A stretch of 64,000 nt of DNA, from assembly GCF_032191835.1 (NCBI RefSeq), contig NC_083237.1, forward strand, positions 806,001 through 870,000. Direction: 5' to 3'. This stretch comes from Heteronotia binoei (taxonomy: Eukaryota). The notes below the pieces were generated by a model. The model ran no database searches. It was not told the origin of the DNA and saw only the letters and a program-made list of their open reading frames with translations. Shown here one piece after another: positions 1 through 64,000 of this stretch; within the stretch, counting starts at the first letter, position 1; every line of letters starts with the position of its first letter. Made by a program: the position numbers and the translations under genes.

Positions 1-185
1 ACGTTGCTGCATCCAGCCGCTCGGAAACGTTTAATCACACAGAGCAGAAAGCAATTAAATTTTTTAAATAATGTCAGGCTCTGTTAAAGTTATTGTTTGC
101 AAAGGTCACAGTTACTCATAAGATAGTTAAAACTCTCAAGACCGTTTGGGCTGTAACATTCAGACCAGGGTTTCTCTGGTCAGTC

Positions 186-457
186 AATGTTTTATCCCTG
201 GAAGGTCAGATGCTGAAGTGGAAGCTCAAATCCTTTGGCCACCCAATGAGAAGGGAGCACTCCCTGGAGAAGACCCTGATGCTGGGAAAGACAGAAGGCA
301 AAAGAAGGGGACGGTAAAAGATGAGATGGCTGGACAGTGTTACTGATGTAACTACATGAATTTGAGTGGAAGATGGTGGAAGACAGGAGGGCCTGGCGTG
401 ACTTGGCTCATGAGGTCGCAAAGAGTCGGACTCCTTGACTGTGCGACTGAACAACAA
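186..457 (+). mobile_element. BovB (RTE-clade LINE) 3' end, 5'-truncated
   Basis: SLEGQMLKWKLKSFGHPMRREHSLEKTLMLGKTEGKRR resembles the BovB ORF C-terminus; ends GCGACTGAACAACAA. Confidence 0.85.
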
Positions 458-1407
458 AAGCTCCCATAATGGTAAACGGCTAAAGGTCAGTGCAAAACAT
501 GGCATGGATGCCCTCCCCTCCCCATCCTTTATGTTACAGCAGCCATTTGCTTAAGCAATCAGGAACAACCCAAATATTTTTGGAATGATTACCATATCAG
601 TCAGCCTCTTTAATAAAACAGGCCTTTAGTCTGTTTCCCAAATTTAAAAAAGGAACAGAAATGCTACTACAATGTTTTGACTTTAAAATGAACTACAAAA
701 AATCTGCAATCACACCCACTAATACAGCTAGTCCTGCCACAGAACTCTGGACCAAAAGAGTGCCATAATTGGATTACTTTATCCTGGAAATACTGAAGGA
801 TCCAACATCATAACAAATGAAAATGTTTAAAAATATATTTGAAATTAATGACAAAATTAAGACTGATGCAGAGCAGCAGAAATCCTTAATCTCTCTTCAG
901 TTCAGTAGAATCACAACAGTTAAAATCCTCCAGCTTCCAAACCCCCTAATTTTTATTTTAGTATCAGCTTGAGAACCATTAATGATTGGAAAAGGCTCTT
1001 GAAAAAGTCATATTCAAACCTCTCCTTCTCTACAGGCCTAACAAAAAGGATGGGGATCCCACTGCTTCCAGTTATATTGGGGAATCATACAGTTAAAAAC
1101 AGAATTAGATCCCAACTACTGAGTACCCCAAAGAACTTGTATAGTTGGACACACAGAAGGAACAGACGGATTCCCCAGAAAATGTGGTTTGTCAAACAAA
1201 ACACAGCAGACATCGATACCCCCCCCCCCCCGCTTCATTTCAGCTCCACTCCAAATGCGGGAGTGCCGGATGAAGCATTTGAGTCTGACTGCCTCCCTCG
1301 GTTCCTACTTTAAATTACCCCTAGTATTAGGTTCAGTCGCTGTCACAGAAGTATACATGTCCTTTTATAACAACACAAGCTTATTTGGAGGAATGGAGCA
1401 ATTATTT

Positions 1408-1780
1408 TGTTGTTGTTCAGTCGCACAGTCAAGGAATCCGACTCTTTGTGACCTCATGGACAAAGTCACGCCAGGCCCTCCTGTCTTCCACCATCCTCCG
1501 AAGTCTGCTCAAATTCGTGTTTGTTACATCAGTAACGCCGTCCAGCCATCTCATCTTTTGCCGTCCCCTTCTTCTTTTGCCTTCTGTCTTTCCCAGCATC
1601 AGGGTCTTCTCCAGTGAGGGCTCCCTTCTCCTTGGGTGGCCAAAGGATTTGAGCTTCAGCATCTGACCTTCCAGGGAACAGTCAGGGTTGATTTCCCTTA
1701 GGACTGACTGATTGGATCTTCTTGCAGTCCAAGGGACTCTCAAGGGTCTTCTCCAGCACCACAGCTCAAAAGCATCTATT
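1408..1780 (-). mobile_element. BovB (RTE-clade LINE) 3' end, 5'-truncated
   Basis: RVPWTARRSNQSVLREINPDCSLEGQMLKLKSFGH..GRQKMRWLDGV..AWRDFVHEVTKSR; (CAA)n tail. Confidence 0.9.
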
Positions 1781-1846
1781 ATAACCCTTATATAAGCAAT
1801 TATAACCCTTAGTAAAACCGCAGGAAAGGGAGAGAGAGGTTTATAG

Positions 1847-2235
1847 CAGGGGTGTCATGAGGGACAGATCAGACATAAATGAGACTTTGTTGGGCCAGGC
1901 CACGGGTGTCATAAAATGTAGTGCCAGGTAGTGAAGATATAAGCTTTATAAAGGACACAATTAAAGATTTTTTTAAAAAAAAAATTTAAAACATGCTTAA
2001 AAGATTTTCACTCTTGCAATATTGTGCTCAGTATCAAAGCAATCTCTCGCTCCTTCCCAAGAGGGGAGCTTCAGCCAACAGGGAAAATAGAGGCTTTGCT
2101 CTGTAGCTCCTGTGCGATTAAGCAAGCCTGGCAAAGCAAGCTGTGATGCAGAAGGAAACGAGAGAGAAGCAGACTGGCTCGCAGGCCTGACAGGAACCCT
2201 CTGGGGGCCCCCAGACCACCCATCAGACACCCCTG
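1847..2235. mobile_element. Non-autonomous hAT-type DNA transposon (MITE)
   Basis: Termini CAGGGGTGTC...GACACCCCTG; flanks GTTTATAG / GTTTAGAG form a 7/8 target-site duplication of hAT length. Confidence 0.7.
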
Positions 2236-2571
2236 GTTTAGAGCAACTGACTGAGCTGGAAAACAAAAGCCCTGGAGAAACGGTCAAAGTTCCTTGACAG
2301 ATTACTTATTTTGTGGGTAAACTCCTTATTTAATCCAAGATTTGCAGAGATTGTCTGGGAGGGAAACTTTGCACCCGAATCCCAAATTCCGTTTAGTTCC
2401 AAGAAGGAACTCCTCAGCTGCAGGAAAATCCAGATGCCGGGCTCTGATCTCAAGGACAGGCAGGCCACGATGCTCTCTCTGACTTGGACCAGTTCCCAGG
2501 AAAGAGGATGCAACAGAGGCCCCTTCTAAGTATAGGATTAGCTGCCAACTCATCTTTTCGCTCACTTGCTA

Positions 2572-2960
2572 AATGAAGCTGCCTCATCCTGAGTCAGACC
2601 ACGGGCCCATCCGGGTCAGTACTGTCTTCTCAGACCAGGAGTTGCTCTGCCTGGTCTCAAATGGAGGTCTTTCCCATCCCCTACTGCCTGCTTCTGTTAT
2701 CTGTATGCGTCAGGGATCACACATGGGACCTTCTACATGCAAAGCACGGGCTCTTCCACCCACCCCAACCCCTTCCCAGACAACTGATCTATATAAAGCT
2801 CAATATTGTCTATTGAGACGGGCAGCTGCTCCCCAGGGTCTCTGAAAATGGTCTTCTGCATCCCCTACTGCCCGCTCCTTTTATCTGTATATGTCAGGGA
2901 TTGGACATGGGACCTTCTACATGCCAAGTAAATACTCTACCACTGAACCACAACCTCACC
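2572..2960 (-). mobile_element. Two degenerate tRNA-headed SINE copies (family A)
   Basis: ATGAAGCTGCC..GAGTCAGACC tail and degenerate reverse-complement A/B boxes. Confidence 0.55.
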
Positions 2961-5355
2961 CCTGGAGTGTCCTGCTTTATTTCTACTTGTCTGTCGACTG
3001 TTCCCGTGCCTGTACTTCCCCGGGTTTATGTTTAATTCCTATGATTCTTTCACACCCAGCATTTTTTGGGGTGTGGTAGACTAAAGCAGGCTTGGAAAGA
3101 ACCTCACCACATTCTGCCACAGGCTGCTTTGCTAATGAAGAAAGAGCCAGGGCTGGCAGCCAGTTCAGATACAAAGAGAGGGGAAGATGGAGGGAGTGCA
3201 GCCCACATGCTTCCCTTTCTCTCCCACAAAAGGCATGTGCACAGACAGATTTCCTCGCTTGCATCTGGGGCTGGGCACAAAAGAATTAAGAACGTAAGAC
3301 AAGCCCTGCTGGATCATCGAACCCAAGGCCCATCCAGCCCAGCACTCCGTTCACACAGCGGCCAACCAGGAAGCCTCCAGCAGCAGCAGCAGCCTGCCCA
3401 TCCTCCTTGGGAAGTGTCTGCGAAAGGGAAGATGTTTCATCACCAGGCCCTCTGGGTTACAACCCGCTTGGAGTGCAAGGATGAAGCAGCGGGACATCCA
3501 GGGGGCACCGAGATCCAATTGGAGCTTGCAGCAGGACTCAGATCAGTAATTCTGCAAACTGGCATGAGTAAAAAACTCTGCAGGTTTTGTGATGTCATAT
3601 ATAAAAGGATAACATGATCAAAAGCTGACATTTCGACCAAAATAAGCGCATGGTACAAGCCTCAGCGAGTTACCCCCTTGTGTCAGTTTTCACTTTCCCC
3701 AGAACTGACTGAGGGAAAAGCTGATTGCCTTGGAAAGTCTACCTTTAGAGACAACTGCCCTCTTCAGATGGAGTCATCTCCATCTTGTATCACGAAGAAC
3801 AGAAACACAATTTTAAGCTAACTCCTGGGGGGGAGTGGACAGCCCATCCCAAATGGCTTCTGCAGAGTGGGCAAAGAGCTTGGGGGTGCTCAAGGTGTCT
3901 GAAAAGCAGGCTGGCAGAGCAGCCAAGAGCGCCTTCTACCCAGCTGCGTTTGGGTTGCCAACTCTCTCCTTTCTTAGACTCAGATGATCTGCCCATGCTG
4001 TTCCCTGCTTTTGGACCTTCGCGGCCGGATTCCTGTAACGCGCTCTTCATTGGGCTGCCCGCAAAGACAACCCAGAAACTGCAGCTGGTCCAAGGGGAGA
4101 GGAGCTCCCCAGATGCCATGCAGCTGGCGCCCACGATGCTCCTTCAGCCACAGATGAGGACCAACACTGCCCACGGTGCCAAGGGTCAGCCGAAAAGCTC
4201 AGCACTGAGGCACAGCAGGCACGTCTTTACATCCTGTGGGAATCACAGAGGTTATCCTCACGCCCCTCCCCCCCCCGGCTAGAGATGCAAAATTTCCAGA
4301 AATTATGAAGCCTCTGAAAAAACTGCCCCCATTTGGGGGGGGGGGAATGAATTTTGAGAAAAGAATGAAATATATGCAATCTTGCTGTTCTGACAAACCT
4401 GAACTTACTTTACTGCTTCTACAAGCAAAACTGCAGATATACCCAGTGCATACCCAAGTCGATGCACCCTCTGCTGTTTGGCCAGAGAGAGCTTGGCTCT
4501 CAGTCACGCTTTCGGTTTCCTTCAGAGGCTTCAGGGCAACCTCTGCCTCACCCCCTTCGGATCTTTTGTCCCCTCCAGAAAGGTCGGGCAACAAGCTACT
4601 AGATACCCAGCCTGTGAGTCACCGTGGTTTGAGAAAGAAGTGAAAACGCCAATCACAACGAAACACACCTGAATCAAGCCACCTTGTCTACTCAGCCTGG
4701 CAGCGGCTCTCCAGGGTCTCAGCCAGAAGCCGCTCACCACATCTGCTGCCTGGTGCTGCCAGGCCCTTCTGCAGAGGAAGCAGAGGTTCTGCCCCTCGGG
4801 ATCAGGTCAAAAGGGCCACACGAGCAAAGCAAGCCCAGCATGCTGCCTTCATGAAGATCAGTTGTCTTTCCACCTGCGGAAATGCACCCTGTACTTACGG
4901 GCTGTACACGGCTACACAGAATGCCTTTAAGAGCACTGCACTCGTTTTAAAGTCAAAATAGTTCATGGGAGTTTTTTCAGCACACCCCCAAAATCCCAAT
5001 TTTTCTGCTGGAAAAACTAGGTGGGGGGAAGGCCTTGGGGGGGGGGGAAACCCCGGACCTTCACATCTCTTCCTCTGACACTCTGGACCTGCATCTTGCT
5101 GCCCCCCTCCCGATGATCCAGCTCCCCCTTGTGTCTTGATGACATCACAGAGGTGCCAGCTGAAGAGCTGCGGCATGTGGAGGAGGAGCTCACCCCCCAA
5201 GGAGCCTGCTGTGCTGGGCAGCTTTGAGGGTTGTTGTGAAGCTATGCCAGGACAATCCCATGTCCTCAGAGGCACACCTGCACATCCAGAGCCATGCTTC
5301 CTTGGACAGGAGCACCTTCCTGAACCCCAGAATTGAGGGGCTGAGCCACCCAGTC

Positions 5356-5776
5356 CAGGTGTCAAACTCATTTGCTAGGAGGGTCAGAACCTGACGTTGT
5401 TGGGCCGGGCCATGTGTGTCACAAAACGCCAGGTCAGGGAGATATAAACTTTATAAAGGACACAGACAAACACACGCACTCTGACTAATCCACCTCACTG
5501 GCTTGCTGAGCCTCAGCCAACAGTAGGAAGAAAGGCTTGGCTCAGTAGCTCTGCTGTGCAATTGAGAACACCTGGAAAAACAAGCTCTACTTTCCCCACT
5601 TCCCTCGCTTTGCTCTGTAGCTCCTGTGTGATTGAGCAAGCCTGAAAAAGCAAGCAGTGATGCAGAAGGAAGCAAGAGAGGGAGAAGGAAGCAGATGACA
5701 GTGAGTTGCTCGTGGGCCTGATAGGAGCCCTCTGGGGGCCTGATTCGGCCCCTGGACCGCATGTTTGACACCCCTG
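5356..5776. mobile_element. hAT-type MITE, same family as 1847-2235
   Basis: CAGGTGTCAAACTC...GTTTGACACCCCTG inverted termini and shared internal sequence. Confidence 0.7.
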
Positions 5777-6425
5777 CCCTACAGAGTCAGCTGGCTTCTT
5801 CTGCAAGACCCCACCTGGCCTGTCCTTCTCAGACACACCGCGATGCTTGTCCATCCTCAGCTGCAACAAAGGCTCACCTTGTCACAGAAACAACAGAGCA
5901 CATACATGGAGGTTTCTGGGACTAAGATTTGGGTGTCACTCCTTCCCCGCCCACCCCCCACAAAAAAACCCTCCACATGCACAGTGCAAAAAGGTCCATT
6001 CTGGCCAGCTCTGCCCGCCTGGCAGGGGGAGGGCCTCACGGAATCGCAGCTGGCCCCTGTTTTGGCCCTGGCCAATACAGGATTTCCTATGGTCACTTCC
6101 GTCCCTTTCCCACAGCAGAAGCAGCAGGCTGACCTCTGAGAGGGCGGTTTCCACAGGGCAGCTGTACAACTCGGCAGCTCACAGGCGGTTCCATTGGGCA
6201 GCCTTGCCACCTTCTGCCACCGCCCCTGCTTTTGCCCACTCCATCCATGCAGGGCTGCAAGTGCTTGCCTGGGGCTCATAGGGCAGCATGCACTTTAAGG
6301 GAATTGTTGCAGCCCCCAACGGCAGCCTCGGCTTCTCCAAGGGTAACAATGGAGCAATAACACAATAACCTGGTGATGGCAAAGGGATGCCGTCAGATCA
6401 CAGTTGACTTACGGCAGCCCTGCAG

Positions 6426-6645
6426 GGAGCCAGTTTGGTGTAGTGATTAAGAGCAAGGGACTCTTTCTGGAAGAACCGGGTTTGATTCCCCACTCCTCCT
6501 CCACATGCAGCCAGCTGAGTGACCTCTCTCAGCTCCACCTGCATCACAGGGAGTCTGTTGTGGGGAGAGGCTGGGAAGGAGATTGTATGCCACTCTGAGA
6601 CTCCTTTGGGTAGTGAACAGCAGAGGATAAGAGCAGCTCTTCTTC
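6426..6645 (+). mobile_element. tRNA-headed MIR/CORE-like SINE (family B)
   Basis: GAGCCAGTTTGGTGTAGTG A box, GGTTTGATTCCCC B box, MIR-like CACAGGG..TGTTGTGGGG body. Confidence 0.7.
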
Positions 6646-7249
6646 AAGGCCAGAGGTGGTCTGCCACTGCCCGAACTTCCTTGATGTTCTCCCCACCCAA
6701 GTAGCTTCCAATAGCTGATGAGATCAGGCCAGCAGAGGTCCCTCAGATCAGGGAAGAGACAAACAGAGAGGGCTGGCCATTGTAGCAACCCTGGACTTCC
6801 TTAGTGGATCTCTCCATCCGACTATTAACCCACCCCCCAAGGTACCTGCTTCGCTTCTGAGATCTGATTAGATCAGGCTGGGCCATAAAATCTCTGAAAG
6901 CACACATTAATATAAAACCCTCCAATAGCATAAGATAAGCCATGTTGGATCAGGCCAATGGCCCATCCAGTCCAACACTCTGTGTCACACAGTGGCCAAA
7001 AAAACCCAACAACAACCCAGGTGCCATCAGGAGGTCCATCAGTGCAGCCAAGACACTAGAAGCAGTCCCGCTGTTCCCCCTCCCCCCAAGCACCAAGAAT
7101 ACAGAGGATTCCTGCCCCAGACATAAGAATATCAGAGAAGCCATGTTGGGTCAGGCCAATGGCTCATCCAGCTCAGCAGAGCATCCCTGCCCCAGACAAA
7201 GAGTTCCCTCCTGGCCTTATGGCTAACAACCCAAGGGAGCACTGGTCTT

Positions 7250-8170
7250 AAGAACATAAGAGAAGCCATGTTGGATCAGGCCCTGTTGGATCAGGCCTGA
7301 TCCAACAGGGCTTCTCTTATGTTCTTAGGTGACACAGAGTGTTGGACTGGATGGAACATTGGCCTGATCCAACAGGGCTTCTCTTATGTGACACAGAGTG
7401 TTGGACTGGATGGAACATTGGCCTGATCCAACAGGGCTTCTCTTATGTGACACAGAGTGTTGGACTGGATGGGCCATTGGCCTGATCCAACATGGCTTCT
7501 CTTATGTTCTTATGTGACACAGAGTGTTGGACTGGATGGGCCATTGGCCTGATCCAACAGGGCTTCTCTTATGTTCTTAGGTGACACAGCGTGTTGGACT
7601 GGATGGGCCATTGGCCTGATCCAACAGGGCTTCTCTTATGTGACACAGAGTGTTGGACTGGATGGGCCATTGGCCTGATCCAACAGGGCTTCTCTTATGT
7701 TCTTAGGTGACACAGAGTGTTGGACTGGAGGGGCCATTGGCCTGATCCAACAGGGCTTCTCTTATGTTCTTATGTGACACAGAGTGTTGGACTGGAGGGG
7801 CCATTGGCCTGATCCAACATGGCTTCTCTTATGTGACACAGAGTGTTGGACTGGAGGGGCCACTGGCCTGATCCAACATGGCTTCTCTTCTGTTCTTATG
7901 TGACACAGAGTGTTGGACTGGAGAGGCCACTGTCCTGATCCAACATGGCTTCTCTTATGTTCTTATGTGACACAGAGTGTTGGACTGGAGGGGCCACTGG
8001 CCTGATCCAACAGGGCTTCTCTTATGTTCTTATGTGACACAGAGTGTTGGACTGGAGGGGCCACTGTCCTGATCCAACATGGCTTCTCTTATGTTCTTAT
8101 GTGACACAGAGTGTTGGACTGGAGGGGCCATTGGCCTGATCCAACAGGGCTTCTCTTATGTTCTTATGTT
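7250..8170 (+). repeat. Tandem array of 14 units (59/67 bp) of a CR1 3'-terminal sequence, with a palindromic orientation switch at 7280-7311
   Basis: Unit TGACACAGAGTGTTGGACTGGATGGGCCATTGGCCTGATCCAACAGGGCTTCTCTTATG(TTCTTATG), identical to the 3' end of the CR1 at 49710-50365. Confidence 0.9.
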
Positions 8171-9051
8171 CTAGTGGCCAGAAAGAGCCAAGGGGTCAGA
8201 GGAGGAGGTGAGGGACTCAGATCTGAACCCCCCCCGCCCTGCCCTGAAAGCTCACTAGGTCACTCTGGGTCACAAACTCTTAGCCTAGCCTCCCTCTCAG
8301 GATTGTTGTGTGGATAAACAGGAGAGGAGCAGAACTACACAAGTGCTTTGGGATCCAATTGAAGTGAAATGAAGGGTGGACGGCAAGGAGCACAAAACTG
8401 AAAAGGGAGTCCTCTGTGTGCCTTAAGCTCACTAGGCAGCTCAGGAGGGAGGGGCATAAGCCCCCCCACAGGGCGGACCCTTCCAAAACCCCATGGCTCC
8501 CATGAGCCTGCAGCTGCCTCCCTCTCTTCTCTTGGCCCTCCAAACGCAAGGATTCTCATCCCCCCGCCCCACTCATGAAAGCCACCAAACAGGTTCTGCC
8601 TCCTGGCCTGGCTGCACAGCAGCCCTCCCCAAGGGAAAGCAGTGCCAAGGCGCAGGCAGCCAGTCCAAACAGGCCAGAGCCATTTCCCCTCCCTGCCGTC
8701 CGTCGTGGCCATCTTCCCAGGAAAAGACCCGCCAAATGGTTTTTCTGGGGAGTGGGCAGCCGAGAGGGGAAAGGGGGACGACCAGGTGCAGGGCTCACAC
8801 TGGCTCCAAAGCACAGGTGCTCTTCTAGAACCAGAAAGAGAACTCTGTGGCTTCTCCGGGGCCTCTGCTCTACAGAGGTGACACAAGGAAGCCTGAAGGA
8901 AGAAGGGCAGGGGGTGAAGTAGCCTCCTTCCTTCCTTCCTTGTGCAGTCAGCTGGGTGGGCCCTGACCACTCTCCCTGCCACCCCAACAGGCCGAATGGA
9001 GGGCCAGCAGGGCAGAGACCTTATTGGGAGGGTCCACTGTTGGGGCTAGTC

Positions 9052-10015
9052 CAGGTGTGTCAAACTCATTTATTATGAGGGCCGGAACTGACAGAAATGA
9101 GACCTTGTCGGGCCGGGCCACGTGTCATAAAACATAATGCCAGGTAGCGGAGATATAAACTTTATAAAAGACACAATTAAAGATTTTTTAAAAGCCTAAA
9201 ATAAAGCAATACTGTGGTCAGTATCAAAGCAAGTTCTCCCTGCCTCCCCTTCCTCTGCAACATATGAACATATGAAGCTGCCTTATACTGAGTCAGACCC
9301 TCCTTGGTCTATCCAAGTCAGTCTTGTCTACTCCAGGGTCTCAAGCTGAGGTTTTTCACGCCTATTTGCCTGGACCCTTTTTAGTTGGAGACGCTGGGGA
9401 TTGAACCTGGGACCTTCTGCTTACCAAGCAGATGCTCTACCACTGAGCCACCCTCCCTCCCTAGATATGAACCTATGAAGCTGCCTTCTACTGAATCAGA
9501 CCCCCCTCGGTCCATCAAAGTCCGTCTTGTCTACTCAGACTGGCAGCGGCTCTCCAGGGTCTCAAGCTGAGGTTTTTCACGCCTATTTGCCTGGACCCTT
9601 TTCAGTTGGAGATGCAGGGGACTGAACCTGGGACCTCCTGCTTACCAAGCAGATGCTCTACCACTGAGGCACCGTCCCTCCCCTCACCAGCAGAGGCTCT
9701 CCAGGGTCTCAAGCTGAGGTTTTTCACACCTACTTGCCTAGTCCTTTTTTAGTTGGAGACGCTGGGGATTGAACGTGGGACCTTCTGCTTACCAAGCAGT
9801 TGCTCTACCACTGAGCCACCCTCCCTAAAGAGAGGAGCCTCAGCCAATGGAGAAAATAGAGACCTTCCTCTGTGCGATTGAGAAATGCTGGCAAAGCAAG
9901 CTGTGATGCAGAAAGAATCGAGAGAGAGGAAGAAGGAAGCAGACTTGCTCACAAGCCTAATAGGAGCCCGCTGGGGGCCTGATCCGGCCCTCGGGCCGCA
10001 TGTCTGATTCCCTTC
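9052..10015. mobile_element. hAT-type MITE with a nested SINE cluster
   Basis: Same family termini (degenerate at right); flanks GGCTAGTC / CCCTAGTC; interrupted by SINEs at 9264-9830. Confidence 0.65.
9264..9830 (-). mobile_element. Head-to-tail trimer of tRNA(Ala)-headed SINE (family A)
   Basis: Three heads GGTGGCTCAGTGGTAGAGCATCTGCTTGGTAAGCAGAAGGTCCCAGGTTCAATCCCCAGC; tails GGCAGCTTCATATGTTCAT. Confidence 0.85.
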
Positions 10016-10899
10016 CCCTAGTCAGTTAAGGCCTGTCCTTTGTCACAAAAGCTATTTAAGCCAGCCACAATGTCACACCTCATGCAGTCCCCTGGGGGTC
10101 CACATACAAAATTCCCGAGGACCAGGGACTGTGGCCCCCTCCAGCCCAGTCAGCTTTCTTCAAGCCCTGACCAGTTTCTGCACTCAAAGGGCTGAATTCA
10201 GAACTTCCAACTCTATGATTCTATGATCTCCTTTCTCAGCAGAAGCCTTGGAAAGGCTACAAGCTTCACACAAGGCTTCTTGGGCAGAGCACAATAAAAA
10301 ACACACACCTCAGGCAACTTTGGAGTGATTTATTTATTTGCCTTAGCTTTATATCCCGCCCTCTCCATGAATGGATCTGACAAGGAGTGGATTTCCCTCC
10401 CCTCTTCACCAAATCCACTTCCACACCCCAGACTCTGGGATGTGGAAGTGGATTTGGTGAAGAGGGGAGGGAAAGAGTCAGGGGGGCGGCAGAAGCCCCT
10501 GTGCCATTTTAACAGCCTGTTTTTCTACTCCACTGACTGCAGCATTGTCCCAAAGGAAGTGAACCCACAATGTCTCACTTCCAATATATTTTGCGCAGCT
10601 ACCCAAGCCCCAGGTTAAAATCTAAGACTTCAGCTGTGAACTTTAAAACCTTAAGGGCAGGCTTCTAGTCCTCCGCTGTTGCAAAGGAGAGCGCTTAACG
10701 CCAGGCTGCGGTCGTACCACCGATGGCCCACCTTGGCACGGAGGCGCCTGTGCTGTGGTCCAAGGCGGATCTGTGGATCTTTAGCCAGGCAGTCCTCAGA
10801 CATCCCATCTGGAAATGAAGTCGAAGGCCACTGCACAGCCTCCTGCAGCATACAGTCACCAGCATACGACCACAGCTCAGTCTATAGCACCCTCTCCAT

Positions 10900-11110
10900 G
10901 GGGTAGTGCTGTGGCTCAGTGGCAGAGCCTCTGCTTGGCATGCTGAAGCTCCCAGGTTCAATCCCTGGCAATGTCTCCAGTAAAAAAGGGACTGGGTGGC
11001 TGGTGATATGAAAGACTTCTGCCTGAGATCCTGCCAGTCTGAGTAGACAACACTGACCTTGATGGGCCAATGGGTTGATTCAGTAGAAGGCAACTTCATA
11101 TGTACACATG
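10900..11110 (+). mobile_element. tRNA(Ala)-headed SINE (family A)
   Basis: TGGCTCAGTGGCAGAGC..GGTTCAATCCC head plus family tail. Confidence 0.8.
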
Positions 11111-14100
11111 ATCCTCTCTCTCTCTCTCAACTACTCGGCTGTGACACTTTGGAAGGCTAAACAGTCTGAAAAAGGAATGGAAAGTTTCTCAAGGAAACCT
11201 GGAGAGCAGAGAAGCCAGCTTCCACGCCAGGCCTGCTTTTGAAAGGGAGGAGGAGGAGCGGAACTCCCCTTCTCCCAAGGCCTCATTGGCCGGCTCCAGA
11301 CTCTCCTGGGAAGGCCCTCCACCAGCACAACTTCCAGCACATGCAGCAGGGTTTCCTTGCGCTTTGCACTGAGTTTGCCGCCACCAAAGGCAGGCATTTC
11401 TTCCAGCAACCGGCACCTCTGCAGTATCACCAGCCAGCCACAGACAGCTGTCACTCCGTCAGCCAGGCACTTCTCACCCAGAAAGTGTTCCGAGTGCCCA
11501 AGAGAGGCAACCTTCTGACAGAAGCCGCAGCAGCCAGGAGTGGAAAAGACCAAACGACCATCCGGCCTGAAGCAAGGACATTCCAACACCAGCCCCCAAA
11601 TCTATACCAGCTGGTTTTTTAAAAAGCTGCCTCCAGCTTCCTATCCTAGGCCAGGTTAAAAGGAGAGGATCAGGGGTGCATTTAGCATCAACTGTGCGAT
11701 TGCTGGTCTCCAGAAAGGGCAAAGTGATAGGAAAGCCGGCCATCGTATGCCACCGTGGGGGCAAGAGAGGCCATGAGGTTCAACTGGCACTCTTGAACTC
11801 CAAGCCAACCCCTGATGCTGGAATGCTGCTGCCAAACACAGCCCAGCGGGTGAATCGGCAGCTGAGCACGAGGGGCTGAACTCTCTCTCCGGCTGCTCGG
11901 CTCCCTGTCAGCTTCTCCACACAAGAGCCACCTCCAGCAAGATGCATCCGCCTGAGCCAGCTGGGCCTGGCCTGGAAGGGGAGCTGACAGCTTGGAGTCG
12001 GCGCACGCCCACTGGGACGTCTGGCGGGGCTGTGGCAGAACCTTCTGTGCTCTGGGCGATGACAGCCCCAGGCTCACAAGCTGCTCAGAGGGCAGCCCAA
12101 AATGAAAAGCAGGGAGAGGGTGGGCAACCATTTGGGCAGGGAGATCATCGGGGGGGGGGGAGGAGCTGGGGTTTCTGCCACTAACTGAGCCCGTGAGCAC
12201 CTAGCCCAGACCTTGGCAAAATGCTCCAGTACCAGCTTTCCAAGAAATATTTTCCACCTCAAAACTAGAGAGAGAGAGAAAGAAAAAGTACTGTCTCATT
12301 AATCGGCTTCATTTCACAGAGCGGCCTAATCCAAAAGTCACACCAAAACTGTGGCTCAGGAAGGCTAACCAGGGCACAACACCGACTGTGATAAGCCACA
12401 GTTTGGCATGAATCGCCCAAGCGCTCCATCCTTTGATCCATTCCTGAACACCCCGAGAAGAATACAGCTGGCCTGCGTGCTCAGCTCAACCCAAGGCTGA
12501 GCACAGGAGCTTCAGCAAGTCTGACGCAGCAGAGCTCTTCTCAAGGAAAACTCCGGCCTTCAGTCCCTAAGGAAGAGCTGAGACATTCTGGCTGCACCCA
12601 GCAGGAGCTGAGAGAGAGGCTGCAACGGGGAAAGGAAGCTCTTTAGCACTCTGCAGGCCCAGCCCCACTCCAACCTGCAACAGTTCTCCCTTTTGCAAAA
12701 CTTACAGGCTGAATCTCCATGATCCTTGTGCCCTGGCAGAGGCAGTGAGGAGGGCTGCGGCCCTGAGACCATGGCACTGCAGACAGCAGAAGCAGCCAAA
12801 GAACGCCACCTGCCACACCCAAAGTAATTGGCCTCCAGGTGCAGAGGAGCGAGGCTGCCCCCGGTGCTGCCAAAAAGAACCAATTTATTTCATGCCACCT
12901 CTTGCCGTGCGCAGGATTCGCCAGCCAAAGTCCCCCACGGAAACACTTCTCCATAAAACACATCCTTTACTTGTGCAATGCCCCATGGTCAGCTGCTTAG
13001 GCAGGGCAGAAAAAAAGGAACCTCCGTTTTCAGAGATGGCAGCTTCTCAAGACCGTCAGAATGAGCTGCAGGAAAGGCCACGGCTGCTGTGCCCGGCTCA
13101 CGAGGCGTCTGGCTACTGGCTGCCGGGCTACATGGAGTCTGGGCCTGATCCACCATGGCTGCCCGGTGGAGCAAGGCCTTCCAGCACTCGCAACAGCTGG
13201 CCAAAATGCTGGCAGCGTGGAAGTCAGCTGTCCCTTGAGCAGGAAGCCAGATGCATCACAAGGCCTCCAAAGAGCTCCGTGTCTTCCTGGGAAAAGGCAC
13301 CACTGTCCTCCTCACCCACCACACAAGCTGTCCTTGTCAGTATCTTCCCTGCCAAGCAAGCACGTGGACTATGCCAGACATCCTCAGTCCAAAATGCCAG
13401 CAGCTTGCGGGGGGGGGGGGAGAAGTCAACCATCTGCAGCAGCCCCAGAGCTCCTCCCCACAGACTGACCGTCACAATTGCACAAGCCGGCAAGGAACAT
13501 TTGCAGAGCAGCACAGGAAGAGGGGGGGGGGGGCTTCACAAAGCAAAGACTCCTCACCTCCTCGGCCTGCTTTGGCCCTCCCCCACAAATCTGAGCTCCA
13601 GGCAGCCACAACCCAATCCACTTCAACCCTCCATCTAAGCCTCCAATCAGTTCAGCCACGCAAGCCCGCTGCAGAAAAAAGACGAAGAGGTACACTGTGG
13701 CCCCCCCAAACCCAACAGATCTACTGCAGCAGATGCTTTTGTGGCTTCCAGACCACAAGTTTCACGTTATGAACCTGACAATGGAAGCTGCAGCCCACCT
13801 TTAAGATGCCACCCACTTGTTCCTGCTTCAGCCTTCTGATCACAATGATTTGTGAAGCTCCTCCCTGGCAGAGAGAGGCAGAGGGGAGCCGCCATGGCAA
13901 TGCAGACTCCCAGCCCAGAGCCAGGCCACAAAGAGGGCCTGCTGCACCGTGCAACAGGTAGACAGCTTCCAAAAGCTCCGTCTGACAAAAACATCTGCAC
14001 TCCTGCCTGTCTCCCAGGCATCCCAGCAGGGAAATCCAACAGCAAGGTGAACAGCGACCAAGATCTCCCTGCCTCCATTCCCACCTCAAGAGGCCTGAAG

Positions 14101-15284
14101 AGTCAGCGCAGAAATCCCCCAAATAACCCGCATCTCTTCCACCTGGCTTTCACAGAGGCCACCTAAAAAGCGACATCATTGCAACCCTCTGGAGTGACCA
14201 GTTTATCCATCCGCTTCTTCAATCAAAAGCTCGCCCCCAGGAAAAGGGAGCAGGCAGCCTTGACAGAGGTCCTGGTGAAGGAGTGTAGCCGTCAATGGCC
14301 AGGCAGCAGGCACTGGCTGCAACCCTGATCTTCAGCCCCTTCTCTGCCCCCCATCGGTTTTCCTACAATCTGCTCTAGCCGTCATTCACTTTAGGCACCT
14401 CAGCATCCCGGATATTTAGGCTGCCAATCTGCGTGCGTGGGCACATCTGCTCTTTGGGAAGCTGACACATGCAGGGCCCAATGCCGCCACAACCAGCAGA
14501 TGAGGGAAGAGAACAAAACAGGGCCCCACCTGCCCCCCCCCCGTTCCCTACAAGTCAGCTACCCCCAGCAGAAGCTTAGCAGACCTCTCCTTTCACAGAA
14601 CAGGCCACAGAGGGAATCCTGCCTTATTCCCCAGCCGCTTTCCTCCCCCACGCAAGTCTTCCTGCCAATCAAGCCTACACTGCAGAAACCCAAAGTGGAT
14701 CCCCCCCCTCGTGGCAGACGAGGACGCCTCCTGCTTTAAGCCTTCCTGGCATTTGAAAGGTCTGCATCATCAAGAGCCCCCTCTTCCTCCAGAAGTGAAG
14801 CTGGGAAAACGCAGAGAGATCTTTGCATTCTCCTCTGGCTCTGCAGGAGACCACCTCTCTGCAGACAGCTGCTCGCTCCTCCAGTCAGTGCGGATTCCCT
14901 CAAAGGAAACTTAGCAGTCCCTCCTCCTGCGTGGGGTGCCAGGTCTTCCGGGAGGCCTGTCCATTGCCAAGGAGATAGCCCAACCCACCCTGCCACTCAG
15001 GGGTCTTCACAGCAAGAGCCTCGGAAGAGGCAGCCGTGGAGAACTCGCACTCAGGCCCCTCCTGCCGCCGCCTCGCGCCAGTCCCTTGCAACGTGGCCCA
15101 CCTGGCAGGGCTCAAAGAAGCCGAGCACGAGGTGGGCGGGGCCTGGAGGCGAGTCCAGACATCAAAGGCCTGCGGGGTCAAAACCCTCCCCAGGGGGCGG
15201 AGCCAAGAGAAGACCGGGCGAGGGGACTGGGGGCGGGGCCAAGGGGTGTCGGGGAGGGGCCAGGCTTCCGACCACGCCTCTCAC

Positions 15285-15465
15285 CCGCCTGCGTGGTGTC
15301 GCTGAGGTCCCAGCGCCGGGCCGCTCCCTCGGGGAAGTGCCTCAGGTGCCGGCCCGCCAGGCTCAGCTTCCCTGAGGCCGCCGCTTCTTCCAGGGCGCGC
15401 TCGGGGCCCGGCAGGAAGGGGGAGGGCGGGGGCAGCGGCTCGGCCCCGCCCTCGCCCGCCGCCAT
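15285..15465 (-). CDS. LRCH4: LRCH4 first coding exon (leucine-rich repeat and calponin homology domain protein 4); downstream exons not found in the window
   Basis: ATG at 15465; MAAGEGGAEPLPPPSPFLPGPERALEEAAASGKLSLAGRHLRHFPEGAARRWDLSDTTQA then G|GTGAG donor (phase 1). Matches the LRCH4 N-terminus (ERALEEA..G.L.L..R.L.HFP.GAAR..DLSD.TQA). Head-to-head with FBXO24 as in human. Confidence 0.9.
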
Positions 15466-15539
15466 GCCGCAGGTTCCGCTCTTCCCGTTGCGGCAGCGCC
15501 TGGCCGAATGAACGCTCTGAGGCGGACACAGCGAGACCC

Positions 15540-16270
15540 CAGCCAAAGGGGGCGGGGCGTGAGGCGACGTCGTAGCCTATCAGGAGCCGGCCGCGAGGGT
15601 CGTTACCAATCGCGGGAAGGCAGGCGAGGCCGTTAATACCAGGTAGCCAATCCAATGGAAGCATGAGATTCAGATCTTCCTCTTTTCGCTCCAATCTACT
15701 GCCGGAGGCTAGAGACATGGGACGTTAGTGGGCTTCTAGCCAATGAGTCGTTCTTGAAGCGCACTGACTGCCATTTAAACCAATCACCGGCAAGAAGGCT
15801 GTTCGCCCGGCCCCCTTTTCCTTCGGTGCCTGGCACCGACGCGCGTCTTCTCTTTTCGGCAAATGAAATTCGATGTGGGCGGGATGTGTGTGACTATTTC
15901 CCAATCATTAAGGGCCGATTATCACAGCCTGCGGGAGTGGGCGTGTCCCAGTTTGTGAATGACAGCGGTTTTACCAATCAGACAAGAAGGGACGACTCCC
16001 AGCGCTTTCGGCGGCAACGATTGAAAGACTGGCAGAGGGAGGAGATGCCCTTGTTCCCTCTTGGGGCAACAGCCGGCCCGGAAAGGGAAGAGTGACAGCT
16101 CGCCGGCAAATCCACAGAACAGTCTCCTCAGGAGAGTTGACCAATCGGGGTCAAAGTTACCTCAGGGGGGAGGCGGGTCTACAACTTTGAAAGATATGGA
16201 GCCCGGCCAATCAGTAACAGGAGAGAGGGCCGCTTGCCCTTGACTGACAGACCGCTTTGCCAATAGCGTT
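15540..16270. promoter_or_regulatory. Bidirectional CpG-rich promoter of LRCH4/FBXO24 with GC box and 11 CCAAT boxes
   Basis: CpG-rich; GC box near 15550; CCAAT at 15606, 15647, 15652, 15691, 15740, 15780, 15901, 15974, 16141, 16207 and 16260; lies between divergent genes. Confidence 0.75.
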
Positions 16271-17164
16271 TGGAGCCTGAGCGGAACCAGGGCGGTAGCC
16301 CAACCCCCCCTCCAGCAATGGCTTCTGCGGGGTGGCCCCGCTGTGTTCCCTTCCCTGGCCTCCCACCCGAATCTCCACAGATTCCCCAGCCAGGAGGGGG
16401 AGAACCACAGATTCCTCCAGGGGGCAGAGCCCAGCCAGGCCCTGGGGCTGCCCAAGCACTTAAAACATTCTTTCTTACAAATATAGATACAAGACATAAA
16501 AACAGCAACATTAACACCACAGTTTCAGGCTGCTGGGACCTTAATCGAAGGTGGTCCTAAACAAAACCCGTTTTCCACCCGCTCCCAAAAGGCCAGGGAC
16601 ACCTCCCTGGGAAGGTTGTTCCAGCATTCCGGGGCCACCACCAAAAAGGCCTGCCCCTCTCTCCTGTGCCCGCGGGATGAGCCTGGATTGAGGGGGCCAG
16701 TCAGGAAGGCCTCTCCCTAAATCTAAATTCCTGGGCAGGGGTGAAGGGGAGAAAACCCTCCTTCAGCACGCTGATCCCAAGCCAGATAGGGCTTTAAAGG
16801 AGAAAAGCAACATCTTGGGAGCAGACCGGAAGCCGGTGTAATGGCTGTGATGTTGGGGTCACATGCTCCCAATAGCTGGCCCCAACCAGCAGTCAAGCCA
16901 TAGTGTTCTGCAGGGGCTGCTGCTTCCAAACACTGTTTGCCGGTAGCCCCAAGCAAAATATATTGCAGTAGTCCACTCTAGCTGTAACTAGGGCGTGGAT
17001 CACTGTGGCTAGAGCAGGCTGAGTTAGGAATGGCACAACTGGGGCACCAGCCAAAGCTGGGTGAAAACCCCCTGAACCACAACCACCACCACCACCTGGT
17101 TCCCCATATGTATTGCTTCAACCCTTGTTTCCCCATAAAAACAGGTTGCTTACCTGTAACTGAT

Positions 17165-17279
17165 GATCTTCAAGTGGTCATCTGTGCAGTCCCACACATG
17201 GGTCTTGCCGCAGGCAACGGATCCATACCTCCGAGGCAAGACCCATGTGTGGGACTGCACAGAGACCACGATGAAGATC
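17165..17279. repeat. Long inverted repeat (perfect 28-bp stem, 25-nt loop), possibly joined termini of a DIRS-type element
   Basis: CTGTGCAGTCCCACACATGGGTCTTGCC (17182-17209) is the exact reverse complement of 17235-17262; outer GATCTTCA/TGAAGATC and GTGGTC/GACCAC also pair. The DIRS origin is inference. Confidence 0.8.
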
Positions 17280-17732
17280 TGGATACATACAGCTCCCCCC
17301 AGCTGCAGAGAGAAGAATGATACAGTCAGGCAGCACTCCCCAGCTGCAGACCTGGTTTTCCAAGAGAGGTATAACCCCCAAGCAAGCAGAGGAGATCTCA
17401 AGTCCCTGGCTTGCCTTTCTACTCACCAAGAGAACCTCCGTAGTGTGCAGCAATCATGGCTGCCTTTGTGCCCCAGGACCACGAGGGTCCTTGGCACGCG
17501 GGTAACAAAGAAAGCCCTGGAGGAGCACTGATGTCACAGTGCCCCAGTTACCGGGGGAACCCTGGGCTCTGTGAAGCCAGCAGGCCTGCTATTATCACAT
17601 AGTGCCATGTCCCCTAGGGCGACTGACCATGTGGACAGAGGCATTGGAAAGCCTTGGCCATGCTGGGCCCAGCAACAAGGGTGGGTCTGAGAACTCACCC
17701 CCACCGCACAGGCTCCAGCTGGGTGGGCAGAC

Positions 17733-17819
17733 ATGAGCGACAGGCGCATTGCTCGAAAACTCAGGAGGCGAAAGCTCCAATGTTTCTCCCGCATCTCTAG
17801 CACTGAGGAACCATTTGGA
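17733..17819 (+). CDS. FBXO24: Candidate first coding exon of FBXO24 (MSDRRIARKLRRRKLQCFSRISSTEEPFG)
   Basis: ATG at 17733, basic RRRK stretch reminiscent of the human N-terminus (MGEKAVPLLRRRR), phase-0 donor GGA|GTGAGC compatible with the phase-0 exon at 19670/19673. Weak homology, so tentative. Confidence 0.35.
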
Positions 17820-19669
17820 GTGAGCATGCTACATTTGCAAAGGAAGGTTGTCAAGAGCAGGCAGGGCATGTGTGGGGAGTGGGGGGAGAGGACACATTCT
17901 GCTGCAGGGCTCAGTGCACAGGCCCCACTGGGCTTCTTCCTCCGTTTGCTTGCACCCGGACAGCCTGATTTAAAACTAATCCAGTTTAGGACCAAGACTT
18001 GCATTCTTTTAAATAATTGGCAAAATCCACACCAGTCGACTTTTTACCTAGCAGGTCTTGACTCAGCCGTGCTGTGCGCATGATGTAGTGGCACTCGATG
18101 TGCCATGTAAAATATTGGAGAAGTGCGTCAGAGCTGTATTTGTTGGTTCACAGTAGGAATGCGTCTCAGGACATTCCAAATATAGATCAAAGGAACAAAA
18201 TTACTGAGAAAAGACAATTTCTTGTTTACATTGCCATGTTTTTAATTACCCTGTGAATGATCTGTAACAGAATAGAATCCTTTCCTAGCATTCAGTGCCC
18301 ACAAACATCAAGAAAGATAAAAGCTTTCTGGCCAGTGGAGATGTGGCTTTAGAGAAGGGAATTTGTGCCCCCTGGTGCACATCTAGGAAAATGCATCAAG
18401 AATTGGCATCCTGTAGTAGTAGAATAAAGTTCGGGTCCAGCGGAACCTTTAAGACCAGCAAAATTTTATTCAAGGTACGAGCTTTCGTATGCAAGCAAAC
18501 TTCTTTAGATAAAACGAGATGAAAGAAAACCATTCAGGCTTATAGGCAGGGCTGAAAGCAGATTAGCATATAACACGGTGATGACATTTTGAGAAAACAG
18601 GAACAACAAGCCAGGTGTATGGGGTCAACAGCTGTATTAATTCAGTTATGGGGGAACAATGGTTGAAGCAATAAATATATTAAAATAGGAGATAAGTATG
18701 TAAGAGAATCTTTTCTAATTGTGGGTATGTTAACTTAGATTCCTTTACAACCCTGTTTGCCTCCCCTCAAGCGGGAAGGTAACAAGCAGCATTTTTTCCC
18801 CCTTTTTGTTGGAGTGGAGTGCAGTATATTTCAAGTTCACTGCATTATATTACAATCAGTATACATTGCTCTAAATACTATACCACTATATTGTTCTTTA
18901 TAGGTGTTAAATCAGGAAAAAAAAAATCTATTCCTATATATTGCATCGCATTACAAACAGTATTCCATTATATTGTTTTTAAAAGGTAGGATTTGGAATA
19001 TGCAGACTTGACCCCCCACTGCCATGGAAGGCCGCAGGGTAATCCTGGGCCAGTGAAACACACTCTGCCTAACCTACCTCACAGGGATGTTGTGAGGGGG
19101 GGAAAGAAGAGAGAAGAATTATAGAAACCACTTTGGGTACCTATTGGGAAGCAAGCAAATGAAGTAAAAATGGATAATAAAAGATTTTGTGCATCGTCTC
19201 TTAGACTTTGAGTATTGATAAAATCCCTCATATTCCATTTGCCCAACAAAACTAAATTAGTGTGAATCCCTTTTCCAGTCAGTTTTAACTAGGAGGCTTC
19301 CGCTGCCCCCCAGTGGGCACTGAGAATTCCAGAGCTGGAGCCTCTCCTAGGCAGCTGGCAGAGGGAGCCTCTGGGTCACATTAGAGGCTTTCCTGGCAAG
19401 GCTTCTGGGTGTTTTAATGGATGTGCAGAAGCCAGAAATTCCACATTTCAGCCTGCAGCCCCTGAAACACTGCCTGCCATGCAGCTGCTAAAGGTAGGAG
19501 AGCCTTCCCAGGAGACTAAAAGTGTCAGTCCTAGAAACTCAGAAGAAGTGAGTCCTGACCGAAACCTGGGGTCCAGCACCTCTATTTTCTTTTTTCCAGT
19601 TGAAGCACTGGAAGTAATATTGTCCAGGCTTGCTCACTCTTTCCCCTCATTTCCTTTCCCCCGCCTCAG

Positions 19670-22600
19670 CAGCCCAAGAAGAAGCAACGCAGCTCATCCA
19701 CTGAGACACCGGAAGAAAGGAAGGACAGAGGAAACTCCTCCGCCTCTATCCAGATTTTCCCTCCGGAGCTGGTATGTGAGAGAGGGGTTGGGGAGCTGCA
19801 GGGTGGCCCTTCCTGCCCAGTTCCAGAGGGCAGCCACGATGGTCAGCAACAGAAGGGTTAGATTTGAATCCCGGAGCACCTGGGAGGCCCACAAGAGCTT
19901 CCAGGTGGGGCTTTCAAGATTCACCCCTCCTCCCACCTTCTGACTGGGAGAAAAGGATCCCAAGGTCTCCATTCCTACTCCTGTCAGACCAAGGGAGTTT
20001 GGACTCCTGGCCACATGTCCCCTGAAACTCTTCTTGGCCTCAGAAGCGATACTGGATTCAAATCTAACTGCCCTGCCTGCACAGTGACTGAGCCTCTTTT
20101 CTCTCTCTCTCTCTCTCCCGCCCAGTTGTACTACATCATCTCCTTCTTGCCAGTGAAGGACATGGTCGCTCTGGGCCAGACCTGCCGGTACTTCTATGAG
20201 GTGTGCGACAGCGAGGGTGTCTGGCAGAAGATTTGCCGTCGCCTGTCCCCTCGGCTGCGGGATGAGAACTCCTTGGGCGGCAGCCGGCCCTGGAAGCGCT
20301 CGGCCATCCTCAACTGTCAGTATAGCTTGGTGTGGAATGGGGTGCCCGGAGAAGTGGGGAAGCCTTGCCCAAGGAAGGGTGGCGTTTGCACAGGGGAGAG
20401 AGTCCTGGGCACAGCGTGGGGGAGGAGCCCTTGTGCAAGGGGGAGGAATGGCAGCAGGTTGGAGAAAAGAAGGCTGAGCAGAAACACCAAGTGAGTCTTG
20501 CACCCCGCCCCTTCCCCACACCATGCAGGGATGGGAAAGGTGATGCTGAGCCAGATCCTCCAGAGAGACCCAATTCCCCTGCCCTGGGGTCTTTCTGTCC
20601 CACAGACACCAAGGGCTTGTACTTCCAGATGTTCAGTGGCCGCCGGCACTTCGTCAGCAAGACAGTCGCCCCGCTGCTCTCGCACGGCTACCGGAAGTTC
20701 CTGCCCACCAAGGACCACGTCTTCATCCTCGACTACAATGGCACCCTCTTCTTCCTCAAGAACGCCCTGGTCTCCTCCACCATGGGCAACGTCCAGTGGC
20801 GCCGTGCCTGCCGCTATGTTGTGCTGTGCCGCAGTGCCAAAGATGTACGTGCCTGGGGGGGGGGGGGACACTTGCCTTACAAGAGATGCTGAAAGGGGGG
20901 CAAACAGTGTTTCATTCCAGTGTTGCATTCACAGGGAGCACAGAGGCATGGCCCAGAACATGCAAGGGGTGGAGGGGAAAGTCTCTCTTGTTAGCAGGTT
21001 CTAGAGAAAGAACATCTTGCTGCTGCTGCTTTCTTGTCTCTGAGATACCTAGCTACCAATTAGAGAAGGGCTACTCTACAGTGGAGGGACCTCAGAGAAG
21101 TTCAGACCCCTTCCTGGGGACCTGCCCTGTTCAGTCAGCCAGGTGGTCAGATGGTGGAGGTGGCCTGCCAGAGAGAGGAGCTCTCCAGGGGCACAGATGC
21201 CCTCTTGAGGAGGCAGGTGGCCTCCTGCAGCTAGTGCTGATTGGTGTTCCTGATGCCTCAGGGAAACCTTTTCTGTGAATCTTGGTCAAGGAGGGTGGAG
21301 GAAGGTACTTCAGGGGTGAATCTTGAAGGCTCCTGCTTCCGTTACCCACTGCCTTTCCAGTAACTTCTGCTGCAGGCCTCACCGTGTTTCCTGAGCAGCA
21401 GCACCCTCTTCCAGTGAAAGAGAAACAACAGGAGCTGGGACTGGGGCTGCCCTCTTTTTTCTCTGAGCCACTGTCAGCAGCCCCACACACAGATATTCTC
21501 CAAATGAAGTTCCTGCCGGGAGGGAGGGGTGGGAAACCTTCCCCTCTTCCATGACAGAAAATGGAGAAATGGGAGTCCCTTAAAATAGAAGAAATGGCCA
21601 ACGAATCTGAAAGCCCATCAGCAGTGAAAGAGTGGGGAGGGGCCCTGCCTCAGTGGCAGATTATCTGCTTGGCATGCAGAAGGTCCCAGGTTCAATCCCC
21701 AGCATCTCCAGTTAAAGAGATCAGGAAGTGGAGTTGTATAAGAGCACCTTAGACCCTGGAGAGTCATTGCCTGTCTGAGTAGACAGCACTGATTTGTTGG
21801 ACCAAGAGGCTGATTCAGGATAAGGCAGTGTCCTGCATCCCACATGTATAAGCAGGACAGAGAAGAAACAGTCTTCAGCTACACTGTGTGAACCATACTC
21901 TTGTGTCTTGATTCAAAACAGATACAGGAACATGACCTGAATGAGGAAACACCATACGTAGATAGGGGGGAAAGAAGAACCCATGGATGTACTCAATGAT
22001 CCTTCTTCATCTCTACCCATAAGAATGATGGAGGATGGAGCCTGAGAAATTAATAGGCCTAAGTCCATTCTTGAACTAATTGGAAGGTCCATATTTGGAA
22101 GGCAGGCAGCCCTAAGTTCGGTCCCAGGCACCTCCCTCTACCCTGGGCTCTGTGAGCCAGGTGGATCAACACTCTGACTCAATATAAGGCAGATTCCCTA
22201 GAGAGAGAGAAAAACTCACAGCCATTATGCTACATTTGCTCTTAAATAAAATTGGAGCCTTGATTGGCTTGACTCCAGGGGGAGAGTTAGAGGTGGAGAC
22301 TGTAATCTGGGCAGGGGCTTGGGAGAGCTAGTTTAGGGTGAGGTACTGAAATCATAACCCCTTTTAATATTCAGGTATTGGCAAGTATAGAGGGTTAGTT
22401 CTGTTCCCTGTATATTGCGCTGCGGGCTTGCCTAGGCCTACAGAGACTCATGCTGCAATAAAGAGTGTACCAGTTGACCAGTCATCTTTGCCACAGCAGT
22501 TGGCAACCTTTTGATGCCCAAAAGGAAAGAGATATTCCAGTGCAGAAGATTACCTTTCTGGCCCATTTGTTTCCCCCTTTAGAGAAACACTAAATACAAT

Positions 22601-25600
22601 TCCCTGCAGCAATATTTTGAGTTCCTTGGTATCCTTTCTTCTTTTTCTGTCTGCAGTTTGCCACGGACCCCAGGAGTGACACTGTGTACCGCAAATATCT
22701 GTATGTACTGGCAACCCGAGAGCAGCCCATAGCCACAACGATGGGGCGCGGTGAGGCTGGAACGGCTGCCAGTAGCCGCCTCTGTGACTGCGTGGAGGTC
22801 TACCTGCAATCCAGCGGGCAGCGAGTGTTCAAGATGACTTTCCATTTCTCTATGAAGTTCAAGCAGATTGTGTTGGTGGGGCAGGAGACTGAGAGGTCCC
22901 TCTTACTTCTGACAGGTGAATTATTATAGAATCAGAGTTGGAAGGGACCTCCAGGGTCATCTAGTCCAATCCCCTGCACGACCCAGAAAATTCACAAATC
23001 CCTCCCCCTAAATTCACAGCAGCAGCATTCCTGTCAGATGTCCATCTAGCCTCTGTTTAAAAACCTCCAAAGGAGAGCCCACCACCTCCCAAGGAACCAC
23101 TGAGGAAATGCTCTGTCAAGAAGTTCTTCCTAATGTTGAGCCAAAACCTCTTTTGATTTAATTTCAACCAGTTGGTTCTGGTCTCACCTTCAGAGACCAT
23201 AGAAAGCAACTCTGCACCATCCTCTGTATGACAGCCCTTCAAGTACTTGAAGATGGTGATCATATCACTACTCAGTCTCCTCTCCAGGCTAAACATACCC
23301 AGCTCCCTCAGTCTTTCGTCATAAGACTTGGTCTCCAAACCCCTCACAATCTTCGCTCCCCTCCTCTGGACTGTTCCAGCTTGTCTATATACTTCTTAAA
23401 ATGTGGTGCCCCAAACTGAACACAATACTTCAGGTGAGGTCTAACCAGAGCAGAGTACAGCGATACCATCACATCACGTGATCTGGACGCTAGACTTCTG
23501 TTGAAATTGCATTGGCCTTTTTAGCTACCACATCACACTCCCACCTATTGTTCAATGTATGGTCAACTAACGAGTCCTAGGTCTTTTTCTTGCTTTAGCC
23601 CAGTTTTCCAGCCTGTCAAGGTCATCCTATATCCTGACTCTGTCTTCTACTGTATTTGCTATCCGTTGCAATTTAGTGTCATCTGAAAATTTAATAAGCA
23701 TTCCCTCTATTCCTTAATCCAAATAATGTATAAATATATTAAATTAAATATATATTAATTTATTATTAAATTAAACAGGTCCCAGGACAGATCCTTGTGA
23801 CACTTCACTTGTCACTCCTCTCCCAGAGGATGAGGAACCATTCACCAGCACTCTTTGGGTGCAATCTGTCAACCAGTTGCAGATCCAGCTAACGGTAATA
23901 GGATCCAAACCACATTTTACCAATTTTTCAACAAGAATATTATGTGGAACCTTATCAAAAGCCTTAATGAAATCCAGATGCAGTATGTCTACAGTAGTCC
24001 CCTGATCCAGCAAGGTAGTAACTTTCTCAAAATGAGATAAGGTTAGCCTGACATGGCTTGTTCTTGAGAAACCCGTGCTGGATGTTAGTAATCACAGCCA
24101 TCTTTTTTAAATGTAAGAGGAAAGAGAGAGACAGTGAATTACTGCACCTCATGGGCACAGGGTCAGCAAAGGTTTGGGACAGAGAGCAACCATGTCTTTA
24201 GATTTAACAAATGCCTTTTTACACCTCCACTGACTGTTCTCATTCCTGAAAGAACTTCTCTTCCAAGCAGACCATGCCTATTGCTCCCAGACCTCTTAAT
24301 CTCGTAATGTTACCAAATGGGACATGTACCATCATTTCTTCTGTCTACTATAGAGAGTCTTTCTACACAAGATAGCTCTGAAATGATTTGCAAGGAAAAC
24401 TACAAAGGAGCCTTTGCATGCTGTGCTCACGCAGTCCTTACAGAGGCAAATCTCTCTCCTCCCAGAAAGAAGCCCATGCCTGCTTGTTTGGTGCATGCGG
24501 ATGCAGCCTCACATTCTCCACCTTGTGGGGTGGATTGTTTCTCTGCAGAGGAAGGGAAGATCTACAGTCTGGTGGTGAATGAGACACAACTGGATCAGCC
24601 TCGCTCCTACACCGTGCAGCTGGCTCTGCGCAAAGTCTCCAAGTGCCTCCCCCACATCTCTATCCGCCACATGCATTCAAACCAGAGCAGTGCTCTCTTC
24701 CTCACAGGTAACTCTCTGCTCTGCTGGCAAGATCAGTCCCAGGCCAAAGGCAGACCCAGACTCTGCCCAGACCTCCTCTCCGTCTTGCATCTTGACCAGC
24801 ACTGCTGCCGCCACTGCTGATTCCCAGCTATTAAACTGCAGATGCTGCCTGGCACTTAAGAGCTGCATTGACCACAGCCAGCCGGTGAGGCAGTGATTAA
24901 AATGTCGGACTAGGATCTGGGAGACCCAGGACTGGATCCTCCTCCCTCTGCCAGGAAAGCCAACTGGGTGACCACAGACCAGCCCCACACTGGCAGCCTC
25001 ACCTACCCCACAGGGCAGCGGTGAGGATGAAACGGGAGGAGAGGGATGTAAACTACTTTGGGTCCCCAGGGAGAAGAAAAGCAGGATATAAATAAAATGA
25101 ATAAAAACGTTACCACCATCACACAAGGCAGTCAAGGGCTGAGAAATGGCCAGTGGGGACTGAGGGAGAAAAGCACAGGTGGAGCCAGAGGTTTGGGGAG
25201 AGGATGCTGGAGGGAACATCTTTGTAGAAGGAGGAGGAGAGAAGTGGCCGAATGAACACAGAATGAGAGGCTATTTCAGGCAAGATGCAGAGATGGAGAT
25301 GCAAGCAGGAGAGCAATCGTGGTGTGGGGAAAGCACAGAGCAATGATAGGTTCAGGCAGAGAGGAGGGAGGTCAGACACTGTGGAATGGAGTTTAAAAAA
25401 TGAGGTCTGGAAGCTTGACGTTGGTACACTAAGCATGGTAGAGGCCTATTCTGCTTTAAGCCAAGACTGCAGCAGAGAGGACCCTCCATACTAATTGGTG
25501 CCCCTTTTGTTTTGCCTCGGGGACACACACATTCTGCGCTGGGGGAGATGGTTCAGCCCGTGATCCTCTCTCCCCTCTTCAGATGAAGGTGCCGTGTACT

Positions 25601-27922
25601 TCGAGGTCCACTCGCCTGGTGTCTACCGTGATCTCTTTGGCACCCTCCATGCTTTTGACCCTCTGGATCAGCAGATGCCCTTGGCCCTCTCTCTTCCAGC
25701 AAAGGTAACACAAAGTGGGTCTGTGCCCCCACCCCAAGCTTTGGACAGCACTGGTGGAGGAAGTGGTACAAGACGGGTCTCTGGGATTTCAGTATCAGGA
25801 ACTAGGGGGCTGGTGGCTGGCCTCTGTCCCCATCCCCTTCCTGCCCTCTGGCCGCAGGCCACCCTCTCTCCTTGGGACTCCAGCATCCACGGCTGTCACA
25901 AGCAGTGGGCAGCTAGATAGTCCTTCTCTTTGCCTGACCACAGTGTAGGTTGTCCACACTGCTAGAGCAGATGACAAAACCAGGCCATCTGGCCTCCTTG
26001 TCCAAAGTCTGTAATGAAGGTTTGCAAGGGCTGGCATCCCCTCGTATTCCTGACTGCTCTCCCCTTGACTCTGAGGAGCTGCAGTCTGCAGTCCATGGGC
26101 AAATGCTCTTGAGGAGCCAGGTTTGGCATCAGCAGGAGGCTGTGAGGCTGAGTGGCTGCTAGCCCTGGTTCAAATCATGGCCCAGGATGCTCCACTCTTT
26201 CTGCCTTATCCAGTCATGCCCTCAGCCCTTTCTTTGCCTCACTTCTCCTTACCTCCAGGTGCTTACTTGTGCCCTTGGCTACAACCATCTGGGGCTGGTG
26301 GATGAGTTTGGGAGGATGTTCATGCAAGGAAATAACCGCTATGGCCAGCTTGGCACAGGAGACAAGATTGACCGTGGGGAGCCTGCACAGGTGAGATGCC
26401 AGGGGCGGAGAGCAGAGTGCCCAACTGAGATGCAGAGGGAAGGGGGAGCAGGCGGCCTATACGATGTGCAGAGAGGGGGAGCGGCAGACCGTCCAGTCCC
26501 CATTCTGTCTCCCGAGGGGTCAGCGGTCCTGGGAGCCAACACTGGTGAGCCTGGTCTGCCCAGTATCAGCCTCACTCCCTGCAACAGCATTAGGAGAACC
26601 CAAATGATTTTGAGCTCAGCCTGCTTTGGGCCAAGTCCGCCCCATTCTGTGGGCTGTGCAGCCACAGGTGAATATTCCTGAAGACATGAAATCATACAGA
26701 AAAAGAGTTGGAACACAATTCTGTCTTGAGTCATTCAGTCTGATTCAACCCTGCTAGTTGCAAGAAACTTCCCAGATACAGCTGGAGGGGAGGGGAAGAC
26801 TCTCTGCCCTGCTCAGACACCTTCTCTGTTCTCTTCCCATCCAGGTGCACTACCTGAAGTGCCCCATAGACTTGTGGTGTGGCCTCAACCATACGCTGGT
26901 GCTGAGCCACAGTGGAGACCTTGGGAAGGACCTCATGGGCTGTGGCTGTGGTGCTGGAGGGCGCCTTCCTGGGTGGCCAAAAGGCAGTGCCTCTTTTGTC
27001 CGGCTGCACCTCAAGGTGAGGGGCACCCCCTGTGGTGAGGGCAGGAGGGTGGCCACCAGGAGCATGGTGCAGGGACTCCTGCCCAAGGTAAGCATCCAAC
27101 ATGGGAGGCAGGCATTCCTGGGCAATCCTCATCATCTGAGCTTTGGTCCCCCTCCACCCCACAGCCAAGCTTTCTTTCTTTTGTGTTTGTTTGTTTTTCC
27201 AAAGAGCAACTTTCTAAAGTTAAAAGCAGAGTATTTCCTCTTTCAGGCCAAGAAGTTCCCAGCAGGTCTGAGTGAGCTTTCTCGTGGCTCAACAAAGGTT
27301 GAGGCATTCACTGAGTGCCTCCCTCACTCCCTCCTTATACCTTTTTCCAAAATGTTTTCTCTACTCACCACTGAATAGGAGAAAGATGACATAATTTGGC
27401 ATAGAACAAAAACTCCCCCAAACTGAGCAAGAAAAAGGGTCACCCGCTTTTTGCAAGGCATGCAGTGTTGCCTAAGGGACCCAGTGGATTGCATGCTGCT
27501 GAAGAGAATGTCTCGAATTCCCAGAAGCCCTTCTCCTTCTGGCACACGGAGCCTCTCCTGTGCTGCTCTCACCTGAGCTGTCCCTGCTGCAGGTGCCCCC
27601 CTGTGTCCGCCGCATCTGCTCCACCCGGGAGTGCCTCTACATGCTGTCCAGCCATGACGTTGAGGAAGTGCCCGCCTACCGAGAGCTGCCCGCCAGCAAG
27701 GCAGGACTGCTGCCTAGCGACACGGAAGCCATGGCTGCGCAGGCATGCGAGGAGTACCTGAGCCAGCTGCACAAGTGCCGGACGCTAGAGGGGCGCATGG
27801 CCAAAATGAAGGAAGCTGTGGGCAGCATGCCCCTCATGACATTCCAGAAAGACTTCTTCTGGGAGGCTTTGGACATGATTCAGCGGGCAGCTGAACTCCG
27901 AGGTTCCCCTCCTTCCAGCTAG
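19670..27922 (+). CDS. FBXO24: F-box only protein 24 (F-box plus RCC1-like repeats), spliced
   Basis: Exons 19670(or 19673)-19771, 20126-20315, 20606-20844, 22657-22915, 24549-24707, 25583-25704, 26259-26390, 26845-27015, 27593-27922; all GT-AG and phase-consistent. Peptides [54 protein letters not shown] and [11 protein letters not shown] match FBXO24. Confidence 0.95.
21635..21840 (+). mobile_element. tRNA(Ala)-headed SINE (family A)
   Basis: GCCTCAGTGGCAGA..GCTTGGCATGCAGAAGGTCCCAGGTTCAATCCCCAGCATCTCCA head. Confidence 0.8.
22927..24110 (-). mobile_element. CR1 LINE fragment (RT region and ORF2 C-terminus), degenerate
   Basis: [28 protein letters not shown] and [24 protein letters not shown]; 3' end GACCCTGGAGGTCCCTTCCAACTCTGATTCTA. 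Confidence 0.9.
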
Positions 27923-28023
27923 CTCACAGACCGTGGCTTCCCCCTTCCTCCTGTCCCTCCTCCCCTGTACACATCATGGATCGTGATTAAGAGATAGAGA
28001 AGACTTCACAGTGAACAATTGGG

Positions 28024-28033
28024 AATAAATAAA
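28024..28033 (+). terminator. FBXO24 polyadenylation signal (overlapping AATAAATAAA)
   Basis: Two overlapping AATAAA about 100 nt after the stop codon at 27922. Confidence 0.7.
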
Positions 28034-28867
28034 CCACAAGAACAGATCTAATGCTGCTTCCACTGGACCATGCTGGGGTAAGTGACAAGGAGCCGTCCCA
28101 GGCCATCCGGAGGACAGGGAATGGTTGGTGTGGGATGAGGGATGCCCTCCAGCAGCAGGCCTTCCCTTCCTGCCTCCTCATCTCTGGCCCACCTTCTCTA
28201 GAAGCCCTTCAGCCAGCTAGTTTCAGAGGGGAGCCCTGTTGGTCCGCTTGATTCAAGTCCAGGAGCGCTTCAGAGACCAGGAAGATTTGTGAAAGTCTGA
28301 GAAAGGGAGCTTTGATTCTTGAAAGCTTCTACCCTGTATTGGTCCGTCTCTCGGGTGCCAGTGGACTTGAATTCAGCTGTTCAGCCCGTCAGTTATGAAC
28401 AGTCAAGAGGCTACAGAGCCATCTCTGTTCCTCTCCCTGCCCCTACCCCAGTGAATGCGGGTTAGAGTGTCAGGCTAGGTTTGAATCCCCCACTCTGCCA
28501 TGGAGAATGGCTAGTGCCAATCACACCCTCTTAGCCCATCTTAGGATAAAATGGAAGGGAGGAGAATGATGTAAGCACTGGGGAGAAAGGCAGGATAGAA
28601 ATTAAATAAGAAATCTTTTACCAGCGGAGCGGCACACAGTCTGAGGAAGGGACAGCTGCGTGTCAGTTTTAGGGCACTGTGGGCACTGCTCAACGCGAAG
28701 CATGCTTTCTCAGCTTCAGAGGCCTGCCCCGCCACATCTCTAGTGGGGAGGACAAAGCCCTGCCAGAAATGCCCTCTGATCCCAGGACTAAGTCTGCCCA
28801 GTGCCCAAGGATCCTGGCAGGCGCTTCAGGATAGCCAGAAGCTTTGCTGCTGCAAAGTTCCCAACAT

Positions 28868-29140
28868 TCCTTAGGGTTTGTAGAATCTTTCGGGCTCAAG
28901 TGCCGTGTTCTACTGGAGAAAGTTTCCCTTCCAGACGTTTCGTTCTCAGCTGCGGAGAACATCCTCAGTGGCGTTGCAGCCGGAGCAGGCGCTCTGACCT
29001 TCTTGGCTGCTGTGCATTGAGTGGGGCCAGGGCTGCTGGAGAGCTGCTATTTGTAGGCTGGAGGGGGTGTGATGAAAGGGCAATTGGTTTGTGGATGTGC
29101 CCATTGTTTGGTGGGGCTTCATGGAAGGGTAGTGATAATT
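28868..29140 (-). mobile_element. Penelope-like element fragment
   Basis: Contains the CTGAGGA..CGAAACGTC motif typical of Penelope-like repeats; near-identical to 39230-39502. Confidence 0.7.
28931..28971 (-). ncRNA. Minimal type I hammerhead ribozyme motif (Penelope-associated)
   Basis: CCA-CUGAGGA-U-GUUCUC(cgcagcu)GAGAAC-GAAAC-GUC-UGG: intact core, 6-bp stem II, palindromic ACGU in place of stem III, 3-bp stem I. Confidence 0.7.
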
Positions 29141-30155
29141 CCCAACATTCCCTCTGGGAGGCAATGGAGAGAGAAAGAGAGTGGCCCAAAGGGAGATCAG
29201 GCACCCAACAGAACGGATGTGAAGGCAGCTGCAGGGCTGATCAGAGCAGCACTTGGAGAGTAATTAACGAGTGGAATTCACTGCCACAAGACAGGACCAC
29301 GTCTGCTGTCTTAGATGGCTGAGGAGGAGGAGGAAGAAGAGAAGAGAGGTCTGCCAAAGGATCTTAGTCATAATGGCCCAATAGATCCTCCATGTTCAGA
29401 GGCAGCGCACCTGCCTTCCTCACCCACTTGTAGGCTTTCCAGAGGAATCTGGTGGGTTGCTGTTCTGGCTTTCACTTACACCAAAATGTACCCCCAATCC
29501 AGACATGGTCAGGGGGTTTCCTCCTGTCTTTAGCCCCACCTATTAGCACAGTCACTCTGTTCTGCATTCTCCAGCAGAATGAGGAGCCTGGCTTGGCCTT
29601 TGCCGAACTCTGGAAGCTCAAGGACTTCTGGGAAAGAACATGGTCAGGTTTCCCTGCCCTAGACTAACTCTCATGCTCTTAGCTCAGCCCACCTTGAGAA
29701 GGAAGCCTTTTATGCATTCGTTCTGTGAGAGAAGCCAGGTCCAGTAAAACAGCTCCGCAGACTCACCTTAGGGGATGGGCCAAGGCATTGCATGCACAAG
29801 GTCTCTAGAGAGCAGGAGACCTCTCTGAGCCAGTCAGAGGAGACCATTGTGAGCAAGGGGGCGCAGGAGTCTGCCTCCGCATGAGGCCCCTGGGTATGTT
29901 TCTACCTGTCCCTCTTGGCTAATCTGCAGTGGCTGGAGGCGCACTGCCTTGGAACAGTGAGATCGTCTTTCTGGCTGTCATGGCTGGTAAATGCAGCTAG
30001 ACCCCACGACGACACATACACCTTGTTTTGTAAAGGTCCTGTTCTGCTAAGAGCCTGTGGCAATGAGTTCCACAGACTGACTTCCTTTCCTTCTTCCCTG
30101 ACCTGCTGCATGTTTTACTGGATATCCCTTGATTGTTGTGTGGATCTTTTTCTTT

Positions 30156-30157
<2 letters not shown>

Positions 30158-30195
<38 letters not shown>
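30158..30195. repeat. Compound (CT)n(CA)n microsatellite
   Basis: Directly visible. Confidence 0.9.
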
Positions 30196-32188
30196 AGAGC
30201 ACTACCCCTTCATGCCACAGCCTCCTCGAAAGAGGAGTCAGGCAGCACCTGCCATCCCTTCCAGCAGCAGCAGAGCTGCTCCCTCAGATGCCGGAAGCCC
30301 CCATGCATGACACTGGGGGGAGGGGGGAGGGGGGGCTCCTAGTTTTAAATATAAGCAGACGTTGTCTCCAGGGCACTTGGCCTTCTTCAGTTGTATAAGT
30401 TAAACTGAGCCCTCCATTACTTGAATGATCACATACAGAAAACTGACCATACTCAGAATGGAGCTCACACTAAGGTGTTCACCTGTGGAGTAAGTGGTAT
30501 CAAATGTTCCTGGGCCAAAACGTTTCCTTTGCCCGTGGACCTTCTTGGGTCCAGTCAGAAATGCTCCAGTGGAGGGCTCAGGTACAACTGGAGAAGAGCC
30601 AGCTGCCGGGGGGGGGGGGGAGGGGGGGAGGTGTAGGCATTCAAGAACCCCTCCCTACAGGCCATTGTCTGGACTCAGAAACACAGGCAGTCCCTTGCCA
30701 GGGAAGCCAGGTCCCCAGTGTAGAGGAGAGGTGAAGGAAGCTCTGGGGCTGCAGGAAAAGAGAGCCAGGCTCTCTCTTGGGACCCGCCAGGGCCAGGGCT
30801 CCCATTTGACCCCACCTCCCAGCCAGAAGCATCTGCTTTGAGCAATGAACCAAGAAGAGCTGGAATTGTGCCGGGCGTCTTCTTGGGGTCCTGATGCCAG
30901 GCCCTTGGCTTTGCCCTGGGGAATGGGAAGAAGAGCCCCGAGGTGCAGAAGAGTCACAGTCTGAGCCTACGCACTTGAAGGTCCTTAGACAGACAGGATA
31001 ACCCCAGCATTTGATGTCCCAGCCCAGCCTGAAAGAAGCCAAAAGTGATGCTGTCTTTGTCATTTTTTGAAAGAAGAGGGGGGCTGGACACAAGAGCAGG
31101 GCAGCCCTTCTGGACAGTGCCAGGCCACAGCACCCCCCGGGGACCCAAAAGCACTCCACACATGCTCAAAGGCAGACACTTCCTCGTGGACCGCCTGCGC
31201 CTCCACTTAAAGACAACAACAAATTGCACTGAGGAGCCAGGCTGCATGGGTGTGCAGGGAGGGAGCGGCAAGGGATGATCCGGTTTGCCCCGCCTGCTTG
31301 TCTTCCTCACCTCCAGCAGCTGTCACATGGCAGGACGCTGACCTCAATTTCCCTCTGGGGGAGGGGAGGGGAAATGTCCTTCTGGCCAAAGGGGCAGGGA
31401 AGAGGCCAGTCAAGTGGCCCTTTGGTGGGGTCGGTCCGGAGGTAACAGCAAGCACAAGTTTCCACTGGGGCTATTTTTACCGCAGCTCCCCCCTCCCCCA
31501 TCCCCTATTTTTATGCATTAAGCCCAACAACGCCATGTGTGCATGTATATATTTAGGAAGAATTAAAAACGACTGTGAGCCTGGGAATGATGCGGGGTGG
31601 GGGGGTGGGAAGGGGGCTGAGAGAGAGGCAGGGGCTTTGTCAGAAGACCTTTTAAAGAGAAGTCTAGAAGGAAGGATCGGGGAAGGGAAGCAGGACTGGG
31701 GAGGGGGTGGGGGAGAACTACCACAGTTGCTGCCGAGCCGAGTGGCCCCCTGGCCTGCTCGCAGTCTCCCAGAAGGCAGGCCAGCTCTTACTGCTGAGGA
31801 GCTGCCTCCCTCCCTCTGCTCGACCCCGTCGTCCTTCCCGGAAGCCCCTGCAGCCTGGCTCCGCAGTGGAACCTCCCTCCTCCCCCAGCACACAGCGTGC
31901 CTACCGAACCCAAATGGAAATCTAGCCTGGCTGCTTTCCCCACACAAGGCCCACGGATTTGCATGCTGGGAAATCAGCCCTGCCGCCGCAGTCTCCCTCT
32001 CCTTCCGCTCCCTGCTGGGACAGGGGCGCCGAGATCCTGGCCACCTCCTGGCTGCCTCGCCCACCAGGCCCTTGGCTGGGCAGGGAGCGCGTCGCCGTGT
32101 CATCCTCCTCCACTGCATGCAGCCCGCGTCCCCCTGCAAGGTCCGGGAGCAGCCGCGCTTCGCAGACCCGCAGTGCCCGCCGGCGCCC

Positions 32189-33247
32189 TCAGTCCCCCTT
32201 CCTGCGCTGGCTGCGCTGCTGCGTGGCGTAGGCCCGGGCGCCAAAGCAGCCGACGATGGTGGCCAGAAGCAGGAGCAAGCAGAGCATCACGCCGAAGGTG
32301 GAGAGGAAGGTGGGCGCTCTGGGCAGCGGCGGGGGGGCGGCGCCCAGCTCCCGGATCTCGCCGCGGATCATGTGGAGCTCGTCCAGGATGCTCATGAAGG
32401 TGCAGCAGTGGAACCACTGGTGGCTGTGGCCCCAGATGTCGAACTTGCCCGGGCTGAGGCGCTCGGGGATCTTGCTGACGTTGAAGAGCCCGGAGGCCAG
32501 CAGCCAGCAGCAGTGCCGCAGGAAGAAGCGCCCCGTGCCCTGGCCGCCGCCCACCCGCCACAGCTTGTGGAAGACCGGGATGGAGACCACGGCGAAGGGC
32601 AGCAGGAAGACGAGCGTGCGGATGAGGTAGCGGTGGCGCGGCCACTGGTGGCGGCTGCTGCAGCAGGCCAGGGTGCAGAAGAGGGCGACGAGGCACGCCG
32701 AGGGCACGTACAGGGCCTCGAACCAGCCGCCCAGCAGCGCCCCGAGCCCGCCGGCGCCCTCCCTGCCCAGCCAGGGGCCCGAGGAGAGGTTGGAGGCGCC
32801 GCCGGCGGGCGCCGGGTGGATGTAGTAGAAGTAGGCCAAGGAGGAGCCCACGGTGTAGGCGCTGATGGTGCCGTAGTCGATGTAGAAGCACACCTCGCGC
32901 ATGAGCAGCGACATGGAGTTGAAGAGGTGCGCCATGCTGCTGGCCACCAGCAGGCCGCCCACGCCCAGGCAGTAGCTCCACAGGGGGTAGTAGAAGGGCT
33001 CCAGCAGGCCCGCGCCCTCGCCCCAGAACTGCTCCGCCACGCGGAAGGCGAAGATGAAGACGGCCACGAAGTGCGTCCAGAAGTTGCCCGTCTCGTTGGT
33101 GGGCTGGAAGGCCGAGGCCAGGCACTGCGCGAAGGTGGAGCCCGGGCACCGGTAGCCGCTCAGGATGAAGCTCTCCGCCACGCTCGCCGGCACCTCGCTG
33201 GAGCGCAGCAGCAGCGCCCCCGCCGCCCGCCGGCCCGCCGCGCCCAT
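32189..33247 (-). CDS. Intronless PAQR9-like protein (progestin and adipoQ receptor family, membrane progestin receptor epsilon-like), 352 aa
   Basis: ATG at 33247 to stop at 32189 (353 codons). PAQR motifs FILSGYR..NETGNFWTH, SSMAH, YIDY, FNVSKIPERLSPGKFDIWGHSHQWFH; several hydrophobic segments. Closest to PAQR9, but the locus differs from that of PAQR9, so no symbol is assigned. Confidence 0.9.
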   Translation of the reverse strand: MGAAGRRAAGALLLRSSEVPASVAESFILSGYRCPGSTFAQCLASAFQPTNETGNFWTHFVAVFIFAFRVAEQFWGEGAGLLEPFYYPLWSYCLGVGGLLVASSMAHLFNSMSLLMREVCFYIDYGTISAYTVGSSLAYFYYIHPAPAGGASNLSSGPWLGREGAGGLGALLGGWFEALYVPSACLVALFCTLACCSSRHQWPRHRYLIRTLVFLLPFAVVSIPVFHKLWRVGGGQGTGRFFLRHCCWLLASGLFNVSKIPERLSPGKFDIWGHSHQWFHCCTFMSILDELHMIRGEIRELGAAPPPLPRAPTFLSTFGVMLCLLLLLATIVGCFGARAYATQQRSQRRKGD

Positions 33248-33696
33248 CCCCCGGCCTCCCAGCTGCCCGCGCTCTGCTTCGGCCTGCCCCGCCGCGAGGA
33301 GCAGGTGCCGCTGGGCTGGCGGGCGGGCGGGCGGGGCGCGGGAGAGCGCCGCTTCTGGCCGGGATGCTGCAGAAAAGCGGCCGCGGCCTCGGCGGGGGGG
33401 GGGGGGAGGGCAGGCTGCAGAGGATGCGCGGCTCCCCCCCCCTCCCTGCGCTCGCCTCAGCCCCGCCCCGCCCGCTGCAGGTGCGGCTTTGCGCGCCGGC
33501 TCAGCGCCCGCGCAGCACGAAGGCCCCGCCCAGCCCCGCCCCCAGCCCCCAAAGCCGCCCGCCCGAGAGCCCAGCGCGCCAGGCGGCGGCCCGGCCAGCC
33601 GGGGGGGGGGTGGGGAGGGTGCAGCGGGCAAAGGGCCGGAGCCCTGGCTGGAGAGGGGCCGCCCTTGCCGCTCCCGCCCCCCCCCCCCCCCGCTGA

Positions 33697-33706
33697 CTAT
33701 TTTTAG
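33697..33706 (-). promoter_or_regulatory. MEF2 consensus site (CTAAAAATAG) upstream of the PAQR9-like gene
   Basis: Exact YTA(A/T)4TAR match, an isolated AT patch in very GC-rich DNA about 450 nt upstream of the ATG. Confidence 0.45.
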
Positions 33707-34939
33707 GCACAGCCCGGCTGGAGAGGGGGGGAGGCGCAAGAAGGGCAGGCAGGCGCTCGCGCTCTGGCGATGGACGGGCCCACCTGCGCTCCCCTCCCCT
33801 CCCCTCCCCAGCCCCGCGGTCGCTTTGGGACAGCTGCGTGTGCCCCCCCCCCCTCGCCTCGCCTCCCCCCCAGGAGAGGAGCCGCCGGACGCGTGGCCCA
33901 GCCGCCGCCAGGGGGCGCGCGGCACCAACTCTCCCGAGGCCCCCCAGCCCCACTGCCGAGGGTCGCCACCGCTGAGCGGGAGGGGCCGCGGCTTTAGGTG
34001 GCCCAGGTGAGGCTGCTGGGACTGGGGGAGGCCTGGCCGGCCGGGATCAGGCGGCACCTGCGGTCATGTGCCGGAGGGCTGCAGGCAGCAGAGGCCTCGC
34101 GGGGACTGACTGGGGGTGGCGCCTGTGCTGCTGCTGGCTCCCTCCCTCGCAGGAGGACGCCCCCACACCTCTGCCGGCCACTCAAGGCGCCCCCTCCCCT
34201 GAGCACCAGTGCCCGCCCTCATGGCGCCCCACACCGACCCCCTGCCCTTGGGAACGGTGCGGAGGGCCCCGCTGGGAGGGACTCTTGCGGCCTGTCCATG
34301 GGGCGCGGGCAGGGGCTGCGCCTGGAGGCGCTTCTGGAGAGGGCTGGGCGGGGGGCGCGAACGCTGCTGCTGGAAGAGGGGAGGGGGCCAGAGGAACACG
34401 CAGCCCGAGGAAGCACCGGCCCATGGGACCCCCCCCCCGCAGCTTTGGCCAAGGCGCTTTGGGGAGGGGCCTGCAGGGCACACGAGGAGATCATTCGCAA
34501 GCCAGGCTGGGGGGCTCCCTCCACGGGGTTTACGGCAGCCCTCTCCTGCCCCCCGCCCGTCCCTCGGAAGGCCCCGGGACTCTCCCGCTCGCTCCAAGCG
34601 CCCTGGCGGGGACTTTCCTCGGGGACTGGCGCTGGGGAGAGGGGGGCAGCTTGGGCGGCAGAGGGGACCCGCGGAGACCCTTCCCCCGCCTCGGCGCCCC
34701 TCCGCTGCTTCCTCCTCGCCTGGGCCAGCCGGGGGCACCTCCTGCCATCAAGGGCCAAGCGGTGGCGCGGGAGGCACCCGGGGCTGCCCTGGACGAACCG
34801 CGGCGCGGCTGAGGATTGGCGTGTGCCAGCAGCAGCCTGGGGGCGTCCCGCCTTGGGGCCCGCTGGACGGAGCCCCCCTCCGGGCCCCCCCTGCAGCCCC
34901 GAGAGAGAGAGAGAGCGAGAGCGCGCTTCTTTTCCGCCT

Positions 34940-34945
34940 TTTATT
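34940..34945 (-). terminator. PCOLCE polyadenylation signal
   Basis: AATAAA on the minus strand about 23 nt after the PCOLCE stop (34968). Confidence 0.65.
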
Positions 34946-34967
34946 GGGGGGGGGGGCGCGGGGCGTC

Positions 34968-37900
34968 TCAGGCGCGGCTCCTGGCCGGGGGGGCGGCGGC
35001 GGCGGGGGGGCAGAGGCGCTTGCTGAAGGCGGTCAGGAGCTGCTGCTGCTGCGGCCGGAAGGGAACCACGAAGCTGCTGGGCAACAGGAGGCCCTGGCCC
35101 GCCTCTCCCGCCTGCCCCATGAAGACGTAGCTGGCACCTGCAAGGACACCGAGGACGGCAGCTCCAGAGAGGGCGCCCCCTTCAGGCCCACCCAGGCCCT
35201 GCCCCCGCCGCCCCCCAGGGGCTCTTTTTCTCCAGCTAATTTGGGGGGGGGGGGACAAGCTGGAGCTCGGGGAGAACTTCGCCCGGGCGCCACCCCGCCC
35301 TTCTGGAGCCCCACCCCGGTAGCGGAGGGGAGGAGAGGCACGCACCTTTCTTGAGGAGGGGGCACTGTCTGCAGGGCACTTCCAGGCGGAGGAGGGCGTC
35401 GCTTCCCGGGGCCGGGAGACTCAGGCTGCCCGCCTTGTAGGTGTGGCTCAGCAGGACGGTGGCGGTCACTCGCGTCCCCGCGCCTCGCATCGCCGCCTTC
35501 ACAGTCCCCGCGATCACTGCCCCAGCCCGGGGAGAGGGAGGAGAGGAGAGGGCGAAGAGGAGAGGGGAGGGGAGGAGAAGAGAGGGGAGGAGGGGGAGGA
35601 GAGGAGAGAAGAGGGAGAGGAGAGCAGAGGAGAGGGAGAAGGGAGGCGAGGGGGGAGGAGGAGAAGGGAGGGGAGGAGTGGGGAGGGGAGGGGAGGAGAA
35701 AAGAGGGAGGAGAGGAGAGGAGGGAAGGAGAGGAGGGTGCCGTCAAGGGACCGCACCGGACCCACCCACCCCCTGCCGGGATGCCCGACGGAGGAGGGGG
35801 GCCTCTCTCCTGGGGGCTGCAGCCACCCCCTCTGGCAGAATTGGGGGCGGCCCATCCCATCCCATCCATGCCTGCCCTGCCCTCCCCTGCCGCCCTAGGA
35901 GTTCAAAGGCCAGCATCTGGAGCAGCCTCCCCCCCCCGCAAGACCCCCGCACGGAGGCACAAACTCCTCACCAAAGTCGTTGGCGCAGAAGTTGCTCTGG
36001 AGGGTCCCGGTCCGGCGGCACTGCTGGGGGCACGTGACGTCACCTGCATGCGAGCAGCCCCTTAGTAGTCCCTCCAGGCCCCGCCGCCCCCCACCTCCCC
36101 CCCTCCCGCAGGGCCCTCTCTTACCGGGGCTGGGGGCGGTGGGCGCGGGGCCGCCGCTGGGCTTGGGCTTGCGGGCGGGGGGCTGCTTGGGGCGCCCGGC
36201 GGGCTTGGTGGGGGGGCTTGGGCTTGGGCGGGGCAGGCCTGGGGCCGGGCGGGGCGGGCTTGGTGCCCGGGAAGACGCGGCTGGGGGGCTTGGAAACGTC
36301 CTCGTCGCCGCCGCCGCCTTTGGCCGCCAGCTCGTTGCGGCTCTGCACCACGTAGGAGGCGGAGAAGCCGTCGGCCGTGACGCTCAGGTCCGAGACGAAC
36401 TGGACCAGCAGCTCGTTGCCCTCCGAGTAGACCGGGCTGGGGGGGGGAGAGACCGAGGAGGGCCTGAGGCCGCTTCTCCCGCCCAGGCCCCAGCCCCCCC
36501 CCCCATGCCCGGCCCGCCAGCCCCCCCACCCCTCTCCCTCCCTCCCCCCTCCTTGCCTGGGGGGGTACCTGGGCGAGAGGTCCCCGCAGAACTTGCCGAT
36601 CCGCCGCGAGTCGTCCCGGTCGGCCCCATTGAAGACGGCCACGTAGTCGTAGCGGCAGTAGGTGTCGGGCTCCACGTCGAACTTCCCGAAGGTCAAGGCG
36701 ATCACCTGCGGGGGGGGCAGAGCTGGAGTCCGCGGCCCCGCCCCCCGCCCCCCCCCCCGCCCCGCGGCCCGGAGGCAGCGGCCGCGCTTACCTTGTCCTT
36801 CGGCGCCAGGATGTGCCACGAGCAGCTGATGCCGGCCGGGTAGTCGCTCTCGGGCCAGTTGGGGGTCCTGAGGCTGCCCTGCGGCTTCTCCAGCTTCCCC
36901 CCACAGAACTGGTTCTCTGCAGCCGGCAAGGAAGAGAGCCCCGTCAGGGCATCCCCGCCCCTTCTGCCCCGGCCCGGGAGAGGACGCCCTGCGGCTGTGC
37001 AGGAAGGAGGCCGGCGGGGCAACCCGGGGCGCGCTCCCTCTCAGCCCGCACACGAAGCCGAAGGCAGCAGGAGTCCTCCGCAGGGGAGCACACTGGCCGG
37101 GAACGTGCAACTGGCTGCCCTTCCCGAGGCGCCGCCTGCAGATCCCCCCCCCCCACCGCGGGGCCTCGTTCCCGCATCCCAAGGAAGAGCCCGCGCCACG
37201 CCTCGCACACCTTCTGCCGCCGCGCGCAGCCAGGCCCCGCACAGCCCAGGCGCCAAAGAGCGCGGAGCTCCAGGCTGCCGCCCCCCCGGCCAATGGCGCT
37301 GGCCTCTTGCTTCCCCGCAGGCCTCCCTAGCTAGGCCCGCCTGGCCTGAAGGAGTCCGCTGGGCTCTTGCTTGCCCGGGCCGGGGAGCGCCAAACCAAAC
37401 CCCCGCCCGCTCCGCCCTCCTCCCTGTTGGACACCAGTGGCCGGCCGGCCTGCGGGGGGGGCTGAGCTGGCCTCTTCTGGCGGGGGTGGGGGCGCTGCTG
37501 GGCCTCTGGAGGGGGGGGGCTCAGGCCCCAAGGCAAAGAGAAGCCTGCTCAGCAAAACAGCAATTTGGACGACCACAGAGCTCTGGCTAATGACGGGCTG
37601 CGAGGAGACGGGGGGGGGGGGGTCGCCTGGCCGCGAGCAGGAGGGAGGGGGCCTTCGGGGGCCGCAACTTCACAAGCCCCGCCCTGCCCCCACCCACGGC
37701 GGCAGGGCCCGCAGCTCCCCCTAGCCTCCCCCCCCCCCACTCTGCCAAGAGCCCCCCAGTTGCAGCTATACAAACTGCAGGGGGGGCATCTCAGCAGTCC
37801 CGCCAGAAGCCCCAGGAGTTCTGCCCGGGAGAGAGACGTGGGCGCGGGGGCTGGCAGCAGCCTGAGACGGGAGGGGGCCGCCCTCCTCCTGGCCCAGGGC

Positions 37901-40174
37901 CTGGTCTCTCGCAAAGGCGAGGGAGGGGCAGGCGGCGGCTCTGGGGAGGCGACTCTCCCACGACCGAAGCAGGACGGGCCCCGGAGGGGTTTCGCCAGCC
38001 CTCGAGCCCCCCCCGCCCCCCCCGAAGCGGCGCTGGCGGCTTCTCCAGCAAAGAGGCTGGATGCGGGGCGCTCAAGGCATTCCCGGGGCAGCTGTGCAGG
38101 GGCGAGGCGGGGGGAGCCGTGAAGCGGAGCCGCCCCCTCCCTCCCCCCCCCCCCCCCGGGCTCACCGTTGACGTGCGGGAGGCCGCCGCTGAACCAGACG
38201 AGGAAGCCGCGCCCGCCGGAGCCCTCGTCGGAGACCATGCGCAGGGCCATGCGGTTGCCGGTGGAGAGGATGGCCCCGGGCCGGAAGGTGCCGCAGAAGC
38301 GGCCCAGGCGCTGCCCCTCCACCGCCTGGTGCCCGTTGTAGACGTCCAGGTAGTCGTAGCGGCAGACCGGGTCCGGCTCCAGGTCGAAGACGCGGAAGGA
38401 GAGCATCACCACCTGCCCCTCCGGCACCTGCGGCCCAAAGGGGAGCGGGCAGCGCCCGGCTGCTCAGGCTGCCCCGAGGGACCCGAAACCCCCCTCCAGA
38501 CTCCTCCCCAGCGGGGGGGCTCCCTCATTCTCAGCCCCCCCCCCCCACATCACACAACATTTTAAGACGGAGAACAAAATAAAGTGTGCTTCTCCCCTTG
38601 TGTGCAGACAAGGGGTTTTTTTTTGCCTTGTGCGTGTCCGTATTTGTGCCTCTGTGCCTGGAGGCCATGATCCAGCCTGCCTCTGCCTCCCCACTCTGGT
38701 ATTCCTGGGAGGTCGCCCATCCCAGCCGAGTCAGCCCTGCTTCGCTTGGGAGATCTGAGGCGGCCCCGGGGCTTGCAGCTGGGCCCTCATCCAGAACCTT
38801 ATCCTGGGGGGCGGCGGGGGGCTCCTTGACTCATGGGCTGCCTCCACACGGCACCAAGTTTTGCAACTCGATTTCTGCTGTTTTGCATAGGAAAACTCCA
38901 GCTGCAAAGCGCATGACTTAACGAGGTGTGGAGGCACCCATGGAAGTCATCTCAGGTCCGATGCAGCCGTGACCAGGTTCCTCTCTCTCCGCAATCTCCC
39001 TCCGGAATCGGGATTCTGCTCCTCTCTGCCGGGCTCCGGAGAGATTCCTTTAGCCCCCGCAGGCCCAGTGCAGGGATGCGCCCACAACCCTCTTGGCAGA
39101 GCGCTTCTGAGCACACACAGAGTTATCAAAGATTTCAGGTTCTCACAGCTGGTAACATCATTAGGGTTTGTAGAATCTTTCGGGCTCAAGTGCCGTGTTC
39201 TACTGGAGAAAGTTTTCCTTCCAGACAGCCAGTCTCCTTATCACTACCCTTCCAAGAAGCCCCACCAAACAATGGGCACATCCACAAACCAATTGCCCTT
39301 TCACCACACCCCCTCCAGCCTAGAAATAGCAGCTCTCCAGCAGCCCTGGCCCCACTCAATGCACAGCCAAGAAGGTCAGAGCGCCTGCTCCGGCTGCAAC
39401 GCCACTGAGGATGTTCTCCGCAGCTGAGAACGAAACGTCTGGAAGAAAAACTTTCTCCAGTAGAACACGGCACTTGAGCCCGAAAGATTCTACAAACCCT
39501 AACACACAGAGTTCTTTAGGATTCTCAGCCAGAAAAGCCAAGCAGTGCTCACAAGCGCGGTTGGAAGCGGCTGCTAGTTACCGTGATGGTCCAGGTGCAG
39601 GTCTTGCTGGGGGGGTAGTGGGCCGGGAAGCCCTCGCTGGCGATGTAGCCGGTGTCTCCGGTGTGGTCGCCCCCGCAGAGGAAGACAGGCCTGGGCAGAC
39701 AGAGGGAGAAAGCGGGAGGGAGGGAGGGAGGGGCCGGCTGGGAGGGTCCCTGCCCAGGTCTCCGCGAGAGGAGCGAAGCCTCGAGGGCCGCCCGCCCGCC
39801 CGCCCCCTCCCCTCCCCTCCTCCCGCCCAGTAGCTGGGGCCGCCCCCGCCCGCCCGCCCTTCCTTCCAAGAATTCCGGGAATCCGCTCGGCGTCTGGGCT
39901 GCTGGCAGCTGGCGCAGCTCCCGCCCCCCTAAGCCCTTCCAGATGTGCGGCGGCTGCAGCGCGGAGGGGCCCGAGGGGGCGGCCGGGGCTCTGGGCGGGG
40001 GGCTGGGGCTCCCCGGGGGCGCTGGGGCGGGGGGCTGCCGTCGGAGGAGGAGGGGGCGGCGGCGGGCGGGTACCTGGAGTGGTTGCCGGAGGGGGCAGCG
40101 GCCCGGGGGGTCTCCTGGGCCCGGCTCAGGCGCAGCAGCAGCAGCAGCAGAGGGACGAGGGCGGGCGGCTCCAT
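34968..40174 (-). CDS. PCOLCE: Procollagen C-endopeptidase enhancer 1 (signal peptide, CUB1, CUB2, NTR), spliced; 1-nt frameshift in exon 6 as assembled
   Basis: Exons 40174-40074, 39690-39582, 38427-38166, 36916-36792, 36705-36569, 36436-36125, 36043-35972, 35516-35346, 35137-34968. [45 protein letters not shown] and [12 protein letters not shown] favour PCOLCE over PCOLCE2; FBXO24/LRCH4 are neighbours as in human. Confidence 0.93.
35531..35737. repeat. About 205-bp GA-rich polypurine/polypyrimidine tract in PCOLCE intron 7
   Basis: Nearly pure G/A on the plus strand, starting about 14 nt from the exon 8 acceptor. Confidence 0.9.
39161..39502 (+). mobile_element. Penelope-like element with 66-bp inverted terminal duplication
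   Basis: 39161-39226 is the near-perfect reverse complement of 39437-39502; the interior matches 28868-29140. Confidence 0.75.
39402..39442 (+). ncRNA. Minimal type I hammerhead ribozyme motif (Penelope-associated)
   Basis: CCACTGAGGATGTTCTCCGCAGCTGAGAACGAAACGTCTGG; predicted cleavage after C39439. Confidence 0.7.
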
Positions 40175-41049
40175 CGGGGCGCTGCGCTGGGCTGGGCTGG
40201 ACGGGGCGGACGACGAGCCGGGCTCCCAGCTGCTCCTGTCTGCCTGCGCGCCGCGCCGACTGTCCAAGGCAGCTGCTGGAGGGCGGGCGCCAGGGGGGAG
40301 AGGGCGGGCGGGAGGCGGCAGCCGCCTCCAAGGGGGCGGGCGGGAGGGGAGGGGCGGGGGGGACTGGTCCCGGGCAAGGCCGCCTCCGAGCACGTGCAGA
40401 GAGCCACGGGGAGGGAACCTGCCCCACAAGCTGGGGGCCTGAACTCGCCAGTGTCCCGCTGCTCTGGCGGGGAGCCACGCCGATGTTTAGACACGCGCCG
40501 TACATTCAGACGTGCTGCGCGGACTCCCGCCCTTAGAAGCCAGCATGATCCAGCCAGGCGAACCCCGTGGGGTCGAGAAGGGCTGCCAAGTGACAGCCGA
40601 CTTCTGGGGCTCCAAGGCCTCTGCTTCCAGCCCCCGGACTTCTTCCTATCGGAGGGGGAGCCCAGGTTGCCCAACCGCAGCTCCCCGGCCTGAGCGAGGT
40701 CCGTCTTGCCTCAACTAGCGCCAGGGCCTTTTCCACATTGGCTCCAGCCTGGCGGAATCAGCTCCCCTTGGAGATCCGGGCCCTCATGGAACTGTTCCCT
40801 CACCGGGCCTTTAGTTGAGGCAGCGGGCGTCCTACTCTATCGGTGTTCCATCCATTCCATGGGCTGGCCCTATGCTGCGCTTCCATCTCTGCTGTAATAT
40901 TAAACTTTCTCTTAATCTATATAACATGTGCCCAACTGAGTCACCCCCTATAACTGTTTATTGTACTGTTTTATTGATACGTGTTTTAATTGTTATTTTT
41001 ACTGTTTTTATAACGTTGTTATCCGCCCTGAGCCCTTCCTGGGATAGGG

Positions 41050-41880
41050 CGGAATATAAATAGTCTAAATAAATGAATCAACCCGAGGGAGGGGGCTGAG
41101 GAGGTCTCCGGGCCAGTGACGCCCTCTGGAGGCGCCAGAAGCCCGCCGTTGAGCCGCAGCCTCCTCGGGGCCACCCCCACCCAGGCCGTGTCCGTCCCAG
41201 GACTGAGCAGAGGGCGCCAGCCCGCTCCAGAGGCTCCTTCCCGGCCCCAAAGCCAGGCAGGCACGACTGGGGGGAGGGAGCCCGTGGGGGGGTGCCGAGG
41301 CCCCGCTCCCGCGGCCCCCAATTCGACCGCCTTTTCCCCACTGGGGGGCGGGGCTCGCCTGGGACTGGACTCTGCAGCCGCGAGTGACGTTACTGCCGAA
41401 GGACTTCCACCAATCCTGGAGCGCGGTAGGCGGGACCTCCCGGAGATGGAACGCCGCGGGGGCGTGCGCCTGTTGGAACTCAGCCAATGGGGAGCGGCAG
41501 AGGCGGAGCCAAGGGCGGGCACTGCTGAGACCGAGGGGCGGAGCCTGGCTCGCGTGGGATCGAAGACCCGCCCCCTCCGAGGAGGGCTCCAGCCAGATTC
41601 TGCGGGGGGGGGGGAGGAAATGCAAGCGCCTGCTCTGCTTCCAGGCGTCCTTGTGGCAACGGGCCTACCTGGCAGGGCTGCTGCGGGGATCAAGAGGGGG
41701 GCCTAGTCTAGGAAGCGCCGCCCTCTTTGCTTTCAACGGGGCCGCCTCTCGCTCCCTCGGCGCGCGCAGGGAGTTTTTGCTGCCTCCCCGGCTGCACCGC
41801 CCTCCCCTCCCCTCCCGCTGGCCGGAGCCCGAGATCGCCGCGAGACTGGCCAAGGAAAAGCCCCGGGGCCGCTGAGCAGC
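41050..41880. promoter_or_regulatory. CpG-island promoter-like segment with CCAAT boxes, GC boxes and a CRE half-site
   Basis: CpG-dense; CCAAT at about 41409 and 41484, TGACGT at about 41385, GGGCGG motifs; about 1-1.7 kb upstream of the PCOLCE ATG. Confidence 0.45.
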
Positions 41881-42451
41881 CCAGCAGCCTGCTCCTCTCC
41901 TAATCAGTGTTCCCTCCGAGTTAGTGTGAGCTAGCTCAGTTTCTTAGCCTGCAGCTCACATTTTCTTAGCTCAGGAAAAATGGCCCCGGAGTAAGCGAAT
42001 TGATGCAGCCGCTCACAAGGCTCCGCAGCTGCATGGTTTTGTCTGGCCCTATTGCATGGAGCTCTTGCTCAGTGTCCAGTTTTGTATGTCAGCAGAAGCT
42101 GCTGGTGAAGAACAACGGGTGGCTCCAAGGGCACCTTCAAGACCAACAAGTTGGGTAGAGGGGCAGGCACACTTCTTCAGATAGATGCTAATAAGAACAT
42201 AAGAACAGCCATGTTGGCTCATGCCCCTCCAGTCCAAGCGTCACACAGGGGCCAAAAGCCAGGGGGCTGGAACTCCTCCCATCGTGACCCCCAAGCACCA
42301 ACCGCTGGACACAAATCTGACACCAGGAATCAGAAGACTGAGAAACCAGAAGAAAAACCTTCCAGGACATTCAATGGGTGACCTCAAAGTTTTGCTGCAA
42401 GGGAACTTCAGGAAAGGGAAGCTGTTGAATTACAAGCTATTACAACACTCA

Positions 42452-42662
42452 GGGGAGGGACAGTGGCTCAGTGGTAGAGCATCTGCTTGGTAAGCAGAAG
42501 GTCCCAGGTTCCATCCCTGGCATCGCCAAAAAAGGGTCCAGGCAAATAGGTGTGAAAAACCTCAGCTTGAGACCCTGGAGAGCCGCTGCCAGTCTGAGAA
42601 GACAAGACTGACTTCGATGGACCAAGGGTCTGATTCAGTATAAGGCAGCTTCATATGTTCAT
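42452..42662 (+). mobile_element. Full-length tRNA(Ala)-headed SINE (family A)
   Basis: Complete head, body and GGCAGCTTCATATGTTCAT tail. Confidence 0.85.
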
Positions 42663-42804
42663 ACCCCCCCACACACACACTTAACAGGGATATTGATTGC
42701 TTATCTCACTGTTGATGCTAAATTCAGCCCAGCCTAGTCTGGCCAGAGATGCTGGAGCTCCCCCCTCCCCCACAGAGCAGGAGTGACTGGTGGTTTGTGC
42801 ATGG

Positions 42805-42885
42805 GGGAGGGGCTGCTGAATTTCCTGCATTGTGCAGGGGGTTGGACTAGATGACCCTGGAGGCCCCTTCCAACTCTATTATCTT
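42805..42885 (+). mobile_element. CR1 3'-end fragment
   Basis: GGGGTTGGACTAGATGACCCTGGAGGCCCCTTCCAACTCTA. Confidence 0.7.
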
Positions 42886-43733
42886 CATGATGTTGTATGC
42901 TAATTTGCTGCTCAGCCTCTACCAAGATGTTCCACTTCCTTGTACCTGAGGAAGTGAGCGTGCGCAGGGAAGCTCCCGCCTTGACTAAAACTTGGTTGGT
43001 CTTAAAAGTGCCCCTGCGCTCAAACATCGGCCTGCAGCCTCAGACCGACATGGGGGCCCACCCGGACCTCTGCTCCAAAAACGCAGCTCGTCTCCTCTTG
43101 CAGCCGCCACCACTCCCAGCAGCAGTGAACTCACTCCCCATCTGACTGAAGGCCTGCCGGCCTTTTATCTCCCAGGCCTCCTGTGTCTCACCAATTTCAC
43201 GGAACACCCGTCCCGACCAGCTCTTCTTGCACGGTGAGCCCAACGCAGCAACCAGGGGACTGACGTGTCTTCTTGCAACCCAACAGCTGATGTTTTGAGC
43301 CCCCTTGTCTTTGGGGGCCAGACCCAAGAAGGGGCACCTCAGCGAGGATCGGAACCCAGAACCCACCGCCGAAGGAGGACATCACAAAGCTGGGACGTAC
43401 TCGCAAATCCTGTCCTGTGCTTCCCCCCTCCCCTGCGGGATGCGCCCAGGGGCTCTCCAGCACTTCTTCCAAGCCAGCCATCCCAGTCTGCTCCACTCTA
43501 CTCCAACCTTGGCCAACCCAGAGCTGAACAGACCTCCCTATTCCTGCAGGCACGGTGGGCAGGGCAGCCTGCGCCCCCAACCTCCAGGGAGAGGCCCTCG
43601 CCCACGTTGCAGAGCCCCCACCAGCTGGCCGGAGAGCCCGCCCCAGCCTTGCGCCCCGCCCTCCATTCCCCCAAGGAAGACAAGCGCGGCAGCAGCAACA
43701 GGAGAGAGCCAACCAAGGCACAGACAGGCCGCG

Positions 43734-43739
43734 TTTATT
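43734..43739 (-). terminator. Probable KIF1C polyadenylation signal
   Basis: First AATAAA I found on the minus strand downstream of the KIF1C stop (45117), implying a 3' UTR of about 1.4 kb. Confidence 0.55.
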
Positions 43740-44728
43740 GGACAGGATTCTGCAGCCCCACATGATGGGGGCAAAGTCAGAGAGGGGGAGGCGGGCAAAG
43801 GCGGCCCACCCCCACCCCTGCAGAGGAGGACACCAGAAGCACCACACACGAACCACAACCAGCCAGCGCACCTCCAAGAGCCCCTGCAAAGGGGGCAGGG
43901 CAGGAAGGACCCCCTCCCCTCCCCCCAGGGTTGCCAGCCTCCAGGAGCAGGCTGGAGGGCTCCCGGAATCATAACAGCCCCCAACCCCAGGGCCAAATCC
44001 AGGGAGGGGCAGAGGAGCACCACGGCAGGAGGGGCTGCCCAGTTGGGTATGGAGTCCATTCTAGTCCATGGGCCCATAAGATAGAATGGGTGCATAAGGG
44101 GGAGTCATTTTTTAAATGTCCCCCCCCCCCCCCGCCAAAAGAAACACATGTAGATCCGGTCCTGCCCAACCCACAGCAAAGCTGCTCCAGAAGGGGGCCC
44201 TACCCCCTCCCAACTCCCCACAGCATGTTGAAACCCAGAGATGGCAACCAGAACTCTGGGTCGATTCTCTCTCTTCTCCCCCATCCCCCCGCAAGATGGA
44301 AGCCGCAGGGCAAGCACGACTGGGGGGGGGGGGGGGCTCACCACACATCCCATCCACATGGGCAGGATCCCAACAGAGAAGAGCTGAGCACTGACGGGTG
44401 AAAGGTGCAGGCTTCCCCCCCACTGCTGTCCCCCCCCCCCCCCGCCCCGAAGTAGAAGAAGCCCCACAAAAAGCAGGGCTTTGAAGGCGGGGGGAGTATT
44501 TGGCTCCCTTCCTGGGCACAGAAAGACCTCTGCGTCTAGTCCGGCCCATCAGGGCCACACAGTGGCTGTCCCGCCCCCCCCCCAATGGGTTCTGTGCCAC
44601 CCACATACCCTCCCCCACAGCTGAGAGACACACATCAGCAGCTAGACAGCCGAGGCATCAGCCCAGGGCAGCCACACTCAGCAAGGAAAAGATGCCAGCC
44701 CCAGCAAGGGGAAACCCTGCCTCTCCCC

Positions 44729-44729
<1 letters not shown>

Positions 44730-44757
<28 letters not shown>
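44730..44757. repeat. (CA)n microsatellite in the KIF1C 3' UTR
   Basis: Directly visible. Confidence 0.9.
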
Positions 44758-44759
<2 letters not shown>

Positions 44760-45116
44760 CCAGCTAAGCCTGCCCCACCGGGGGGGGGGGCTCCAGCAGC
44801 GGCTACTACCCAGACATTATGATCGTCTCCTCCCCTTCCTGATTCCCTACGACTGCCAACACACAAGCCCTCACGACTTCCCAAGACCCACGTCTCTGAA
44901 CACTCCTCCTTCCTTCGCCCCTTGCCCCGTGTCTCCAGCTCCCTCCCTCCAACAGTCACAAGGCCTCTGCAAACTGTGCCTGCTTTCCTAACCTAATATC
45001 TTTGGTGTCCCCTCCTCCTCCTCCACCCACCATCACCCCCCTCTCCCCTCACCCCCGCCCCGCTGCCCACTGCAGGTGGCGAGGCCCAAGTCCAGCAGCA
45101 GCTGCCCCCTCCCCCC

Positions 45117-63280
<18,164 letters not shown>

Positions 63281-63396
63281 CTGCAGAGAGGAAAGCAACA
63301 AGGATGAAGAGCATGAGGCAGTTCAGATAAAAAGCCATGACTGTGCAGCTTCCCCCCTCCCAACAGTCTCAGGGGGGGCCAACCATCTGGCATGGA

Positions 63397-63750
63397 GAGC
63401 CAGTTTGGTGTAGTGGTTAAGTGCACAGACTCTTATCTGGGAGAACCGGGTTTGATTCCCCACTCCTCCACTTGCACCTGCTGGAATGGCCTTGGGTCAG
63501 CCAGAGCTCTCTTATCTGGGAGAACCGGGTTTGATTCCCCACTCCTCCACTTGCACCTGCTGGAATGGCCTTGGGTCAGCCAGAGCTATTGCAGCAGTTG
63601 TCCTTGAAAGCGCAACTGCTGGGAGAGCTCTCTCAGCCCCACCTACTTCACAGGGTGTCTGTTGTGGGGGAGGAAGGGAAAGGAGATTGTGAGCCGCTCT
63701 GAGACTCTTCGGAGTGGAGGGCGGGATATAAATCCAATATCTTCTTCTTC
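63397..63750 (+). mobile_element. Family B SINE with a tandemly duplicated B-box segment
   Basis: Block CTCTTATCTGGGAGAACCGGGTTTGATTCCCCACTCC..CAGCCAGAG occurs twice (about 63430-63505 and 63508-63585); (TTC)n tail. Confidence 0.85.
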
Positions 63751-64000
63751 ATACAAGAAGAGGAAGGGTGTGCGCTAGAGAGAGATCCAGATCACCCAAT
63801 AAAGCCTTAACTGCATCCGGGCTGCGCCCTCTCCCTCTTTTCTGTGCCAGTCTTTAAAAGGACGCACTTGGCACTTTCCCCTTCCCATCTGAGGGGTTTT
63901 GTGCTTCGCCAGAGAAGTCACAACAGAATTTTCTTTTAGCAGCCGACCAGTGCAGGAGAGAGGGCTCCGTGGTGTGGCAAGACTCACACGTGTTCCAGGT

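What the first reader, a model, noticed from the sequence alone, without database searches (positions are those of the whole stretch)
32189..33247. Intronless PAQR9 paralogue beside PCOLCE: a probable ohnologue absent from the human locus
Seen: an intact 352-aa ORF with the PAQR motifs, including the metal-site residues typical of the AdipoR/PAQR family (SSMAH, the TM3 Asp in IDY, HSHQWFH), closest to PAQR9. Known (from recall): human PAQR9 lies next to PCOLCE2 on 3q23, 3q and 7q22 form a paralogon (TFRC/TFR2, ACTL6A/B, GNB4/GNB2, LRCH3/LRCH4), and human LRCH4-FBXO24-PCOLCE has no PAQR gene. Inference: this is the sister copy of PAQR9, co-duplicated with PCOLCE/PCOLCE2, retained in this reptile and lost on the human lineage. 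That would make it an essentially uncharacterised steroid or lipid membrane receptor.
Basis: partly seen in the sequence, partly recalled or inferred. Interest (0 to 1): 0.8.

Follow-up and report, generated by a model that had tools for sequence, protein, structure and literature searches.

The report
Ancient second PAQR9-type receptor gene
This gecko carries an intact, conserved second copy of the membrane progesterone receptor epsilon gene (PAQR9); the copy dates from before sharks and bony vertebrates split, is missing from mammals and birds in the databases searched, and is the gene that fish researchers call "paqr9".

Summary
Window 32189-33247 (minus strand) is an uninterrupted 352-codon ORF. 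It matches Pfam HlyIII/PAQR at 1.4e-31, keeps every PAQR metal-site motif, and its model has an AdipoR-like fold.

The window comes from Heteronotia binoei, assembly GCA_032191835.1. The same assembly has a separate PAQR9 on another chromosome, only about 41% identical.

In a maximum-likelihood tree the window protein falls in a well-supported clade (98/100). This clade holds the squamate, salamander, caecilian and lungfish "epsilon-like" proteins together with all shark, coelacanth and ray-finned-fish "paqr9" proteins. Lungfish and tetrapod PAQR9 form a separate clade (100/99). AU tests reject a duplication inside sarcopterygians (p=0.0002) and one after the shark split (p=0.009).

The gene lies between PCOLCE (exons 72-90% identical to human PCPE-1) and FBXO24. 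A lacertid has the same arrangement, and a caecilian and a lamprey also have a PCOLCE-family neighbour. Bird PAQR9 sits beside U2SURP instead.

The gene is not wholly uncharacterised, because zebrafish "paqr9" is its orthologue. It follows that fish paqr9 is not the orthologue of mammalian PAQR9. Expression could not be tested.

The parts
32189..33247 (-). Single-exon CDS (352 aa plus stop) of a PAQR9-type class II PAQR, called 'PAQR9-like' or L-type in this report
   Evidence: Translation; Pfam HlyIII 1.4e-31; orthologues at E<=1e-189; invariant motifs; model with pLDDT 87.6 matching AdipoR1/2
32001..34000 (.). CpG-island-like stretch (GC 0.70-0.78, CpG o/e 0.73-0.76) covering the CDS and its 5' flank; probably the promoter region
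   Evidence: flanking sequence at 29-31 kb has CpG o/e of 0.16-0.18
34968..40174 (-). PCOLCE (procollagen C-endopeptidase enhancer 1) gene, upstream of the PAQR gene on the same strand
   Evidence: Called gene with 485-aa CUB-CUB-NTR product; CUB exons found by Pfam; exons 72-90% identical to human PCPE-1 chains 6fzv/9en2
20100..27922 (+). FBXO24-type gene (F-box plus RCC1 repeats), convergent with the PAQR gene; the start coordinate is approximate
   Evidence: Called gene with F-box/RCC1 product; F-box in ORF 19868-20491; RCC1 in ORF 26187-26678
45120..62984 (-). Context only: a KIF1-family kinesin gene beyond PCOLCE (motor-domain exons at 58.5-63 kb, FHA-region exon near 51.6 kb); it probably runs on towards the window end
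   Evidence: Pfam Kinesin hits; KIF1B/KIF1A/KIF1C matches in the PDB

Best explanation
The ORF is a functional, single-exon gene for a sixth vertebrate mPR-type PAQR. It is the ancient paralogue, most likely the 2R ohnologue, of PAQR9/mPR-epsilon, and it was duplicated together with its PCOLCE-family neighbour. One copy (PCOLCE2-PAQR9-U2SURP, the human 3q23 type) survives in lungfish and tetrapods. The other copy, linked to PCOLCE (this gene), survives in sharks, ray-finned fishes, coelacanth, lungfish, caecilians, salamanders and squamates. It is absent from the mammal, bird, turtle, crocodilian and frog proteins in the databases searched. The gene that fish workers call paqr9 is therefore this gene's orthologue, not the orthologue of mammalian PAQR9. 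On mechanism (inferred): the protein has a seven-helix AdipoR-like core plus a C-terminal eighth helix, and the His3/Asp/Ser zinc site is intact. It should therefore work like other mPRs, as a zinc-containing membrane protein that responds to progestins and/or hydrolyses a lipid. By orthology with zebrafish paqr9, a role in oocyte and egg biology is likely. What is shown here: the gene, its motifs, its fold, purifying selection, its phylogenetic position, its local synteny and the second PAQR9 in the same genome. What is inferred: whole-genome duplication as the mode of origin, ligand and activity, and expression.
For: Identity: Pfam HlyIII at 1.4e-31; all eight motif residues invariant; AlphaFold pLDDT 87.6 and pTM 0.88, with an eighth helix at 315-351; Foldseek top 8 hits are all AdipoR1/2 at TM 0.73-0.82, GPCRs at <=0.44. 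Constraint: gecko-Podarcis dN=0.106, dS=0.413, omega 0.26; intact orthologues in more than 15 squamates; indels in relatives' contigs are in frame. Paralogy: the same assembly holds PAQR9 (P0124) on a different chromosome. Tree: L-type clade 98/100 with a topology like the species tree; PAQR9 clade 100/99. AU tests reject a sarcopterygian-specific duplication (p=0.0002 and 0.00015) and a post-shark duplication (p=0.009). Identities: window protein against zebrafish-group paqr9 57%, against its own PAQR9 41%; primate PAQR9 against Danio 38%. Synteny: PCOLCE / L / FBXO24 in gecko and Podarcis; a CUB-CUB-NTR gene beside the L-type gene in Microcaecilia; a CUB/NTR gene 8 kb from lamprey mPR-epsilon; bird PAQR9 beside U2SURP. 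PMC6604198 places zebrafish paqr9 beside pcolceb, mouse and human PAQR9 in one conserved arrangement, and lamprey paqr9 beside trpc1-pcolce2.
Against: No RNA evidence: no RNA run holds the gene, and the contigs that were laid come from relatives and are of unknown library type. No canonical poly(A) signal lies within 3.2 kb downstream of the stop. The PAQR9 clade has a long stem (1.16), so long-branch effects could distort the root. The position of cyclostomes is unresolved (support 86/70; AU p=0.11 and 0.35). The scenario needs at least 3 losses of each copy. Local synteny in fugu, shark and sturgeon shows no PCOLCE within 10 kb. The PCOLCE2-PAQR9 adjacency and the 3q/7q22 paralogon were not tested directly. 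Absence from birds and other groups may reflect GC-rich sequence missing from assemblies (GC3 of this gene is 0.99).
Confidence: 0.8

Rival explanations
1. Tetrapod and lungfish PAQR9 is a fast-evolving daughter copy that arose from this gene in the sarcopterygian stem, for example by retroposition (both genes lack introns). On this view the window gene and fish paqr9 are simply the ancestral PAQR9, and there is no 2R ohnologue.
For: The 3q-type clade holds only lungfish and tetrapods and has a long stem of 1.16. Cyclostome sequences share 13 of 26 diagnostic residues with the L-type and only 3 with PAQR9. This scenario needs no losses in fishes.
Against: AU tests reject PAQR9 as sister to the sarcopterygian L-type genes (p=0.0002 and 0.00015) and to the bony-vertebrate L-type genes (p=0.009). 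A single-gene copy would have had to land beside PCOLCE2, the paralogue of PCOLCE (PMC6604198). Lamprey mPR-epsilon already has a PCOLCE-family neighbour.
Confidence: 0.12
2. The ORF is a non-functional or unexpressed relic: an open frame kept by chance or by GC-rich composition.
For: No transcript evidence could be obtained. In 74% GC sequence long ORFs arise by chance in several frames. No canonical poly(A) signal lies nearby.
Against: Omega is 0.26 over the roughly 349 aligned codons between gecko and lacertid. All motif residues are invariant. Intact full-length orthologues occur from sharks to squamates. The model is confident. The CpG-island-like stretch and the Kozak context fit an active gene.
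Confidence: 0.04
3. The gene is a recent lineage-specific retrocopy of PAQR9, or the genome's only PAQR9 moved to a new place.
For: The gene lacks introns, as a retrocopy would.
Against: It is only about 41% identical to the PAQR9 of the same assembly, which lies on another chromosome. Orthologues occur in fishes and amphibians. Synteny is conserved in Podarcis and a caecilian. PAQR9 itself has essentially a single coding exon, so lack of introns tells us nothing.
Confidence: 0.01

Closest known systems
PAQR9 / mPR-epsilon of mammals and other tetrapods (the human 3q23 gene)
   Same: Same PAQR subfamily: together they form a 100/100 clade apart from the mPR-gamma/delta and invertebrate outgroups. 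The coding region lacks introns, the zinc-site motifs are identical, there is a C-terminal eighth helix, and a PCOLCE-family gene is the neighbour.
   Different: Only 39-41% identical. It falls in a separate clade, with 26 fixed diagnostic residues. It lies beside PCOLCE and FBXO24, not PCOLCE2 and U2SURP. The same genome carries both genes.
Fish 'paqr9' (zebrafish paqr9/mPR-epsilon; knockout shows reduced chorion elevation, Tanvir et al. 2024 as cited in PMC13562381)
   Same: Orthologous by the tree: one clade at 98/100 with a topology like the species tree. Identity is 55-60%. Zebrafish paqr9 lies beside pcolceb according to PMC6604198.
   Different: It carries the name of the mammalian gene, although it is not that gene's orthologue. 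In fugu and sturgeon the PCOLCE neighbour is not within 10 kb.
Adiponectin receptors AdipoR1/AdipoR2 (PAQR1/2; PDB 5LXG, 6KS0, 5LWY)
   Same: Same seven-helix fold (TM-score 0.73-0.82, E about 1e-9). Same His3/Asp/Ser zinc-site motif positions.
   Different: About 20% identity. The window protein has an extra C-terminal helix typical of mPRs. Ceramidase activity has not been shown for the mPR-epsilon type.

Membership tests
PAQR / HlyIII superfamily (PF03006) | HlyIII domain scoring above Pfam's gathering threshold | tested here: met
   110.4 bits against a cut-off of 26.2, E=1.4e-31, residues 47-286
PAQR / HlyIII superfamily (PF03006) | Conserved motifs ExxNxxxH, SxxxH, the TM3 Asp and HxxxH (zinc site; the CREST H3-S-D motif) | tested here: met
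   E52, N55, H59, S103, H107, D124, H276 and H280 are all present and invariant in 61 aligned sequences
PAQR / HlyIII superfamily (PF03006) | AdipoR-like seven-transmembrane fold | tested here: met
   Model with pLDDT 87.6 and pTM 0.88; the top 8 PDB hits are all AdipoR1/2, TM 0.73-0.82
PAQR / HlyIII superfamily (PF03006) | Zinc binding and hydrolase or receptor activity | not testable with these tools
   Needs biochemistry
Class II PAQR (mPR, PAQR5-9), epsilon branch | Groups with mPR-epsilon sequences rather than gamma, delta or invertebrate PAQRs | tested here: met
   The epsilon-type clade, including the window protein, has 100/100 support against the outgroups
Class II PAQR (mPR, PAQR5-9), epsilon branch | An additional C-terminal (eighth) transmembrane helix | tested here: met
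   Helix 315-351 lies after the HxxxH helix in the model; review PMC13562381 states that mPRs have eight segments
Class II PAQR (mPR, PAQR5-9), epsilon branch | Specific progestin binding and G-protein coupling | not testable with these tools
PAQR9 in the strict sense (orthologues of human PAQR9) | Falls inside the clade that contains mammalian PAQR9 | tested here: not met
   It lies outside the 100/99 PAQR9 clade and inside the 98/100 L-type clade; forced unions are rejected by AU tests
PAQR9 in the strict sense (orthologues of human PAQR9) | Located in the PCOLCE2-PAQR9-U2SURP neighbourhood | tested here: not met
   The neighbours are PCOLCE (PCPE-1-like exons) and FBXO24. Bird PAQR9 lies beside U2SURP. 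The gecko's own PAQR9 is on another chromosome.
2R ohnologue pair (PAQR9 / PAQR9-like) | The duplication predates the split of cartilaginous and bony vertebrates | tested here: met
   The L-type clade includes sharks (98/100); later duplications are rejected at p=0.0002 and p=0.009
2R ohnologue pair (PAQR9 / PAQR9-like) | Both copies are flanked by members of other paralogue pairs (PCOLCE/PCOLCE2 and a wider paralogon) | tested here: inconclusive
   PCOLCE beside the L-type gene was shown in three tetrapods. PCOLCE2 beside PAQR9 comes only from PMC6604198. The wider 3q/7q22 paralogon is recalled, not tested.

The most novel reading that the evidence does not exclude
Vertebrates ancestrally had six, not five, mPR subtypes. 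The PCOLCE-linked 'epsilon-2' gene is the slowly evolving copy kept by sharks, all ray-finned fishes, coelacanth, lungfish, salamanders, caecilians and squamates. Mammalian PAQR9 is the divergent sister copy and has no fish orthologue. Zebrafish paqr9 phenotypes (chorion elevation, oocyte maturation) and mouse PAQR9 phenotypes (ketogenesis, glucose and lipid homeostasis) therefore describe two different genes, although current reviews pool them.
Probability: 0.75. Interest if true: 0.6.

Novelty: new member of a known kind. Interest (0 to 1): 0.55.

Why it matters
The mPR field counts five vertebrate subtypes. PMC9179843 says so, and PMC6604198 states that epsilon is single-copy. Fish paqr9 is treated as the model for mammalian PAQR9: the table in PMC13562381 pools the zebrafish knockout with mouse phenotypes. 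The evidence here points to hidden paralogy. Fish paqr9 and this reptile gene are one orthologue group, and mammalian PAQR9 is another. This changes how knockout and ligand-binding data transfer between fish and mammals. It also identifies squamates, salamanders, caecilians and lungfish as animals in which both genes can be compared in one genome, and it adds a clean case of reciprocal ohnologue loss. Automatic annotation already labels the gene 'epsilon-like', so the gene itself is not new. Its evolutionary status appears undescribed in the literature that could be searched.

Tried and rejected
- Expression. The look-up of sequencing runs found no RNA run holding the gene. Read laying on four small runs gave only contigs from related species, 85-95% alike and confined to the CDS, from libraries of unknown type. 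This says nothing either way about transcription.
- Synteny in fishes within 10-kb flanks was uninformative. Fugu shows FREM-like, LRR, aconitase and CaMKII genes. The shark Heptranchias shows INCA1. Sturgeon shows an MSS51-like gene. Bichir had no neighbours within reach. Latimeria and Danio aesculapii look-ups failed or were withheld.
- The gecko PAQR9 locus has no other called gene within 10 kb, so PCOLCE2 adjacency could not be seen directly.
- Pfam scans of 20 long ORFs elsewhere in the window gave nothing except a reverse-transcriptase fragment. Long ORFs in this GC-rich DNA are mostly spurious.
- An LRR-motif scan found no LRCH4-like exon in the window. LRCH4 was neither confirmed nor excluded.
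- An ESM Atlas look-up of the kinesin C-terminal exon gave only a weak 'Dendrin' lead at 0.78, which was rejected.
- The YN00 dN/dS method failed with a numerical error, so only NG86 values are reported.
- The retrocopy and translocation readings were rejected (see the rival explanations).
- The search of earlier findings returned nothing for this region or for these gene names.

Full report
**1. The observation**

The minus strand of window 32189-33247 is an uninterrupted ORF of 352 codons plus a stop. The surrounding 6 kb is 70-78% GC. Long open frames occur there by chance on several frames, for example an 818-aa ORF on the opposite strand. ORF length is therefore not evidence of a gene.

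The evidence is of other kinds:
- The protein matches Pfam HlyIII/PAQR at E=1.4e-31, 110 bits against a cut-off of 26.
- It has full-length homologues at E=1e-189 and below.
These eight positions are invariant in all 61 PAQR sequences aligned.
- The start codon has a good context, GGG-ATG-G. A CpG-island-like stretch (CpG o/e 0.73-0.76) covers the CDS and its 5' flank.

**2. Source and neighbours**

The exact protein lies in assembly GCA_032191835.1, record CM063339.1 (68 Mb), about 0.83 Mb from one end. Another protein in the same assembly is named Heteronotia binoei, so the window is from that gecko.

- Upstream, on the same strand, lies a 485-aa CUB-CUB-NTR gene at window 34968-40174. Its exons are 72-90% identical to human procollagen C-endopeptidase enhancer 1 (PDB 6fzv, 9en2). 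From my own knowledge, PCPE-1 and PCPE-2 are only about 43% identical, so this gene is PCOLCE rather than PCOLCE2.
- Downstream, and convergent, lies an F-box plus RCC1 gene, which is the FBXO24 architecture.
- Beyond PCOLCE lies a KIF1-family kinesin.

**3. A separate PAQR9 in the same genome**

The 50%-identity representative P0124 is 'membrane progestin receptor epsilon [Heteronotia binoei]'. It lies on CM063330.1 (150 Mb) of the same assembly. It is about 41% identical to the window protein. This removes the 'simple translocation' reading.

**4. Phylogeny**

Searches with the window protein, the gecko PAQR9 and the axolotl 'epsilon-like' protein returned two sets that do not overlap.

- The window protein's set holds squamate, salamander, caecilian, lungfish and sturgeon 'epsilon-like' proteins, together with the proteins named 'epsilon' or PAQR9 in coelacanth, bichir, gar, teleosts and sharks. 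Identity to the window protein is 50-83%.
- The gecko PAQR9 set holds only tetrapods and Protopterus at 57% or more. Identity then drops sharply to 37-39% for fishes.

A careful IQ-TREE analysis (LG+C20 PMSF, 61 sequences, 380 columns) gave the following:
- An L-type clade at 98/100. Sharks, ray-finned fishes and sarcopterygians are arranged as in the species tree, and the window protein sits among the squamates (99/100).
- A lungfish plus tetrapod PAQR9 clade at 100/99, on a long stem (1.16).
- Cyclostomes weakly attached to the PAQR9 clade (86/70).

AU tests gave these results:

| Hypothesis forced | p (AU) |
|---|---|
| PAQR9 joined to lungfish/tetrapod L-type genes | 0.0002 |
| The same, with coelacanth added | 0.00015 |
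| PAQR9 joined to all bony-vertebrate L-type genes, sharks outside | 0.009 |
| Cyclostomes outside all jawed-vertebrate (PAQR9 + L-type) genes | 0.11 |
| Cyclostomes joined to the L-type clade | 0.35 |

The first three hypotheses are rejected, so the duplication predates crown gnathostomes. The position of cyclostomes is left open. Unnamed Logan hits all fall among squamates, sturgeons or teleosts.

The consequence is that fish 'paqr9' is orthologous to this gene. The Danio sequence is 57% identical to the gecko L-type protein but only 38% identical to primate PAQR9. It is not the orthologue of mammalian PAQR9.

**5. Synteny elsewhere**

- Podarcis muralis has the same arrangement, PCOLCE, then the L-type gene, then a convergent FBXO24.
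- Microcaecilia has a CUB-CUB-NTR gene within 10 kb of its L-type gene.
- Lamprey mPR-epsilon has a CUB/NTR gene 8 kb away.
- A songbird PAQR9 lies beside U2SURP, identified by its RRM-Surp-CID-cwf21 domains. From recall, U2SURP is a neighbour of PAQR9 on human 3q23.
- PMC6604198 reports zebrafish paqr9 beside pcolceb, lamprey paqr9 beside trpc1-pcolce2, and a shared human/mouse arrangement. It also states that epsilon is single-copy.
- Fugu, shark and sturgeon flanks showed no PCOLCE within 10 kb.

A PCOLCE-family gene beside both paralogues favours a block duplication. The wider 3q/7q22 paralogon was not tested here.

**6. Constraint**

Between gecko and Podarcis, dN=0.106, dS=0.413 and omega=0.26 over 349 codons (NG86). 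GC3 is 0.99 in the gecko and 0.89 in Podarcis. With so few states available at third positions, dS is probably underestimated, which would make omega an overestimate. Contigs from related species cover the CDS, and their indels sum to multiples of three. No RNA run holds the gene, so expression remains untested. No AATAAA or ATTAAA signal lies within 3.2 kb after the stop.

**7. Structure and likely mechanism**

The AlphaFold2 model built on a 44-sequence alignment is confident (pLDDT 87.6, pTM 0.88). Low confidence is confined to the N-terminal tip and to the loop at 149-162, which is the low-complexity, indel-prone stretch. The model ends in a long helix at 315-351. All eight significant PDB matches are AdipoR1 or AdipoR2 (TM 0.73-0.82). 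GPCRs score 0.44 or less.

With the H3-S-D zinc site intact, the protein should work like other class II PAQRs. For these, the literature offers two mechanisms:
- progestin-triggered G-protein signalling (PMC9179843, PMC6604198);
- a zinc-dependent lipid-hydrolase core (PMC13562381).

The zebrafish paqr9 knockout, which shows reduced chorion elevation and abnormal embryos (cited in PMC13562381), applies to this orthologue group.

**8. Novelty**

NCBI pipelines already label the gene 'epsilon-like'. A full-text search for paqr9-like, paqr9a/b, PAQR9L or 'receptor epsilon-like' found only one paper, on a clam, which is irrelevant. Reviews count five mPR subtypes. I file this as a new member of a known kind, with a useful correction of orthology.

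**9. Loss pattern, as seen in the databases searched**

- The L-type gene is absent from frogs, mammals, turtles, crocodilians and birds.
- The 3q-type gene is absent from sharks, ray-finned fishes and coelacanth.

Each pattern needs about three losses. The extreme GC content of the L-type gene means that absence from bird or turtle assemblies could be an assembly artefact.

Noticed in passing
window 45120-62984 (-); L004:16112-20996: A KIF1-family kinesin lies beyond PCOLCE: Pfam Kinesin exons at 58.5-63 kb and an FHA-region exon matching KIF1B/A/C. In the shark Heptranchias the L-type PAQR gene is followed by INCA1. From recall, INCA1 and KIF1C are neighbours on human 17p13.2, so the ancestral locus may have joined segments that are now on human 7q22 and 17p13.
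   Followed up: partly
window 20100-40174: In the gecko and in Podarcis, PCOLCE is on the strand opposite FBXO24, with the PAQR gene between them. From recall, human FBXO24 and PCOLCE are adjacent on the same strand. An inversion whose breakpoints flank the PAQR gene could have accompanied its loss in mammals. This is speculation.
   Followed up: no
window 32189-33247: The CDS has an extreme third-position GC content (GC3=0.99, overall GC 0.70). The locus lies about 0.83 Mb from the end of a 68-Mb chromosome, which suggests strong GC-biased gene conversion. Such genes are often missing from assemblies, a caveat for calling the gene lost in birds and turtles.
   Followed up: partly
window 50496-51050 (-): A reverse-transcriptase (RVT_1) fragment (E=2.5e-5, below Pfam's cut-off), probably a retroelement remnant in a kinesin intron.
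   Followed up: no
window 49399-49529 and 57726-57880: Two runs of N (131 and 155 bases) lie inside the kinesin gene region. They were left as they are.
   Followed up: no
window 29001-32188 (-): No AATAAA or ATTAAA signal occurs in the 3.2 kb downstream of the PAQR stop codon. The 3' UTR may be long, or a variant signal may be used.
   Followed up: no
alignment (proteins P0122, P0270, P0330): Of 26 residues that separate L-type from PAQR9, lamprey and hagfish share 13 with the L-type and 3 with PAQR9. The tree nevertheless places them weakly with PAQR9 (86/70). The L-type looks like the conservative copy, and the tree position of cyclostomes may be long-branch attraction.
   Followed up: partly
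tree (P0320, P0324): Sceloporus and platypus PAQR9 group together inside the birds with high support. This is clearly an artefact: platypus is flagged for odd amino-acid composition, and these are probably GC-biased or mispredicted sequences.
   Followed up: no
L002:10001-11345: The annotated gecko PAQR9 gene spans 1345 nt for a 418-aa product and does not translate straight through. The annotation must include a short intron or a frame correction in GC-rich sequence.
   Followed up: no
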